A DNA stretch of 64,000 nt, taken from the NCBI GenBank assembly GCA_963789265.1, contig CAWBKB010000005.1, forward strand, positions 416,001 to 480,000, written 5' to 3'. Positions 1 through 64,000 of this stretch are shown piece after piece. Positions within the stretch are counted from its first letter, which is position 1. Every line of letters begins with the position of its first letter. Under the pieces are notes generated by a model, which had not been told where the DNA came from, did not search any database, and saw only the letters and a program-made list of their open reading frames with translations. The translations under genes and the position numbers were made by a program. The DNA comes from an uncultured delta proteobacterium. GTDB taxonomy: Bacteria > Desulfobacterota > Desulfomonilia > Desulfomonilales > Desulfomonilaceae.

Positions 1-487
1 CAATGAAGAGGAGTAAGACAAATGGGAATTTTCATGGACTGCATCGTGGTCACGCTGGAGGCGATGCGGTGGCTCTACGTTATCCTGGAGCTGCTAATTC
101 GGTGCATGCTTGGCGTAGGGTGATAGGCGTGCCCAAGCGGGGGCGCTCTATATCTTAGGCACAAACAGAATACATCGAGAAAGGAGCACCTAAATGGCGC
201 TTCCATAAGCCAACATGTCCTCGCCATCCTTACTCGAACACGGCTTGGCAGTACTTATAAGTGGAGGAAAGAGTATGGCCGTATCAAGGTATCGCCCACC
301 CACTCCTGAGGCCATATTTACAACCTGGATCGCCGGCACTACACCCGGAAATCCTTTCCCTCTACCAGGAGATCAAGGCACTATACCTCTACCTTAACAA
401 GTGGCACATAATCTGGTGGCTGTTCAGGACAACAGGAAGAAGCTGGACAAGACATTCATGCGCATAGTCCCTGGCCTTAACCGCAGA

Positions 488-1264
488 TTAAGGGAATGGG
501 ATTTCTTCAGAATCATATCGTTCTTTAATCTTCTCGTTCAATTGGACCTTGGCTTTCAAATAATCCTCAGATTTTACCCACATTCTGATTTCAATCTTTA
601 TCCCCTTGTCCCCAAGCTCCTTTATAGTGATGGTTGGCGGCGGGTCCTTCAGGATCAGATCCTCTCCCTCAACGATTTTTTGCAGAGCATCTCTGATGGC
701 CTTGAGATCAGCCTTATAGGTCACTCCGATTACTATTCTCAGTCGGCGGGTATCCCGACGGGAGTAGTTGATGACCTTGTCCGCTGTCAGCTTCGAATTG
801 GGTATGATTACGGTAACGTTTTCTGGTGTGAGAACCTCGGTGGACATCAATTCGATCTTCTCGACTGTGCCCGCGGAGCCCCCACCGTCAATGTAATCTC
901 CCACCCTGAATGGTCGGAAAATGATGATAAGCAGACCTGATGCAACGTTTGACATTTGTTGTCTCAGAGCAAACCCAATGGCAAGACCGGCAGCTCCAAG
1001 CATCGCCACTAGGGAGGTAGTTTCAACTCCCAATCTGTGGAGCGCTGCAATGAGAATCACACCATACAGGAGAACCTGAAGGCTGCTGTCCGAAAAATAG
1101 ATAACCGTAGGGTCAAGTTTTCGAGTTGTGAGTGCCCGCATTAGAGTCTTCCTGATCAATTTTGCTAGCCAGAAGCCTACGAGGATGATGATTAGGGCTC
1201 CAACTAAACGCCAAGCGTAGTTGCCCAATGTTTTTAGCACTTGTGCCACAATGGCTTCCCACAT
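488..1264 (-). CDS. mscS: Small-conductance mechanosensitive channel
   Basis: 258 aa, three TM segments, GAAGLAIGFAL...SNVASG...RPFRVGD motifs, IIPNSKL. Confidence 0.9.
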   Translation of the reverse strand: MWEAIVAQVLKTLGNYAWRLVGALIIILVGFWLAKLIRKTLMRALTTRKLDPTVIYFSDSSLQVLLYGVILIAALHRLGVETTSLVAMLGAAGLAIGFALRQQMSNVASGLLIIIFRPFRVGDYIDGGGSAGTVEKIELMSTEVLTPENVTVIIPNSKLTADKVINYSRRDTRRLRIVIGVTYKADLKAIRDALQKIVEGEDLILKDPPPTITIKELGDKGIKIEIRMWVKSEDYLKAKVQLNEKIKERYDSEEIPFP

Positions 1265-1791
1265 AACTCACTCCGCTGACCAGCATTACGCCTTCCACAT
1301 GGGGCTCGAAACCCCTGGGATCGGGAGACCTGGAGCTTACCTGGTCCCACCCCCTCAGTCAATCGCAATCTCACGTGAGATGGTCATGACTGCAGGCACC
1401 GAATTTTGACAATTTCGCGCAATCAGAACGCGGTAGACGCGCGGACGGAATTTTTGAATACGTCAGCATACCCCGAATCAGATGATCGCGGAGAATCGTT
1501 CTCCGGTGCCTTATGAGCGATATCTTGTTTTGCTCGTTATCGAGGCTGTTCAGCAAAAATTAGTTTGACCGTGGCCTGAGCAGTAGGCTATGTTTAGACG
1601 TCAATATAAGATCCTTTTTCAGCAAAGTGACGGCGGTTTTACCTCTGTCGGGACTAGTGGGAGGAAATACGGCAACCTCTTCAGGCTTCCGGGTACCATC
1701 CCTCGCTCCGTTATCGTCCCGAAGACCTCAAAATGGCAAGATAGCCGCATAATTTCGGCTGACATCACACCTAAGAAACGGGAGACCCGAC

Positions 1792-2235
1792 ATGACAAGG
1801 AAAGAAGCCACCGAAAAAATCCGAGCAGCCAAGAAGGAAAAGGGATTGACCTGGGAGCAAATTGCCGAAAAGGTCGGTAGCCATACGGTCTGGGTGACCT
1901 CAGCCTTGCTCGGCCAAAACAGCATGCCCCCGGAGCTGGCTGAAAAGTCAGCAGCGGTTCTGGGCCTGGATAAGTCAGTGGCCGAGGTGCTCCAGGAGTG
2001 TCCGATGAAGGGGTCTCTTGACGCTACGGTTCCCGTTGATCCTCTCGTGTATCGCTTTCACGAGATCACCCAGGTGTATGGGACGACCATGAAGGAGATT
2101 ATTCACGAGATGTTCGGTGACGGCATCATGAGTGCCATTGATTTCGAGATCGATATTCAGAAAAAGACAGATCCAAAGGGCGACCGGGTTGTCGTCACTT
2201 ACAACGGAAAGTTCCTGTCGTACCGCAAATGGTAG
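1792..2235 (+). CDS. cynS: Cyanate hydratase (cyanase)
   Basis: 147 aa with DPLVYRFHE, IHEMFGDGIMSAIDF and C-terminal GKFLSY motifs. Confidence 0.95.
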   Translation: MTRKEATEKIRAAKKEKGLTWEQIAEKVGSHTVWVTSALLGQNSMPPELAEKSAAVLGLDKSVAEVLQECPMKGSLDATVPVDPLVYRFHEITQVYGTTMKEIIHEMFGDGIMSAIDFEIDIQKKTDPKGDRVVVTYNGKFLSYRKW

Positions 2236-2472
2236 ACGCGTGCCATGCGACGCTAAACAATTTACAACGAGCCTTGTTCCTATCGGTAACGGGGAGTTTC
2301 CTGCAAGTAAACTGCCCTACATTGTATGAGCCGGAATGCCCAGAAATGGAGCTTTCCGGTGTCACTCTGGCTTGCGGAAGCCGTTGAAGTTCAACATTGG
2401 GCGTCATGACCGCCTGATTACTCAGTGTGCTCCCGGACTGACGCCCTGCATTTCCTCTAAGGAGTGGCTCAC

Positions 2473-2772
2473 ATGAGTGCTTTCGTTATCTCCGAGGTCG
2501 AAATCATCAACGAGGATGCTGCAAACCAATATCGTCAGCTTGCAGCGGCTTCCATTGCAACCTACGGTGGCCGTTATCTTGCGCGAGCAGCAGAGGCTAT
2601 AGTAGTCGAGGGCGAGCCAATCCCACGCCGAGTCGTTATCGTAGAATTTTCCTCAATGGAGCAAATTCGCAAGTGGTACGAGTCTCCCGAATACGCGGAA
2701 GCGCTGAAGTTTCGCGACGCAGCCCTGGAAAGGCGACTTATGTTTGTGGAAGGAGCGAGTCCACAAGCCTGA
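2473..2772 (+). CDS. DUF1330 family protein
   Basis: YGGRYLAR...VVEG...RVVIVEF...WYESPEY motif pattern; GGAG RBS upstream of the ATG at 2473. Confidence 0.85.
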   Translation: MSAFVISEVEIINEDAANQYRQLAAASIATYGGRYLARAAEAIVVEGEPIPRRVVIVEFSSMEQIRKWYESPEYAEALKFRDAALERRLMFVEGASPQA

Positions 2773-3335
2773 TTCGCGAATGCAATCCACGGCTCGTTTC
2801 GCGTCAGAACGGATTGGTGCTTGTGCAAATGCCGTCGCGCCCTGCCTATGTTGAAAACGCTCGGACGGACATCAACATTTTGCGACCCTGGTCTTCAGGT
2901 ATACGACCGGCGGGCAGAAGCTATAAAGAATCCGACGACGAGGTTAGATTGCATCGTCGGTCAGCGGCAGAGAAGACTACAACACATTGAATGTTCCACA
3001 TAATTCACGCCAAATGGGCCGAGGGATTTGGCATCTCCCGACAACCCCGCCGACTCTCGCCGGAGACGCTACCTCTCACGACTCCCTTTCGGGAGGTTCA
3101 GGCTCGCGGAGACACCTTCTTTTTCACAAGGCTGTCGGGGATACCTCAGAGAGGCAATGCACCGTTTAGGGTGTCCCAGCTCAGGGTGGTTACTGAGTCA
3201 CGTTTGCGCTCACCGTTGCCGGTTGCCTGAACTTGAGGGTTCCGTGATGGCTGTCCTGGGCAGAATCGCCTCCCTTATAGAGCGCTATTCCTTGAACTCT
3301 ATCTCTATTGTCGGGAGCCGTTTGACGCATCCGGC

Positions 3336-3542
3336 TCATTCTTCACCTCTTGCGACTGCTTCTGGAAACCCACAATCAAACAAGCGGAACTCCCTCTTTT
3401 CCATCGGAGTCCCTTGTTGCTTTCCCCGGCAAAAGGTTCCTGCTACTAGCCAACAGTCTCGCCCGTGGTCTGGATATGCCGGACACTTGGCTTTGGTTTC
3501 TGGGGGACAGTTCTTTGCCTCCCAATAATTTTTACCGCTCAT
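3336..3542 (-). CDS. Small Cys-rich two-CW-domain-like protein, partly degenerate
   Basis: NYWEAKNC...CPAY...DCWLVAGTFCRGKQQG pattern; GGAG RBS upstream. Confidence 0.65.
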   Translation of the reverse strand: MSGKNYWEAKNCPPETKAKCPAYPDHGRDCWLVAGTFCRGKQQGTPMEKREFRLFDCGFPEAVARGEE

Positions 3543-4174
3543 TCCAACTCCCTCCCTAAAATGGCATCGTTGTCGATAAGTTTGCTCTGGAACATGAAGA
3601 ATGTCAATTATCATTTTTGTAAGGAATGCCCTCCGAATTGGTGGAAGGCTCTTGTCGCCAACCCCATCAACCTTAAGCAGCCGCAGCGCAGTCTATGCAA
3701 AGACTTTCAGGGCCACAAAAAAATGACCAGGGTGTTCGGGAATAAATTCCGAAAGGGATTGTGGAGTCAGCGCAAATAGAGACGCAGAATAAGCCTTGCG
3801 AAAGAAAACGGACAAAACTCATGGGGATCTTTTTTGGGGAATATCTGCCGGGAGGATGAGCAGAATGGGTATCTTCTTCTCTGCCGAGAATCCTTCGCTC
3901 ATTCCTGGTAAAGACACGATCTCTCTCTAATCCGATCCAGGACGGCGGTTGCCATCGGAGACGAGCCTGAGACAATTTGCGCGTTCTCTTTCCCTCCCCT
4001 TACTTGAGTCCCATTTGTTCTTGAATCTGGCTTGGGCGGCAGTTTCAAGCCCCCGGACAATCTGATCTTTGTGGGGAAAGAATATTGCTACGGAATCCCT
4101 TGAATCATCATCAAGGTAAATGATCAGTTTCGTCAACTGACCCGCACCCACCTGGCAACCGGCGAGCATGAGAT

Positions 4175-4423
4175 TTACTCCATTTGTGAACTCAACTCGG
4201 CTAAAGTGTATCCCACCCGCACAACAGCCCCCACCGGAACGATTTGGGTTAAGAAGCCCTCGCCGTCGGAGACCACGTCGTAAGCGGCCTTTCGCGTTTC
4301 AACAACGCACAGTTGATCGCCGAGAGAGACCCACTCGCCTGAGTTCTTGTACCACTTGCGGACTATAGCCGGAAGATCCCTTGTCGAAAACATCGGCATC
4401 TTCACAAGGTGACGTTTGCTCAT
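4175..4423 (-). CDS. Stand-alone lipoyl/biotinyl attachment domain protein
   Basis: 82 aa: VKMP...KWYK..GEWV..GDQLCVVETRKA...GFL..I..VGAVVRVG. Confidence 0.75.
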   Translation of the reverse strand: MSKRHLVKMPMFSTRDLPAIVRKWYKNSGEWVSLGDQLCVVETRKAAYDVVSDGEGFLTQIVPVGAVVRVGYTLAELSSQME

Positions 4424-4957
4424 GGATTTCTCTCCCAGAGAGAAGGTGTTTGTCTCTTACTCTGGTCGAACGTCGATACTTCAAAAAGGCTCTTTTCGAG
4501 AACTATTTGATGGAGCCTGAGGTGTACCGTTCCTTAATGTAATCCAAATGGACCCACCTCGTCTTGGCTTAAGCGTCCAATTCGGCGGAGTTGACCCTCC
4601 GCCAGAGTGTCACACGTGAACGCGGCATCTAGCAATTGTCGTGCCAAAAACTTTATTAACCGAGTAGGAATTTGGATAACGGCGGACAGGCATGTCGTTA
4701 GATGCTCTACGGGAAGGAGATGGACTCTCGGGCCTGTTGAGATCGTCCCTCGAAACGAGAAACAGTATCGCATCAGATTCAAACCGAATTGACGGAACCT
4801 TTGTTCAAAACCAGGGGATTTTCGTGATTCATGGATAGTGAGACCGTTGGGGTATTGTTCCCCACCCGTTGAAACAGTTCGGTGTGATGCCCCGCCACTC
4901 ACCCCCCTATAGCCCGATTTCCCCGTCCGTGCGGTAGCATGCCGGGGCCGCGACCCC

Positions 4958-5659
4958 GACATCATCGTGAATGCTCGTCGCATCAACAGCGGCTTGATGC
5001 CTCGACTTCAGCCCAATGCCGAGGGAAGGAACGATTTCTATTTCATCGAGAAGACGGAGCCGGAAGTAGCGCTCCGAATAATTTTGGATTTCGTCGGCAG
5101 TAGAATCAGAAACGCGTTCGGATTCGATCCGATTGACGAGGTTCATATCCTGACTCCGATGAATCGGGGCTTGGTTGGAACAACCAACCTCAATGTCGAG
5201 CTTCAGAAGGCTCTCAATCCGAGAGAGGACGGGGTAACGAGGGGCGGCAGGAACTTCCGGTTCGATGACAAGGTGATGCAGATCAGGAACAACTATGACA
5301 AAGAGGTCTTCAACGGGGATATTGGGCGAATTATTCGGATTGAGACGGAAATGCAGGAGCTGACGATCACGTTCGATGGGCGATCCGTGGTCTACGATTA
5401 CTCAGACCTGGACGAGTTGGTCCTCGCCTACGCTGTCTCAGTCCACAAGGCGCAGGGCTCCGAATACCCTTGCGTGGTGATTCCCCTCCTGACTCAGCAC
5501 TATATCCTGCTGCAACGGAACCTGTTATACACTGCCATCACGAGAGGAAAGAGACTGGTCATCGTGGTGGGGAGCAAGAAGGCTTTGGCTATTGCGGTCA
5601 AGAATGACAAGACCCAGAAGAGGTTCACGTGGCTGAGGAATCGGCTACGCCCCTTGTAA
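4958..5659 (+). pseudogene. recD2: C-terminal fragment of a RecD2-like SF1 helicase
   Basis: IIVNARRIN, DKVMQIRNNYDKEVFNGDIG, LAYAVSVHKAQGSEY, RNLLYTAITRGK. No N-terminal or Walker A region recognisable upstream. Confidence 0.8.
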
Positions 5660-5943
5660 TAGTCCTTGTCCAATCAAAGGATTTATTGAACTCTGAGAGG
5701 CGCATTGTACGAATCGGTCGGCAAATTATCAGCCAGAAAGTTCCTTCGGCACGGGCTACAAGAAGGGTCTCATGATCAAGCTCACACGATCTTGGGCTGG
5801 GCACCAACTGGCTTTCATAGAATACCTTGTGGTATTCTCTCGGACCGTCGGCGCGGTAAGGTCGGAAAGGTTGATAGCCTTTCTCCCGATCACGTGCAAA
5901 GGGTCGAAAAGTTTCCGCGGACGGCCAGAAAATGGCGGCAAGA

Positions 5944-7215
5944 ATGGCTATATCCAAAGTTGACTATCTCAACGATAAGCTCGCTAAGATTTTCAAGATG
6001 GGGTGCGAGTCGGACGGAAGCTTTGCGAATCGTCGTGTAATTATTGGTTCTGGAAAACTCGCCTTTTTACTCTGTGATCAAACCATTGATGCCTATGAAG
6101 ATGTTGTGAAGACTCTGTTGGCGGACGAAGACTGGAGTTCTCGTTTTTCAGAGAAGTTCATCGAGGAAGGCTTGAACCGAATTCTGTTGACGATGACCGA
6201 AGAAATGACCTCAGCCAATCTCAAAATACATGTGACTCATCTCATTGAAGATTTGCAAAGTTACTCAAAAGAGCACGTTGTCTATATTCCCCTGACGGGG
6301 GTACAAATTGAGGGCGAACCAGTCCGCATTGGAAATGTCACTATCAAGGAAATAACAGATGATGAATTGGTTTCAATATTAGAGAGGTGGGAGAGGCATT
6401 TTCCTGAAGTATCAGGGGGCTCAATTGAGAGACAAAACAATATCAGGAGCACCCAGCGGAACATAGTTGAAGCTTTGCGCGGGACTACCGTTACAGAATT
6501 CCATGTAATTTCTGAACCTATTAGAGCAAGAGAAAGGGCCTTAGAAGAAACTGGGCGAATCCTAGATATTCTGCGCTACTCCATTCCAGCTTTGTACCCA
6601 CCTGATAGTGATGTGAAGATCGGTATAATGGGTGATCTGTTTAAAGGGCCTGTAACGCAGCTAGTTCTTGCAACTGATTCCACCGGCCTGAACAAAAACC
6701 AGGAATGGGTGGGTCCGTTACAACCTCTGCGCCTGACACCAGAAAACCGTGAACACATGCTTTCTATGGGAGTTTTTCGCTTAAGTGGCATATTGCAGAA
6801 GCGGTATAGTGATGTGAATGATTTTGAGCGAGCCTTACTTCGTGGGTTACACTGGTATGCAAATGCTCAAACCCGAAATGATCCTGCAGACCGATTACGT
6901 GATTTGGTTACGTGCTTGGAAGTATACCTTACTCCGAAAGATGGAAATCCGATAGGCACGGCAGTTGCTGAGGCAGCGGCAATAATTGTCGCGAGTGATC
7001 TTCAAGACCGAAAACGCATCAAGAAAAAAATAAAGGAATTATACAGCTCAAGAAGCGCAGTGTCGCATGGTGGCCGAACATCGGTTTTGAATCAGGACGT
7101 GCATGATCTTGGGCAAATTGCCGGGCAGCTTACAATGATTCTTATCAACAGATCACATGAGTTCACGACTAGGAAAGACTTACTTGAATGGGTTGAGAAC
7201 CAGAAGCTCGGCTGA
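5944..7215 (+). CDS. HEPN domain protein (ApeA-like architecture), putative RNase/defence effector
   Basis: C-terminal ALLRGLHWY...LVTCLEVYL...KELYSSRSAVSHG with R-x4-H at 7051-7068; visibly more AT-rich than core genes. Confidence 0.75.
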   Translation: MAISKVDYLNDKLAKIFKMGCESDGSFANRRVIIGSGKLAFLLCDQTIDAYEDVVKTLLADEDWSSRFSEKFIEEGLNRILLTMTEEMTSANLKIHVTHLIEDLQSYSKEHVVYIPLTGVQIEGEPVRIGNVTIKEITDDELVSILERWERHFPEVSGGSIERQNNIRSTQRNIVEALRGTTVTEFHVISEPIRARERALEETGRILDILRYSIPALYPPDSDVKIGIMGDLFKGPVTQLVLATDSTGLNKNQEWVGPLQPLRLTPENREHMLSMGVFRLSGILQKRYSDVNDFERALLRGLHWYANAQTRNDPADRLRDLVTCLEVYLTPKDGNPIGTAVAEAAAIIVASDLQDRKRIKKKIKELYSSRSAVSHGGRTSVLNQDVHDLGQIAGQLTMILINRSHEFTTRKDLLEWVENQKLG

Positions 7216-7374
7216 TCGATTTTCGATGATTTCATTCCGAGATGATTCGCTCCGGGGTTCCAGGGAAAACAAGAAGTTTACTAAGCAGTGTTGCCATTCG
7301 GGTTTAGACAAATCATGTAGAGAATCATCGTAAGTTGCAAAACGACATACTCAGTTTTGGAAATGGAGGTTGTC

Positions 7375-8127
7375 ATGAGAGAGAGGGTTTCCATCGAAAA
7401 GATCCCCAAATCAGAAAAATTAACTAATTATCTCAAGAAGGTACGTGATGTCACCGATCACCCAATAGAGGTCGAAAATATTCCCAATGATGAGTCGGTC
7501 GGGCCTCCATTTTCAAGCAGAAAAGAAAACAACACGTTTATAATACAAGTTCATGTAACGGCTTTCCGACCCCAAGAAGAATTTTTTGAACAGGGAGTTG
7601 CCCATGAGGCAACGCACGATAGGCTGTCTGTGGAAGGTTACGAACGGGCAGATTTTCTGAGAGAACCGGAAGAAGTTGAGAGATTTTGCGTGAATTGGCT
7701 ATTCACAATGATTGAGGACATTCCTGTATATGAACGGCTGCACAGTGCTGGTTTCCCCGTGTGTGATTTACCGTCACTTAAAGCAACAGAGAAATTCATG
7801 CAATTACTGCATCAGTATGATCCTGCTGTACCACCTCCAATGTCTCGCAGCTTTCCGCAAGATATTCGGCTGCAAAGAATGATAAGAGTAACTCGGCTTG
7901 TCCTAGGGGCTGAGATGGTCCGATATTCAAGTTCTGGGGATCCGTGCCTTGAGTTGATGACAGAGTATTTGAGCCTGCACGGGGCGAAATTGCCTGAAGA
8001 CGCAAAATGGGCTAAGTGCATAACAGAGATCGTGCGATCTCATGGTGTAGATACTCCTGAAAGGTTTCGGACCACTGTAAACCTAGTAGCCCAAGAATGG
8101 AAATTAGAGGACCTCATTCAGTATTAA
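7375..8127 (+). CDS. Hypothetical protein with a HExxH zinc-metallopeptidase-like motif
   Basis: VAHEATH at ~7597-7617, later MIED; GGAGG RBS before the ATG at 7375. Confidence 0.6.
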   Translation: MRERVSIEKIPKSEKLTNYLKKVRDVTDHPIEVENIPNDESVGPPFSSRKENNTFIIQVHVTAFRPQEEFFEQGVAHEATHDRLSVEGYERADFLREPEEVERFCVNWLFTMIEDIPVYERLHSAGFPVCDLPSLKATEKFMQLLHQYDPAVPPPMSRSFPQDIRLQRMIRVTRLVLGAEMVRYSSSGDPCLELMTEYLSLHGAKLPEDAKWAKCITEIVRSHGVDTPERFRTTVNLVAQEWKLEDLIQY

Positions 8128-8207
8128 CGCCCCAATTGCCTCACATCAATCTTCGGAGCGACCTGAAGTAAAAAGCCTTTTGATACGTTGGAAGCCGCCC
8201 CGGATCC

Positions 8208-8295
8208 GTGGCGTCATTTTGGCGTCGCTTTTGACGCCACCATAGTGCTTGATAGTGATCGATAGTGACTTAAATCTTCAAGGAAATCGTGGCGT
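8208..8295. repeat. Short direct and inverted repeats next to the island end, resembling integrase arm sites
   Basis: GTGGCGTCA (8208-8216) inverted with TGACGCCAC (8232-8240); TGGCGT at 8209, 8220 and 8290; ATAGTG at 8242, 8252 and 8262. Confidence 0.5.
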
Positions 8296-8321
8296 AGCCG
8301 GTTGTAGAGTGTTGAGTGATG

Positions 8322-8362
8322 TGCCGTGTGAAGGCAGTGCTCTCCCCCTGAGCTACCCGCCC
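8322..8362 (-). pseudogene. 5' half of tRNA-Val(CAC); 3' half absent
   Basis: Minus strand reads GGGCGGGTAGCTCAGGGGGAGAGCACTGCC-TTCACAC-GGCA, then unrelated sequence with no T-loop or acceptor 3' strand. Confidence 0.85.
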
Positions 8363-8373
8363 AGTAGTCTCTG

Positions 8374-8403
8374 AAACTACACTTGGATAGCACCTTTTGT
8401 CAA
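8374..8403 (-). promoter_or_regulatory. Putative sigma70 promoter of the tRNA-Val fragment
   Basis: TTGACA (8403-8398), 18 bp spacer, TAGTTT (8379-8374), about 12 bp upstream of the tRNA 5' end. Confidence 0.55.
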
Positions 8404-8515
8404 GACGGAAGATCAGTGTATAAATTATCCTTGCTTAATCAATTCAGTATATGATATTATTAAATAAAATGATGAAGTACCCTTTCTGACTCGAACTTGC
8501 TCCAGGAAGAAACTC

Positions 8516-8881
8516 ATGAGAAAAAGCTGCTTGATCCTCGGTCTCTGTGCTGTGTTTTTGGCTGTATGCCTGTGCGCTTGGGCCGCCCCGCCCATTGGAG
8601 TCAAAGTCATACCGGAAAGCGTTGATTGGCCCCTGGTAAGACCCGCGCCCTATAGGTCTCCCAAAAAAGAGCTCCGCCAAGAAGACATTTACGAGCTGAC
8701 TTTCGGAGTCCGAAGATGGTTGTCCGGCATCGAACCTCCTGACGGGATAAACTTCCAAAATACGCTTTACGAGTCATACAAATGGTTGGATCTCTATGGA
8801 TGTTATGGGGTCCTGGGAAACGGGGAGGACGTATTCACCAGGCAAGGGGCCAGGTTCAGACGGCTCGATCGGGGCCGCTGA
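8516..8881 (+). CDS. Hypothetical secreted protein
   Basis: 121 aa with signal peptide MRKSCLILGLCAVFLAVCLCAWA; AGGA RBS. Confidence 0.55.
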   Translation: MRKSCLILGLCAVFLAVCLCAWAAPPIGVKVIPESVDWPLVRPAPYRSPKKELRQEDIYELTFGVRRWLSGIEPPDGINFQNTLYESYKWLDLYGCYGVLGNGEDVFTRQGARFRRLDRGR

Positions 8882-11562
8882 CCGATTCCGTCGCGAGGAC
8901 ATGACCCAGGAATTCCAGCAGCTTTTCTCTGTGGGCAGCATCTGTAACCGCCCCCAAGTATTTTCTTGATGCCCGGTATTCCAAGATGCCCATCTCAAAA
9001 AAACGAGTCAAGGCATTGCCCACGGTGATTGAAGACAGAGACGGCAAAGGGCGCTCATCATCAGGACCACGCAGATCCTGAGCGATTTTCATCATCTTCT
9101 TCATGACTATTTTTTGTGAGACACCGCCTTGCTCTCCGGTTTCTGCGGCTAGAAGCGCCAGATAGTATACCTCAAGCATATCCCACATAATTCCGCTCAA
9201 ACACTCCAACGGCTCTCGGTTCACAACGGAAATTTGGTCTTCAGCCTCTCGCCGCACCCATCCTTGGTCGAGGAACCAACCTAAAGTTTCTGTCCAACAC
9301 TGTATCGTCATCCGTTAAAGGATTAATTATCAGCTCCTTCGAGCATATTTGTCTCAGGAGTTGAAATTCTCCGCGTTTGCCCGGGTCAATATTCACAGGG
9401 CCGGCGCCACCCCGAGTCAAGAGTATCGAAAGAAGGGATGCGGACCAGAGATAATTGACCAGGGAATTCTTGTAGAATCCCAGGTTGGCTCTTTTTTGCT
9501 CCTCAATGAGATAAACGATTTCAGCGTCGGGTGCCGAGGAAGCCTCAACGGCCACAAATCCGCGGTTCCTGAACAGTTCGAGAGCTTTTTCCAAGGCAGC
9601 TTGCCGATCGGCAAGGCTTTCCGCAAATTCAAATCCGCCTCTTCCGAGTACTTCAGACAAGTATTCGACTGCCTTGAAAAAGTATCCTCGGCTCACTTTA
9701 TGCGATCCCATACAGACCAGTGCGGCTGCGGCCAGATCTATCGGCGTAACAACCCCCACGCGCACAATCCCGTGCGTAAGATAATACGCGAAATCGTGCA
9801 GCAACCTGCGGTTTTCTTTCAGGGATGTCTGGGCAGGGGCAGACCGTACGGCTCGTTCGCGGCAAAAGGCGCGAAACGAGACAGGCTCATGAAAGCGAAC
9901 GTAAACCTTGCCAAACTTCCGTTTGAGGATCTCTCGGGCACGGATCACCGACAGAAAGCTCTCCTTCTCTTTGTCCCGGCCTCGCAACTCTCGCAGATAA
10001 GCCTTTTCCTCGGGTACTTGATCGTAGCCGATGAAGGTGGGGACAAAGGTCAAGTCCTCGACAGCCTCCTCTTCAACAGCTTGCAACAGGAAAGCGAGCA
10101 TTCCCACCCTGGGGGGCATGAGTTTCCCGGTCCGACTTCTTCCCCCTTCAATATAGAAGTTAATGTTCACCTTCTCTCTTACCAGGGTCTTCACATACGC
10201 TGCGAACACATGGGTGTAAAGCCCCAGTCCCTTGAAAGAGCGTCTCAGAAAAAAGGCCCCTGCTTTGCGCAGCAGCGTGCCGACCGGCCAGAAAGAAAGG
10301 TTCTTGCCCGCGCCCATATAAGGAACAGCCATCTGGTTGACAAAGGTCAGGTATCCGATGAGCAGATAATCGAAATGGCTCTTATGCGAAGAGACAATGA
10401 TCAGAGATCCTTGTGCATTTATCCCTTTGAGGGTGGAAAAAGCAGAGGGCTTGAGATCTATCCCGTCGAAGACTTTGGAAAACAGCCATTTCAGGAGGTA
10501 GTAAAGAAAATGTAAAGCTTGAATATGCTGATCCGCAGCGATTTCTTCAATATAGGATTCTGCTTGTTTCCGAAGCTTCTTTTCCGTCGTGCCTTCTCCC
10601 GAAGCTTTTTCCGTGACCATCCCGTGAAGTCGGGGATCCTGAAGCACACGTTCCTTGATCTCGGTCCGAGACAACCTTTCAGGTCCTCGGCTCACCCTAA
10701 TCCTGTCATTAATTCTCTTTATGAGCTTTTGGCGAACATCGAATGGGATTTCTTCAAGGGATTTGCCCGAGCCGAACTCCTCGAATTCCCCTACAAGATT
10801 GATCGGCTCACCTACCATGAACTCAGGCACGGTCCACTTCCGGAAAGCGATCAAGAGCCGTTTCAGGGGACCCGGCCTGTCAGGGTCACCGAGGAAACTT
10901 TCCCAGAATGGGCGGATAGCGGGCCTGGGGGTTCTGTCATAAAGGATCGTCATGGGCACTAGCACGATGGGAGCTGCCATGCGCCCTTGGAGATCGACCA
11001 GGATCTGAATTGGGTCGAGGTCCGGATGGACGTATCGCGTGCGCGAGGTTTTCTCGTCCACCAGGAACATCACGCCCAACCCTTTTGCCTCAAGGATTTC
11101 CTTGACCACATTCTCGTCGACCGCGACAGGACGCCTGCGTTCATGTATAATTCCGGCGAGCCTCGCTTTCCAAACGCTTACAAATTTGCCCAGGGAGCCG
11201 GCGCTCCACGCGGACATCCCGAATACAAAGGCAGGTAACGGCAGTCCGAGTTCCACAAAACGCATTCTGAGGAATTGCAGATCGTAAACGCTTCGATATT
11301 TCAGAGCGTAGACGAGCAGGCCGTCTCGGGCAAGATCCTGAAGTCTCTGCACATCCAACGGGTCGATCCGGACGTTGGCCGAAAGAACGGAAACAAGTTT
11401 CCTCATTAGCCATGAGGGCTCTTCATCGAGAACCCCGGCAACATGGTGAAAGCGTCCGTTGTGAAGGAACAAGGGGACTACCCGGCTCATGGGGAACAGC
11501 GTGACCTCTCTTTGTTTATAGGTGATGCTCCGCGCCGGCATTGACAATCCCCGGCGATCCAC
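8856..11562 (-). CDS. plsB: Glycerol-3-phosphate acyltransferase (PlsB-like); +1 frameshift near 9288
   Basis: HKSHFD (HxxxxD), GAFFLRR and FYIEGGRSRTG motifs. ORFs 9241-11562 and 8856-9311 join on removal of one A (...VLDRTLGWF...). Confidence 0.85.
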
Positions 11563-11791
11563 ACCCTCTTTGGTGATTATCCGAGCATTACGTGACCCGG
11601 AATGGGCCTCAATTCCTTACCGACGGGACGCGCTCGCGGGCCGTCCCTTCTTGGAGATCAAGCTATCAAATCTATAGGCTCATGGGCAACCCGGTATTTT
11701 TTATTTCGGTGACTGAAAACGAGCTGCTTTCAAAAGAAAGGTTTTCTCGGAGTCGTTTTATGGTATATAGATAACTTCCTTACGTTACAGG

Positions 11792-12271
11792 ATGACGAGC
11801 ATGACGAAGCAAGCCACACAAAAGATAGCCCCTTTCGCCTTCCTGTTAGTTTTTGGGCTCCTCCGGGTAACCGCGGTGGCCGCGGACTATCTGGATTACT
11901 ACGAGCAAGGGGAATTCGCTCTGCGCGTCCAGAAGTGGGATCGGGCCATAGCTCTGTTCACAAAATCCATACAGGATAATCCGAAATTTTACGTAGCTTT
12001 CCACAACCGGGCAATAGCTTATTCCAAGAAAGGCCTATACGACAAGAGCATCGCGGATCTGACGAAGGCAATTCAGCTAAACCCCGACTACCCGGACGCG
12101 TACGGCCTCATGGGGATACTTTACGAGATTAAGAAAGATTATCCCTCAGCGTTGCGCGTATACGAACAAGCCCTGGCGCGTGAGAAACGACCCGAGGTAC
12201 AAAAAAACCCTTCGCAGATATATTACGGAGGTGAAGGCCAAGGTGCCGAAGAAATGAGTAGTTCCGGATAG
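11792..12271 (+). CDS. Secreted TPR protein; probable +1 frameshift in the A7 run near 12201, corrected stop at 12257
   Basis: Signal peptide and TPR repeats (AFHNRAIAYSKKG..DKSIADLTKAIQLNPD). Confidence 0.8.
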   Translation: MTSMTKQATQKIAPFAFLLVFGLLRVTAVAADYLDYYEQGEFALRVQKWDRAIALFTKSIQDNPKFYVAFHNRAIAYSKKGLYDKSIADLTKAIQLNPDYPDAYGLMGILYEIKKDYPSALRVYEQALAREKRPEVQKNPSQIYYGGEGQGAEEMSSSG

Positions 12272-12508
12272 GGAATCAGACCGGGCGATTCTAATAGGAT
12301 CAGGAATGGAGTAAAAAGTCCGGTCGGCATCGAGTAGGAGAGTGTTGACGGGGCAGGAAAGTCTCAGTTATCGAACAAGGGGCAGGTTTTTCAAGAAAAG
12401 GGAAACTTTTGCTTGTTGTTTTTGCTTCCTGCTAGTGATAACATTCAAAAGATTATACGATTTGCCCGGTTGCACCCCGGCAAATTTGAGATAAAGGAGG
12501 TCTTTCGT

Positions 12509-12826
12509 ATGCCTACGCTGGAGATCGAAGGTAAAACCTTTGAAGTTGATGAAGACGGGTTTCTCCAAGACCCCAACCTGTGGAACGAGGAAGTTGCGGC
12601 CCTTTTCGCCAAGACCGAAGGAATCCAGGAGATGACGGACGAGCACTGGAAAGTTGTCCATTACCTCAGAAATTATTACTTGGAATTCAACATCGCTCCC
12701 ATGATTCGGAAGGTCTGCAAGGACACCGGCTTCAAACTGAAGAAGATCTACGAACTGTTTCCCTCCGGGCCGGCTAAGGGAGCTTGTAAGGTGGCGGGGC
12801 TACCGAAGCCTACAGGTTGCGTTTAA
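12509..12826 (+). CDS. dsrC: Dissimilatory sulfite reductase co-substrate DsrC (TusE/DsrC family)
   Basis: 105 aa, VDEDGFL...ELFPSGPAKGACKVAGLPKPTGCV with both C-terminal cysteines; AAGGAGG RBS. Confidence 0.92.
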   Translation: MPTLEIEGKTFEVDEDGFLQDPNLWNEEVAALFAKTEGIQEMTDEHWKVVHYLRNYYLEFNIAPMIRKVCKDTGFKLKKIYELFPSGPAKGACKVAGLPKPTGCV

Positions 12827-13214
12827 TTCCATACCGCATCCCCGGGAGGTCCGGTCTGATTCTGCCGTCCTTGCACAGCCTTCGGCCTTTACCTCCTGGG
12901 GGTGCATAACATCTCTAGTCCAACTGTGCCCTTCAAGGGATCGGTTTGCGAGTCAACGCCCTGAGCTTGTGAAATGTGGCTCGCCGATCCTCCCGAAGGG
13001 AGTAGTCTATTCGGAAGGGCCTGGTCAAACACTGATAGGCCATGCGCCTTCTTTAGCGTAGGATCGAATGAGTGGGGGGCAAAAGGACTGGATAGATTCA
13101 CGCCTTAGAGGTTTGATGCTGCTCGAGCCAAGCCGGATGATGCGTCATACCTTGAAAACCACCCATCAAAAGCAAAAAACCGCGTAAAGGGGTTTGATCC
13201 AAACTTCAGAGTTC

Positions 13215-13721
13215 CTATTTCGCAAAAAGAGCAGCAAGGCCGTGGGGCCCGCCGACTCTGCGCTTCATATTCATGGCTGCCTGTTTCTGCTTCTGACGTG
13301 CCTGGAAAGCTGCTAACTCCATTTGGGCATCCGCGGCCAGCCGATTCGCCCTGGCGGTCAAGCTCACGAGCTGCCTCTGCAACGCTAGCAGAGTTCGCGT
13401 GCAGTTGGTGATGTCAAGAGACGGGACTATATTGACATTGCCTTGAACGTCACGAAGAACCTCAGGCTTGGTGGCATTGGAGATGCACTGCTGAGCGACT
13501 CGAATCTGACTGTTCACGGCCGCAATTTGCTGGTTGACAATGTTTTCCCTGATTCGAACAGCACTAGGGATTCCTATCGAAGGAACAGCAGGTCTTGCCG
13601 ACGCACCGGGCCCTGCCGGGGGCGCTAAGGAGGGTATCGTTTGCTGCCCCGCTGCCGGCAAAACAAGACATAGGGCCAAAAGCCCGAGAATGCACAATGG
13701 TTTCAGAATTGGCGTCATCAT
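13215..13721 (-). CDS. Hypothetical secreted protein
   Basis: Signal-peptide-like N-terminus, Pro/Ala linker and helical C-terminus; follows TolC on the same strand. Confidence 0.55.
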   Translation of the reverse strand: MMTPILKPLCILGLLALCLVLPAAGQQTIPSLAPPAGPGASARPAVPSIGIPSAVRIRENIVNQQIAAVNSQIRVAQQCISNATKPEVLRDVQGNVNIVPSLDITNCTRTLLALQRQLVSLTARANRLAADAQMELAAFQARQKQKQAAMNMKRRVGGPHGLAALFAK

Positions 13722-13826
13722 AATTCCTCTCGATAAAGCGATTCTCGACTTCGTCCCGGTCAAACCGGAACGGCAGCCTTGGCACATCCTTAACGATTCA
13801 AGCAGTGCCGGGATTCAGTTGCGGCA

Positions 13827-15258
13827 TTATTTCAAGATGCCCATTCTCCTCTCGAGCACGGCTTTGTTGATTTTGTAGCCGACAAGAGATGTGTAGTAAT
13901 TCCCCTCAGCCAACGACAACTGTCTCTGGGCGTCCAGTACCTCTATGTACGTAGCTACCTGCTCCTTATATCTTTCCTGGTTGATACGAAAATTTTCCTT
14001 GTTGTAGTCCACGGACGCACGGTTGTTTGCAATGTCGCTTTCCGAGCGTTTCATGTCCACGTACGCTTGCTTCACCTCTTCCATTACTTGTTCGACAAGT
14101 TGCTCCCTGGCGATGAATGCTCTGGCTTCGGTTGCTCGGCGCTCTTTGACGGTTTCGCGTGAACGGAACATATCAAAAGCCCAGGTGAACAGCCCTTGCA
14201 GTTGCCAGTCATTTACTCCCTCCGGGTCGAATGGGTTCCAGTCGTCATTAATCCGGGTTCCCTGAACCTGGACCGAGACGGAAGGTAGCAGGTCGGCTTT
14301 GGCGGACCTTATCAGTGCAAGGGCCTGATCCACAGAGATGTTCGCCTGGCGAATTTCGAGCCTGTTTCCCGCGGCCGTGGCATAAATCTCGGGGATGCGG
14401 TATGGGTTTGGACGATAAGCGATGTCTTGAATGACATCAATTGGGGCCTCTTGAGGATAGCGGAGGAGAAAGCAGAGGCTGGCCTTGGCTTGTTCAATGT
14501 CCGAAAGTGCCTGAGTCTTCTGGACGTGGGCTTGAGCCAACTGTCCCTCTGTGGAGAGAACGTCAACTTTGGCCACGACCCCGGCCTTATAGAATTCCAC
14601 AGACTGGTTTCGCACTGCTTCCAGAGCACGAATTGCCGAGTCCGCTACCTCAAGCTCTTTTTCACCCTGTATTAACTGGTAGTAGGCCTCAGTAGTGTCA
14701 AGAATCAGGTCCTGGCGGTCAACATCGTACTGAATCGCCTGATAGTTTACGCCAAGCTGAGCGTATTTGTAATCGTTCAACAATTTCCCGCCGGTGAACA
14801 GAGGCTGGGACATGGTGGCGGTGAGGGTAAAGTTTCTGTACGGGTCTATCCTATAAGGATAGGTACGGAAAGAGCCCTGCCCCAGGTCCACCAAACGGAT
14901 TACCTCTTTCGGTCCATCGAGCGTTTTGCTGTCCGGTCAACTCTCCTATGAATCCAGAGTTCATATACCTGTCCGCTGTCGCGGTGTATTGAAGACTAAT
15001 GGAAGGAAAGAAATCTGAAAATGCCTCGCGACGCTGATGTTCCCTTTCTCGAACCGAGAGCCGGGAGTCAGCCATGCGCAGGTTTCTCGCCACAGCTATT
15101 GCAACAACCTGAGGCAAGGATAGCCGGGCATTCCTCTTGTGCGATGCGTGGTTTGCGCCTCCGGCCAGGGTCACGTTCGCCAGAGGAGGTGCCGTCACCA
15201 GCGCAATCCCCATGACCAAGGCAAAAAACCAACCCACCGAGGGCTTGTACCAATCCAT
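13827..15258 (-). CDS. TolC family outer-membrane efflux protein; +1 frameshift at ~14860-14900
   Basis: Signal peptide plus OEP repeats (QPLFTGG, FYKAGVVAKVDVL, ERYKEQVATYIEVLDAQRQL) split over two ORFs. Confidence 0.85.
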
Positions 15259-15335
15259 ACCCCCTTCTCCTCACTAAAACGAAAACCTCAGCCCGACAAG
15301 CAGCCGGGCGATAACAAAGAAGTGACGGCCTGATA

Positions 15336-16559
15336 TTAGACCATCATTCTCGCGAATACCTTGGCGTCTCCAACCAGATTCTCGACGGAAATCTTTTCGT
15401 TGGGCGCGTGCGCCAGGTGCAGGAGCTTCTCCCATACGGCAGCCGGGAGTCCCCGCTTGCGAAAAAACGTTGCAACCGTCTGTCCCCCGATACCTTGAGG
15501 TCGAGCCTGCACGCCGTAAACCTCTTGAATTGCCCGGGCAAGCGCCACCACCACCGGGGCATCAGGAGGAGTGGCATTGGGGGCCTCGCTTCTCAGGAAT
15601 TCTTCCACCAGAATCTGAACATCGAATCGAACCGCTATGCCATCGGCAGCTTTTTTCATTTCTTGTATGACGAGATCCAATTCGGTTTCCGGCAGAACCC
15701 GGCAATCAAAGTAGAAGATGTCTTCTCCTGGAATCGTGTTTATATTTGGGACGTTCGCATCTTTTCTGGTCGGCTCGAAGGTACTGAACGGGGGATTAAA
15801 AAACGGATTTTTCTCATTGAACCTGGCACCTAGTGCTTGATCGAGTTCCACTATCAAATGCGCAGTCGCCCTGAGCGTATTGCGACCGAGATCCGGCCGG
15901 CTGCCGTGAGCCTGTTTCCCTTTCACGGTAAAGCGGATATGGAGCAAGTGCTTCTCGGCGACCTCGATATTGTCACCGTCCTTGTTGCCCGCGTCAGGGA
16001 CGATAATCAGATCGTCAGGCTTGAACAGGTCAGGCCTCTTTTGCAAAACATAATCCAGACCATAATGACTGCCTGTCTCTTCGTCGGATACCAGTGCCAG
16101 GCCAATATTTAAACCGAATCCACAGGTTTCCTTTACGGCCCGAGCTGCAAAAATACTGGCCGCAAGGGCCTGACCGTTGTCTTCCACCCCTCGTCCAAAA
16201 AGAAAGCCGTTTTCCAGGTGAGGCTTAAACGGATCATGATCCCAAAGCTTCATCTCTCCTGGGGGGACTACATCGATGTGTGTCAGTACCCATAGCGTTC
16301 GCGATGGATCTTTACCGTTGAAGACCACCAACAGGTTGGGCCTCACGCCGGAGGCAACCCGTCCATCAGGGGCGTGTATCTCTTCAACTCGGTCGGGGCC
16401 CAGGGCCAGAACCGTTTCACGAACTGCCAGATACTTCTCCATCTCGCCTGTTCCTGCATTCTCCGGTCCCAGGGCCGGGATCGAGCAGATGCGGACGAGG
16501 AACTCGATACATTGATCTGTCAGTTCGTCAATTCTGCGCGCGGCATCTGGGAATCCCAC
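15336..16559 (-). CDS. M20 family metallohydrolase (DapE/ArgE-like)
   Basis: HIDVVPPG, GRGVEDN, DEETGS, AHGSRP, HAPNE motifs. Confidence 0.9.
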   Translation of the reverse strand: MGFPDAARRIDELTDQCIEFLVRICSIPALGPENAGTGEMEKYLAVRETVLALGPDRVEEIHAPDGRVASGVRPNLLVVFNGKDPSRTLWVLTHIDVVPPGEMKLWDHDPFKPHLENGFLFGRGVEDNGQALAASIFAARAVKETCGFGLNIGLALVSDEETGSHYGLDYVLQKRPDLFKPDDLIIVPDAGNKDGDNIEVAEKHLLHIRFTVKGKQAHGSRPDLGRNTLRATAHLIVELDQALGARFNEKNPFFNPPFSTFEPTRKDANVPNINTIPGEDIFYFDCRVLPETELDLVIQEMKKAADGIAVRFDVQILVEEFLRSEAPNATPPDAPVVVALARAIQEVYGVQARPQGIGGQTVATFFRKRGLPAAVWEKLLHLAHAPNEKISVENLVGDAKVFARMMV

Positions 16560-16738
16560 CGTTCCTCCAAGTGCAGGACTAAGAAGTCAAAATGAAGGCG
16601 ATACACTACGAAACTCGCATGTTACGGGAACTGAGCGATAGCTGTCAAGCTAGAAAAGACGAAGGGCTGGATCAGTGCATTTCTGCCCACTTATACCGAT
16701 TCACCGTCAAAGACGGTGACAATCCTAGACAGGATATG

Positions 16739-16797
16739 GAGGTGATCCCGAGCGGAACGCGGGACTGCCTGTCCCACGTTCCGCTCGGGATCACCTC
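16739..16797. repeat. Long intergenic inverted repeat (27-bp arms, 5-nt loop, 1 mismatch)
   Basis: GAGGTGATCCCGAGCGGAACGCGGGAC-TGCCT-GTCCCACGTTCCGCTCGGGATCACCTC. Confidence 0.9.
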
Positions 16798-16815
16798 GGA
16801 CTCCGATCCGGAGAC

Positions 16816-16923
16816 TGTAGGGGCGACCGGCGGGTCACCTAGGGCGAATGCCATTCGCCCCTACAGATGCCCGCGTACGCGGGCACGACGACATGTAAAG
16901 GCGGGTTTGAAACCCGCCCCTAC
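16816..16923. repeat. Cluster of GTAG-type REP-like palindromes
   Basis: TGTAGGGGCGA...TCGCCCCTACA, GCCCGCGTACGCGGGC, GGCGGGTTTGAAACCCGCCCCTAC; homologous to 49710-49959. Confidence 0.75.
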
Positions 16924-17052
16924 TCGGTGTGACTTGCTTGAAAGCGAATCGGTATTAGCCGGGAGTTCACGGAAGGCCGTTGACGGATCGGCCCCAATGC
17001 CTGGTACCATGCATCCGGAAAATGGAACCGGGAACTTTATGATGGTTTCTTT

Positions 17053-18226
17053 TCAGGCGGGATAGAGCAGAAATCGAGATCGCTTCTTCACAAACTTTGC
17101 GATGTCGGCCTGCCATTCCTTTTCCATGTCCGGCACGGGACGGCCCTGTTCGAGGTCGACGCGTACCTCGGGGATCTCCGAGAATTACGTCTACGGGCGC
17201 CTTGTCGAGAACATACTCGTAAGGGGGATCGGACCATCTGAAATGTTCGGGATAAAGCCTTATAAGCGAGGAGAGTATGGCTAGGGTGGCTCTATACGGC
17301 CGGAAGACATTCCGATCAGTGACGTGAATTTGAAAGCCGCGACAAAGTTGTCCCTCCCATTTATTAAATGTGGGCCTGAAATTAACTTCACGTAGAACAG
17401 CTCCGTCTAACGCTCCATTTTCCAGTGTGTCCAGGACGCGCCCGGGTTCCAGGTAAGGGGACCCGAAGATTTCGAAGGGTTGGGTAGTGCCTCGCCCTTC
17501 CGACAAATTCGTCCCTTCAAGGATGACTTGACCGGGATAGACCACCGCGGTTTCTACGAGGGGCATGTTCGGCGAAGGGAGCACCCACGACAGACCCGTC
17601 TCCTCGAAATATGCCGTGCGCTTCCAGCCGATCATGGAAACGACTTGCAGTTGGGCTCCGATGCCGTATTCTTCGTTGTACAGCGTCATGAGTTCGCCTA
17701 AAGTCAGGCCGTGTCGCATCGGGATAGGAAACGGGCCTACGAAACTGGAATATGCCGGATTCAGGAGATTGCCCTCGACCTCCAAACCATTCACAGGATT
17801 CGGACGGTCCAGGATTACCACTTTTTTGGCCCCTTGCGCGCAGGTCTTCATCAAATAAACGACAGTGGTGGCAAAAGTGTATACTCTCGCACCTACATCC
17901 TGGAGGTCAACGAGGACCGTGTCTACGTCCCCAAGCATTTCCGGAACGGGCTTTCGCAATTCCGAATAAAGGCTGTAAATTGGGATTTCCAGTCGCGGGT
18001 GAGTTCCATGTGGGCTCTCACGCATATTGTCCTGTTCGGTGCATTCGACTCCATGCTGAGGCCCGAAAAGAGCAACCAACCTGCGCGGAAAAGCTCTGTT
18101 TATCAGGTCAGGAGCTGACTTGAGGTGGGAGTCAACCGAAGCCTGGTTGTAAAGGAGTCCCAGCCTCCCCGCCCCCGCAAGCAGCGCCGGTTCGCTCAGG
18201 ACCCTTTCCAATCCCGTAATTGTCAT
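17053..18226 (-). CDS. DUF1343/NamZ family exo-beta-N-acetylmuramidase; +1 frameshift in a C run near 17172
   Basis: LFGPQHG, DLQDVGARVYTF, LDRPNP, RHGLTLGEL, NLSEGRGTTQPFE. The corrected C-terminus ...GDPEVRVDLEQG...KRSRFLLYPA ends at 17053. Confidence 0.85.
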
Positions 18227-18244
18227 GGGCAGCGCCTGCTCATA

Positions 18245-18667
18245 CTATTGCCATTTCCCACCCCTGCCCCTATGCATATCTATGGTGCTGTCCCATCGTC
18301 TTACAAAAACAGTAGTTTCACCGCCGCCGCCGGCAACAAGGGAACTCATGATCCAGGAAACAAGGCTCACTACGATCGAAGCAAAGAACGCAGACCAAAA
18401 AGAAGCCACGTGTAAGCCCGAAACCAGCGCTCCTGCCAATTCAAACATCAGTGCATTGATGACGAGAATAAACAGCCCGAGCGTCAGGATTGTCAGCGGG
18501 AGAGTCAGAACAAAAAGGATAGGCCTTATCAGGGCATTGAGAATACCCAGGATGACCGCCGCCCAAAGGGCTGTCCATACGCTATCTACTCGCACTCCCG
18601 ATATCAGATACGGGACTATCAGAATGGCCACCGTAGTAATGAGCCAACGAATGAGTATTCCGGCCAT
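18245..18667 (-). CDS. YvlD/4-TMS phage-holin-like membrane protein
   Basis: LGILNALIRPIL..LTLPLTILTLGLFILVINALM signature. Confidence 0.85.
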   Translation of the reverse strand: MAGILIRWLITTVAILIVPYLISGVRVDSVWTALWAAVILGILNALIRPILFVLTLPLTILTLGLFILVINALMFELAGALVSGLHVASFWSAFFASIVVSLVSWIMSSLVAGGGGETTVFVRRWDSTIDMHRGRGGKWQ

Positions 18668-18746
18668 CGGTTCTGCTCCCCCTGGGTGATGGCTTCCAGG
18701 TGTATCCCCGCAATTGTAATTCTCCAACCTGCACGCGCATAGGTAT

Positions 18747-19505
18747 TTACTTTTCCACTGTCTCCTGTTCCTTCTTCATGAAAGGCGTTAGCAAGTCGAT
18801 AGGAACCGGAAAGATGGTAGTTGAATTCTTTTCAGCCGACACCTCGACCAGAGTCTGGAGGAAGCGCAACTGCAACGCAATGGGCTCTTTGGCCATAATT
18901 TGCGCTGCCTCGGTCAGACGCGCAGAGGCCTGGTACTCACCTTCCGCGTTGATAACTTTGCCGCGGCGATCCCTTTCAGCTTCTGCCTGGCGAGCTATTG
19001 CCCTCTGCATGTCAGATGGCAAGTCTATCTGCTTGACTTCCACCATGGTCACTTTTACGCCCCAAGGCTCAGTGTGGCTGTCGAGTATTTCCTGGATTTG
19101 CATGTTAATTTTGTCCCGTGCGGCCAGCAATTCGTCCAGTTCCGATTGCCCGCAAACGCTTCTCAGAGTAGTCTGTGATAGCTGGGATGTGGCGTAAAGA
19201 TAATTCTCAACTTCGATGACCGCTTTGGTCGGATCCATTACCCTGAAATAGATGACTGCACTCACCTTTACGGAAACGTTGTCCCGCGTGATAACATCTT
19301 GTGGGGGCACATCCATGGCTACGATGCGGAGGCTCACGCGGACCATGCGGTCGACAATCGGGATCAAAATTATTATGCCGGGGCCCTTGTGATCGATGAT
19401 TCTCCCGAGGCGAAAGATCACCCCTCGTTCGTACTCGTTAAGTATCTTGATGGCCATGAAAAGGAACATAAGTATCAGAAAAATTACAATTGCAAGACCT
19501 AACAT
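18747..19505 (-). CDS. SPFH/band-7 (slipin) family protein
   Basis: [44 protein letters not shown]. Confidence 0.92.
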
Positions 19506-19814
19506 CGGGATCCTCCTTCATGAAACCGAGCGGAATTGTTGTTCAAAACCCCTCTTTTGTAAGCCTGGCTACGTCGGGTATGGATCGGCACATGTAAACC
19601 GCAGTTAGTTTATCATGAACCAAGAGACGATTTACGTCAACGTTTATATAGATCTTGGCATATAACGGTCTCTATGTCTGAAAAAGCTTGAGTTTCCGTG
19701 TCCCGAGGCAGGCCTGCTGCCGGCGTGAGGCGTTTGCCTTCAACACTGCGGACCATCCGTCGCCAAAGGGTGCTTGCATACCGTACATTTATGCGGTCAG
19801 GGCCGAAATGCGTC

Positions 19815-20276
19815 TCACCCTCCCGCATCCCGGGTTACCACTAACGACAGGCGGTCCACACGGATTACTCTGACCTTTTCCCCTTTGGGGACGAGTCTGT
19901 CCGACCGGGCATTCCAGCACTCGCCCTGGACTCTCACTTTCCCTTGATCATCCAGGTCGGTCAAAGCGACGCCCACCTTTCCGATAAGGCCATGTTCCCC
20001 GGTTCTCGGCTGTTTGAGCCATGCTCTGACCACAAGGCTGAGCACCAAAATGAAAAAGGCCGAGACAGTAGTCACTACAGGTACAATTACCGACCACGAC
20101 ACACGCATTGCTGCCTCTCCGGTTTCAAAAAGTACGGTCCCGTCCACATCCAGCAAGTAGGCGACAGCTCGGCTGTTTTGCTTTTGGGCACCCAAAACGC
20201 CTTGCTGCCCGTAAATTAAAAACAGTAGCCCGCACAAAAAGATGAGGGCAAATGCAGCGAGTCTCCTCGAATTCAT
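19815..20276 (-). CDS. NfeD family protein, short or internally deleted
   Basis: C-terminal OB domain (TGEHGLIGKVG...GKVRVQGECWNA...KGEKVRV) directly upstream of the SPFH gene; ATGA overlap with the udg stop. Confidence 0.75.
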   Translation of the reverse strand: MNSRRLAAFALIFLCGLLFLIYGQQGVLGAQKQNSRAVAYLLDVDGTVLFETGEAAMRVSWSVIVPVVTTVSAFFILVLSLVVRAWLKQPRTGEHGLIGKVGVALTDLDDQGKVRVQGECWNARSDRLVPKGEKVRVIRVDRLSLVVTRDAGG

Positions 20277-20977
20277 GGGCTGTCTCCGGACGCCGACTTC
20301 GGGAGGGCCAGGAGAGCCATTACCTTTTTGAGGTCGGCCCAAGCTTCGGCCTTGTAGCGCTTGTCCGGTTCCGACCTCAAAAGAAATGAAGGATGGTAAG
20401 TGGGCATAACCGGTATCCCGTCCCTGTCCCGGAATTCCCCTCGCAGATTTGTCATCGAATCCTTTATTCCAAGGATTGTGCAGGCAGCTACCCTCCCCAA
20501 CGCCACTATAACTTCCGGAGCCACTGAGTTAATCTGGCGTTCGAGAAAGGGAAAGCACGTCCGGATTTCGAGAGGTTGCGGGTCCCGGTTCTCCGGGGGA
20601 CGACATTTCACAATATTGGCGATGTAGACATCCGCGCGATCCAGGCCCATGGCTTGAATCATCCTGGTCAACAACTGGCCGGCCCGTCCGACGAAAGGTC
20701 TCCCCTGCCGATCCTCATCCGCGCCCGGTCCTTCACCGATGAACATCAGCCGAGCGTGTGGATTTCCTTCTCCGAATACAATATTGCGCCTTGCTTTGTG
20801 AAGTGGGCACCGCGTACATTCTCCAAGTTCGGACCGCACCGCTTCCAGAGAGGTATCACTTATTATCGTACCCGGCTTCTCAAGGAGCATGACCTCTCTG
20901 AACCCAAGATTTACCTGATATTCCAGGTAGTTTCTTGCTCTTTCAATCCAGTCTCGGGATTCGTCGGTCGTTGTCAT
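20273..20977 (-). CDS. Family-4 uracil-DNA glycosylase (4Fe-4S)
   Basis: [37 protein letters not shown]. Confidence 0.92.
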
Positions 20978-21127
20978 ATAGTGGTCTCAGTTGTCAGTCG
21001 ATCAGAAGCTGTGAGAGTGATCGATATCCCCTCCCTCAACCTCTTCCGGCACGGAAGGATAGAGGGCAGTCGGCTTTCCCTCGGCACCTGCTTTCGGGAT
21101 ACGTCTTCATGCCACCAAAACTTATGC

Positions 21128-22327
21128 TTAGCGCGCGGCGCCTGTTCGGAGTTTCTTTACGCGGTCCAGTATGAGATCAGCGACACGCTCCTTGGACATA
21201 ATATCCATCTGCTCTTCATCGCCGGACCGATGGAGAAAGCGCACGATATTGGTGTCGGAATCGAATCCTGCGCCCGGTTCGCTCACGTCATTTAGAACCA
21301 GCATGTCCAAGTTCTTATCTTTGAGCTTTGCTCTACCGTTCAGTAGCACGTCGTCCGTCTCGGCCGCAAAGCCAACGAGAATCTGATCCTTCCGCTTGAT
21401 CTGGCCAAGTTCACGCAGAATGTCCGGGTTCTGCACCAATCGGATCGAGGATTCAATCCGGTTCTTCTTCATCTTCCCCTTCCCCGGAAGAGCAGCGCGG
21501 AAATCCGCCACGGCCGCGGCCTTTATGACCACATCCATTTCGGGAAAGACTTTTAGGACCTGATCGTGCATCTCAATAGCGGTTCGCACATCGATCAGTT
21601 TAACTCCCGAAGGGGGAGGTACTTTCAACGGACCGGCGACCAGCGTCACTGACGCTCCGCGAGCAACAGCCCTCGCGGCAACTGCTACGCCCATCTTCCC
21701 TGACGACTTGTTGGTGAGGAATCGAACGGCGTCCAGGGGCTCTTCCGTGGGGCCTGCTGTGACAAGTATCCGTTCCCCCTGAAGGTCTCTGGGACCCAGG
21801 AGCTGCTGGATATTATCGGTGATCGTTTCGGGTTCCGGCATCCTGCCTTCCCCTTCCCAGCCGCATGCCAGGAATCCTGATACCGGCTGCATCACGTGGT
21901 AGCCCAACTCAAGCAGTTTGTCTATATTACCTTGCACAATCGGGTTGTGTAACATGTTTACGTTCATAGATGGACAAAGCAGGACCGGGCATTTTACGGC
22001 CATGAACACAGTAGTTAACATATCGTCGGCTATGCCTGACGCGATTTTGCCAATGATATTCGCGGTGGCTGGAGCGATAACCGCTACGTCTGCGATGTCC
22101 GCGAGAGAGATATGCTCTACGGAAGGGCGGAGCCGATCTCCCCACATGTCGTCGAACACGGGATTCCCGGTGAGCGTGGCAAGGGTCAGCGGCGTGACGA
22201 AGCGTGTGGCAGCCCGAGTCATAACGATATGCACGTTGAGGCCTGCCTGAGCGAGAAGGCGAACGAGTAGAGGCGTCTTGTAGGCTGCTATCCCACCGCT
22301 AATCCCCAGGAGAACGGAGGCACCCAT
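21128..22327 (-). CDS. coaBC: Bifunctional phosphopantothenoylcysteine decarboxylase/synthetase
   Basis: GISGGIAAYK, APATAN, PSMNVNM, LACG, TAGPTEEPLDAVRFLTNKSSGKMG, VGFAAET. Confidence 0.95.
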   Translation of the reverse strand: MGASVLLGISGGIAAYKTPLLVRLLAQAGLNVHIVMTRAATRFVTPLTLATLTGNPVFDDMWGDRLRPSVEHISLADIADVAVIAPATANIIGKIASGIADDMLTTVFMAVKCPVLLCPSMNVNMLHNPIVQGNIDKLLELGYHVMQPVSGFLACGWEGEGRMPEPETITDNIQQLLGPRDLQGERILVTAGPTEEPLDAVRFLTNKSSGKMGVAVAARAVARGASVTLVAGPLKVPPPSGVKLIDVRTAIEMHDQVLKVFPEMDVVIKAAAVADFRAALPGKGKMKKNRIESSIRLVQNPDILRELGQIKRKDQILVGFAAETDDVLLNGRAKLKDKNLDMLVLNDVSEPGAGFDSDTNIVRFLHRSGDEEQMDIMSKERVADLILDRVKKLRTGAAR

Positions 22328-22657
22328 AGTTCAATACCTTATGAATAGACAGTTGCGCCTTTTCTACCGTGTGCGCAAAATCTTTAACTCTAGACCGTTA
22401 CGATCATCCCGGCACTTTGAGAGCGGGCCATCGCCTCTATTTGCCGTTACATTCGGAATGTCAATACGGGGATATTGACCCCCCAGGCCAAAATCATCGT
22501 TCCTTACCTTGTATAACAACAGCTTGGTGGGGTGTCAACGGCTGCAGTAACGGACTTCACATGCCCACTGTCCTGTTGACACGCGCTCATGGCACGTGTA
22601 ATGAATAATTACCGGAAATGGAAGTGGCGGTCGGCCGCCTTTGTCGGCATTTTAAGT

Positions 22658-22734
<77 letters not shown>

Positions 22735-23296
22735 AAGAGACAATAGGTCGGCAAGACCGTCTCGTGTTGACAGAAAAGCATCTCTTGTTCGCTTTTCGAG
22801 CATACCTTATCCCCCCGATAAAATTTTGTCCTTTTCAAAAATATTGCCGCCGCAGGTGTCAGGAGCTGGCGCCAACTGAGCTTGGTTGCCAATGGGGATC
22901 CTGGCCTATAACCTTCTCCACATCCTCAGGCAGTTCTTTCTAATGGGCGAAGGAGTAAAACGTTCGAGGGAATGACCCATCAAGCGTCTGATCAAAGTCG
23001 AAGTAAAATCGCGTGTCATGGCCGGAGGCGGCAAGTTCATGTGGCGTCTGCCTTCCCCTTGGCTCGATACTACCAAGCTGTGTTCGGGTGACGAGGGCGG
23101 TAAAAAAGTGTTGACGGAGTGGCGGAGGGTGACGTACGGTCGGAAACAGGATAAAAGTAGCCTTTTCATTAACGTGACGACCGTCTTGCCTTCGTCGGGT
23201 TGCGGGGCGACCTCTCTGCCCCTCAGGGCTGCCAAAACGGTCAAAATGGCAAGGCCGCCGCATAATTCCGATTAATTCACTCGAATTGGAGCGCTC

Positions 23297-23992
23297 GTGT
23301 TTTCTGAAAGCACCCGATTAATGGGCGTTATTATTATTTTTGGCCTCTTCACGTTGGGAATCGCGGCCACATGGATGTTCCATAGGACGGGATGGGACCT
23401 GTCATGGGCAGCCCGATGTTACACCCCCGGAGGGAACCTGGAAGGCTGGACCCATGGCCGTGACAAACTGTGGGCTCTACTTTTCCGGTACGGCGAGATT
23501 CCCACCGTCGTTCTCACGATGGTGGCAGTGGTGCTGTTGGTAACGGCCAAACTGGGAGCAGCGAATGAAGCATATACCAGGCCCTGTCTTGTTGTGATTC
23601 TTGCCGTGGTCCTCGGCCCGGCGATTGTGGTGAACAGCATCTTGAAGCCGGGCTGGGGACGTCCGCGGCCTGTCGAAGTGTCCAACTTGGGGGGAGATCG
23701 TGAGTACAGGGCGGTATGGCAACCGGGAGGCCCGGGCGCGGGGAAGTCGTTCCCATGCGGCCATTGCGCGATGGCCTATTCTCTCGCCTCGGGGGTCGCT
23801 TTTTACCCTGCACATCCAGTGGTCTCAGCCTGTATTCTTGTGGGCGTCATGGCGTACGGGACGCTCCTCGGAGTAGCCAGAGTAAGGCAGGGCGGTCATT
23901 TTCCCACAGATGTGCTCTGGTCGGGAATTTTGATTCTAATGATCGTGGCAACCCTCTACTTCCTGGTTTTGAGGATTCCGGAAAGCGTCTAA
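23297..23992 (+). CDS. PAP2 family membrane phosphatase
   Basis: KPGWGRPRP, SFPCGH, RVRQGGHFPTDV motifs. Confidence 0.88.
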   Translation: MFSESTRLMGVIIIFGLFTLGIAATWMFHRTGWDLSWAARCYTPGGNLEGWTHGRDKLWALLFRYGEIPTVVLTMVAVVLLVTAKLGAANEAYTRPCLVVILAVVLGPAIVVNSILKPGWGRPRPVEVSNLGGDREYRAVWQPGGPGAGKSFPCGHCAMAYSLASGVAFYPAHPVVSACILVGVMAYGTLLGVARVRQGGHFPTDVLWSGILILMIVATLYFLVLRIPESV

Positions 23993-24637
23993 ATCTCTAA
24001 ATCACCCCCATCAGGAGTCTGTAAAGGGGACAGAGCCCCGCGTCCCCTCATCACCATCTGCCATGACCGGTTTTGCAGGCGGGTCGATGGTAGCTCACGC
24101 TCATTGTGCCCGGGATTCGCTCCCGGTCTCCGGTCGCGGCTCGTGGTTGCCGCACTGCTCTGCTAACCTCATCCCTTCTTAGGATTTAGGACATCGCCGC
24201 GCTGAGTTTCAACACCTAAGCTTATGACGAAAGACTTTTTGCTAAATCTTCTCAGTTGAAATCTCCTCCAAATTTCCATTTTCAGATCGGGGTAATGGAT
24301 CTGGTAGGGGGCAGTTTTAGCTTCGCTTTCCCATGGTTCCATGCCTGGTGCTGCATGTCCAATCTGTATCCCGGCAGGACAGACGGATCGGAGGGCCTTG
24401 AGGGCAACCCCCGACTTGAAAGATTATCTTCAGTCAGGTTACCGACAGTCCCTCGCTGAAGAGGGAACTTGACAAGTATCGCCCGATAGCAAAAAATATA
24501 TTATATTTGCAATCGGAACCAGTCTAACCTAATTATTGTTATTATTAATAGGTTAAGCGCATTGAATAGAGGTGTTTTTGACCAAGAAAGCCAAATATGT
24601 GGGGGCAAGCGGGGCACGAGGCCAACTCGAAAACCCT

Positions 24638-26890
24638 ATGCTGGCATCGGATCTGGACATAGTTTACGTAGGAACATTTGTCCCGAAAAGATGCGGAATT
24701 GCAACATTCACTAACGATCTTGCAGCCTCGGTATCCGAAGAAATGGGTGGCAGGCCCTACCGAGTTGTTGCTTTGACCGACCGGGCAGGCGCGTACGATT
24801 ATCCTTCTCAGGTCACGTTTGAGATTCGTCAGAATGTGATTCGTGATTACGCTCTGGCCGCAGAGTATCTTAACGGGTCGTCAGCCCAGATAGTCAGTTT
24901 ACAGCACGAGTTCGGGATCTTTGGAGGTGAGGCCGGCAAGTACCTTTCAGTGTTGTTGTGCCATCTCAAAAAGCCCGTAGTGACGACTCTCCATACCATT
25001 CTAGAGAATCCTCTCAAAGACTACCGGGAAGCATTTGAAGATGTGATAACCTGTTCTCAGAGACTTGTTACCATGAGCGAAAGGGGCTCCAGGATGCTCC
25101 AGAATATATACGGCGTTCCTGAGAGCAAGATATCTGTGATACATCATGGCGTCCACGATGTTCCTTTTGTCGATTCCAATTTCTATAAGGAAAAATTTAA
25201 TGTAGAAGGTTTGACCGTTCTTCTCACCTTCGGATTGCTTAGCCCTAATAAGGGGATAGAAACCGCCCTAGAAGCCCTTCCTGCGGTTGTGGACCAATAC
25301 CCTAACACCGTCTACATCATTCTGGGAGCTACTCATCCTGAAGTGAAGAAAGTATACGGCGAAGAATATCGCTTGTCACTGGAACGAAAAGCCAGGGACC
25401 TGCATATTGCGAATAACATTGTATTCCAAAATAGATATGTCGATCTACAGGAATTGACAGAATATATTTCTTGCTGTGATATTTACTTAACACCATATTT
25501 GGCAAAAGAACAGATAACTTCCGGAACACTGGCTTATGCTGTAGGAATGGGCAAGGCCGTAGTTTCTACCCCCTATTGGTACGCCGAAGAGCTTCTCTCG
25601 GATTCACGCGGGGTTTTGGTAGACTTCCGCGATGTGAAAGGCATGGCCAATGCACTGAATGATCTAATAGGCGATTCTGTGAGCCGCAACAGGATGAGGA
25701 AGTCTGCCTATGAATACGGGCGGACAATGGTATGGCGTGAGGTTGGGCGCCGGTACGTGGAAATGAATCTGGAAGTGTTACGAGAGCGGGAGAGTCTGGA
25801 CGTCGGATCCGTCTGGAAGCAGAAGATGCTGCCCCAGACCGCTGTCCCCGAGTTGAAACTCGATCATCTGATTTCTCTATCCGATAACGTCGGTTTGTTG
25901 CAACATGCTTGTTACGGCATACCTGATCGCGATCATGGTTACAGCGCCGATGATGTCGGTCGAGGACTTGCGGCAATCATGACGCTTTACAATCAGGAGA
26001 AGGACGAGCAAGTCCTCCCCTGGATCCGAACTTATGTCAGCTTTTTGAAGCATTCACAGACGGAAACAGGACACTTCCACAATTTCATGTCGTACGATCG
26101 AAGATTCCAAGACGAACAGGGGAGCGAGGACACGCTCGGCAGGGTACTTTGGGGCCTGGGCACTGTTGTCAGGTGGGGCCCCAAGGAGCAGATACGTGCA
26201 TTGGCTCAAGATATGATGCACAAGGCAGCACCCAGAGTATCGGAGCTTCAGGCGCCCAGGGCCATAGCTTATAGCATGGTAGGCATTGACCACCTCTTGC
26301 AAAAATTTCAGGGGGCAAGCCAATTCAGGCGGCTCTTGGTGCAATTGGCTGACAAGTTGGTCAGTCTCTATAAGGAAACAAGAACGGTCGACTGGCACTG
26401 GTTCGAGGATGCAATAACTTACGGAAATGCTAAAATGAGTGAGGCGCTGCTGAGAGCTTACCAGGTAACCAAAAACGAAGATTACCTGAACGTTGCTCTG
26501 GAATCGCTAGATTTTCTTACTAAAGAACAGTGGAATGGAGTATATTTTGAGCTTGTCGGCAATGATGGTTGGTATCCGAAAGGCGGAGAACGGGCCTTTT
26601 TTGGACAACAACCCGTAGATGCCGGGTACCTCGTTGAAGCTTACGTTGCAGCTTCCGAAGTGAGCGACAAATTCAAATACCTGGAGTTGGCCCGGCTTGC
26701 TTTTGAATGGTTCCTGGGACGAAACAGACTTAATGCTGCTCTTTACGATTTTGCAGACGGCTCCGTGGCGGACGGGATAGACTCCAACGGAATCAGTGCC
26801 AATCAAGGCGCAGAATCGGTGGTGTGCTATCTGCTTGCAGTTCTGAGTCTTTCTCAACTGAAAGCTCAGCGGATTCAGACTTCTTGGTGA
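24638..26890 (+). CDS. GT4 glycosyltransferase with a C-terminal glycosidase-like (alpha/alpha barrel) domain
   Basis: CGIATF, LQHEFGIFGG, TFGLLSPNKG, SGTLAYA; C-terminal GYSADD...GHFHNF...NQGAES. Start could be 24572. Confidence 0.85.
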   Translation: MLASDLDIVYVGTFVPKRCGIATFTNDLAASVSEEMGGRPYRVVALTDRAGAYDYPSQVTFEIRQNVIRDYALAAEYLNGSSAQIVSLQHEFGIFGGEAGKYLSVLLCHLKKPVVTTLHTILENPLKDYREAFEDVITCSQRLVTMSERGSRMLQNIYGVPESKISVIHHGVHDVPFVDSNFYKEKFNVEGLTVLLTFGLLSPNKGIETALEALPAVVDQYPNTVYIILGATHPEVKKVYGEEYRLSLERKARDLHIANNIVFQNRYVDLQELTEYISCCDIYLTPYLAKEQITSGTLAYAVGMGKAVVSTPYWYAEELLSDSRGVLVDFRDVKGMANALNDLIGDSVSRNRMRKSAYEYGRTMVWREVGRRYVEMNLEVLRERESLDVGSVWKQKMLPQTAVPELKLDHLISLSDNVGLLQHACYGIPDRDHGYSADDVGRGLAAIMTLYNQEKDEQVLPWIRTYVSFLKHSQTETGHFHNFMSYDRRFQDEQGSEDTLGRVLWGLGTVVRWGPKEQIRALAQDMMHKAAPRVSELQAPRAIAYSMVGIDHLLQKFQGASQFRRLLVQLADKLVSLYKETRTVDWHWFEDAITYGNAKMSEALLRAYQVTKNEDYLNVALESLDFLTKEQWNGVYFELVGNDGWYPKGGERAFFGQQPVDAGYLVEAYVAASEVSDKFKYLELARLAFEWFLGRNRLNAALYDFADGSVADGIDSNGISANQGAESVVCYLLAVLSLSQLKAQRIQTSW

Positions 26891-27189
26891 GAACCTACCT
26901 GCTCGCACGCTGTCTCAATATTGGTGATGAATATCTCCAACGGCTATTCGCTGAGTTAGCAGCCATGAAGTCTTGCTGTAACTTGCCTTCCTAACGAATG
27001 CTGCCCATGGTGTTTACCTCTTGTAAAGGGAACGCCTTTCAGCTAAAAGCCCCAAGAGCAATGATACACGCCCCGCGACGGGCATGCCGCGTCGCCGATA
27101 AAATCAAAGACACTCGCTCGCGCTTCGAGGCCGCAAATTTGATTCACTTGCGAGAAGCTAAGCGCTGGAAATAGAGAAAGGGATTTTCG

Positions 27190-28422
27190 ATGAGCGATTC
27201 AGCTCCAATAGTGATTATTTCAAGCTATCCGCCCCGTCTGTGTGGAATCGCTACTTTCGCTGAGGAAGCAAGGGAATTCATCCAGAAGGCTAATCCGGAC
27301 AGAGAAGTGCTCGTAATAAGCCACACGGACGGTCAAGGGGACGGCGTCTTTCCTATCATTGATATGACCCGTCGCGATTGGTGGAAGACCGTAGCAAGAA
27401 AGGTTTATGAACTACGTCCGCACGCTGTCCATCTGGAACATGAGTATGGTCTCTATGAGTATTACGACTCGAGAGGGCAAGGAGATGGAAACGAAGGGTT
27501 CCTGGACTTGCTAGAGGCAATCAATGATTTTCCCACGGTTGTAGAACCGCATACAGTCCACGGCAGACTGACGAATTTTGAGGCGAATTTCATTTACCGA
27601 ATGTGCGAGAGGGCAGGGGTGGTCCTGTTTAAGTGCCATTATCAGAAATGGCGATTGGAATGGAATTTCGTGGGGCGCGGATGGCAAACCCCGAGGAACG
27701 TCATGGTAGTTCCTCACGGAGCCAGGCCTGATAAGCGCTGGGGAATTGAGGATGTTCCTATCCTCAGGCAAGAGCTGGGCTTGGACAAGGTTCCATGGCT
27801 TGGCAAACACCTTGTGGGCATGGTCGGATGGATACAGTCCAACAAGCGATGGGACATTTTGACTTCCATGTGGGAAGACATTCATGCCCAGATCCTTGCT
27901 GAATCAGGACATGACTGGGATCTCTTAGCCGCAGGTTCCATGAGAGATCCTAATCACTTGTCAGACTTCAATCACTACCGTGAGCAATTGAAGGTTCTGG
28001 AAGGGAAAGAGCTTGCCCACTACTTTGAGTTTGTCCCGCGTGGAGAAATCTATTACAAAGTTATGGCGATCTGTGATTTCATAGTCTTGCCTTCTACTGA
28101 CGAGACGCAATCCGGAACACTCGCGCGTATTATTGCTCTCAACAAACCGTATATAACCACCGCCCCCATGGAGGGATTGACGGCTCAGACATTGGAGAGT
28201 GATGGTGGATTGTTGTTCACCACGAAAAAAATGCTGAGAGAACAGGTCATCAAAATGGCTTGCGACGAAGAATTGCGTCTGCGTCTGGGCGAAAATCTCA
28301 AGACATATCTTGACGAGGTCGTTTCCTGGGAACTGGTGGCAAACCAATATAACGAGGCATACGAGTTGGCCCGACTATCGGTGGTCAGCGGGCGGCCGGT
28401 TGAGCTTCCACTTGAATTCTAA
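27190..28422 (+). CDS. GT4-like glycosyltransferase
   Basis: YPPRLCGIATF, HLEHEYGLY, SGTLAR; paralogous to the N-terminal half of the upstream GT4. Confidence 0.8.
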   Translation: MSDSAPIVIISSYPPRLCGIATFAEEAREFIQKANPDREVLVISHTDGQGDGVFPIIDMTRRDWWKTVARKVYELRPHAVHLEHEYGLYEYYDSRGQGDGNEGFLDLLEAINDFPTVVEPHTVHGRLTNFEANFIYRMCERAGVVLFKCHYQKWRLEWNFVGRGWQTPRNVMVVPHGARPDKRWGIEDVPILRQELGLDKVPWLGKHLVGMVGWIQSNKRWDILTSMWEDIHAQILAESGHDWDLLAAGSMRDPNHLSDFNHYREQLKVLEGKELAHYFEFVPRGEIYYKVMAICDFIVLPSTDETQSGTLARIIALNKPYITTAPMEGLTAQTLESDGGLLFTTKKMLREQVIKMACDEELRLRLGENLKTYLDEVVSWELVANQYNEAYELARLSVVSGRPVELPLEF

Positions 28423-29414
28423 TGAACTTATTTGAGGACGTCTCAAACATGAGATATGCACTTGAGGGCTGTCATCTTGAGTTGTTCAAGAGATATGAAG
28501 CAAATCCAATTCTCACCTGTCGAGATTGGCCCTACCCTGTTAATTCGGTGTTTAATCCAGGTGCCGTGTCAGTCGACGGTCGGTCGCTACTTTTAGCTCG
28601 GGTGGAAGACAAGCGCGGATTCTCCCATCTATGCGTGGCTCGCAGCAGCGACGGAATTACCGACTGGGCAATCGATCAGCAGCCGTCACTCGAGCCGCGG
28701 CCTGAGACGTACCCCGAAGAGATCTGGGGAATAGAAGACCCGCGCGTGACAAGGATAGATGAACTCGGGCTGTGGGTGATAACCTACACTGCCTATTCGA
28801 CGGCTGGTCCTCTGGTTTCTCTTGCCACAACGCCGGACTTTGTCAACTTTGACAGGCGCGGCACCGTCATGCCGCCAGAGGACAAAGATGCTGCGCTTTT
28901 TCCCGTGAAATTCAAAGGTCGCTACGCGATGCTTCACCGGCCTGTTTCAACATTCCTCGGAACGGGCGCACACATCTGGATTTCATTTTCTCCGGATTTG
29001 AAGCACTGGGGAGATCATCAGATAGTGCTCCCCGCGAGACGAGGCGGATGGTGGGACGCCAACAAGATCGGTCTCTCGCCGCCTCCCCTTCAAACTCCCG
29101 AAGGATGGCTGATCCTTTACCACGGCGTACGCGAAACCGCGGGCGGAAGCATTTACCGGCTTGGATTGGCTCTTTTGGATCTGGAGAACCCGACTCACGT
29201 GCTCAGGCGATCAGACGAGTGGGTCTTTGCGCCCGACGCTCCCTATGAGCGAGACGGGGATGTGGGCCAAGTGGTATTTCCGTGCGGATGGATTGCCCAG
29301 GGCAATGAAATCAGGCTATACTATGGTGGGGCTGATACGTGTATAGCTCTAGCTACCGCTAATTTGAGCGATTTATTGGAATTTGTAAAGAATTGTCCGG
29401 AAGGAAGTAGTTAA
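28422..29414 (+). CDS. GH130 family glycosidase/beta-mannoside phosphorylase
   Basis: NPIL, VFNPGAV, GIEDPRV, DKDAALFP, WLILYHGV, VVFPCG, YYGGADT. Confidence 0.9.
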   Translation: MNLFEDVSNMRYALEGCHLELFKRYEANPILTCRDWPYPVNSVFNPGAVSVDGRSLLLARVEDKRGFSHLCVARSSDGITDWAIDQQPSLEPRPETYPEEIWGIEDPRVTRIDELGLWVITYTAYSTAGPLVSLATTPDFVNFDRRGTVMPPEDKDAALFPVKFKGRYAMLHRPVSTFLGTGAHIWISFSPDLKHWGDHQIVLPARRGGWWDANKIGLSPPPLQTPEGWLILYHGVRETAGGSIYRLGLALLDLENPTHVLRRSDEWVFAPDAPYERDGDVGQVVFPCGWIAQGNEIRLYYGGADTCIALATANLSDLLEFVKNCPEGSS

Positions 29415-29440
29415 GACTAATTAAGTACGGAGGCCAGGGA

Positions 29441-30793
29441 ATGCGTGTAGCAATGTTGTCCCCCATCGCCTGGCGGACCCCTCCTCGACACTACGGCCCA
29501 TGGGAGAGAGTGGCTTCGCTCTTGACCGAAGGGCTAGTTGCTCGGGGAGTCGATGTCACTCTGTTCGCAACGGCCGATTCAGAAACAAAAGGCAAGCTAC
29601 ATTCAATTGTCCCAAGGCCTTACGAGGAAGACAAAAGGCTCGATCCTAAAGTATGGGAGTGTCTTCACGCGAGCGAAGTCTTCGAGAGGGCCGTTGAGTT
29701 CGATTTGATCCATAATCATTACGATTTCTTGCCACTCACGTACTCCGGCCTCGTCGATACCCCGGTTCTAACGACCATTCACGGTTTTTCTTCACCGCAG
29801 ATTCTGCCTGTTTACAAGAAATACAACAAGAAAGCCTACTATGTGTCTATCAGCAACTCAGATCGGTCACCCGAACTTGACTACATTGCCACCGTGTATC
29901 ACGGCATCGATCTCGAAAACTTCACGCTGAACGAGGCCAAAGGGAAATACCTCTTATTTTTCGGCCGAATTCATCCTGACAAAGGCGTTCGGGAAGCAAT
30001 TGAAATTGCTAGACTGGCGGAGATGAACCTGACAATCGCGGGCATCATCCAGGACGAAGGATACTTTGATACTGAAATCGTTCCCCAACTGGATGGCGAC
30101 AGAGTTAAATACATAGGAAGCGTTGGCCCTCAGATGCGAAACACGCTTCTCGGGGAAGCCTACGCTCTCCTGCATCCGATACGATTTGACGAGCCGTTCG
30201 GTCTGTCGGTGGTCGAGAGCAATGCTTGCGGAACACCGGTGATCGCGTTCAACCGGGGCTCCATGCCGGAAATCATTGAAAACGGGCTCAACGGGTTCTT
30301 AGTTTCGGATGTGTCTCAGGCCGCGGAAGCAGTCGGCAAACTAGCGAATCTGTCCCGCAAAACATGCAGAGACGTGGCCGAGGAGCGATTCTCTAACGAT
30401 CGCATGGTTGAAGAGTACTTGAAGGTGTACGCCAATATTCTGGACGAAACCAAACGAGAGGATCATCGTCCGTGGGGGTATTATCAAGTGCTGTCTGACC
30501 TTCCGGATCACAAGGTGAAACGCATCGCGGTCTATCCGGGAAAGCGGCTGAGCCTCCAGCGACATCAGCGTCGGCGCGAGCACTGGACCGTTATACAGGG
30601 GACAGCTCAGGTGACACGCGACTCCGAGCAAATTGTTATGAAAGCGGGAGAGTCTGTGGATATCCCTCTGGGAGCTGTTCACCGCGTGTTCAATCCCGGT
30701 ACGGAATCGCTGGTTTTCATCGAAGTTCAGATGGGCGACTACTTTGGTGAGGATGATATAGAGCGCCTGGAAGACGACTTCGGAAGAATTTGA
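29441..30793 (+). CDS. GT4 glycosyltransferase fused to a C-terminal type II mannose-6-phosphate isomerase cupin
   Basis: PPRHYGPWE, EPFGLSVVESNACGTPV; then RPWGYY...LSLQRHQRRREHW...IEVQMGDYFGEDDIERLEDDFGR. Confidence 0.88.
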   Translation: MRVAMLSPIAWRTPPRHYGPWERVASLLTEGLVARGVDVTLFATADSETKGKLHSIVPRPYEEDKRLDPKVWECLHASEVFERAVEFDLIHNHYDFLPLTYSGLVDTPVLTTIHGFSSPQILPVYKKYNKKAYYVSISNSDRSPELDYIATVYHGIDLENFTLNEAKGKYLLFFGRIHPDKGVREAIEIARLAEMNLTIAGIIQDEGYFDTEIVPQLDGDRVKYIGSVGPQMRNTLLGEAYALLHPIRFDEPFGLSVVESNACGTPVIAFNRGSMPEIIENGLNGFLVSDVSQAAEAVGKLANLSRKTCRDVAEERFSNDRMVEEYLKVYANILDETKREDHRPWGYYQVLSDLPDHKVKRIAVYPGKRLSLQRHQRRREHWTVIQGTAQVTRDSEQIVMKAGESVDIPLGAVHRVFNPGTESLVFIEVQMGDYFGEDDIERLEDDFGRI

Positions 30794-31749
30794 CCACCTC
30801 CATGAAAGTGTCTGTCGAACGATCTCTTATCCGCCGATTTAGTGGGAATCCCATTCTTACGAAGGAGCAAGTCCCGTATCCGGTGGAGACCGTGCACAAT
30901 GCCGGAATGGTCAAAGCCGACGGCCGCTACATCATGGTGTTCCGATCGCACCTTCGAAACGGACGCTCGGTACTGGGTTTGGCGAGAAGCGAAGATGGAT
31001 TCCGCTTCGAGGTTGATTCTCGTCCCTTCATGGTTCCGAGCACCGACGGAGTTTTCGGAGAATATGAAGAGTTCGGAGTTGAAGATCCTCGAATCTGTGC
31101 AATAGACGGGGATTATCTTATCACGTACAGTGCTTATTCCAGACATGGTGTAAGAATCGGCCTGGCCCGAACAGCGGATTTCAAATCCGTGGAGCGAATT
31201 GCGCTCATCACCGAGGCGGATTACAGGAATGTCGTCATATTTCCTCAAAAATTCCATGATCGTTTTGTTCGGCTGGACCGGCCCCATTCGGAAATAAGTC
31301 CGTGGTCGATTTGGATTTCCTACTCTCCTGATCTCATACACTGGGGTGATTCAAAGGTCGTCATGAAACCGGTGCCTTATCACTGGGATCAGATGAAGAT
31401 CGGTCCCGGAGCGACGCCTTTTCGCACCGATAGAGGATGGCTTCACATTTATCACGGTGTTTATCAAACAATGGACGGCGCAATATATAGATTAGGAGCG
31501 GCCTTACACGATCTGGAAGATCCGTCGAAGATATTGGGCGTGGCAGACGAGTGGATTGTTCAACCTGAGGATCCGTGGGAAGTTACCGGTTATGTCCACA
31601 ACGTAGTATTCACTTGCGGAGCAATCCCGGAAGACGACGGCACAGTTAAAATCTATTGGGGAGGTGCTGACACGGTAATGTGCGTGGGCACTGCCCAAGT
31701 TGATGATCTGGTAAACCTCTGTTTGACCAAGGCCCAACCTGCCTACTAA
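30790..31749 (+). CDS. GH130 family glycosidase/beta-mannoside phosphorylase
   Basis: NPIL, VHNAG, GVEDPRI, RNVVIFP, KIGPG, NVVFTCG, YWGGADT. Confidence 0.9.
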   Translation: MTTSMKVSVERSLIRRFSGNPILTKEQVPYPVETVHNAGMVKADGRYIMVFRSHLRNGRSVLGLARSEDGFRFEVDSRPFMVPSTDGVFGEYEEFGVEDPRICAIDGDYLITYSAYSRHGVRIGLARTADFKSVERIALITEADYRNVVIFPQKFHDRFVRLDRPHSEISPWSIWISYSPDLIHWGDSKVVMKPVPYHWDQMKIGPGATPFRTDRGWLHIYHGVYQTMDGAIYRLGAALHDLEDPSKILGVADEWIVQPEDPWEVTGYVHNVVFTCGAIPEDDGTVKIYWGGADTVMCVGTAQVDDLVNLCLTKAQPAY

Positions 31750-31974
31750 TTTTGACTTTCTTAGAGTGATAGCGATCCCGGCTTCATTAGACGGAAGATC
31801 TTTGAGAGCCGGGTGCTGAGAGGATTGGGGAAACTGAACGAAGTTGAGCATCGCGGCAACTCCGGGCCGAGATAGTTGTCATAATAATCAGAAGAGTTCT
31901 TGATAAACGCACTAGGGGTTTTATTCCATGAGAAAGGGCCTCACAAAAGAGTGGCAAAGAAAGAAGTTGCCGTC

Positions 31975-32349
31975 ATGAGACGTGGAAACATGTCCACATT
32001 GCTGGTCCTGTTTGTTGTTCTCTCAACCTTCGTGATTCCGCTAGGTTGCGGTTGCGAAGGGTCTCATGACCAGAATTGCTCTTCAGACACAAATTCTCAT
32101 GCGTCGTGCGGTTACATTCTTCAAATGGCACCCCATCAGTGTGGCTTGTGTCCTCAGCAGGTGATTTCACTCAATAACTCCAACGCCAAACAGGGCTTGC
32201 CCCACAAAACGTTTACTCGGGTTTCGGCTTTGCTGGTGGTGGGATCTTCGTTTAAGATTTCTTCAAGCTTGCCCATTGGGGCCTCTCATCCGGTTCTGAA
32301 ATTCGACCCCACTATTGATTCTCTCCGCACAATCGTGCTCCTGATCTGA
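31975..32349 (+). CDS. Hypothetical small membrane-anchored Cys/His-containing protein
   Basis: N-terminal TM helix, CGCEGSHDQNC...HASC...HQCGLC, hydrophobic C-terminus SLRTIVLLI. Confidence 0.55.
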   Translation: MRRGNMSTLLVLFVVLSTFVIPLGCGCEGSHDQNCSSDTNSHASCGYILQMAPHQCGLCPQQVISLNNSNAKQGLPHKTFTRVSALLVVGSSFKISSSLPIGASHPVLKFDPTIDSLRTIVLLI

Positions 32350-32512
32350 AAACCATCTTTATCCTGCGCCCATTTTGCGGTTTTCACACAGTCTCTCGAA
32401 TGCGTGATTTGACGTGATGAGATCCGCTGATTCCTCTCGAGGAATTTGGCATGGGGCCTTGATCCGCATGTCGAGGAAGCGACAATAATTCCCAAAAGAG
32501 AGGAGGGGGACG

Positions 32513-32746
32513 ATGAAAAGGATTATCGCTCTATGCGCCGCATTCGCCTTGTTGGCACCTGCTTATGCGTTCGCCAGAGGCGGCTACACCATGGGACAGT
32601 TGCAACGGCAGTGGGAGATTGAGGAAGCTCAGGAAAAGCAAGAGCTGCCCCACATCAGAGCCCTCGAAGCTGAGGGAGCGAAAGCAATAAAAGACTTTGG
32701 GGGCAAGCACCATGCAGCACCACGCAAACCAATCTATTCGAAGTGA
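32513..32746 (+). CDS. Small secreted hypothetical protein (paralog 1)
   Basis: GAGGAGG RBS, signal peptide ending AFA; similar to the next gene. Confidence 0.7.
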   Translation: MKRIIALCAAFALLAPAYAFARGGYTMGQLQRQWEIEEAQEKQELPHIRALEAEGAKAIKDFGGKHHAAPRKPIYSK

Positions 32747-32847
32747 TCCGGGACAAATCCAGAGCAGTGGCCTCGGCCTGCAAGGGCCGGCCATTGTTCA
32801 ACATAGAGGAGAAGCGACAATGGTTCCGGAAAGAGCGGAGGAAGAAG

Positions 32848-33090
32848 ATGAAAAGGATTGTGCTCCTGTGCGCCGTTTCGGCTCTGCTGACACTTTCTTG
32901 CGTCCCCACCTACGCTTGGGGCAGCAGATACGACTTGCAGCGGAAGGCGTGGACGACACAACAAGCTCAAGACATGAGAGCCCTCGAAGCTCAGGCAGCC
33001 AAGGCATTTCAGAGCAAGCACTACGACGCGAGCAAACACAAACTAATCTATTCACCATTTTCGCCCGCCGGAGATCGGCAGATGGGGTGA
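32848..33090 (+). CDS. Small secreted hypothetical protein (paralog 2)
   Basis: GGAGG RBS, MKRIVLLCA signal peptide; shares LQR, RALEA..AKA, KH and IYS with paralog 1. Confidence 0.7.
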   Translation: MKRIVLLCAVSALLTLSCVPTYAWGSRYDLQRKAWTTQQAQDMRALEAQAAKAFQSKHYDASKHKLIYSPFSPAGDRQMG

Positions 33091-33219
33091 ATTTATAGTC
33101 TGGATGAGACGGGTTCTAATTTGAGAATACTGAATCTCGACCCCCTTGCCCTGCTCGCAACAATGACTAAGTAGGGTTAGGAGAGTGTGGCGACCTTGTT
33201 AAGAAGGAGAATTTTGAAA

Positions 33220-33546
33220 ATGAAAAAACTAATCATCGCAGTCGCGGCCGCAACTGTTACACTGCAGGTGGTCCTCCCAATGATGGCGTATGCGGGTGAA
33301 TTCTATGTCATTCGAGATGAATACGGTAACATGGCAGTGACAAACGGTCTCCCTGTATACGAGTGGTCAATCCAATCGGGGCCGTACTCTAGCATTGATG
33401 CAGCGCAACGAGCCACTGGGACGGGAAAGGGTTTTCCTTGGATTGGGCCCGAAAGTCGCGTCGCACCGGATTTCGCGAATTCCCAGTTCCCTCAGGTAGT
33501 GCCACGAAGGCCAGGGCAGTCTGCTATAGTGGATCTTACACCTTGA
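33220..33546 (+). CDS. Small secreted hypothetical protein
   Basis: AAGGAG RBS, MKKLIIAV...AYA signal peptide. Confidence 0.65.
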   Translation: MKKLIIAVAAATVTLQVVLPMMAYAGEFYVIRDEYGNMAVTNGLPVYEWSIQSGPYSSIDAAQRATGTGKGFPWIGPESRVAPDFANSQFPQVVPRRPGQSAIVDLTP

Positions 33547-33580
33547 CCTTCGGATATATTTCCCTGTTCCCAAAAACGTT

Positions 33581-34924
33581 TCAAGGTGAGAAGCTAACGT
33601 ATTCTCTTATTCGCTTGCGGGTTGCTTGAAGGAAATGCGAGTCGACTCCCGGCTCGGCTGCGGACAAAAGTGAGCAGTTCTGGAATAGCGGCTCTTTATC
33701 TATTGGGTAACGGCTGGACTTCAGCGCCTCACTCCATATTCCGGTCCAGGGTAGAGGAGAGTATTCAGCGAGCTTAGGGAGGGCCCCGGCACGCAGAACC
33801 CTTTCCACGTCTTCTTCGATCATAGCCCTTGATTGACCCGGGAGGCCCACGAGAAGGTACACGCCAATCTGGTGTCTGGAGAACCCTACTTCTTTGAGAT
33901 TCGCGACAGCCCTCAGGAAGCCCCGCATGTTTGTCTTGCCTCCCGTGCGGGCATGAAACCCGTCAGATGAACTCTCCAAACCCAATCGGATCGTTTCGAA
34001 GCCTGCTCGTTTCATAGCTGATGCGACGCGGCCGTCGATGGCGGAGGCATGCAACCCGTTTGGGGTGTGCCATCGCATGCCGGGGAGTCTTGACGCGGCA
34101 TCCTCCAGGATCGGCAGTGCATGCTCGGCTGCATGCACAAGGAAAGCATCATCGTACAGCACGATGTCCCGGACACCGTACCGCATCGAGGCAATTTCCA
34201 TCTCACGAATAACGCATTCAGGATTTTGTCTCACGAATGGCGGGCTCGTTTTCTTTGAAGCGCAATATACACAGTTGAACGGGCAACCTCTGGATGTGAG
34301 CAGCGGCAGGAATCTTACGCGACGGATCAGATCCAGACATGGACTGAATTCAAGCTTTGGCTGACCCGACTCAGGATTCCCGGCTACCCCTGTATGCCTG
34401 AAAAGTATCTGCCTCAGAGCCCCCTCGCCCGGACCCACCACTATCTCATCAGCGCCACAGTGCTCACCGGCATGCTCCGGCATAAGAGAAGCATATATTC
34501 CCCCCAACAGAATGGGCGTCTCGGGAAACACGGACCGGAGCAGTTGAATGGTCTCCTGTACTCCAGGATACCAGTACGTCATGAGGCTGGTCACAAGAAT
34601 CGCCCGCGGCTCCGGTATGCTTTCCAGATCATTCCGGATCAATTCAGGATGTACCCCGTATCGGGAATATGTTCTAGGAATGCCCGCCAAAGGCTGAGGT
34701 TTGGAAATAGGGGTCCTGTGAAAACGGCCGTGCGACAGGGGTCTGACTTTTACCGGCGGCATTTCCGGATGATCCGGGTCGAGGCAGTCCACGAGCCGTG
34801 GATCCCATCCCTGTCGCCTCAAGCTTGACGCCAGGACCAAAAGTCCCAGCGGTCGTGCCCAGAGATCATAGGCGGCAAAGTCATGGATCCAGGGATTGAC
34901 CAGAAGTATCACCGGTCTTTTCAT
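33581..34924 (-). CDS. Cobalamin-binding radical SAM protein
   Basis: N-terminal B12-binding region (PLGLLVLAS, TSLMTYWY, GGIYAS), SRGCPFNCVYC, YDDAF, GLES. Confidence 0.88.
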   Translation of the reverse strand: MKRPVILLVNPWIHDFAAYDLWARPLGLLVLASSLRRQGWDPRLVDCLDPDHPEMPPVKVRPLSHGRFHRTPISKPQPLAGIPRTYSRYGVHPELIRNDLESIPEPRAILVTSLMTYWYPGVQETIQLLRSVFPETPILLGGIYASLMPEHAGEHCGADEIVVGPGEGALRQILFRHTGVAGNPESGQPKLEFSPCLDLIRRVRFLPLLTSRGCPFNCVYCASKKTSPPFVRQNPECVIREMEIASMRYGVRDIVLYDDAFLVHAAEHALPILEDAASRLPGMRWHTPNGLHASAIDGRVASAMKRAGFETIRLGLESSSDGFHARTGGKTNMRGFLRAVANLKEVGFSRHQIGVYLLVGLPGQSRAMIEEDVERVLRAGALPKLAEYSPLPWTGIWSEALKSSRYPIDKEPLFQNCSLLSAAEPGVDSHFLQATRKRIREYVSFSP

Positions 34925-35056
34925 CGTTTGTTTGCCTCGGGGCATTTCTTTTGATAGTCTTTAGCTCAAAGCCGCGGGCCTTGCGGCAATCTACACGATA
35001 TGGCACACAGGCGAAATCCCATATACCTGTACCCGATTCCAGGGAGGTAATATCTA

Positions 35057-35368
35057 GTGTTTGGTATTAAAGATCTGTTGCAGCAGGCGCAAGGATTGCA
35101 AGCCAAGATTACTGCATTGCAAGAAGAATTGGCAGAGAAGACTGTCACAGGAAGTGCAGGAGGGGACATGGTGCAGGTCACGGCAAGCGGGGCTCAGGAG
35201 ATTGTATCCATAAAGATCGAAAAAGAGCTTCTTTCGCCTGATGACCCGGAATTCCTTGAAGACCTTATCGTCGCCGCGGTCAATGACGCGCTGAAAAAAT
35301 CCAAGGAAATGATGTCCCAGGAGATGTCAAAACTCACCGGAGGCCTTCGTATCCCGGGTTTGACGTGA
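35057..35368 (+). CDS. ybaB: YbaB/EbfC nucleoid-associated protein
   Basis: GSAGGDMV, EDLIVAAVNDA, TGGLRIPG; upstream of recR. Confidence 0.92.
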   Translation: MFGIKDLLQQAQGLQAKITALQEELAEKTVTGSAGGDMVQVTASGAQEIVSIKIEKELLSPDDPEFLEDLIVAAVNDALKKSKEMMSQEMSKLTGGLRIPGLT

Positions 35369-35442
35369 CGGATAATTTAATGTCTTGTAGGAATTCGCTT
35401 TCAAACAAGTGACACCGTGTTTATAGCAGGACAGGCATCTAT

Positions 35443-35501
35443 CGTCATGCCCGCGTACGCGGGCATCCAGACTGGACCCCGGATCGGAGTCCGGGGTGAC
35501 G
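35443..35501. repeat. CGTCA...TGACG double-hairpin palindromic repeat
   Basis: CGTCATGCCCGCGTACGCGGGCATCCAG-A-CTGGACCCCGGATCGGAGTCCGGGGTGACG; related copies at 49831-49902 and 63078-63161. Confidence 0.75.
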
Positions 35502-35589
35502 AATGGCGGGGGAAATGCCCGTCGGCACTAATTCGTTTTCTTTTTCAGCCCTTGCTTTTGAGAATCGGCATAGAACGGGATCCCCCTCA

Positions 35590-36180
35590 GTGATTGGTCC
35601 GCTGGAAGCCCTTGTCAAAGCCCTGAAACGGCTCCCCGGAGTCGGGGAAAAGACTGCCACTCGGTACGCCTTTTATATACTCAATGCTAAAAAGGAAGAA
35701 ATTCGCGAGCTAATCAAGACTATCAGCGATGTGAAAGGGAAGCTGCGTCTCTGTTCACGGTGTTTTCATTTGACGGATATAGACCCGTGCCCGATTTGCT
35801 CTGACATGAGAAGAGATGTCAGCCGACTCTGTGTGGTCGAAACTTCTGTTGACCTCATGGCAATCGAAAAAGCAGGCCATTTCAGAGGGGTCTATCACGT
35901 GTTACACGGACTGCTCTCGCCGTTAGATGCGATCGGCCCTGATGACATACGTCTTTCCGAGCTTATAGAGCGGGTCCAAGAAGAAAAGGTTACGGAAGTA
36001 ATTCTTGCGCTCAATCCCACTGTTGAAGGAGAATCCACTACCTCGTACATCCGCGACCGACTGAAAGAATCGGGAGCGATTGTCTCTCGCATTGCGTACG
36101 GCATACCTGTCGGCGGTTCCCTGGAATATGCAGATCCTCTTACCCTCTCCCGTGCCCTTGATAATCGAAAGGAACTCTGA
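35590..36180 (+). CDS. recR: Recombination mediator RecR
   Basis: LPGVGEKTA, C4 zinc finger, YHVLHGLLSP, NPTVEGEST, RIAYGIPVGGSLEY. Start taken as the GTG at 35590. Confidence 0.95.
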   Translation: MIGPLEALVKALKRLPGVGEKTATRYAFYILNAKKEEIRELIKTISDVKGKLRLCSRCFHLTDIDPCPICSDMRRDVSRLCVVETSVDLMAIEKAGHFRGVYHVLHGLLSPLDAIGPDDIRLSELIERVQEEKVTEVILALNPTVEGESTTSYIRDRLKESGAIVSRIAYGIPVGGSLEYADPLTLSRALDNRKEL

Positions 36181-36461
36181 TCGACCATGAGTCTGACATT
36201 TCGGTGTCCGAGGCACGTGCTATTAGATTCTTGTTCGAAGGACTGGTACGTAACACTGTCTGCAAAATACTGCTAAGGCAACACTGGGACTGCGTGGAAG
36301 CCTTTATCTACTTGGACTCTTTGTCCTCGGACTTTGCGGTTTTGGGTCCTTTCTCAGTTGAGAACTGACAACCACACCCGCATTGCTCCTGCTCTTTTTC
36401 CTGCTTTCGGTCTTGCTCTTTCTCGCTCATCTTTATCACTTCCTCCTTCTCCGGATCGTTT

Positions 36462-36656
36462 TCACTTTTCTTTACGTTCTTTCAGCCGCTCTTCCACTGC
36501 GGCCAGTTCCTTTTTTAATTGGTCACGGTAATTTTCCAGCCACTCTTCTTCCTCTTTTGCAGTGTAGAAATGCCGGAACGAATGACCGCCGCCACCACAG
36601 CCACACGTGCATCCTCCCATCCCTGCAAATCTATGATGTGATCCTGGATGACACAT
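36462..36656 (-). CDS. Small Cys/His-rich coiled-coil protein (DUF5320-like)
   Basis: MCHPGSHH...CTCGC...EEEEWLENYRDQLKKELAAVEERLKE; GAGG RBS. Confidence 0.75.
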   Translation of the reverse strand: MCHPGSHHRFAGMGGCTCGCGGGGHSFRHFYTAKEEEEWLENYRDQLKKELAAVEERLKERKEK

Positions 36657-36865
36657 TCTTAATCACCTCTCTTCCGATTTGGGCTAGCCGAAGGTAGCCC
36701 TTGCGCGGTCGTAGTGACTGCGACTACGCAGTTGAATGGTTGCATCACAATCCCAATGCTGCCTTAGCAATATCTTGTATAAGTAACTGATGCCCTCAAG
36801 CTTCCATCGCAACCTCCATAAGCTGTATTAGTAAATGCGCATATACTGAAATACAGGTGAAAAAA

Positions 36866-37294
36866 TTATTTCTCTTTCCCCACCTTTTCCATTTGGGTCC
36901 GCACCTTTTTCAACTCGTCCTCAAGTTCCTGCTCCAACCGCCGCAGGTACGCCAGTTCTTCTTCCCTTGATTTAACTTCCTCGCCCATAGTCCGGTCCGG
37001 CATCCGACAACTCCCCTCACAACCGCAACGGCAAACGTTAGAGATAACTTCGCCGCATTGATCAAGCGCGGCCTGGTCCACCTCGTAGGGTATCCAGAAG
37101 CCTTTGCGCTGATTCCGAACAAGTCCGGCGTGTCTGAGGATCTTGAGATGCTGGGATACCGCAGACGGGGTTATGCCAAGCGTTTGTGCTATTTCATTCA
37201 CGTACAGGGGTCCCCTTTGCTTCAGGAGATCAATGATCCTGATCCGAGATTCAACACCAAGGACTTTGAACAGTTCCGCTTCCTTGCGACACAT
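36866..37294 (-). CDS. ArsR/SmtB regulator with a C-terminal Cys cluster and coiled coil
   Basis: FKVLG..SRIRII..L...SAVSQHLKILRHAGLV...RKG..IPY; tail CRCGCEGSC...EEELAYLRRLEQELEDEL. Confidence 0.88.
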   Translation of the reverse strand: MCRKEAELFKVLGVESRIRIIDLLKQRGPLYVNEIAQTLGITPSAVSQHLKILRHAGLVRNQRKGFWIPYEVDQAALDQCGEVISNVCRCGCEGSCRMPDRTMGEEVKSREEELAYLRRLEQELEDELKKVRTQMEKVGKEK

Positions 37295-37327
37295 GGAGTG
37301 TTTTTCCTTATTTTAGTATCCGCTTAA

Positions 37328-37447
37328 ATGCTACAATGACCTCCTGCTCCATGTCAAGATAATTTTCGGAAAGCCTGAAAAAAGTTTCTTGACACGCAAC
37401 CTAAGAATTGCAATAAATATATCAATGGCCATTAATGTATTGATTGC
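37328..37447. promoter_or_regulatory. Divergent sigma70-like promoters and an ArsR-type operator palindrome
   Basis: TTGACA on - (37357-37352) with TAGCAT (37333-37328); TTGACA on + (37389-37394); 38-bp imperfect palindrome 37410-37447 centred on ATCAA-TGGCCA-TTAAT. Confidence 0.65.
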
Positions 37448-37480
37448 TAAATAGCAAAAAGAAGTCCTAAAGGAGAAACG

Positions 37481-37816
37481 TTGCCCGTCAAAGAACAAGA
37501 CAAACCTCTCGATCTCGAACAAAACCTGGGCATCGCAGCCTTTGTGAGCAAGAGCCTTTCGGATGAGAACCGCCTCCGAATCCTTTTGTCGTTGCGCAAC
37601 GGCAGGAAGACCGTCTCTACCATAGTGGAGGAGATGAATCTTTCTCAACCCCTGGTTTCCCATCATCTGAAGGAGCTGAGACGGTGCCTCCTGGTGAACG
37701 TGGAGCGCAAGGGCTTGTTCGTGTACTACGAGATCGCGGACGAGAGAATCATCGAAATAGTTTGGCAACTGGCGTATCTGGCAGCGGATCTGCTCTCGCA
37801 GAGAGATACCTTCTAG
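37481..37816 (+). CDS. ArsR/SmtB family repressor heading the selenoprotein operon
   Basis: KSLSDENRLRIL...SQPLVSHHLKELRR..LV..ERKGLFVYY; AAGGAG RBS, TTG start. Confidence 0.9.
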   Translation: MPVKEQDKPLDLEQNLGIAAFVSKSLSDENRLRILLSLRNGRKTVSTIVEEMNLSQPLVSHHLKELRRCLLVNVERKGLFVYYEIADERIIEIVWQLAYLAADLLSQRDTF

Positions 37817-37834
37817 CTTTTGGAGTGGAATCAC

Positions 37835-38290
37835 ATGAATAAGGGAAGAATTCAGGACCTTGTCGAGTCAATGGATCCAATTGACGCAGCCAAGGAGATG
37901 GCTGACGCAGCGAAGAAACTCTTCTCTCTTTTAGGAGAAGAAGCACTTCGCGATTTTCTCATCAATCTGATCGGAAACGGGGGCCAGGACAAGATTACCG
38001 GCCTGGTCCACTTATGACTGGCTACATGCATGGACGAAGGTGTCGATCCAAAAGCAATGTGCCAGAGTTTAGTGGAAAAAATAAGTCAATCCGAGCAACT
38101 GCGTTCGGTGACGGACCCGCAGATTCTTATTCTGTTTGAGGACTGGCTGGAAGAACTGGAAAAGGAGGCAGTGAGTGTGATTGAGCGTGGAGGCCCCACT
38201 GCCCCCGAAGACCTGTCCAGAGAGTTGGGTTTATCACAATCCGGCTCGATGTTCCTCATTACGAAGCTCAAAAGAGACGGCAAGATATAG
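37835..38290 (+). CDS. tsoA: LULAxC-motif selenoprotein (TsoA-like), 151 aa, Sec at codon 61 (TGA 38015-38017)
   Basis: ORFs 37820-38017 and 38030-38290 are in frame across TGA: GLVHL-U-LATCMDEGVDP. SECIS-like hairpin follows. Family name recalled, not searched. Confidence 0.85.
38018..38065 (+). promoter_or_regulatory. Putative bacterial SECIS element for tsoA
   Basis: Stems CTGGC/GCCAG, ACAT/ATGT, TGGA/TCCA, CGA/TCG; apical loop AGGTG 20 nt after UGA. Confidence 0.75.
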
Positions 38291-38328
38291 GTTTTCATCG
38301 TACCCAGAGTTCCGGACTGGAGGCTGAC

Positions 38329-40089
38329 ATGGCAATCGAGGTGAACTGGAAAAGACTTTGGCTCCCGCTCTTGGCGATCACGGTAACGGTGGGAGTTCTC
38401 TGGTTCACAAACAGAGAGGTGACCCCAAGGGAACCAAAGTGGAACGACGTGGTAGTTGAAGCCAGGGAAGGCGGCTACCGGCTCATAAATACCGATGGAC
38501 TCAGGCAGCGGTACGAAGCAGATCCCCGGAGCATTTTGTTGGTGGATGCCCGTCAGGACTGGGAATTTGCAATGGGCCACATAAAAGGCGCGGTCAATTT
38601 CCCAATGGAACCTACTGCGTGGTCGAGATGGCGGAAAAGGGGCAAACTCGCGCAGGCGCTTGGTCCCGACAAGAATCGCTTCATCGTATTTTACTGAGCA
38701 GGACTTACCTGAGTCCGTAGCGACTCTGCCGCTCGTGTAGCGGTGCAACTAGGTTACAAGAATGTATATCGTGACGCAAAGGGGTTTCCAGAATGGAAGG
38801 CTGCCGGTCTTCCCATTGAAAGCATTCCTGCGGATCGGACAAGATCCGCATCTGTACCTGAAAACGCCGGGCCACTATACGGCTGGGCAATGCTCTGGAC
38901 CTTATTGGGTGTCTTCGGAGGCGGACTGGCACTCAACCTTACGCCGTGCGTTTATCCCTTAATTCCTATAACCGTCTCCTACTTTGGGGGCAGGAGCGGT
39001 CAGAGACGCGGAAAATTGGCAGTTCACGGTTTGCTGTATCTGGGTGGTCTGTCCGTGACCAACTCAGTGTTAGGGGTAGCGGCGGCTCTCACGGGAAGCC
39101 TGATGGGAGCGGCGCTTCAGAACCCCGTAGTGTTGGTGGTTGTCGCCGGTGTTCTGGTTTTCTTTGCCACAAGCCTCTTCGGATTCTGGGAGCTGCAACT
39201 TCCCCAGAATCTTGCAAGGGCAGCATCCAAGTCGTACGCAGGATACTTTGGTACGCTGTTCATGGGCCTGACTCTCGGTGTAGTTGCAGCTCCGTGTCTG
39301 GGACCTTTCGTCCTGGGGTTGCTTACTTGGGTGGCGAGTATGGGCAGCCCTTGGTTGGGTTTTCTCATCTTCTTCACGCTCAGCCTTGGGTTGGGAGTGC
39401 CGCTCTTTATCCTGGCGATGTTCTCAGGCAGCCTGGAAAAGCTCCCCGGTTCGGGTGAGTGGATGCTGTGGGTGAGAAAACTGATGGGCTGGGTGTTGAT
39501 CGGAATGGCTGCGTATTTTGTCAAACCTCTGTTACCGTCCTCGGCAGGTGTGTTTGTATTGGCGGCAGTAGCCCTAGCAGCAGGGTTGCACCTGGGGTGG
39601 ATCGACGGTACTCAAGCCGGTTTCAAAGCATTCGGCGTGCTGAGAAACGTGGTCGGTATAGCCAGTGTAGTCTTGGGGGCTTTTCTGCTCGGTTCCTGGC
39701 TAATGGTAGGACCTGGAGTCTCATGGCGACCGTATTCCGATGAAGCACTCGAGCAGGCCCTAAAGTCTAACAAGCCGGTAATCGTAGATTTTTCCGCAAC
39801 GTGGTGTACGCCATGCCGTGAACTCGAAGATATTACGTTTCGTGATCCGCAAGTGGTGAAACAGGCTAAAGACGGCTTCGTCATGGTCAAGGTTGACCTG
39901 ACCAAAAAGGGGAACCCGCTCTACGAAAAACTGGTCGCGCTATATGCGATCAAAGGGGTCCCGACGGTGGTTTTCTTCGACGGTCATGGCAGAGAACGTG
40001 CCGATCTGCGCCTGGTTGATTTCATCCCCGCTGATCAATTCTTGAGCAGAATGACTCAGGCAATGCAATCATGGAACTCGGGTTCATGA
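38329..40089 (+). CDS. tsoB: Rhodanese-DsbD(beta)-thioredoxin fusion selenoprotein (TsoB-like), 586 aa, Sec at codons 123 and 128
   Basis: In-frame read-through of TGA 38695 and TGA 38710 gives IVFY-U-AGLT-U-VRSDSAARVAVQLGYKNVY...GFPEWKAAGLP, a complete rhodanese. Then LTPCVYP, AAPCLGP and WCTPC. Family name recalled. Confidence 0.88.
38711..38757 (+). promoter_or_regulatory. Two staggered putative SECIS hairpins for tsoB
   Basis: GAGTC-CGTAGC-GACTC (38711-38726; loop 18 nt after the first UGA) and GCCGCT-CGTGT-AGCGGT (38728-38744; loop 21 nt after the second UGA) with lower stem GTAGC/GTTAC. Confidence 0.6.
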
Positions 40090-40117
40090 GAACCCGTAAA
40101 ACAAGGAGGGAGGAATC

Positions 40118-40393
40118 ATGTTGAAAGTCCGCTTTTTTATGAATGAACCCAATGGCAAGCCTTGAAGACACTTCAAGGAAATGGCGTCCAGGTTGGGCGC
40201 AGAATACCCCATCGACATTGAAGTTACGTCAAAGCCACGCGCTGAATACCGAACCGATGAATGGGCCGAGACAGAACTTCCCTGCGCTCCGGCAATCATG
40301 ATCGGCGAAGACGTTGTGGCAGAAGGGTCGGATGTTACCGAAGAGAAGGTTGTTGCCGAGATCAGAAAACAACTGAGTATGCCCCCAATTTAA
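40118..40393 (+). CDS. tsoC: NEPxGxxU-motif thioredoxin-like selenoprotein (TsoC-like), Sec at codon 16 (TGA 40163-40165)
   Basis: Strong RBS (GGAGGGAGG) before ATG 40118; MLKVRFFMNEPNGKP-U-RHFKEM is in frame with ORF 40181-40393; LPCAPAIMIG cis-Pro-like loop. Family name recalled. Confidence 0.85.
40172..40204 (+). promoter_or_regulatory. Putative SECIS element for tsoC
   Basis: GCGTCC-AGGTT-GGGCGC (40184-40200), loop 24 nt after UGA; loop begins AGGT like the tsoA hairpin. Confidence 0.65.
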
Positions 40394-40484
40394 ACCGGAG
40401 AAGACAGGGATCTTGGGTAGTGGATTTGACAAGCGAGTCTCATAGCGTGTCAACGGAACCTATTTCTAATCTATTGGCAGAAAA

Positions 40485-41337
40485 ATGAATATGCTCATCA
40501 TAGAGAATGAGCCAATAATAAGGCTCGTTTTTTTCCTGGGAATATTTTTGGCTGTGGCGTTGGGAGAGCTCGCCGCCCCTCGCCGCCGCCTTCTCACATC
40601 CAAGGCTTCTCGCTGGTTCGCTAACATAGCGATAGTCATCATAAATACTGCCGTTGTAAGATTTATGTTTCCTGTCGCAGCCGTAGGCATGGCAGTAATT
40701 GCGGCTCAGAAGCATTGGGGACTCTTTAACAACCTCGCGATGACGTTACTGGGTCGCTGTCGTCTTGTCGGTGGTCATTCTTGATTTCGTAATTTACCTG
40801 CAGCATGTCTTGTTCCATGCAATTCCGATCTTTTTCCGATTGCACATGATGCACCACGCGGACTTAGACTTTGATCTGACTACAGGCACTCGTTTTCACC
40901 CAATCGAAATCATCCTTTCCATGCTGGTTAAAGTCGCAGCCGTTGTCCTCATCGGAGCGCCCGCAGTGGCGGTCATCATCTTTGAAATGATCCTGAACGC
41001 TACATCTACATTTAATCACGGTAATGTGCTTCTCCCTCTGGGGATAGATCGAGTGTTGCGGCTACTCGTGGTCACCCCTGATATGCACCACGTTCATCAC
41101 TCTGTTTTTCCTTTTGAGACGAACAGCAACTTCGGCTTCAATTTTCCTTGGTGGGATCGCCTCATGGGAACTTACCGAGACCAGCCAAGATCGGGCCACG
41201 TTGAGATGGCAATAGGGTTGAATCAGTTCCGAGACCCCTCGCGCCTCACACTACTAAGAATATTGGCCCTCCCGTTTGTCGGCACAACCGGCAACTATCC
41301 TATCAATCGCCGCGGCGTTTCCGGTGGAGATTCTTGA
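40485..41337 (+). CDS. Sterol desaturase/fatty-acid hydroxylase family membrane protein; +1 frameshift near 40746
   Basis: His boxes HVLFH, HMMHH, FNHGN, HHVHH; NSNFG...WDRLMGTY. The two ORFs join as NLAMTYWVAVVLSVV. Confidence 0.85.
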
Positions 41338-41404
41338 CAGCCCTGGGGCCGCACCCTCATGTGTACAATAGTGCTGATGAGAGTCTCCAAGATAATATTT
41401 CTAT

Positions 41405-42572
41405 CTAACTCTCTCTCAGCGCGTCAACAATCTTCAGGCGAGCCGCTCTCCATGCCGGCAGCAATCCGCCCATGAAGCCCATTGCAATAGCGAAAGCCAT
41501 TGTGGAACCGGCAATGGACGGGGTCAGTTCGAATCCGAAGGCCAACTCAGAAAAGGTGCTCCAGTTCATTGTTGAAATGGTCAAAAATTGAAGTAGCGAA
41601 CCGCAAGCCACTCCTGCTGTGCCTCCGATCAAGCCGAGGAGGACAGACTCGGCCAAAAAGGCTACCAGGATGTTTCTTCTCCTGAATCCAAGCGCCCTCA
41701 GGGTGCCGATTTCGCCGGTGCGATTGGCTACCGCGGAGTACATTGTCACCATGGCCCCGAGTATGGCGCCTATGCTGAAAAACATCGTCGTGGCAAGTCC
41801 CAATATCCGGATAAACTTGGCCATCACTTCAGACTGTTCTTTGTAAAATGCGATCTCCCGCTTAACTTGTACCGGAGAGACGCGGATCTTTTTCCAGGCG
41901 ATTTTTCAAGTCCTCGAACGCCTTTCGTCCGGGCACTTTCAGTATTACGTCAGAATAAGCGGTCCTTCGGAACGCGGACAGCAACTGATCGACATCTCCC
42001 CACACCTCGGAATTAAAAGCTGTTTTGCCCGCGTCAAATACACCCACGACGTTCCAATCAGAAAGAGCGAAATGCAAGGTTTGGCCAAGTGAGCCGCCTG
42101 TGACGGTCTCCGCGATGCTTTTGCCGGCGATTACTTCTCGGGAACCCGGCCGAAAAGTCCGTCCCGCAATCAATTTCACTTGAGGCCTGAGATCCATGGC
42201 CTTCATCCCAACTCCTCGCACGACTACATTTGTCGGCTTGCCCGTCTTCTTTTTCGGCACGGTTACCAACACAAGGGCCTCTTTGGACGCGATGGGCCCG
42301 CCGCGCGCGTCTTCGGCTATTTCAGGCTGAATTTCTATAACCGCGGCTGAATCGCGGTCGATGACACTGGATACCTCTGTTTGCGCCGAGCCCCTCAGGA
42401 CTATGGCATTACCGGGAGAACCCGTGTCGATCAGAGTTTGTTGTAATCCCTGGGCTAACATCAGCACCGCAGCAAAGACAAAGGTGACAAGAGCCATGCC
42501 TCCCGCGGTGAGAATACTGGTCCATTTTCTTGTCCAGAGATTGCGGAAACTGTAGCTAAAAGGTATGGCCAT
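41405..42572 (-). CDS. ABC transporter permease (MacB/FtsX-like); +1 frameshift near 41873
   Basis: YSFRNLW, periplasmic core, RTGEIGTLRALGF, GGLLPAWRAARLKIVDALRE. The ORFs join as RLSVQVKREIAFY. Confidence 0.85.
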
Positions 42573-42740
42573 CGTAGATTTTGAGCAGTGCCTCCGTGAG
42601 GACTTGATTTAAGTAAAGCAACCCGTAGTGGTGGCAGGCGGATTCAATCATTAGCCGGCACGCCTGCCCCTATTCACCTGGTGTGAAGTATTATGCGGCA
42701 TTCGTTCACCCGGCAATCAATCCCGCGTTTCGCGCGGGAT

Positions 42741-42920
42741 CACCGCGGAGTGCGCAGAGAACGCAGAGATAGAAGATAGCTTATTCAACGTCGCGTGAGT
42801 CACCCTCGCGCACAGTCATACCGGAATTCCCTGACTGTCGCAGACCGGATCTTGCAGGGCTTCAGCGGATAGACGCGGAGCGAAACAGAATTGTCCGCGG
42901 TCTCTGCGTTCTCCGCGGTG
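42741..42920. repeat. Intergenic inverted repeat of the CACCGCGGAG...CGCAGAG type
   Basis: CACCGCGGAGTGCGCAGAGAACGCAGAGA at left; TCTCTGCGTTCTCCGCGGTG at right. Confidence 0.6.
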
Positions 42921-42930
42921 AACTATTATA

Positions 42931-43597
42931 TTATCCGAAAATCAGTTCCAATGAGCCTTGTTCGAGATACACGTCAAAGACGTCGGCAAAACAGCTCGCG
43001 ACTGCCTTGCGCACAGACTCTACGGTTACGGGGCATCGTGAGAACTGATTCAGGCTTGCCATGCGTGCATCCGGCATTCCGCACGACACGATCAACTTCG
43101 ATGGATTCATCTTCAGATCGACATTCAGACTGAATCCGTGCGAGGCAATCCGACGCTGAATGCGCACCCCTATGGATGCGATCTTGTCTACGGGGCTTGT
43201 CCAGACCCCGACTTTTCCGGGTCGGCAGAAGCCGTGTACGTCGAAAGCTCCCAATATCTTTATGATTGTTTCTTCAAGACCCTGAACATACTTTCTTGCA
43301 GAAAGGCCCAGGGCCTTCAAATCCACTATGGGATAACAGACTACTTGCCCCGGCCCATGGAATGTCGCCTCACCGCCACGGTCCACATGATAAAGTGCAA
43401 CACCTCTTGCTGCCAGTTCTTGCTGCGAAATCAATACGTCTGAAGATTTTCCTCGTATGCCAAGAGTTACTGTCGGAGGATGTTCCAGGATCAGTAAGAC
43501 ATCAGGTCTCCTCTCAAAGATTTTTTGTTGCACAATTCTGTTCTGGAGTTTCTAAGCACCGGGCGTATTCGATCAAATCAAGTTCGATAAGAAGCAT
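42931..43597 (-). CDS. lipB: Lipoyl(octanoyl) transferase; +1 frameshift in an AAA run near 43549
   Basis: LEHPPTVTLG, DRGGEATFHGPGQ, GVW, KIASIG, HGFSLNV, SCG. Corrected N-terminus MLLIELDLIEYARCLELQNRIVQQKI. Confidence 0.9.
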
Positions 43598-43646
43598 TAC
43601 TTTGAAGCTACCGCAGCAAGGTTTGGATTTGTAGAGGCACGGCATG

Positions 43647-43852
43647 GAGGCTGTCTCAAAACTATATTGATGACCAGAATCGTGCCACGATGCAGCCCGG
43701 CGCTGAAGCACCGGTCTACTTTCTATCGCCCCGATGGGGCTCAAACGCAAGAGTCCCGGAGGGACAAGGGATAGTAGCCCGGTAATTCATTACCGGGAAA
43801 GTGGGGCATCGTGCCACGAATCTCGTTCATGCCTCCCTTTTGAGACAGCCTC
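43647..43852. mobile_element. MITE (206 bp), 15-bp TIR, 4-bp TSD CATG, inserted in a REP palindrome
   Basis: GAGGCTGTCTCAAAA...TTTTGAGACAGCCTC flanked by CATG; the empty site rebuilds as GTAGAGGCACGGCATGCCGTGCCTCTAC. Confidence 0.85.
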
Positions 43853-43893
43853 CATGCCGTGCCTCTACCCGTAGTTTGCGATTGTCGACTTTG

Positions 43894-45078
43894 CTACATC
43901 TTTTCCACCACTATCGCGGCGCCCATGCCGCCGCCTACACACAGTGTGGCGAGACCCTTCTTCACGTTCTCTCGTTTCTTCATCTCATGCAGTAGAGTTG
44001 TCAGAATTCGCGCGCCGGAAGCCCCTATGGGGTGGCCCAAAGCTATCGCGCCGCCGTTAACATTAACCTTGTCCATGTCGAATCCGAGATCCTTGCCCAC
44101 CGCGCAGGTCTGAGCAGCGAAAGCCTCGTTAGCCTCGATAAGATCCATGTCCGCTAGGGTCAGGCCGGCTTTTTCCAGGGCTTTCTTGGTCGCGGGAATC
44201 GGGCCGAGGCCCATCACTTTGGGATCGACCCCCGCGGACGCGTAGGAGATCACTCTAACCATAGGCTTCAACCCCAGTTCCTTTGCCTTATCCGCAGACA
44301 TAACCAGTATAGCGGCTGCTCCGTCATTTATTCCCGAAGCATTGCCCGCGGTGACCGTGCCATCCTTCTTGAACGCGGGTTTCAGTTTGCTGAGAGTCTC
44401 TGCGGTTGTGCCAAGTCGAGGATGCTCGTCTGTGTCGAAAACCTTTGGATCTCCTTTCCGTTGAGGTACAAGAACCGGTACAATCTCGTCTTTGAAACGC
44501 CCACTTTTGATCGCTTTTTCAGCCCTCTGTTGGCTCATAAGTCCCAGTTCGTCCTGATCCTCGCGGGTGAGCTTGTACTGATCCGCTACATTTTCTGCTG
44601 TCACACCCATGTGATAGTTGTTGAAGATTTCCCAAAGCCCGTCATGGATCATTATGTCGACGAGTTTGTCGTCATTCATCCGCGCTCCCCACCTGGCCTT
44701 GCTTATTGCATAAGGGGCCGCGGACATGTTTTCCGTTCCGCCCGCTATCACGATTTCCGCATCCCCTGCCTTGATTGTCTGCGCTGCTAGGGATACCGTG
44801 CGTAAACCGGATGCGCAAACCTTATTAATGGTCATGGCGGGCACTACTTGGGGTATTCCGGACCGGATTAAGACTTGGCGAGCCACGTTTTGCCCCTGAC
44901 CTGCTTGCAAAACGCATCCGAAAATCAGTTCGTCCACCAATGACGGATCGATTCCTGTCCTCTTAATGAGCTCCTTTACTACAATGGTCCCCAATTCCAC
45001 AGCCGGTATCCCGGTCAGCGACCCGCCGAATGAGCCTACCGGAGTCCGGACCGCGTCAATTATGACGACTTCTTTCAT
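43894..45078 (-). CDS. Acetyl-CoA C-acetyltransferase (thiolase)
   Basis: [53 protein letters not shown]. Confidence 0.95.
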
Positions 45079-45234
45079 GAACAAAACCTCCTGAGTCTAT
45101 TTGATCGCTTTAGTCTTTGACTATCTGTATCTTGATCGCAGTATAACCGCAAAACGTCTTCCGATCACCGTCCATTCCGCAACATCGGTCACAGCGCCTA
45201 TATCGGCTGCGGTTTTGCTTCTCGCGACTTTGGC

Positions 45235-46326
45235 TCACGGAATGAGACGTTCAGGGATCTTAATCTTTTTTTCCTTATAATAGCGAATTGCCCCGGGGTG
45301 TAGAGGGACGTTCAGTCCATCCAGAGCCTTTTCCAGGACTATGTTGCGGCAAGCGGGATGGATCCTCACGAGAAAGTCGAGATTCTCGAAAAGGGTCTTT
45401 GTAAGAGCATACACCACTTGAGCATTAAGTGACGCCGTCACGGCAAGAAGATTCATTTGCCCCACTGAATACACAGGTTTGTCCTGGCCGGGGTAGGTTC
45501 CGGCCGGAATAATTTGCCGGAAAACATGTCGCCAGCCTTCCTCCCGAACCGACTGCATCTGCGAATCGGTAATGTTGAGAAGGGCAAAACGTGGCTTCCC
45601 CTCGCTGAAAAGAGTCGCTACCAGAGGAACCGGTATGCCGCCGGTCAAGTCCGCACCGTCAACTTGCCCGTTTCTCAATGCCTCGGCAGCAGCCATGTTG
45701 CTCATAGGTCGCAGTTGAGTGTTAGTCGGGCCGGATGAGAGAGTTTTCAGGAGCAACTCAGTTGTGAACCTGTGGCCGCTATCCGGCAAGCCTGTTGCTA
45801 TTGTTAATCCGTTCAAGTCCTCCAGCGTCCCGGTGTCGATCTTGTCAGCGCGGATCAACAGGTGGACTGTATCGGGCCACAGAGTTGTGATAGTCCGTAG
45901 TTCCTTCAGAGGTCGGCCTTTGTATATTCCTGTCCCTCTGTATGCCATAGAGCAGAAGAGGTCCTCCGCAAGGATCATGTCTGCATCCGCGATGCGAATG
46001 GCCTCAATATTCTCCATAGACCCTTCCGAGATCGCGGCAGAGACCCGGATGCCCATGCGGCGTAGCCTCGTTGTCCAGAGCGAAGCCATGCCCATCCCAA
46101 CTTGGTGATAGGTTCCGCCGCGCATGCCGGTTGCAATCAATACCGAAATGCGCGCGCGTTTGCCTTCCTTTGGCCATGCGGCCGCGGCCAATCCAGCGAT
46201 AGCCAGGAAAATGAGCACGGCCGGAAATAACCGGCAAGTCCTGCTTCCCCAGGGAAGCACGTGGAAACTGCGGCTATTTATCAAGTGCACTTCTTTACCC
46301 CTTCTTGCAGGGGTCGGCTCGAACAA
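45235..46326 (-). CDS. TAXI family TRAP solute-binding protein
   Basis: IATG..GGTY, GSMENI, VYALTKTLFEN, PLHPGAIRYYKE; start uncertain. Confidence 0.88.
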   Translation of the reverse strand: MFEPTPARRGKEVHLINSRSFHVLPWGSRTCRLFPAVLIFLAIAGLAAAAWPKEGKRARISVLIATGMRGGTYHQVGMGMASLWTTRLRRMGIRVSAAISEGSMENIEAIRIADADMILAEDLFCSMAYRGTGIYKGRPLKELRTITTLWPDTVHLLIRADKIDTGTLEDLNGLTIATGLPDSGHRFTTELLLKTLSSGPTNTQLRPMSNMAAAEALRNGQVDGADLTGGIPVPLVATLFSEGKPRFALLNITDSQMQSVREEGWRHVFRQIIPAGTYPGQDKPVYSVGQMNLLAVTASLNAQVVYALTKTLFENLDFLVRIHPACRNIVLEKALDGLNVPLHPGAIRYYKEKKIKIPERLIP

Positions 46327-46528
46327 TCAACCCAAGACCCTAACAATCCGGCAGGACATGAATTTCTCCACAGAGGCGTTTGCGTGATTTGTAAAGATGC
46401 ATGCCGCGCGGATCCGGCGAGCACAGGTTCGCCATTTTTCCTTGGAAATCAAGGGATCTCGTGTTTAACTGCCGAAAGCCGTTGCCATAAGAATAAGAGC
46501 ATTTACTGGTGCCGACCCCGCCATTCGG

Positions 46529-47365
46529 ATGAGGCCACCCCATCAGATCCGGAGTGGTCCGATTTCGAAGGATATGCATGTAGGTCGGAATTATTATCAC
46601 ACAGTTCAGAAAATGGGTATAGACTTCCACAGATTCGTGCAGACGCCTAACGTTCAGAAGAGAGGACAGATGAACGTGTTCATGTCAATGCATTCGGAAA
46701 CACCTGCCCAATGGGACGCGCTCTCCGCAGCGCTTATGCTGAGATTGGACCTGTATCGACGAGTACGCGACACATTAACATTTGCGCTACACATTCCTGT
46801 TAACAGGCTCGCAAAATACATACTCAGCTTCACCATAGCGGCAGTCGTTCTCTCCCAGCCCGCAATCGCTGCCGATTCGAAAACTCATATCCGGGAATAT
46901 TATAGAAAGGCATCGGGAAGATATCCCACGGAAACAGACTTGGTTTCCATCGAAAAGAACATTCTATTCTTTACCAATAAAGAGCGGAGCGCCAGGGGAC
47001 TCCCGGCTTTTCGAGCAAGCCCCGTTCTTACATACCTGGCAAAGAGACAGACCGAGAACATGTGTGCGGCTCGAACTTTGGCGCATGAGTCCGACCGATT
47101 TCCCAAGGGTTGGAAGACATTCACGGACAGGTTGAAATACGCAAGGCTTAGAGCTGGCGGTGAAAACATCGCTTATCGGACACTGCGCGAGCAACCCGGT
47201 AAATGGGCCAAGGAAGTGGTAAAAGGATGGATGAAAAGTCCTAAACACCGAAAGAACATTCTCAACCCCAGGTGGCTCTATCTGGGAGTGGGGGTGCAGA
47301 TGTGCCCGAACAGTATCGCTTACGCCACTCAGTTTTTTGCGTCACGGCCGGGGCGCTTGCCTTGA
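46529..47365 (+). CDS. CAP/SCP domain secreted protein; true start probably further downstream
   Basis: TNKERSARGL, GENIA, GWMKSPKHRKNIL, YATQFF. Confidence 0.8.
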   Translation: MRPPHQIRSGPISKDMHVGRNYYHTVQKMGIDFHRFVQTPNVQKRGQMNVFMSMHSETPAQWDALSAALMLRLDLYRRVRDTLTFALHIPVNRLAKYILSFTIAAVVLSQPAIAADSKTHIREYYRKASGRYPTETDLVSIEKNILFFTNKERSARGLPAFRASPVLTYLAKRQTENMCAARTLAHESDRFPKGWKTFTDRLKYARLRAGGENIAYRTLREQPGKWAKEVVKGWMKSPKHRKNILNPRWLYLGVGVQMCPNSIAYATQFFASRPGRLP

Positions 47366-47397
47366 GGTCGTAGGCGGCGCCGGTAACAAACTCGATT

Positions 47398-47913
47398 CTA
47401 CGAGTCCGTTTCCAAGGTCCACCGAAACGACTCCTGGATATCTTTCACGGAAGTGTCGGGCGGGAAGCCCCCTTTGAATAGTTCGTCCAGACTCGTAACA
47501 ATTCTGTCTCCCGAAGCCCCTTCGGCAATAATGAGAATGTCTGTACCGCCCTGTCGAGCGAACTCCTGGATATATTGAAGACACGTTCCACACGGGAGCA
47601 GAGGTGCATGGAGGTCCGAAACTACGGCAACCGCGAGGAACCTGTTTTCGCCATGAATCAGTGCATGGTTGATCGCGTTGCGTTCAGCGCACACCCCCAA
47701 CACTGGTATAAGACATTCGGTGTTGCATCCTTCGAATACGCTGCCGGTTCCAGTTAGTACGGCCGCTCCTACTCGAAAACGACTCAGAGGTACCGATGCG
47801 TGCTGCTTCACGCGGCGGGCTGTAAGAATCAGCTTGTCCACATCCCATCGTTGGCCGGCAGAATGGTCAGGTGAAAAATCATAATTCACAGGCATGGCGA
47901 CCGTGGATATCAC
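47398..47913 (-). CDS. cdd: Cytidine deaminase
   Basis: SRFRVGAAVL, GCNTE, CAERNAI, PCGTCLQ. Confidence 0.85.
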   Translation of the reverse strand: MISTVAMPVNYDFSPDHSAGQRWDVDKLILTARRVKQHASVPLSRFRVGAAVLTGTGSVFEGCNTECLIPVLGVCAERNAINHALIHGENRFLAVAVVSDLHAPLLPCGTCLQYIQEFARQGGTDILIIAEGASGDRIVTSLDELFKGGFPPDTSVKDIQESFRWTLETDS

Positions 47914-48062
47914 CCCTGTGTAGTCAGGTCAAGCCCTGTTAATGCGCGCTGCAAGCAAGTTGAAAATTCAAAGCAGGAACGTTATCTTGGGCCATGAGAG
48001 GAGACAAATATGGAACCGAAGCGCAAATACAAGTTCTTGTGGGATCTCTTGGAGAACTTTGA

Positions 48063-48194
<132 letters not shown>

Positions 48195-48315
48195 TGACCA
48201 TTGTCCATGCAGTAGAGCGGCCCGTGGTGGCCACTCCCGAGAAACGCGGGACGGCGGGCATGGCCCTACCTACCTCCTGCACTACCCCCTATTTACGCCT
48301 CTGATTAGGCGGTCT

Positions 48316-48993
48316 TCAGCCGTGATCTACGATACCAAATCTGAGATTTCGAAATTTCTGCCGATCTTCTGAGGACACTCTCGAGCCGACGCGCGCCATA
48401 AAAATGTTTTCTTCCCGGAGGGCAATATTCGGCTCATTAGTATAGAACTCCTGAAATCCATGAACTTTGAGCAAGCGCATCATCATGTTTCTGTATTGGG
48501 CCATGGTGAGGCCGCTACCGTCAAGGTCCCAGTGCCAGGAGAAGCCATTCATGTAAGCAATTTTGTCCTCAAAAAAGTCATCCGCCAAAACTGACGAAAT
48601 CATCTTTTGAGCAAGATGCATGTGGCGGAAGTTGCGGCTGACCTCCACCGCGCCCATTTCGTACATCAATTCCCCGAGCTTGCTCCAGCGTTCGGACTGA
48701 TCCGGGTACCAGCATGCCAAATAGCCGGCCACGATGTTGCCTTTCGAGAGGGCAAGTGCCACTCGGCCGTCTTTGCCGGACGAGACTTTTTCAAAGACCT
48801 CAAGCTTCTGGATGATCGACGAATAATGAGAAAAATTTCCCAGGCCTGAATCCAGTTTGAGATTGACGAAAAAACCGGGCGGACATCTCGGACAAATCGA
48901 AACCATCCCGTTTGGTGTTTCGAGAATTTGCGCATCCACGGCAGTCGCGCAGGTGGAGCTTTGATCGGATACGTGGCTCAAAAATCGCTCCAA
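48316..48993 (-). CDS. acuA: AcuA-like protein N-acetyltransferase
   Basis: ERWS...EMGAVEVSRNFR, SWHWDL, YRNMM, TNEPNI, MARVGSRV resemble Bacillus AcuA. Confidence 0.75.
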   Translation of the reverse strand: MERFLSHVSDQSSTCATAVDAQILETPNGMVSICPRCPPGFFVNLKLDSGLGNFSHYSSIIQKLEVFEKVSSGKDGRVALALSKGNIVAGYLACWYPDQSERWSKLGELMYEMGAVEVSRNFRHMHLAQKMISSVLADDFFEDKIAYMNGFSWHWDLDGSGLTMAQYRNMMMRLLKVHGFQEFYTNEPNIALREENIFMARVGSRVSSEDRQKFRNLRFGIVDHG

Positions 48994-49545
48994 TCACGAT
49001 GTAACGTCTTCACCATGATTATAAGGTCGCGATAGCAACCCTGGCGGTCTTTAACGTAATCCTTGAGAACAGCCTGCTCAAAGAAGTCCAGTTTGTAAGC
49101 AGCCTTCCTCGCGGCGTCTTCCAGAACCTGCAATGAATTCCGCAATCAGCTTTTCAATCCCCAAGCTCATGGCCAGCCTGATGGTATCCAAAAGCATCCA
49201 CGTCCCCAATCTCTGGTGGCGATAGGCCGGATCGACCATGATCCTGAGATGGGCTATGTGGCGTAGGCATTCCGAAGGGCGGCGATGGAGCCTAACGTTC
49301 GCAATAATTCTGTTGTCCTCCTGCCTTACTGCAACAAGAGGGAGAATGCGATTATAGTCCAGCTTCTGTATCCATTCATGCATCACAGAAGGTTCGGCCA
49401 CGTTGTCTCTAAGAAACCATCGCTCGTCTTCCGGGATCCTTTCGAAGAACTCCAACAGACGTTGCTCGTCGTCACGAGTTAAAGGACGGAGCAGGATAGG
49501 TGTTCCATCTTTGCTCATGATCTCCTTGGGGTAGTTCTCCAGCAT
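48978..49545 (-). CDS. GNAT N-acetyltransferase; +1 frameshift near 49125
   Basis: KDGTPILLRPL, VDPAYRHQRLGTWML. Corrected end ...EQAVLKDYVKDRQGCYRDLIIMVKTLHRDWSDF stops at 48978. Confidence 0.8.
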
Positions 49546-49763
49546 GTAGCTGCTCCTTCTCTCAAAAGCGGGCTTCCACACTGATGGTGTAACAGATGGG
49601 AGCGCCCCTAGCAACAGATCGTTGATGCCTAATACTGATGCGCCGTCAAAGAGGCATAAATCCGAGATACAATATGCTAGGACATCCAGCGCGGGACGGC
49701 CACAGGCCGCCCTACAGATTCCCGCGTACGCGGGTATGACAACATGTAGGGCCGGGTTTCAAA

Positions 49764-49941
49764 CCCAATGCTGTTGACTTAAGCCGCATGCCTCTTGTCC
49801 AGGAGCTTTTCCTTCGACGGGCCTTCACCTCGTCATTCCGGCGGAGGCCGGAATCCAGGTTTTCCTAATCTCCCCTGGACCCCGGCCTTCGCCGGGGTGA
49901 CGGTGGGGTAGACGGAGGTCCCTTAAGTCAACAGCATTGGG
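49764..49941. mobile_element. MITE (178 bp), 20-bp perfect TIR, TTTCAAA duplication, inserted in a REP
   Basis: CCCAATGCTGTTGACTTAAG...CTTAAGTCAACAGCATTGGG; TTTCAAA at 49757-49763 and 49942-49948; carries an internal CGTCA...TGACG repeat. Confidence 0.85.
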
Positions 49942-50157
49942 TTTCAAACCCGCCCCTACCAAAAACCCGGTGTCATTTGCTCGAAAATTAATCGCCATCA
50001 TGCACCGGCCAATCCGTTGGCACATCGCAGCACTTGATTCAAAGATGACATAACGGTGAGCTCTTGAATACCGAGAACTTCAGTCCTACAATACACGTCA
50101 TGCGGTCCGCGAAAGGCCCCAACGTAGATGACACGATTTGCTTAAGGGAGTGAATGT

Positions 50158-50343
50158 ATGGAGGAAAAAGAAGGCGTGGTTCTCGCAGCGATGAAAAAGG
50201 CGGGGAAACCGGTGAGACCCGGAGACGTGGCGAAGTTCCTCGATCTGGACAGCAAGGAGATTTCCAAGATCATAGATTCTCTGAAGAAGAAAGGAATGAT
50301 CGTCTCACCAAAGCGGTGCTACTACGCGCCCGCGGATAGTTGA
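50158..50343 (+). CDS. Small winged-helix (MarR-like) protein
   Basis: 61 aa: AMKKAGKPVRPGDVA...KEISKII..LKKKG...SPKRCYY; GGGAG RBS. Confidence 0.75.
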   Translation: MEEKEGVVLAAMKKAGKPVRPGDVAKFLDLDSKEISKIIDSLKKKGMIVSPKRCYYAPADS

Positions 50344-50449
50344 AAAGGTTGCGGAAGCCTTATACCGATTTGCTTGCCGATGAGATAGAAGCGCTCGTCC
50401 GGCAACCTTGAACGGGTTGGGCATAGAGGCGCTGCATGCCCGGCTGCCT

Positions 50450-52042
50450 CTATGCCACCCAAACCGCTTTCAAGTAGGAACCGGCAAAATCCACTATTAA
50501 CACGGGCTGATTGGCTTCAAGATCCCACGAGACAAAGTACGTGAATTGATCTACGAGCGAGTCCTCTTCTTTGTCCAGGTTCGATTTCAGCCAATCCTGC
50601 GCTTTTCTAACCGTGGCCCGTATCATTCGGTCTATGGCCATTGACTCATTGAGACCTTTGAGAGCGGGGACGCTCTGGAGTTGCTCGACCGCCTCTTCCC
50701 AGTGAATTCCATCTATCTTCCGCCGCAACACATACCCGTTGCCTCGATCGCGAATTATCAGGAGGGGAAGGTTGACATGCGCCGCCGAGTTGCGGATTCT
50801 GAGGCCCCCCAATTTAGGGGCCAGGACTCCCAGCAATTCCTTTCTTCGTTCCAGTTGAGGAAGCATTCTCGCTTGAATACGCTCGAAGATAAAAGCGTTC
50901 CCCTCAATGGTGATTTCTTTAAGTCGGGTGGGATCGAAACCAAGGTCCAGCAAATCGCCGATGGTTAAGGTGTCACTGGAGGGGATACCCTTTTCTTCCA
51001 TCCATGACACTAGATTTGGCCGTCGATAATTGGGAAGAGATTCGATGATCCTGGCGGGATGCTTTTTCAGCGCCTCCGGTAGATGAAACCACAATTCCTT
51101 GTCACCGGTTTGAAACGAGGGGCTGCCAGCCAAATCTCTAGGGGCGTACGACTGCATCGGTAGTTCACGGATCTCTGGATCCAAGACGATTTGCTCCAAA
51201 GACTCCCCCCCCGTGTAACCTAGCAGTAGTGATATGCGACGGCGAAATCCAAGGTATTTGGTGACGAATCGAGTGAACATGAAACGAATAAAAGAATCAT
51301 TCTTGCCACGGCGAACACCCTTCTCGAAATATGTGACTAGTGCCGCGTAAAGTTCTTTGAATTCATCGATGGTGCGCCTCACCATCAATTCGTTGTCTCT
51401 CATGTCAATGGTGGGTCGCTTCCTTTTGAGATGATGAACCAGCTTCAGGACGGCATCTCTGAGGTCGCGTTGGGCCAGTGCGGGCGGCACAAAGACCATA
51501 TACTGGCTTTCGCGGTCCGACGCGGGCCCCCCCGTAATTGCATCAACGGGCTTCCAATCAAGTTTCAGATAAATGTCATAAGTGGGTTCTTCTTCGGGAA
51601 TAATGTTATCCAGAATTCCTACAGCGGCCTTCTCCACGAGAAAATCACGGAACGCCAGGAGAATAAGGTTTCCGAGTCCCTTGTTCCGGAATGGGGCCGT
51701 CACTTCGACATACACCAGATAGTAACAAGGAATCGGCTTCTTCAGGTACAACATGTTGAGACGACCGAGGTTTTCACCAGTTGTCGCGTTGATCTCCAAG
51801 ACCTTGAAACCGTTATGAGCATCTTCCTGTTCAAGACGGTCTATTTTGGCCCCCGACACCGTGGCATCCACGAGGTCCCACAGTTCGGAGAAAAGATCGG
51901 CAACCATCGGAGAATTGGAGGAATCAAGGCGTCCTCCCTCGTCCATCAGGCTTATAAGCGCAAGTCGATCGTTAAGGCCCAGCCGCTTATGTTCCGGGTC
52001 GGAAGGCTTCGACGAGGTTTCCCGGGCTGGCGGTCCGTTCAT
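50450..52042 (-). CDS. Large hypothetical protein with an N-terminal GNAT-like domain
   Basis: Long ORF with acetyl-CoA-binding-like YVEVTAPFRNKGLGNLIL; remainder not recognised. Confidence 0.65.
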   Translation of the reverse strand: MNGPPARETSSKPSDPEHKRLGLNDRLALISLMDEGGRLDSSNSPMVADLFSELWDLVDATVSGAKIDRLEQEDAHNGFKVLEINATTGENLGRLNMLYLKKPIPCYYLVYVEVTAPFRNKGLGNLILLAFRDFLVEKAAVGILDNIIPEEEPTYDIYLKLDWKPVDAITGGPASDRESQYMVFVPPALAQRDLRDAVLKLVHHLKRKRPTIDMRDNELMVRRTIDEFKELYAALVTYFEKGVRRGKNDSFIRFMFTRFVTKYLGFRRRISLLLGYTGGESLEQIVLDPEIRELPMQSYAPRDLAGSPSFQTGDKELWFHLPEALKKHPARIIESLPNYRRPNLVSWMEEKGIPSSDTLTIGDLLDLGFDPTRLKEITIEGNAFIFERIQARMLPQLERRKELLGVLAPKLGGLRIRNSAAHVNLPLLIIRDRGNGYVLRRKIDGIHWEEAVEQLQSVPALKGLNESMAIDRMIRATVRKAQDWLKSNLDKEEDSLVDQFTYFVSWDLEANQPVLIVDFAGSYLKAVWVA

Positions 52043-52478
52043 GGCTTGTGATCCTTCAACGTGGCTCTTGGGCACTGAGGAGTGGCAAAAATCAAAAAAA
52101 AAGCGGAGTCTCTGCTCCGCCTTGTGTTTCGATATGTTCAATCGTCCTACTCAGCGTAGCAGCATCTTGCTCCCTTTGCTAAAATAAAAGCAAAAATATG
52201 ATTTATCGGTGAGAATCATCTGTTGTTCCTTCTGCCTTATTTCATATCCGCGCTTACGGGGTTTGTCAACATTGTTTTGCTCGGGATTACGATTATTCAG
52301 TTTGAAGAGGAAGAAAATGGTATCGCGGCTGCCGAGAATCTGTCGGTATGTTTGGCCGTGTTCGAGACGTTGGCAATGATTTTCGATTCTTCAGAAATCT
52401 GGGAGCGCCTCGCTGCTGGTTGAATCGTTGTCTATCTGCGTGTTGTAGAATCCATTACCCTTTGGCCGGGCTGATCCG

Positions 52479-53210
52479 TCAGCGCGTCGGCCCACGCACC
52501 CGGTGCTTAGCAGCAGCGGCTCCCTCGAGAATTTTGTTGGTCCATTGTACGATCTTGGCGCGCCATTCAGGGTTTGTTTCAAATTCCAGGGCCTTCTCGA
52601 AGTAACTCATTGCTTGGACCTTCTTGCCGGCCAGCATGCAGGCTATGCCCATATTCTCCAATGCCTCACGGTTGCCAGGATTAATTTTGAGAACCCATTG
52701 GTAGTCCTTTATTGCAGCATCGTATTTGCCCAGGCCCTCATAAGCCAATCCACGACCGAGGTACGCTTCTGCCGAAGAAGGGGCCAGCTTTATTGCATGG
52801 TCGTAGTCCTCCAAGGCCGCTTCGTGCTCCAAGTTAAAATTCTTGACATCCCCGCGAAGGATGTAGCCTCTAGGATTGGACGGTTTAAGCTCGATATAGC
52901 GAGTGAAGTCTTTGATTGCTTTTCCGGGAATGCCACGCAGATCGTACGCTTTGCCACGCAATAGATAGGCCTCGGAAAGATTCGGGTTTCGACGTATCGC
53001 GGCGGAGAACGAGTGAATCGCCAGACCAAAACGGCTCCTTTCCAACTGGACCTTCCCCCGAGCCATGAGAATTTTGGCTGATCGCCCGACTCTTGGAGGT
53101 GTAACCTTTAGGTGGTTTCGAGCTACAGACCATTGAGGCAACAGGGCGGTCATGGTAAGGGCAATTAATGCCTGGAAAAGGGAATGAGTACGGGGCGAAG
53201 ATATGGCCAT
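52479..53210 (-). CDS. Secreted TPR protein
   Basis: Signal-like N-terminus and several TPR repeats (AYLLRGKAY, AYLGRGLAY). Confidence 0.85.
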   Translation of the reverse strand: MAISSPRTHSLFQALIALTMTALLPQWSVARNHLKVTPPRVGRSAKILMARGKVQLERSRFGLAIHSFSAAIRRNPNLSEAYLLRGKAYDLRGIPGKAIKDFTRYIELKPSNPRGYILRGDVKNFNLEHEAALEDYDHAIKLAPSSAEAYLGRGLAYEGLGKYDAAIKDYQWVLKINPGNREALENMGIACMLAGKKVQAMSYFEKALEFETNPEWRAKIVQWTNKILEGAAAAKHRVRGPTR

Positions 53211-53616
53211 CAGATTTAACCACGAGCGGAAAGGTTTTACATCAGCGCCGGATAATCCGGAGCGACTTTCTCATGCAAATCAATTCTATTACTTGCTCTC
53301 TCCATTGCCAATATCTTCGCGAGGTGACAACAAAGCTTCATGGCTCGTCAGGTGCCGATGAAAGTGGACTCGTCGTCTATTCCTGAGATAGAATGGCGAG
53401 GCATCGGGAGCGCCCGCAAAACTTCTTTTCGTTCCAACTTCATGCTGTATCGGCGCGCCGCTCAAAGGGCGCTCGGCCGAGGATTCTTCAAGGGGGGTAC
53501 CCTTGTGCATTGAACATTTTCGGCCCAGGTTGGTAAAAAAAGATAGCTATTTGCTGGGTTTTCGCAAAAGATTTTTCCGCATTTGACTGTTGTGGGGAGA
53601 AGAATTTTGAGTCCGA

Positions 53617-55524
53617 ATGGAGGTGCAGTGCGAAAAATCGATAGGGATGGTTATGCCAGCTTCATCTAATGGTCGAGAACCTGCAATTGGACTTGGCTGG
53701 GCTTATCTTTTGAATGCAGGGGTTGCCACCCTGTTCTGGATGTATTTCCTGTCCGGTGGGTTCAGCGCTCCGGGAATCCTTGACGGGTACTACAATATCC
53801 AAGCTGCTGCGCTCGCCAAGGGATGCCTTGCTATAGGCTGCGGTTCCACTAGCTCGTTCTACCCTGATGCCAGCCTGTTTATGGGCCAGTACTATTTCTA
53901 TTGGGGGTTGCTTCCATCGGTCGGTTATCTAGGGTTGAGTACGGTGCTCGGGAAGCTTGTGGGGCAGTATGCGCTTGTGGCCGCGTTTCTCTTCAGTTTG
54001 ACCTACTTTTATCAACGCATTATCGGCGAAATCGTCGGGGGAGCGCTGGATACAGCTCCGAATGCCGGAAAGCTCTGGCGTTTCAGCTCATTACCACTGC
54101 TTTGGCTCTTTCTCTTCAATCTCCCTTTCCCACAGCTTTGGCATGCCCAGCCCAGTTACGAGCCCATCTGGTTTTTCGACCGATTCAGCATTTACGAGCA
54201 ACAGATCCTCTTTGCGCTCGCGCTGGCGATGCCGGGCATTTTCGTACTGGTTAGAGGGCTAACACGCGGCAGTGCCCAGCTGGTGGCGGTTTCCACTGTT
54301 TTGTTCTCTATGGCAGCATGGACGAGAGGCACATGGTTCATCCTGGCCTTCCTGTCCATTCCTGTAGCAGCGGTGTTCATAGCGAAATTCGCCCGACAAG
54401 AATGTGACAACTACACGATGAGGAAAAGTGCTATCTGGCTTGCGGTCTCTGTGATGCTCTTGGGCGGGCTGCTAGTGTGGAATTATGTCAGATTCGAATC
54501 ATTCTTTGACTTCGGGGAATACGCGCACCAGCATCCGGTTGGGGCCGCGTATCTGCGCGTCATGTCAGCGCATGTGTCGCCCGCAACGAAGCTCTGGAAT
54601 GCCATGTTCAACGTCATTTCGTACTACGGCTCTCCAGGGCTCTCACGAGGGCTAGGGCTTGACCAGAAAGTGTTCGCGGTTCGGGAGGGGATGTTTCCGT
54701 ATTTCTTCTCCTACAATCCGCTACTTTTACCCCTGCTGGTCCTTTTTCCCCTCGGGATGTACCGTGCAGCGAAATCCAGCGTCCGACTGTTTGTCACCAT
54801 GACGGTTCTTGCCGTCGTGGCCCTTTACATGAACCTCGTTATCATAGGTTTGGGACTCGTCGTTCTCATGAGATATTTTATAGAATTCTATTATCTGATC
54901 ATCCTGGTTCTGTTTGGTGTACTTGTCGCTTTGGTGCCTTTTCGGATCGCCTTCCTGGCGATGGCGATCGCAATCTCGCTGTACCTGCCTGACAATATCT
55001 CTCAGTTTATCCACAAAAGGCCCGAACTAAGACTATTGCCCGCCCAGGGCGTACAAATCCGTCACACGAGTTCTCACACACCCTTTGTAGTCAAAGATGC
55101 TGTGTGGCCGCGAGGATGTGTTGCCGCGGAAACGGCCCGCGCCTTCACGGACTACAATGTCATAGGCTTCTCACCAGGCCCTGAAGGATCTCTTCTGGCA
55201 TCTGACGTCGCGGCAGCATTCGTCATTCCAGAGACATCCGGGTCGCGAGCAGAAGGGAAGCTGACGGTACAAGGCCTGAGATCTCTGATGACCTATGGGA
55301 AAGTGCTCTTTCTCGTGGACGATCGACAGATCGGATCTATCCGAGTAAACCCCGAAGCGCCTGTCGATGCTTCGATGCCCGTACGTTTCGAATTGCGAAA
55401 GGATGCACCGCACAAGATCCTCATGATCTTCTTACCCTTGGACCATGCCTATTCGCCGCCGCTCCCACCGCCGATGCCGGTGCTACTGCTGAGAAGTGTT
55501 AGTCTTTCCGCGAAAGTCAAGTAG
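53617..55524 (+). CDS. Polytopic membrane protein, possibly a GT-C-like glycosyltransferase
   Basis: More than 10 hydrophobic segments; loop YYNIQAAAL...DASLFMGQYYFYWG; soluble C-terminal domain. Confidence 0.6.
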   Translation: MEVQCEKSIGMVMPASSNGREPAIGLGWAYLLNAGVATLFWMYFLSGGFSAPGILDGYYNIQAAALAKGCLAIGCGSTSSFYPDASLFMGQYYFYWGLLPSVGYLGLSTVLGKLVGQYALVAAFLFSLTYFYQRIIGEIVGGALDTAPNAGKLWRFSSLPLLWLFLFNLPFPQLWHAQPSYEPIWFFDRFSIYEQQILFALALAMPGIFVLVRGLTRGSAQLVAVSTVLFSMAAWTRGTWFILAFLSIPVAAVFIAKFARQECDNYTMRKSAIWLAVSVMLLGGLLVWNYVRFESFFDFGEYAHQHPVGAAYLRVMSAHVSPATKLWNAMFNVISYYGSPGLSRGLGLDQKVFAVREGMFPYFFSYNPLLLPLLVLFPLGMYRAAKSSVRLFVTMTVLAVVALYMNLVIIGLGLVVLMRYFIEFYYLIILVLFGVLVALVPFRIAFLAMAIAISLYLPDNISQFIHKRPELRLLPAQGVQIRHTSSHTPFVVKDAVWPRGCVAAETARAFTDYNVIGFSPGPEGSLLASDVAAAFVIPETSGSRAEGKLTVQGLRSLMTYGKVLFLVDDRQIGSIRVNPEAPVDASMPVRFELRKDAPHKILMIFLPLDHAYSPPLPPPMPVLLLRSVSLSAKVK

Positions 55525-55708
55525 CCCCTGCATTCTCGCGTCGGCATAACAATTGTGTCCTACTTCTTAGAGCCGCTCGGAGTTTCATTAAAATACGATA
55601 CGCATCGCATCACCATGGACTAAAGAGAGAACCCGCTCGGCTCCGCATATTGGAAAAAACAAGTGAAAGCGGTGCAACTCGATCCGCGTGACTTAGAGCA
55701 ATCCTTGC

Positions 55709-55919
55709 GAAACTGTCTCAAAACCCCCTGAACAGGACGAAATCGTAACACGAAATCCCCTCACCCTGACCCTCCCCCAAAGAGCGAGGGGACTCCAATA
55801 GCCTCTTTGGTACAGCTCCCTCTCCCTCTGGGAGAGGGTTGGGGTGAGGGTAACAACTAGACGAATGAGACCTAATCGTGGCACGATGTTGGGCATCAAG
55901 ATAGTTTTGAGACAGTTTC
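55709..55919. mobile_element. MITE (211 bp), 16-bp TIR, 4-bp TSD TTGC; same family as 43647-43852
   Basis: GAAACTGTCTCAAAAC...GTTTTGAGACAGTTTC flanked by TTGC; internal CCCTCACCC/GGGAGAGGG repeats. Confidence 0.85.
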
Positions 55920-56089
55920 TTGCTACTTGCGCGTTATCCCATGGCTATATCTCGAGCGTGGTTCGCGGCATTGACCGCCGGATCCTTTCCTTATCCCGGA
56001 AGGTCCCGATACTATCCGTCTGACTCCACAAGTGGTACATATTGCGGGGCAGGTTGCGACGACAATTCGTTTCAGGGAGTGAGACTACC

Positions 56090-56866
56090 ATGGAATATCG
56101 GGACATTATCGTTGATTCTCACGGCGAGATCGGCTCGATCACGATGAATTCTCCAAAAACCATTAACGCTCTGTCAAAGAGCCTCATTGGAGAAATGATT
56201 TCAGCCCTCGAGGCCCTCGGAGCCGATTCTCGGTTGAAAGTGATCATAATCAAAACGAGTGGAAAGCATTTCTCCTCCGGCCATAACCTGACGGAGATGG
56301 TGGACGGTACCAATGGCGAATACAGGTTCATTTTCGAACAGTGTACGCGAATGATGACCATGATTCATCAGGTCCCTCAGATTGTGATAGCCCAGGTTCA
56401 TGGCGTGGCCACTGCTGCCGGATGCCAACTTGTTGCGACCTGCGATCTGGCAGTCGCCGACGAGACTGCCAGGTTCGGAACGCCCGGGGTAAGAATCGGC
56501 CTCTTCTGCACAACCCCTATGGTGGCACTGAGTCGGGCGGTGGGGCGCAAGCGCGCACTCGAAATGCTGATGACCGGCCGGCTCATATCGGCTCAAGAAG
56601 CAGAGCGGTATGGTCTGATAAACAAGGTCGTGCCCGAGGGAGAATTAGAAAAGGCTACCGATGATCTGGCCTTGTCGATCGTGGAGGCCAGCCCGCTGGT
56701 GCTGAAGATTGGAAAGCGAGCTTTCTACGATCAAATCGAACAAGACGAACTGCACGCATACGCGTATGCAGGTAACGTGATTACGTTAAACCTCATAGCG
56801 GAGGACGCGCAAGAAGGGATCAAAGCTTTCCTCGAAAAAAGGAAGCCCGTATGGAAAGGCCGGTGA
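56090..56866 (+). CDS. Enoyl-CoA hydratase/isomerase family protein
   Basis: FSSGHNL, ATAAGCQLVATCDL, PGVRIGLFCTTP, EGIKAFLEKRKPVW. Confidence 0.92.
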   Translation: MEYRDIIVDSHGEIGSITMNSPKTINALSKSLIGEMISALEALGADSRLKVIIIKTSGKHFSSGHNLTEMVDGTNGEYRFIFEQCTRMMTMIHQVPQIVIAQVHGVATAAGCQLVATCDLAVADETARFGTPGVRIGLFCTTPMVALSRAVGRKRALEMLMTGRLISAQEAERYGLINKVVPEGELEKATDDLALSIVEASPLVLKIGKRAFYDQIEQDELHAYAYAGNVITLNLIAEDAQEGIKAFLEKRKPVWKGR

Positions 56867-56928
56867 AACAATCATTCGGAGGAAATTTCAGGCAGAGGCA
56901 ACTTGCCCGAACTTCCTCCATCGGAACT

Positions 56929-57246
56929 TCATTTTTCCCGGGCGGACAGCAATTCATCCGTCCACGCGTACGCCGCGATCATTGCTGGAAACCCTACTAT
57001 GGTCGCCGATAAGAGAACTGTCTGAGTTATCTCTTCTTCAGTGGCTCCCGCGTCCAGTGCCCGCCGCGCGTGGGATCGAACTCCCCCCTTGGAAGCCATT
57101 CCAATGGAAATTCCAAGCTGGATTAGATGTTGGGCCTTAAGATCAATAGGCCCGGCTGCCGTGCAAAGATCCCCAACTTTTCGGTATGCATCGGCTATTT
57201 CACCATGCCTGTCCATAAACTTCTTGAAGATTTCCGGCAAGTACAT
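56929..57246 (-). CDS. Carboxymuconolactone decarboxylase (AhpD-like) family protein
   Basis: GPIDLK..HLIQLGI, HARRALDAGATEEEI, GFP; AAGGAGG RBS. Confidence 0.85.
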   Translation of the reverse strand: MYLPEIFKKFMDRHGEIADAYRKVGDLCTAAGPIDLKAQHLIQLGISIGMASKGGVRSHARRALDAGATEEEITQTVLLSATIVGFPAMIAAYAWTDELLSAREK

Positions 57247-57544
57247 GTTCGTTCCTCCTTACAATGTAGCCCGGTCGGCTTATGCTACCGGTAGCCCCTG
57301 ATATTACCTTTTGGATCCACGGTATGCCCAGTGAAAAATGGTGAGAAATTGCGGAACCATCTGGAAGCCCCTTAGCGTCAGCATTTCTCGAACCCGTCCT
57401 CAATCGCAGAGCGTTGACACTTCAGCTTCGAAGTCTGATATTGTGATTATAGTGATTCAACTTTACTTGACGCGTAATCTACAAATCCAAAAGCAAAAGG
57501 TTTATCACTTGTAGAGATTTAGACGGGAGTTTGAGAAGCAAAGA

Positions 57545-58486
57545 ATGAATCATCCTGGAGAACTAGCCAATGAACTTGTCCGGTCAATTTCTAAGGTTCT
57601 AATAGGCAAGGAAAGACAGGTCAAAAATGTGGTTGTTGCACTGCTCGCACGGGGCCACGTTTTGATTGAGGATATCCCCGGAGTGGGCAAGACCTTGTTG
57701 GCACTGGCGACAGCTCGCTCCATGGGAGTTCGCTTTAGACGGATCCAATTTACCAGCGATACACTTCCGTCGGACGTCCTTGGGGTCAATGTGTATGACC
57801 CTAAGAATTCAGACTTCGAGTTCCGAGAGGGCCCCATCTTTACAGAAGTCCTTTTGGCTGACGAAATCAACAGAACCTCACCACGTACACAGTCAGCTCT
57901 CTTGGAGGCCATGGCAGAGGGAAAGGTCTCGGTGGATGGGACTACTTACAATTTGGCTTCGCCTTTTTTTGTTCTGGCCACCATGAACCCGGTTGAACGC
58001 TTCGGCTCCTTCGAGCTGCCGGAAAGTCAATTGGATCGGTTCATGATGTCGATCAGCCTTGGATATCCCGACCGCGGCCATGAACGAGAGATCTTTACAA
58101 GGGATATAGAACATTTTCATGCGGAACAACTGCAAGCGGTGACTGATCCCCAGATAATAAGACAGCTCCAGGACAAAGTACGCGAAGTGCGGGTCGAGCC
58201 GTCGATTATGGAATACCTGCTAGATCTGGTCAGAGCCACCCGGGAGCATTCCGCCCTAAGGCTAGGGCTTTCTTCCAGGGCAGGTTTGCACCTGAAACGC
58301 GCTACCCAGGCCGCGGCCCTTCTCGACATGCGAGATTACGTTATCCCGGCCGATCTCCGAAGTATATTTCTTCCCGTTACGTTGCACAGGATCCTTTTAC
58401 CCGGGGGCTCAATGGACGGGCGAGGACGGGAAGGGAAAAGAGACGTGTTAAACCAGATCTTGCGGTCAGCGACCGGCCCGGTATAA
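57545..58486 (+). CDS. MoxR family AAA+ ATPase
   Basis: EDIPGVGKT, RIQFTSD, LADEINRTSPRTQSALLEAM, LPESQLDRF. Confidence 0.95.
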   Translation: MNHPGELANELVRSISKVLIGKERQVKNVVVALLARGHVLIEDIPGVGKTLLALATARSMGVRFRRIQFTSDTLPSDVLGVNVYDPKNSDFEFREGPIFTEVLLADEINRTSPRTQSALLEAMAEGKVSVDGTTYNLASPFFVLATMNPVERFGSFELPESQLDRFMMSISLGYPDRGHEREIFTRDIEHFHAEQLQAVTDPQIIRQLQDKVREVRVEPSIMEYLLDLVRATREHSALRLGLSSRAGLHLKRATQAAALLDMRDYVIPADLRSIFLPVTLHRILLPGGSMDGRGREGKRDVLNQILRSATGPV

Positions 58487-58606
58487 AGATTCAAACACCC
58501 CGGCTTTTTGTCAAGAATAGCAGCACCTTGCCAGGCTGCGTCTCTCAAAACTGCTCATGACATCTGAGTTGCTCATCATGACTTTTATCGGCGCTATCGG
58601 GTTGTC

Positions 58607-59776
58607 TTGTCGATGTCCTTTCCGGCGCGCGAAACGGGAGTGCGTGAAATGACACCGTTTGCCGCCAAACCCTCAAGGTACGAACGCCGCACCCGGGTGG
58701 GGCCTATCGTTCCCCCGCAATCCGAATTGCGCGATCCGTCGGTGTATTCGACGATTGACGGCGAATCGGCGTCGCAGCCCGAGGTCAGCGTGCGCGTGCG
58801 GCCAACGCTCGCCGGCTGGATTTTGATCTTTCTTTTTGTCTGGATTCCGCTCACCGCGATCGGCACCGCGAACAACTTTCTGCTCATAATATTTTCCATG
58901 ATAGTCGGCCTTATGTTGATCTCGCACCGGCTAGGTGGAAGAAATGTCAAGACCGTTCGTTTGTCAAGACGCTTTCCTGATGAGATTTTTGCAGGAAAGA
59001 CATTTGCCGTAAGATATGTGATTAAAGCCGACAGGCGGCCGTGGGGGGCAATCACACTGAAGTTCGTGGAAGGCCCGCCTCTCCAAGGCACCCCGGAAGG
59101 GGTGGCGTTCTTTCGCGTACCCCCTGGCGAAGCGGTCAGCGCGAGAGGATTCTTCTCGATATCCAGTCGAGGATATAAACAGATTTTACCTGGGGTTCTC
59201 ACATCGGCGTTTCCTTTCGGACTGGCCTCGTATTCGCGTAAGTGTGGACCGCCAGAGTCAGTGCTTGTTTTCCCTCGGATTTGCCCAGTGCAGAGCGACA
59301 TTCCACCTTGGGTAGGCGGGTACGGAAAGGGATTGGAAAGGGCCGATCCCTTAGGGACTGTTCCCTATCAGTTCCGAGAGTACGTGCCGGGCGATCCTTA
59401 TAAATATATCGAATGGAAAAAGACCGCCGGCACCGGAAGGCTTATTACCAAAGTGTTGTCGGACGAGGGAACCAGAGAAATTACCATTCGTCTGCCGGCG
59501 CTAGCCTCCGAAAGGGCCATATCAAGGGCCGCTTCACTGGTCGTTCATTTCGCCGAATCATCCCGACCGATTTGTCTTCAGGGCCCGGGTCTGCTGCTTG
59601 GCCCGGGGAGAGGCAAAGAGTTTGCCTTAAAGATCCTGACCAGGCTTGCACGATGGGAAAGCAGCCCCGAAGATGCTGTCTTACCTGATCACGCATCCGA
59701 CATCATGGTACAAATAGACGAAGCAGGTGAATTCCTTTGGAGCCGTCCGGGGGAACGTAATGAACGTATTTCCTGA
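58607..59776 (+). CDS. DUF58 domain protein
   Basis: TM pair, FPFGL, LVFP, FREYVPGDP...IEWKKTA; between MoxR and the transglutaminase gene. Start uncertain. Confidence 0.88.
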   Translation: MSMSFPARETGVREMTPFAAKPSRYERRTRVGPIVPPQSELRDPSVYSTIDGESASQPEVSVRVRPTLAGWILIFLFVWIPLTAIGTANNFLLIIFSMIVGLMLISHRLGGRNVKTVRLSRRFPDEIFAGKTFAVRYVIKADRRPWGAITLKFVEGPPLQGTPEGVAFFRVPPGEAVSARGFFSISSRGYKQILPGVLTSAFPFGLASYSRKCGPPESVLVFPRICPVQSDIPPWVGGYGKGLERADPLGTVPYQFREYVPGDPYKYIEWKKTAGTGRLITKVLSDEGTREITIRLPALASERAISRAASLVVHFAESSRPICLQGPGLLLGPGRGKEFALKILTRLARWESSPEDAVLPDHASDIMVQIDEAGEFLWSRPGERNERIS

Positions 59777-61862
59777 CACAGCCCGAGCTGGAGGGAAATT
59801 CGCAGGATCCCACAGATCTTGCGAAATCTCACCCGTTTCCATTGTACCCGGCAAGTTCCGGGCCTTCAGGTATCTTCTTGCCACACTTGTAAGCCTGTCG
59901 ATCTGCGCTGCCAGCATCGAAAACGGGTTGAGTCCGCTGGTGTTGCTGGTGCTGCCGGTCGTGATTACGGCTCTTTTGCGGTCGGATTTCTCGCACCCGT
60001 TCTTTCTTTCGGAACTGACGATTACGATCCTCTTTCTGATCTATGTCCCCCTTTTTTGCCTGGGTATGCTTATTGCTAACGGAAACCTGTCTCTTCCTCT
60101 GTTTGTTGTCTACTTCACATTCGGAACTATATTGGCTAGAGTATTATCACCGCTAACAGACCGCAATGTGAGGCAATTGATCTTCTTGAGCATCGGGCTC
60201 ATCCTCATAAATTGCATACTTACCAACCACTTGGTCTTTGGGCTTATTCTCCCCTTTTATCTCTTCGCGCTCATGGGCACGCTTCTCTCATTCCATCTGG
60301 CCCGAAACTACGCCCCGTCGTATGACACCTTTGAACCCCCAAGTGGAGAAGGATTCAGGAACGGATGGTACACCAGCCTCGTCAAATATGTCATCTGCGC
60401 GGTTATGTTAACGGTAGTCATGTTCGTCATCCTGCCGAGGCCCTTTCTGACAATGCCGGGCTTTAGCGCAGCTTCGGCGCGGGGTGGAGGATTTGCGGAT
60501 CTGGAACAACAGATCACATACCAGGAAATGGCCAGGATGGCGGGTAGGCACAGAATCGCCTTTGTCGTAAACGTAGAAAGTGGCACCCTCCCTGAGGTGC
60601 CCTATTGGCGGGGTCGCGTGCTGGACAAAACCGACGGCCGGCGGTGGATCCCGTCTGGAGAAAACAAAGCGATGACCAGGCTGATTCATGCCGACACTTC
60701 TCAAAGCGTCCTCTATCGAGTGATCCCTTATCGGCTTCACTCCAAAGTGATTTATGTCTCCGGCCTGCCGGTGAAGGCCACAGGCCGTGGGGGCGGGCAG
60801 CTCTTTATAACTTCTGCAGGGGAGGTGATCGTTGATTCACCTTTCTTGTTTGCGAACTCATACATGGTACGGGCTGTCGATCGTCCGATCCCTGTGATGC
60901 CCGGGACGCGAGCAATCAATTTGGACCGAGCGGGTGTGACACAGCGGATAGAAAAGCTGACCAGGAAGTGGACCGCAGGCTTTTCCTCTCCCAGGGACCG
61001 GGCTGGGGTATTGGCGTCAAGGCTTAAGAGCGGATTCAAGTATCTTCTCCGAACACCGCCCCCACCAGCGAAGGTTCACCCCATCGAGTACTTTCTTTTC
61101 AAATCCCGTGCCGGCGATTGTGAGTACTTCGCGGGAGCACTCTGCTTGATGCTGAGATCCATCGGAATCCCTGCCCGTGTAGTTGAAGGTTTCATGGGCG
61201 CGGAGCGAACCAGCCTGCCCAATGAATTCATTGTCCGCTTTTCCGCCGCCCATGCCTGGGTGGAAGCAGCGCTGGATGACACCGGCTGGACAACGCTCGA
61301 CCCTACCCCCCCAGGGAGCGAATTGGCAGAGAATTATCTTTGGAGACTGGCGTCAGATCTCTATGATTCTCTGGATTACAAATGGACAAAGAACGTGATC
61401 TACTTTGATCGTTCAGATCAAGCCATGATCTTTGAAGCTTTCACAAAACTACTGTCCGCGCGGGTCTCTCTTCCTTTTGCAATCTCTCGAGTTTTAAAGT
61501 CGTACTTCCTGTCCATAATCATAGCCGCATGCGCTCTTTCGATCGCCGCTTTGATCATTTTCCTATTCCGCCGTAAGGAAGTTGGACTTTCCGAAGTCTA
61601 TCTGATGACCATGAGAGACCTGGTCAAGCACGGAATCCTGCGAGGTGTGCACCCCTGGCATGAGCAAAATGTCTCTGAGATAATTGAGAAATACCCTCCT
61701 CTCAAGGACCCGGTTCAGAAGTTTATGGATGATTACATGAGTGCAAGATTCGGCAAGGAAGAAAAGGTGTCGGCCGAGATCCTGAAAAAATCCCGCAAGG
61801 AACTGCTTGAGAGTGCAAGAGGTTTGGATCGGCCAAATGGTGGGCATCCCGTGGCTGATTGA
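59760..61862 (+). CDS. TgpA-like transglutaminase domain membrane protein (DUF3488)
   Basis: TM N-terminus, YWRGRVLD, GDCEYFA, GIPARVVEGF, AHAWVE, LDPTP. Confidence 0.9.
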   Translation: MNVFPDTARAGGKFAGSHRSCEISPVSIVPGKFRAFRYLLATLVSLSICAASIENGLSPLVLLVLPVVITALLRSDFSHPFFLSELTITILFLIYVPLFCLGMLIANGNLSLPLFVVYFTFGTILARVLSPLTDRNVRQLIFLSIGLILINCILTNHLVFGLILPFYLFALMGTLLSFHLARNYAPSYDTFEPPSGEGFRNGWYTSLVKYVICAVMLTVVMFVILPRPFLTMPGFSAASARGGGFADLEQQITYQEMARMAGRHRIAFVVNVESGTLPEVPYWRGRVLDKTDGRRWIPSGENKAMTRLIHADTSQSVLYRVIPYRLHSKVIYVSGLPVKATGRGGGQLFITSAGEVIVDSPFLFANSYMVRAVDRPIPVMPGTRAINLDRAGVTQRIEKLTRKWTAGFSSPRDRAGVLASRLKSGFKYLLRTPPPPAKVHPIEYFLFKSRAGDCEYFAGALCLMLRSIGIPARVVEGFMGAERTSLPNEFIVRFSAAHAWVEAALDDTGWTTLDPTPPGSELAENYLWRLASDLYDSLDYKWTKNVIYFDRSDQAMIFEAFTKLLSARVSLPFAISRVLKSYFLSIIIAACALSIAALIIFLFRRKEVGLSEVYLMTMRDLVKHGILRGVHPWHEQNVSEIIEKYPPLKDPVQKFMDDYMSARFGKEEKVSAEILKKSRKELLESARGLDRPNGGHPVAD

Positions 61863-62357
61863 CCAATGCCGCAATTGACTTCGGAAAGATAGGCCACGCG
61901 GATTATAAGTTTGGCCGAACTTTTCATGCGCGCGGGAGGCCGGTTCCGTCAGCCTACAACTATTACGAAGATAAGTGTCGTGTTCACCAGCCACCAATTG
62001 AACAAGGATTGGTGCTTCAGTACCTGCGAAGAGATTCCCTGGTACGGCCCTTTGCGGGCAAGCGTCATCTTCACGGGAGACGCCCATCATTGCGTGTAAT
62101 TACGATAAGGCTGGCCTTGACTCTCCTGGTGTTCCGCACTCGGAAGTAAATCTGGATAAAAAACCGCGATAATTTCCATCATCTATTAACGACAAGCCCG
62201 AAAATTCGTCGAACTGAATGGGAACAAGAAGTGGGCTTGCGTGTCTATCACGAGCACATCTTCAATTACTACACTTCAATTCCAAGGGTAAAAAAACCGG
62301 TTAGAAAGATGGTTTGAGTCGTCAACTGACGTACTTCAGAACGAGAAAGGAGTAAAC

Positions 62358-62783
62358 TTGATTAGAAACTTCATGGTATTGGCAGCGGTTGCTTTTGCGG
62401 GCATACTCGCAGTAACGGTGCCGGTCGGTCCAGCCTGCGCAGCCCCGGCGAGTCCAGCCCCCACCAGTGCAAGCGCGTCAACAGACAACGTGGTCGGGAC
62501 TCAAAGCCAGGTGCCGGTTCAATTGGTCATGCGTGGTGGCGGTGGTGGCCATGGTGGTGGCGGCCATGCATTCGCTGGCCGTGGATTCAGTGGCCGTTCA
62601 TTCGGTGGCCGTTCATTCGCCGGTCGTGGATTTCGCGGTGGTCGGTTCTACGGTCGCCGGTTCTATGGCCGCCGGTTCTATGGCGGTGGGTTCTATGGGG
62701 GGATTTACAGCCCATATTACGGCGACTACGATAACGACTGCTATTGGGACGGGTACCAGTGGATATGTCCCGATGACTTCTGA
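62358..62783 (+). CDS. Secreted Gly/Arg/aromatic-rich low-complexity protein
   Basis: AAGGAG RBS, TTG start, signal peptide, 5-residue GR(S/G/R)F-type repeats, C-terminal CYWDGYQWICP. Confidence 0.7.
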   Translation: MIRNFMVLAAVAFAGILAVTVPVGPACAAPASPAPTSASASTDNVVGTQSQVPVQLVMRGGGGGHGGGGHAFAGRGFSGRSFGGRSFAGRGFRGGRFYGRRFYGRRFYGGGFYGGIYSPYYGDYDNDCYWDGYQWICPDDF

Positions 62784-63040
62784 CCTGAACTGAAAAGCAT
62801 ACGGGGTTAATGAACTGAGAGGAAATTCACGAATGCTTGGAACTGCCGAGTGACCGCCCCACGGTTGAAATAGTAGATATTTCAGCCGTTACACAAGCTG
62901 CCCCGGTGTTCTTCTGAAAATCTTTTCTAGGACCATCAAAAGAATCCCTGGCAATCAGGCTGTGTGTATTGCGGAATGCACACAGCCTGATTTTTTTGCG
63001 TGACAGTTCGCCCTGCCAAAAGCGGACAAAATCGCTGGTT

Positions 63041-63207
63041 TATAGCCATTGCAAAAAGTAATGACCTGTTCACCGCTCGTCACCCCGGCGAAAGCCGGGG
63101 TCCAGTCCCGCGAGGAACGCGGGATTGAAAAGACTGGATTCCGGCCTCCGCCGGAATGACGGTGCCAGGCTATCTGCAATCGGACAGAACTTTTGGCAAT
63201 GGGTTTA
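63041..63207. mobile_element. Degenerate MITE-like element containing a CGTCA...TGACG repeat
   Basis: Imperfect 19-bp TIR (TATAGCCATTGCAAAAAGT / ACTTTTGGCAATGGGTTTA, 3 mismatches); internal double hairpin at 63078-63161. Confidence 0.55.
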
Positions 63208-63242
63208 GATTGCCCCATTGGAACAGTCCCGAATAGCCTGGG

Positions 63243-64000
63243 TTAAATTACTCCCTGTTGGACCAAAGAGGCCAAATCTCCAGCAGACAGGCCCAATTCT
63301 CCGAGGATTTCATGGGTGTGCTGACCCAAATTGGGTGCGGGTCGATCGTCCACCGCCGGCGAATGGGACAATCTGATGGGAGAGGACAGAAAACGGCGGC
63401 CGTCTGACGACTTGGTTATCATGTCACGGGCCTCGGCGAGGGGTGAGTCGACGGCCTCGTCGAGAGACAGGACGGGTTCGCAGCACGCGTCTGAATCTTT
63501 CAACAGTTCCACCCATTCGTCTCTCGTACGCGATGCGAAGATTTGCTGAATTTCAGCGACAAACTCTTTTGCGCCAAATTGCTCCGAAATGAGGTCCGTA
63601 CGGTTCACGGCCGTGCAAAAGTTTTTCCAGAATTTGAATTCAAGGGCCCCGAGCGACATATATTTTCCGTCACCGGTCCTATATAGTCCATAACAGGGGC
63701 AGCGCCCGGTTAAAATCATCTGCCCCGCCTCAGCACGCTCCAGGCCGGCTTGGACACCGCCGAAAACCATCGTTGCGAGAGATAACGCCCCATCGAACAT
63801 GGCCGCGTCCACAAATTGGCCTCGGCCTGTCTTTTCCCGTTGAATTATCGCTGCAAGCAGGCCGGACAAGGCCATGAGGCTTCCACCGGCCAGATCGGCA
63901 ATCTGGACTCCAGAAATCGCAGGGGTTCCTGCCCGAGTTCCGCTCATTCCAATTATCCCCGCTAGTGACAGATAGTTCACGTCGTGGCCGGCCCGAAGCC
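63243..64000 (-). CDS. CaiB/BaiF family III CoA-transferase; 5' part outside the window
   Basis: AGHDVNYLSLAG, IADLAGG, GRGQFVDAAMFD, ALEFKFW, APNLGQHT. Confidence 0.9.
   Translation of the reverse strand, partial: LRAGHDVNYLSLAGIIGMSGTRAGTPAISGVQIADLAGGSLMALSGLLAAIIQREKTGRGQFVDAAMFDGALSLATMVFGGVQAGLERAEAGQMILTGRCPCYGLYRTGDGKYMSLGALEFKFWKNFCTAVNRTDLISEQFGAKEFVAEIQQIFASRTRDEWVELLKDSDACCEPVLSLDEAVDSPLAEARDMITKSSDGRRFLSSPIRLSHSPAVDDRPAPNLGQHTHEILGELGLSAGDLASLVQQGVI

Follow-up and report, generated by a model that had tools for sequence, protein, structure and literature searches.

Four genes, tsoR-tsoA-tsoB-tsoC, lie on one strand at positions 37481-40393 of the 64 kb stretch of DNA that was analysed (the window), and the intergenic gaps between them are 18-38 nt (Table 1). 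Translation of the region with table 11 gave five ORFs of 65, 86, 122, 448 and 70 aa, and translation with TGA as U gave three ORFs of 151, 586 and 91 aa. A GGAG-type ribosome site is located 6-10 nt 5' of the start codons of tsoA, tsoB and tsoC. A sequence-only reading of this DNA had proposed that five fragments collapse into three genes, each led by a ribosome-binding site, and this was borne out. The four in-frame TGA codons on which that proposal was based were all confirmed in the sequence, and the redox-type motifs were found as HLULATC (given there as LULATC), FYUAGLTUVRS and NEPNGKPU.

Table 1. Features of the tso locus; positions are those of the window.
Feature	Positions	Strand	Support or remark
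TTGACA, likely -35 box of the tsoR promoter	37389..37394	+	sequence reading
Putative TsoR operator, 8-4-8 palindrome ATATCAAT-GGCC-ATTAATGT	37419..37438	.	inside a longer imperfect palindrome, 37410-37447
tsoR, ArsR/SmtB-family regulator, TTG start, 111 aa	37481..37816	+	NF045707, 150.3 bits; Pfam HTH_5
tsoA, 151 aa, Sec61 in HLULATC	37835..38290	+	NF045695, 213.2 bits
tsoB, 586 aa, own stop TGA	38329..40089	+	NF045694, 995.6 bits
tsoC, 91 aa, Sec16 in NEPNGKPU	40118..40393	+	NF045708, 136.2 bits
Sec codons	38015-38017 (tsoA); 38695-38697 and 38710-38712 (tsoB); 40163-40165 (tsoC)	+	in-frame TGA
tsoA SECIS-like hairpin	stem 38031-38037/38043-38050; loop AGGUG 38038-38042	+	loop 20 nt past UGA
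tsoB SECIS-like hairpin	stem 38728-38733/38739-38744; loop CGUGU	+	single covarying hairpin
tsoC SECIS-like hairpin	stem 40184-40190/40194-40200; loop GGU 40191-40193	+	loop 25 nt past UGA
Parts of TsoB	residues: N-terminal anchor 10-28; rhodanese with Sec123 and Sec128; DsbD-type core with Cys207 and Cys323; thioredoxin-like Cys493-x-x-Cys496		
Out-of-frame remnant of the TsoC C-terminal tail, +1 frame, FKPEKTGILGSGFDKRVS	40389..40445	+	comparison with L001

All four proteins scored above the curated NCBIfam cut-offs, which are 115 bits for TsoR, 170 for TsoA, 805 for TsoB and 45 for TsoC. The family names TsoA, TsoB and TsoC given in the sequence-only reading are correct, and its description of the operon as hidden does not hold. 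A 2026 review (PMC13188914) credits the name 'Tso (three selenoprotein operon)' to Haft & Tolstoy 2025 (mSystems 10:e0141724) and names TsoA, TsoB and TsoC with the motifs LULAxC, UxxxxU and NEPxGxxU. Because the curated models are matched and the operon is named in the review, the locus is of a known kind. Almost certainly, it is a typical copy of the Tso operon as published, carried by a Desulfomonile-like bacterium of the Desulfobacterota, and its four UGA codons specify selenocysteine (Sec) with the help of downstream hairpins. The closest named relatives are from Desulfomonile tiedjei, and one selenoprotein of this species is cited in a preprint. A literature search found no paper giving the locus tags Dbac_1936-1938 or Desti_2076-2078. 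Neither TsoX nor TsoY was found by NCBIfam among the 76 ordinary ORFs and 15 TGA read-through ORFs of the window, and none of the 15 read-through ORFs matched an NCBIfam family as a further selenoprotein.

Selenocysteine decoding is strongly supported by comparison with related loci. In a set of 80 loci, which were fetched as the best matches to TsoB and are therefore biased towards Sec forms, TGA was kept at the tsoA Sec column in 45/45 loci covering that column, at the two tsoB columns in 76/76 and 76/76, and at the tsoC column in 68/68. The conservation of frame continues 3' of each TGA. Besides UGA, which the related loci have at all four columns, Cys was found for TsoB (Cys/Cys in four of the five full-length homologs containing the region) and for TsoC (two of five full-length homologs). 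One TsoB homolog has Gly/Arg at the two Sec columns. For TsoA no Cys form was found, and the three full-length database homologs all have W at the Sec column, which is most simply explained as TGA called under another code.

The TGAs might instead be true stops or errors, and the fragments might be pseudogene pieces, small genes, sequencing mistakes or the outcome of TGA reassignment. Indel-type breaks do occur nearby, affecting the tail of tsoC and the genes for a fatty-acid hydroxylase and a MacB-type permease, and none of selA, selB, selD and tRNA-Sec was seen within the 64 kb window. We nevertheless consider this explanation extremely improbable: the same four TGAs are present in every covering locus with the frame kept on both sides and with covarying hairpins, and substitution errors would not repeat over 45-76 independent assemblies. 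Among the 31 genes of the window that match a family, 11 (tsoB is one of them) end in TGA as an ordinary stop codon, and on this basis genome-wide reassignment was rejected.

In related loci all three hairpins 3' of the UGAs are retained and show compensatory changes. In the tsoA hairpin 98.1% of cells in the alignment are paired, and pair 20:33 is GC in 29, AU in 15 and GU in 2 sequences. The corresponding figure for the tsoB hairpin is 99.1%; its pair 36:52 occurs as GC in 55, AU in 15 and CG in 4 sequences, and its pair 39:45 as CG in 70 and UA in 6. The tsoC hairpin has 97.3% of cells paired and two-sided changes in three of its five pairs. The covariation score was reached by 0/500 shuffles for each of the three. 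Single-sequence folding gave z = -2.6 for the tsoA hairpin and values near those of shuffles for the other three folds (z -0.2 to -0.9). A nearer tsoB stem, GAGUC/GACUC (38711-38715/38722-38726), has 97.4% of cells paired and no covariation, and its invariance is no evidence for or against a role. At the gathering score Rfam found no SECIS family in the window. The bSECIS model, as given in PMC13188914, has a loop of 3-9 nt with a G among the first two loop positions, 16-37 nt past the UGA. All three loops contain a G and fit this model. The tsoB loop lies 36 nt past the first and 21 nt past the second UGA. From the measured spacings, the earlier statement that a hairpin with a G in its loop lies 18-24 nt past each UGA is therefore right for tsoA and for the second tsoB codon, and wrong for tsoC and for the first tsoB codon. 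The single tsoB hairpin appears to be positioned so that it could serve both UGA codons, which are separated by 15 nt; this arrangement is possibly unreported.

The 8-4-8 palindrome upstream of tsoR is matched nowhere else in the 64 kb window. With no more than 2 mismatches allowed, the motif ATAT[AC]AA[TC]-N4-[AG]TT[TG]ATAT was found 5' of tsoR in 35 of 45 loci, and TTGAC is present within 40 nt upstream of the operator in all 35 related loci having it. With the spacing fixed at 4, the motif forms 49 clusters in 831 kb of loci, of which 35 are upstream of tsoR and 3 are just upstream of tsoB. A simple promoter scan reported no + strand promoter here because the sequence does not conform to its -10 rule. 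The ArsR control proposed in the sequence-only reading is plausible in view of this palindrome behind a TTGACA box. The motif suggests that TsoR binds at the palindrome, which may be an unreported operator, and TsoR would probably repress the operon there, where the palindrome overlaps the promoter.

The known sensing sites of ArsR/SmtB proteins are sets of Cys, His, Asp or Glu ligands. TsoR shares the winged-helix HTH_5 domain with these metal sensors (NCBIfam, Pfam) but lacks a conserved ligand set. Apart from the SHHL recognition helix, an alignment of 47 sequences contained no Cys or His position that is conserved, and this includes Cys69 of TsoR. Metal(loid) sensing is therefore not indicated by the TsoR sequence.

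TsoB combines a rhodanese domain (Pfam Rhodanese, PF00581, residues 68-159, E 2.9e-15), a membrane core (DsbD_TM, 189-401, E 1.2e-41) and a thioredoxin-like domain (Thioredoxin_7, 466-551). Its sequence matches in the PDB are DsbD gamma (4ip1; E 5e-16 for DsbD gamma), CcdA (5vkv, covering TsoB 191-393) and rhodanese (6mxv). Cys207 and Cys323 are Cys in 80/80 loci, Cys493 and Cys496 are Cys in 76/76, and these four codons are always TGC or TGT in related loci. Sec123 aligns to the catalytic Cys of rhodaneses (6mxv, 2hhg, 3d1p), and the active-site loop of TsoB is two residues longer. From hydropathy, with the helices counted by eye, TsoB has an N-terminal anchor, and the helices of its core are even in number. 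Both the rhodanese domain and the thioredoxin domain are therefore predicted to be on the same, outer side of the membrane.

TsoC is a cytoplasmic protein for which no Pfam family was matched. Its AF2 model (pLDDT 89.5, pTM 0.79) has a thioredoxin fold in which Sec16 begins helix 1. The Foldseek matches are thioredoxins (3m9j, E 5e-4; 2e0q, TM 0.70), with a probability of 1.00 and TM of 0.55-0.70; ArsD appears at rank 40. tsoC follows tsoB in 66 of the 80 loci. Of the 63 complete TsoC ORFs in the loci, 62 carry the C-terminal tail PEPxKKG[ILF]LGRLF[GK], which resembles the membrane-targeting tag of E. coli MinD given in PMC5471200. By its sequence it is likely a MinD-like amphipathic membrane tail, and it is possibly another unreported detail. 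The window has one extra base compared with the related locus L001, which reads ...MPPLEPEKKGILGRLFK, and because of this 1-nt indel TsoC here is without the tail. TsoC paralogs in other loci carry C-x-x-x-U.

A trans-membrane relay, as put forward in the sequence-only reading, is consistent with the order of the domains, with the invariant Cys pairs and with the predicted topology. We tentatively propose that the DsbD-like TsoB reduces a periplasmic Sec pair acting on a chalcogen or metalloid substrate, with TsoC as the likeliest partner; this is a possibility to be taken seriously rather than an expectation. TsoB would act like DsbD, passing reducing equivalents from the cytoplasm to the membrane pair Cys207/Cys323, then to the periplasmic Cys493-x-x-Cys496, and from there to the periplasmic rhodanese domain, which takes the position of the DsbD alpha domain. 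Sec123 and Sec128 lie in one lengthened rhodanese active-site loop, and the reduced pair might act on sulfane sulfur, polysulfide, or selenium, tellurium or arsenic species in the periplasm. TsoC, with a one-Sec thioredoxin fold and a membrane tail in nearly all relatives, may be the dedicated cytoplasmic partner.

The role of TsoA is less clearly connected with this relay, since gene order is the sole support for TsoA as an electron donor. TsoA is predicted to be cytoplasmic and helical, with a winged-helix-like C-terminus. The AF2 model is of moderate confidence (pLDDT 75, pTM 0.39), and there was no significant sequence match in the PDB and no fold match at E<=1e-3. In the model and fold search, only the last ~45 residues resemble wHTH domains. 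They superpose on FtsK gamma, DeoR and LexA with an rmsd of 1.1-2 A over 42-48 columns, but these matches are non-significant (E >=0.3).

DsbD of E. coli uses general thioredoxin. TsoB might likewise be fed by ordinary thioredoxin, with TsoA as a sensor or co-regulator that relies on Sec and works through its winged helix, and TsoC as a separate cytoplasmic redox protein or client. The likeness of the TsoA C-terminus to DNA-binding winged helices and the lack of an obvious sensor site in TsoR would fit such an arrangement, as would the finding that, by the criteria applied here, tsoA is not beside tsoB in 35 of 80 loci, some owing to contig ends. The tight pairing of tsoB with tsoC and the membrane-targeting-like tail of TsoC argue against it, and so does the weakness of the winged-helix matches. 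Relatives of TsoA also give weak matches to FeoC-type winged helices, which point to a use in binding protein and not DNA. We regard this arrangement as quite unlikely.

A further possibility is that the locus carries out mer-type ligand exchange and not electron flow. The periplasmic Sec pair would capture a soft metal or metalloid and pass it by way of the thioredoxin-like and membrane Cys pairs to TsoC and TsoA in the cytoplasm, or, in export, the path would run the other way. In the alignment of TsoA, U61, C65 (always Cys in related loci) and C76 are invariant and His59 is nearly so. Distant relatives of TsoA have Met-rich repeats in place of the Sec61/Cys65 region and retain the Cys76 position and the winged helix; these relatives are possibly unreported. 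Both observations would favour such an exchange, as would the weak matches of TsoC-like proteins to the MTH895/ArsE family and the ArsD fold match. There are two ArsR/SmtB regulators at the locus, the second with a CxCxC cluster and followed by small Cys-rich ORFs, but this second module is beside tso in only 5 of 80 loci. TsoR has no conserved Cys/His ligand set, and in the window no metal transporter or reductase family adjoins the operon. Moreover, the DsbD/CcdA core is a thiol-disulfide transporter, which moves electrons, and not a metal channel. Metal transfer is thus unlikely here.

Taken whole, the explanation that joins the Tso identity, Sec decoding and the DsbD-like mechanism is rather probable. 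A broader view is more speculative than the relay itself. Tso might be a selenium-based variant of the DsbD pathway for periplasmic chalcogen or soft-metal chemistry of anaerobes, in which tethered TsoC feeds the core and the di-Sec loop is reduced outside the cell. TsoA would then represent, with its Sec and Cys, a broader unnamed family of winged-helix proteins that are rich in Met and bind ligands of the same sort.

Since both the literature and the curated models already contain the operon, with its name and its four families, the locus is of small value as a discovery, and current NCBI annotation rules should call the tso genes correctly. It is a well-documented instance: the comparative evidence that three neighbouring genes contain four Sec codons is very clean. 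The Tso system leads to testable statements on the TsoR operator, a likely membrane-targeting tail of TsoC and a DsbD-type route to a periplasmic di-Sec rhodanese, and cultured carriers exist, among them Desulfomonile tiedjei DSM 6799 and Desulfacinum infernum DSM 9756. If the relay is true, the DsbD family would come to include, in sulfate-reducing and related bacteria, a periplasmic reductase that depends on selenium.

The present locus matches the motifs of the published Tso operon and its gene order R-A-B-C, which was found in 40 of the 80 related loci, and there is no essential difference. This copy has its TsoC tail out of frame, and its TsoC Cys56 is found in only 1 of 66 related loci. 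TsoC shares with thioredoxin the beta-alpha-beta...beta-beta-alpha fold and a redox residue opening helix 1, but it lacks CxxC and has instead a single Sec in NGKPU. The MTH895/ArsE family (TIGR00412) is matched weakly by a TsoC paralog. TsoB has the rhodanese fold of single-domain rhodaneses with Sec123 in place of the catalytic Cys, and differs from them in that its loop, longer by two residues, holds a second Sec and the domain is fused to a reductase. NF041203, 'rhodanese-related (seleno)protein', is also Sec-containing, but TsoB scores only 38 bits against its cut-off of 115. In the ScsB/CcdA branch of the DsbD superfamily, the membrane core found in TsoB is fused to another periplasmic acceptor domain or stands without one, and we know of no member of this branch with a rhodanese domain or selenocysteine. 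DsbD of the E. coli type (PRK00293) shares with TsoB the two-Cys membrane core and the C-terminal periplasmic CxxC thioredoxin-like domain. TsoB 187-578 is in register with positions 167-572 of the DsbD model; there is no match to positions 1-166, and TsoB scores 226.8, less than the cut-off of 330. The N-terminal alpha domain of DsbD is replaced in TsoB by a rhodanese domain with two Sec.

In-frame TGA codons stand at 38015, 38695, 38710 and 40163 when the region is read directly. Translation with table 11 yields five ORFs of 65, 86, 122, 448 and 70 aa, and reading TGA as U yields three genes downstream of a fourth, with a GGAG-type site ahead of every start and intergenic gaps of 18–38 nt. 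The four in-frame codons and the merging of fragments into three genes with ribosome sites, both claimed in the sequence-only reading, were thus confirmed. The window's four proteins surpassed the curated NCBIfam cut-offs of the TsoR, TsoA, TsoB and TsoC models in the HMM scan which that reading had proposed, and the excerpted part of a 2026 review lists the same Tso families with identical motifs (PMC13188914). The family names given in that reading were right. By curated criteria the operon is an ortholog of the described Tso operon, a rediscovery of a kind already known. Pfam assigned Rhodanese (68–159), DsbD_TM (189–401) and a thioredoxin-like domain (466–551) to TsoB and gave no above-threshold family for TsoA or TsoC. 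The nearest named relatives are from Desulfomonile tiedjei (TsoB identity 84–86%), for which a preprint cites one selenoprotein; this supports Sec decoding only indirectly. D. tiedjei DSM 6799 is a cultured carrier with tsoA and tsoC fragments annotated as Desti_2076 and Desti_2079, and a model's short name, Dbac_1936_reg, is the sole hint that Desulfomicrobium baculatum may be another.

Coordinates of the tso operon, its neighbours and other features of the window
Feature	Position	Strand	Details
230-aa ORF	4967-5659	+	match limited to the C-terminal third of RecD2 helicase (485-712 of the 713 model positions)
43-aa ORF	36308-36439	-	contains CGCGC; after the second ArsR gene
64-aa Cys/His-rich ORF	36462-36656	-	weak DUF5320 match; after the second ArsR gene
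Second ArsR-family gene	36866-37294	-	divergent from tsoR; CRCGCEGSC cluster and coiled-coil tail
TTGACA	37389-37394		upstream of tsoR
Palindrome ATATCAAT-GGCC-ATTAATGT	37419-37438		within a longer imperfect palindrome, downstream of TTGACA
tsoR	37481-37816		111 aa
tsoA	37835-38290		151 aa, U61; TGA=U translation
tsoB	38329-40089		586 aa, U123 and U128; TGA=U translation
tsoC	40118-40393		91 aa, U16; TGA=U translation
Fatty-acid hydroxylase gene	40485-40784, 40765-41337	+	broken over two overlapping frames
MacB-type permease, FtsX piece	41405-41827	-
MacB-type permease, periplasmic-core piece	41862-42572	-
Acido-Lenti-1 sRNA	43752-43797	-	Rfam 41.7 bits, gathering score 37; adjoins lipB-like gene
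Small AhpD-like ORF	56929-57246	-	26 bits to AhpD domain of arsenite methyltransferase selenoprotein model

The window's proteins were mapped onto 80 related loci from species-representative genomes, almost all Desulfobacterota MAGs together with Desulfacinum infernum DSM 9756 (L069), and the codons at the Sec columns were read. The codon was TGA in every covering locus (TsoA, 45/45; TsoB, 76/76 at each of both sites; TsoC, 68/68), the outcome of a check that the sequence-only reading had proposed. The frame around the Sec codons was kept at 41–92% identity, and ordinary Cys codons of TsoB varied freely between TGC and TGT. The same reading had also proposed looking for Cys homologs, and these were found in part. 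The nearest TsoB relatives in the protein database are gene calls starting past the second TGA, and 114 of the best 120 are without the rhodanese part. The six full-length homologs among these 120 have Cys at both columns in four cases and Gly/Arg in one, and one has the segment missing. Five TsoC homologs spanning the Sec site have C, C, W, W and R. All three full-length TsoA homologs in the database have W at the Sec column, and no Cys form was seen among them. The W residues in TsoA and TsoC are read as TGA called under another code. TGA is an ordinary stop in 11 of the 31 family-matched genes of the window, tsoB included, and genome-wide reassignment of TGA is therefore ruled out. That the four codons are stops, errors or signs of an altered code is close to excluded by these data and by covarying hairpins 3' of the UGAs. 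No sel genes were found within the 64-kb window of the 837,634-bp contig, where the sole tRNA is for Arg. Elsewhere in the window, the AhpD-like ORF has a weak likeness to a selenoprotein model (Table), and no TGA read-through extension of it was seen.

Single-sequence folding placed a hairpin downstream of each UGA site, and in such folds the tsoA hairpin alone was distinct from shuffles. In the hairpin alignments, paired cells reached 98.1% for tsoA (46 sequences), 99.1% for tsoB (77) and 97.3% for tsoC (69). Compensatory changes were present at tsoA pair 20:33 (GC in 29, AU in 15 sequences) and at tsoB pairs 36:52 (GC 55, AU 15, CG 4) and 39:45 (CG 70, UA 6). Covariation of each of the three hairpins exceeded 500/500 shuffles and every slid control; since these controls leave relatedness in, the scores count as support for the hairpins rather than as probabilities. 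Loop sequences are AGGUG in tsoA, CGUGU in tsoB and GGU in tsoC, at 20, 21 and 25 nt from the UGA. These values agree with the bacterial SECIS model given in the review, in which a loop of 3–9 nt has a G within its first two positions and lies 16–37 nt from the UGA (PMC13188914). In tsoB a single hairpin covaries, at a distance of 36 nt from the first UGA and of 21 nt from the second; one SECIS-like element could thus serve both. The nearer tsoB stem is conserved yet invariant and is uninformative in either direction. An Rfam scan of the window reported no SECIS family.

TsoR is a winged-helix protein of plain ArsR/SmtB type. The alignment shows no conservation of Cys or His outside the SHHL helix, nor is the single Cys of TsoR conserved. 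The motif ATAT[AC]AA[TC]-N4-[AG]TT[TG]ATAT was found upstream of tsoR, with at most 2 mismatches, in 35 of the 45 loci with 150 nt or more of sequence on that side, and TTGAC lies no more than 40 nt upstream of the palindrome in every one of those 35. The motif has one match in the whole 64-kb window. When the spacing was held at 4, the 831 kb of loci contained 49 motif clusters, 38 of them just upstream of tsoR or tsoB. The natural reading of these sequences is that TsoR represses its own operon via this putative operator. Three loci have an extra 8-4-8 palindrome between tsoA and tsoB, 28–89 nt upstream of tsoB (L010, 5895; L019, 5891; L028, 5952). Homologs of the second ArsR gene occur near tso genes in five loci (L009, L013, L022, L037 and L045), in three of them between tsoB and tsoC.

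TsoA is predicted at moderate confidence to be all-helical (pLDDT 75, pTM 0.39). Its last ~45 residues alone resemble winged helices, with non-significant E-values. Sec61, Cys65 and Cys76 never vary, and His59 hardly does. Distant full-length relatives (P0374–P0476, aligned in A12) came up in a profile search and score 52–80 bits on the TsoA model, whose cut-off is 170. In these, Met-rich repeats (MMxxMM...) replace the Sec/Cys region, and they mostly retain the Cys76 position together with the 'TPE..LFE.W' and winged helices. Pfam and NCBIfam assign them no named family; their matches are to TsoA, below threshold, and weakly to models of winged-helix or FeoC type. This pattern points tentatively to binding of a ligand more than to catalysis, and is no more than a lead. 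It also feeds the possible alternative that the operon encodes a metal or metalloid ligand relay, as do the ArsR context and the Cys-rich neighbours; such a relay is contrary to the known activity of the DsbD core.

TsoC is confidently predicted to have a thioredoxin fold (pLDDT 89.5), in which Sec16 sits at the N-terminal end of helix 1. Hydropathy found no hydrophobic segment in TsoA or TsoC. Of the 63 complete TsoC ORFs from related loci, 62 end in PEPxKKG[ILF]LGRLF[GK], which is close to the E. coli MinD membrane-targeting tag given in PMC5471200. In the window, tsoC stops early (40380–40445): compared with the closest locus, L001, it carries an additional base, which puts TAA in frame and leaves the conserved tail in the +1 frame (FKPEKTGILGSGFDKRVS). 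The break reflects either a genuine frameshift or an error in a homopolymer. The hydroxylase and permease genes close by are also broken, which suggests assembly indel errors or several pseudogenes in a row; farther away, the 230-aa RecD2-like ORF is probably a gene fragment. Cys56 (40283–40285), which adjoins the likely cis-Pro loop, is found in the window and L001 and is mostly Val in others, and Cys83 (ICRHL) of most relatives is missing from both. From these residues, the second redox residue may be shifted in the two proteins. A second TsoC copy lies between tsoB and tsoC in eight loci (L009, L017, L022, L026, L032, L037, L043 and L059), mostly with an NDPCGxTU motif (C-x-x-x-U); the four scanned (L032, L037, L043, L059) were all above the TsoC cut-off. 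In L048 this gap has no second TsoC and holds a 'GcvH-related protein' (NF045810; 6457–6963).

TsoB hydropathy shows an N-terminal anchor past Lys8-Arg9 and then the DsbD core. Eight core helices were counted by eye, since the threshold misses some Gly-rich ones, with K/R-rich loops on alternating sides. This layout would place the rhodanese and thioredoxin domains both outside the membrane, as in DsbD. Because of its fold, its MinD-like tail and the position of tsoC downstream of tsoB in 66 of the 80 loci, TsoC might act at the inner membrane face as the partner of TsoB. We infer an electron relay that would run from TsoC through Cys207/Cys323 and Cys493/Cys496 to Sec123/Sec128. Alternatively, a general thioredoxin may feed TsoB, and TsoA and TsoC may have other roles. 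Direct handles for experiments are the tail on TsoC, the putative operator, the hairpin that two UGAs may share, the relatives of TsoA, and the second ArsR module that recurs at tso loci.

PDB sequence matches of TsoB were DsbD gamma, CcdA and one rhodanese. The DsbD subfamily model (167–572) aligns in register with TsoB 187–578 at a score below the cut-off, and unlike DsbD, TsoB is without the alpha domain. Sec123 is aligned to the rhodanese catalytic Cys, and compared with the aligned rhodanese structures, the active-site loop of TsoB is longer by two residues and carries Sec128.

Follow-up and report, generated by a model that had tools for sequence, protein, structure and literature searches.

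TsoB of a Desulfomonile-related bacterium, a rhodanese-DsbD fusion of a known family with two predicted selenocysteines

Canonical DsbD is built of an immunoglobulin-like alpha domain (DsbD_N) at the N-terminus, a beta domain with two conserved membrane-embedded Cys in P-C motifs, and a thioredoxin-like gamma domain with CxxC; electrons flow from thioredoxin to the beta domain, from there to the gamma domain, and finally to the N-terminal domain, and the E. coli protein has a cleaved signal peptide. In canonical rhodaneses, the loop that runs from the catalytic Cys to the conserved Arg/Ser is short, and loop length separates sulfurtransferases from phosphatases; GlpE, PspE, and Sud are examples of the single-Cys rhodaneses and Cdc25/Acr2-type rhodanese-fold enzymes. 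A family in which a rhodanese is joined to DsbD-type modules has already been curated as TsoB (NF045694). In the accessible portion of a 2026 review (PMC13188914), a table that refers to Haft and Tolstoy 2025 gives TsoB the motif UxxxxU and two Sec, and the text names the Tso operon; that portion states no function for the family. Haft and Tolstoy 2025 is also cited by BSepDB (PMC13326102). Two papers in which rhodanese and DsbD are both mentioned do not deal with a fusion of the two.

We analyzed a stretch of 64,000 nucleotides (the window) from a genome related to Desulfomonile (Desulfobacterota), which contains the following genes and hairpins:

36866..37294, - strand: second ArsR/SmtB-family regulator, divergent, with a Cys-rich coiled-coil-like tail (NF033788, 84.6 bits; cut-off 55)
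37481..37816, + strand: tsoR, ArsR/SmtB-type regulator (NF045707, 'ArsR/SmtB-type metalloregulator TsoR', 150.3 bits; cut-off 115)
37820..38290, + strand: tsoA, predicted LULAxC-motif selenoprotein (LULATC), in-frame TGA at 38015-38017
38031-38050, + strand: tsoA hairpin, loop AGGUG, 20 nt past the UGA
38329..40089, + strand: tsoB, predicted rhodanese/DsbD-fusion selenoprotein of 586 residues (NF045694, Pfam, and AlphaFold2 model)
40118..40393, + strand: tsoC, predicted NEPxGxxU-motif selenoprotein (NEPNGKPU), in-frame TGA at 40163-40165
40184-40200, + strand: tsoC hairpin, GCGUCCA-GGU-UGGGCGC, 25 nt past the UGA

The read-through product of tsoB scored 995.6 bits on the TsoB model (cut-off 805), with residues 10-578 covering positions 3-571 of the 572-position profile, and it carries both the UxxxxU motif and the family architecture of rhodanese, DsbD transmembrane, and thioredoxin-like domains. 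TsoR, TsoA (read-through translation: NF045695, 213.1 bits; cut-off 170), and TsoC (NF045708, 136.2 bits; cut-off 45) were likewise each above the cut-off of their own model; the start codon of tsoA is uncertain (TTG 37820 or ATG 37835). Judged by sequence, the gene thus belongs to the TsoB family and lies within a complete tsoR-A-B-C selenoprotein operon, which confirms it as one more example of a kind already described. The novelty that an earlier note on this DNA had implied for a fusion with two Sec does not hold, since neither the architecture nor the UxxxxU motif is new: both are already known from the curated family and from the table in the review. The divergent regulator at 36866..37294 scored just 34.4 bits on the TsoR model, and we regard it as a neighbor whose membership in the tso system is not shown. 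Two nearby genes in the window appear frameshifted, and the assembly may therefore hold errors.

The tsoB region, 38329-40089, is a single + strand frame that is broken only by two TGA codons. Under translation table 11 it yields two ORFs in the same frame, one of 122 aa (38329-38697) and one of 448 aa (38743-40089); once TGA is translated as U it has 586 open codons, includes U123 and U128, and ends at the terminal TGA 40087-40089. The codons and the domains on either side of them are:

38347..38412, + strand: N-terminal membrane helix, predicted signal anchor (residues 7-28; model helix H7-28, hydropathy peak 10-28)
38440..38850, + strand: rhodanese domain (residues about 38-174; PF00581; structures 6mxv, 3d1p, 2hhg), probably on the periplasmic side
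38695..38697, + strand: TGA 1, predicted Sec123, at the rhodanese catalytic-Cys position
38710..38712, + strand: TGA 2, predicted Sec128, second of the U-x4-U pair, in a 2-residue insertion of the active-site loop
38884..39702, + strand: DsbD beta-type transmembrane domain (residues 186-458), eight helices (PF02683; model helices; CcdA 5vkv match)
39724..40080, + strand: DsbD gamma-like thioredoxin domain (residues 466-584), C493-T-P-C496 at 39805-39816

Pfam Rhodanese (PF00581) matched residues 68-159 (E 2.9e-15; 57.0 bits against a gathering cut-off of 22.2), a match that extends across both TGA codons, DsbD_TM (PF02683) matched residues 189-401 (E 1.2e-41), and Thioredoxin_7 (PF13899) matched residues 466-551, which include W492-C493-T-P-C496. 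The beta domain holds the P-C motifs TPC207 (Cys207, 38947-38949) and APC323 (Cys323, 39295-39297); both cysteines are invariant in alignment A1, and in alignment A7 C323 is invariant and C207 is at least 90% conserved (A6 and A7 were used; A4 and A5, in which MAFFT set short rhodaneses against the thioredoxin domain, were discarded). Among solved structures, the C-terminal domain matched DsbD gamma by sequence (4ip1, E 4.7e-16) and by fold (1uc7, 1vrs, and 2fwg; TM 0.80-0.84). The earlier note had read an N-terminal transmembrane anchor, a DsbD beta domain with both PC motifs, and a C-terminal WCTPC thioredoxin from the letters; all three were borne out, the thioredoxin proving closest to DsbD gamma structures.

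The AlphaFold2 model of TsoB (mean pLDDT 89.1, pTM 0.73), on which we counted helices, the Kyte-Doolittle scan having overlooked the less hydrophobic ones, displays a single helix at the N-terminus and, separating the rhodanese from the thioredoxin domain, a further eight that span the membrane; both soluble domains would therefore lie on the same side. Basic stretches are found in the TM1-TM2 loop (GGRSGQRRGK) and at the N-terminus (K8 and R9, ahead of the anchor helix), which points to the cytoplasm on the opposite side. Together, the predicted model and the charge distribution suggest a periplasmic location for the rhodanese as well as for the thioredoxin-like domain. The earlier note had proposed an extracytoplasmic, diselenide-capable reductase or sulfurtransferase that is fed from the cytoplasm, a function that would fit this structural reading of the sequence.

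Read through both TGA codons, the active-site loop of TsoB is FY-U-AGLT-U-VRS. It had been described earlier as the mirror of a Cys motif, and the alignment with Cys homologues agrees: the homologues have FYC-x4-C-xRS, and in four of the six full-length homologues in A1 each of the two TGA codons is matched by a Cys (FYCTGQTCVRS, FYCADLSCSRS, FYCAGPDCVRS, and FYCADLACSRS). U123 aligns with the catalytic Cys of 6mxv, 3d1p, and 2hhg (the Cys of YFYC, FYCA, and FYCAG). The TsoB loop is 2 residues longer than in these three structures (HMMER gap opposite -LT- of CAGLTCVRS) and so departs from the short canonical spacing between Cys and Arg/Ser. Outside the DsbD fusions, both codons are again TGA in an independent stand-alone rhodanese, that of locus L070 (U-AGLA-U-VRS), and locus L012 has Cys at the first position and TGA at the second.

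The partners of this rhodanese clade bear on what the pair may do. Rhodaneses of the C-x4-C clade are fused to DsbD beta-gamma in four loci (L001-L004) and to an AhpC/TSA thioredoxin-fold domain in L012, and a MauE-family (MauE/DoxX-like) membrane protein with CGCFG lies upstream of the stand-alone rhodanese in 63 of 80 loci. A second chalcogen residue at a fixed spacing, together with these dithiol-disulfide partners, points to a two-electron redox cycle. By analogy with this clade, for which three kinds of link to thiol-disulfide partners are seen, Sec123 and Sec128 would be a redox-cycled pair and not the equivalent of a lone catalytic Cys.

The best explanation of these observations, and one that we consider likely, is that tsoB is the middle selenoprotein gene of the tso operon, the 'three selenoprotein operon', and that its product provides a DsbD-type electron path to a periplasmic Sec pair. 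The reductant would come from a donor of the thioredoxin type in the cytoplasm, a role that the small cytoplasmic selenoproteins encoded in the operon may fill. Electrons would cross the membrane via Cys207/Cys323 and reach Cys493/Cys496 in the gamma-like domain; on the rhodanese they would reduce either a diselenide of Sec123 and Sec128 or an adduct bound to Sec. Once reduced, the two selenols may act on a chalcogen or metalloid species in the periplasm, for which polysulfide, thiosulfate, and compounds of selenium or another metalloid are candidates. Expression would be controlled by the ArsR/SmtB-type regulator TsoR. Hints at the substrate come from distant relatives (24-52% identity) and not from TsoB loci: L012 lies directly 3' of a PhsA/PhsB/cytochrome b-like reductase operon, L070 adjoins YedF, and YedF-like genes are present in 13 of the 80 loci.

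It is also possible, if rather unlikely, that the rhodanese of TsoB is a carrier instead of a reductase, namely a classical sulfur or selenium transferase in which Sec123 bears a persulfide- or perselenide-type adduct, Sec128 resolves or protects the adduct, and the DsbD module rescues an over-oxidized site; it would then move sulfane sulfur or selenium within the periplasm, with no net reduction. U123 does coincide with the catalytic Cys of rhodaneses, and Wolinella Sud (1qxn), a periplasmic polysulfide-sulfur transferase, is a weak sequence match (E 0.0077). The neighbors of L012 and L070, a thiosulfate/polysulfide-reductase-like operon and YedF, also agree with this reading. Against it stand the conservation of the second chalcogen residue at a fixed spacing and the repeated wiring of the clade to DsbD beta-gamma, AhpC/TSA-fold, and MauE partners. 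The carrier and reductase readings do not exclude each other.

TGA terminates 8 of the 23 family-supported ORFs in the 64-kb window, and genome-wide reassignment of TGA is rejected on that ground. No selA, selB, selD, or tRNA-Sec was found in the same 64 kb. Downstream of the two codons we observed the following element:

38728..38744, + strand: bSECIS-like hairpin, GCCGCU-CGUGU-AGCGGU, 6 bp, 5-nt loop with G second

Counted to its loop, this hairpin lies 21 nt past UGA2 and 36 nt past UGA1, with a local fold energy of -9.8 kcal/mol. The bSECIS consensus, as given in the accessible portion of PMC13188914, has a loop of 3-9 nt, a stem of 4-16 bp, a G in the first two loop positions, a distance of 16-37 nt from the UGA, and an MFE of -7.5 kcal/mol or lower; the tsoB hairpin agrees with it for both UGAs, UGA1 being at the edge of the distance range. 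In an alignment of seven related sequences, pairing is retained in 41 of 42 cells and three of the six pairs have changed on both sides; 1 of 500 shuffles reached the covariation score, in a stretch whose sequence is partly imposed by the codons for DSAARVAV. Two Cys forms, L001 and L003, preserve the hairpin just as well, as does L002, and the Cys form L004 has one mismatch, so it is not specific to Sec forms. A separate mini-SECIS for UGA1 (38701-38716) was rejected as unsupported: the loop sequence ACCU lacks a G, the distance to the UGA is 9 nt, and L070 does not conserve the element. Most likely, the single bSECIS hairpin 3' of the second UGA serves both codons.

The split of tsoB by gene callers recurs in relatives. 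The 122-aa/448-aa cut is present in the window's own database entries, and the split is seen in more than 100 clusters at 90% identity, with entries of Desulfomonile tiedjei DSM 6799 (P0139 and a C-terminal piece of 399 aa, P0053) among the split relatives. C-terminal pieces make up 114 of the 120 best matches to the full query. Among the 120 best N-terminal pieces, 118 terminate at the Tyr just before U123, and one further piece (P0219) continues with FYCTGLT and then stops at the position of U128. A TGA at the first position was read directly in DNA for the window and L070 only, and in the close relatives (68-91% identical) the second TGA is deduced solely from the window, L070, and the family motif. 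Cys alignment, recurrence, and the bSECIS-like hairpin thus lend indirect, sequence-based support to a predicted Sec insertion at both UGA codons of tsoB.

Two readings go further, and we put them forward as tentative. In the first, one hairpin would programme both UGAs, 15 nt apart; if true, a single element would let SelB insert Sec at two codons that differ in their spacing from it (21 and 36 nt). In the second, TsoB would be a periplasmic diselenide reductase that draws on DsbD-type transmembrane electron transfer to reduce or mobilize chalcogen or metalloid species (polysulfide, thiosulfate, selenium), with the cytoplasmic selenoproteins TsoC and/or TsoA as dedicated donors replacing thioredoxin.

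We consider it improbable that UGA2 alone is efficiently decoded as Sec while translation usually stops at UGA1 or a near-cognate tRNA decodes it, in which case the gene would yield mainly the 122-aa fragment and a little full-length protein, with position 123 possibly non-Sec. The distance of UGA1 from the loop, 36 nt, is indeed marginal, the small hairpin 3 nt past UGA1 has no loop G and is not kept in L070, and L012 and P0219 are C-x4-U variants. Against this stand the stop at the first position in 118 of the best 120 N-terminal pieces and the curated family motif, given as UxxxxU with two Sec in PMC13188914; in addition, Sec should matter most at the catalytic position. Least probable by far, and already disfavored, is a broken gene, that is, a pseudogene or two separate genes, for a truncated rhodanese and for a DsbD without alpha, which nonsense mutations or errors in sequencing would have created: table-11 gene callers do split tsoB in the window and in relatives, and the frameshifted-looking window genes leave room for assembly errors, but both stops are TGA, in frame, and Cys-aligned with intact domains on either side, the same split recurs in the more than 100 clusters, the curated selenoprotein model fits from end to end, and both flanking genes carry their own in-frame TGA followed by a hairpin.

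These findings illustrate how a membrane protein with two predicted selenocysteines, which standard gene callers divide into two products, can be recovered from the raw sequence. A diselenide-capable rhodanese at the place of DsbD alpha with a metalloregulator-type repressor beside it is worth an experiment, for which the relatives located beside thiosulfate/polysulfide-reductase-like and YedF genes give further grounds. TsoB may offer a tractable entry to periplasmic chalcogen and metalloid redox chemistry in anaerobes, and tsoB is a test case for one SECIS element handling two nearby UGA codons.

When compared to the TsoB family (NF045694), the window protein is alike in its end-to-end match, motif, two Sec, and neighbors, and we found no difference. 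The Cys-form rhodanese-DsbD fusions (P0039, P0041, P0042, P0044; L001, L003, L004) are 56-62% identical to TsoB over the full length, share its domains, score 853-929 bits on the TsoB model, and have C-x4-C at the same positions. In L001, L003, and L004, where Cys replaces Sec, tsoR, tsoA, and tsoC are absent alongside, so TsoB is not obligatorily linked to the other members of its operon. L002 retains a tsoR-tsoA-tsoB locus, with no tsoC after it, and has Gly and Arg in place of the two Sec; the Sec pair can therefore be lost.

The stand-alone membrane-anchored rhodaneses (VFYCGF[VT]KCTRSHNGAMW) resemble TsoB in the C-x4-C-x-R-S loop and the N-terminal hydrophobic segment and are 32-42% identical to its residues 44-166; unlike TsoB, they are about 175 aa long and have no DsbD module. 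All 75 that were seen are Cys forms, in a genome scan whose pattern was built from ...VFY[CG], such that Sec forms with TGA after FY escape it. With the single-Cys rhodaneses and Cdc25/Acr2-type rhodanese-fold enzymes, TsoB has in common the fold and a catalytic residue after the FY strand; it differs from 6mxv, 3d1p, and 2hhg in its longer loop that holds a second redox residue.

Canonical DsbD of the E. coli type (NF001419; PF11412 plus PF02683 plus thioredoxin) has the P-C cysteines of beta and the CxxC of gamma as TsoB does, and its topology is the one that the model suggests for TsoB. On the DsbD model NF001419, TsoB scored 226.8 bits, below the cut-off of 330, and it probably has a signal anchor in place of the cleaved signal peptide of E. 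coli DsbD. Its nearest DsbD relatives without a rhodanese are 37-58% identical over beta-gamma, and only 1 of the best 150 representatives of 50%-identity clusters covers the rhodanese. At the place of the rhodanese, 10 of 12 scanned relatives have DsbD_N (PF11412), the other two being one rhodanese fusion and one protein without an N-terminal domain. TsoB has no PF11412 match and carries the Sec-pair rhodanese there. The replacement of the alpha domain that the earlier note had described is thereby upheld: in TsoB, a membrane-anchored rhodanese takes the place of the usual N-terminal alpha (DsbD_N) domain of DsbD.

Read with the bacterial code, the tsoB region (38329-40089, + strand) appears as a 122-aa ORF (38329-38697) and a 448-aa ORF (38743-40089) that share a frame and are separated by just two TGA codons, 38695-38697 (UGA1) and 38710-38712 (UGA2). 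When TGA was read as selenocysteine (Sec; U), a single 586-residue TsoB resulted, terminating at a third TGA (40087-40089), and Pfam assigned three domains along its length:

residues 68-159, rhodanese domain, the match crossing both TGA codons
residues 189-401, DsbD transmembrane domain (E 1.2e-41)
residues 466-551, thioredoxin-like domain

The observation in the earlier note of one read-through frame joining these domains was right. Cys or Sec occupies six positions (123, 128, 207, 323, 493, and 496), comprising the U-x4-U pair (123/128), two P-C motifs (207/323), and WCTPC (493/496), all as that note had claimed.

TGA also serves this genome as a regular terminator, closing 8 of the window's 23 family-supported ORFs. 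Among the best 120 N-terminal matches, 118 terminate at one shared position (116 with FY, two with VY or YY), another reads on as FYCTGLT, stopping at the U128 position, and the last is cut earlier. Likewise, 114 of the best 120 matches to whole TsoB are C-terminal pieces of <500 residues, and six are full length. The split-protein relatives that bear names are from Desulfomonile tiedjei, including strain DSM 6799. Alignment with Cys homologues, a check proposed at the outset, supported the Sec assignment: Cys stands at both TGA positions in four of the six full-length homologues (FYCTGQTCVRS, FYCADLSCSRS, FYCAGPDCVRS, and FYCADLACSRS), one has Gly and Arg, and one has a gap. U123 aligned opposite the catalytic Cys of solved rhodaneses, and U128 fell inside a two-residue loop insertion. 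Fetched DNA from related loci was also informative: TGA-x4-TGA was read directly in L070, in a stand-alone rhodanese (U-AGLA-U-VRS) 52.6% identical to the TsoB N-terminus, and L012 carries Cys-x4-TGA (CRSFA-U-LRS) at the matching loop. Against the Sec reading, Sec machinery was absent from the 64-kb window.

The consensus bacterial SECIS, as excerpted from a review (PMC13188914), has a 3-9 nt apical loop on a 4-16 bp stem, with a G among the first two nucleotides of the loop, a UGA-to-loop distance of 16-37 nt, and a fold energy of ≤ -7.5 kcal/mol. The tsoB hairpin GCCGCU-CGUGU-AGCGGU (38728-38744) agrees with this excerpted consensus in every respect, with a spacing of 21 nt from UGA2 and 36 nt from UGA1 and a local fold of -9.8 kcal/mol. 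Seven sequences were compared in codon alignment: the window, L070, L012, L002, and three Cys forms. One of them had supplied the structure. In this set 41 of 42 cells were paired, both sides had changed in three of six pairs, and the covariation score was 0.556 vs. a shuffled mean of 0.158, a score that 1 shuffle in 500 attained; in slid controls, ≤66.7% of cells paired. The Ala-Ala-Arg-Val-Ala codons largely fix four of the six pairs, and the Cys forms keep the hairpin equally well as the Sec forms. With these caveats, the hairpin supports a SECIS element, short of proof.

TsoB matched family model NF045694 end to end and belongs to an already described family; the excerpted review (PMC13188914) calls Tso a "three selenoprotein operon," citing Haft and Tolstoy 2025. 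Its neighbors scored above their NCBIfam cut-offs:

37481-37816, TsoR, an ArsR/SmtB-type regulator (150.3 bits, cut-off 115), no in-frame TGA
37820-38290, TsoA (213.1 bits, cut-off 170), in-frame TGA 38015-38017, LULATC
40118-40393, TsoC (136.2 bits, cut-off 45), in-frame TGA 40163-40165, NEPNGKPU

Since tsoR, tsoA, and tsoC flank tsoB, all four genes of the Tso unit are present here; three of them encode selenoproteins, with four Sec codons among them. A hairpin lies at the right distance 3' of the in-frame TGA in each of tsoA and tsoC; table-11 ORF calling cuts both genes, as it does tsoB. Two results from related loci count against the reading. L002 (8517-11746) holds tsoR, tsoA with its TGA kept, and a tsoB in which Gly (GGA) and Arg (CGA) replace the Sec pair, each codon one base from TGA, with the downstream hairpin intact; tsoC was absent after this tsoB. 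The Cys-form fusions L001, L003, and L004 stand without other tso genes.

Elsewhere in the window we observed:

12413-12823 (+), TusE/DsrC/DsvC-family sulfur relay protein (TIGR03342, 128 bits)
36462-36656 (-), 64-aa Cys/Gly/His-rich ORF (CTCGCGGGGH) with a coiled-coil-like tail
36866-37294 (-), adjoining second ArsR/SmtB regulator, resembling that ORF in its C-terminal Cys-rich segment (CRCGCEGSC) and coiled-coil-like tail; both divergent from the tso genes
40485-41337, fatty-acid/ornithine-lipid hydroxylase-like gene, split into overlapping ORFs in different frames (40485-40784 and 40765-41337)
41405-42572 (-), MacB/FtsX-type permease, split out of frame (41862-42572 and 41405-41827)
43752-43797 (-), Acido-Lenti-1 RNA (Rfam RF01687; 41.7 bits vs. 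gathering 37) in the lipB/thiolase interval

The two split genes downstream of tso may reflect either genuine frameshifts or indels from the assembly, and the TusE/DsrC/DsvC-family gene fits a sulfur-metabolising Desulfobacterota host.

An AlphaFold2 model of TsoB, built from a 73-sequence alignment (mean pLDDT 89.1; pTM 0.73) and rated confident, has an N-terminal helix (7-28), a rhodanese fold (38-174), eight membrane helices (residues 186-458), of which two bend where the P-C motifs lie, and a thioredoxin fold (466-584). The even helix number would place both soluble domains on the same side of the membrane. As in DsbD, this is probably the periplasmic side, judging by the basic residues at the N-terminus (K8, R9) and in the TM1-TM2 loop (GGRSGQRRGK). 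The topology prediction called for earlier agreed with the expected arrangement in the model.

This structural interpretation is supported, and we propose the mechanism as a well-founded hypothesis: a cytoplasmic thioredoxin-type donor would supply electrons, which would pass from Cys207/Cys323 through Cys493/Cys496 and, in the periplasm, reduce the rhodanese at Sec123/Sec128, and the reduced pair would act on a substrate. A redox-cycled Sec pair is suggested by a C-x4-C rhodanese clade wired three ways to thiol-disulfide partners: fused to DsbD beta-gamma (L001-L004); fused, as a C-x4-U form, to an AhpC/TSA thioredoxin-fold domain (L012 9998-11023); and, in 63 of 80 loci, encoded directly after a MauE-family membrane protein that carries the motif CGCFG. 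The pattern of the genome scan was unable to return Sec-form relatives, which counts against the reading. The adjacent MauE gene and ~175-aa rhodanese (VFYCGF[VT]KCTRSHNGAMW) of L005-L080, e.g., L027 9272-9775, are widespread in Syntrophales, Geobacter-like, and other Desulfobacterota MAGs, often close to DUF2064, CCG/Fe-S, class-V aminotransferase, and YedF genes. The L070 rhodanese (4853-5356) is membrane-anchored, lacks a DsbD module, and sits between a YedF gene (4203-4808) and a MauE-family gene (5375-5917), followed by a Cys-form CGFTKC rhodanese (5921-6433); the same MAG holds the Cys-form fusion L001. Indirect hints to the substrate may come from this YedF-MauE setting, the YedF-like genes in 13 of 80 loci, the TsoR type, and the Phs-like operon of L012, where PhsA-like molybdopterin, Fe-S (PhsB-like), and cytochrome b subunits lie directly upstream (6315-9993) of the fusion.

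Finally, TsoB was compared with DsbD relatives, using a library clustered to representatives at 50% identity. Of its best 150 matches, only one (P0243) covered the rhodanese, the remainder aligning from TsoB residue ~137 on. Ten of twelve relatives scanned with Pfam have DsbD_N (PF11412) at residues ~40-160, where TsoB has its rhodanese, upholding the proposed replacement of the alpha domain; the other two are the rhodanese fusion and a protein without an N-terminal domain. The TsoB C-terminal domain is nearest DsbD-gamma among solved structures by sequence (4ip1, E 4.7e-16) and, as modeled, by fold (1uc7, 1vrs, and 2fwg; TM 0.80-0.84). The canonical DsbD model gave 226.8 bits, under its cut-off of 330. 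From this combination we infer that TsoB is DsbD-like in its working but non-canonical.
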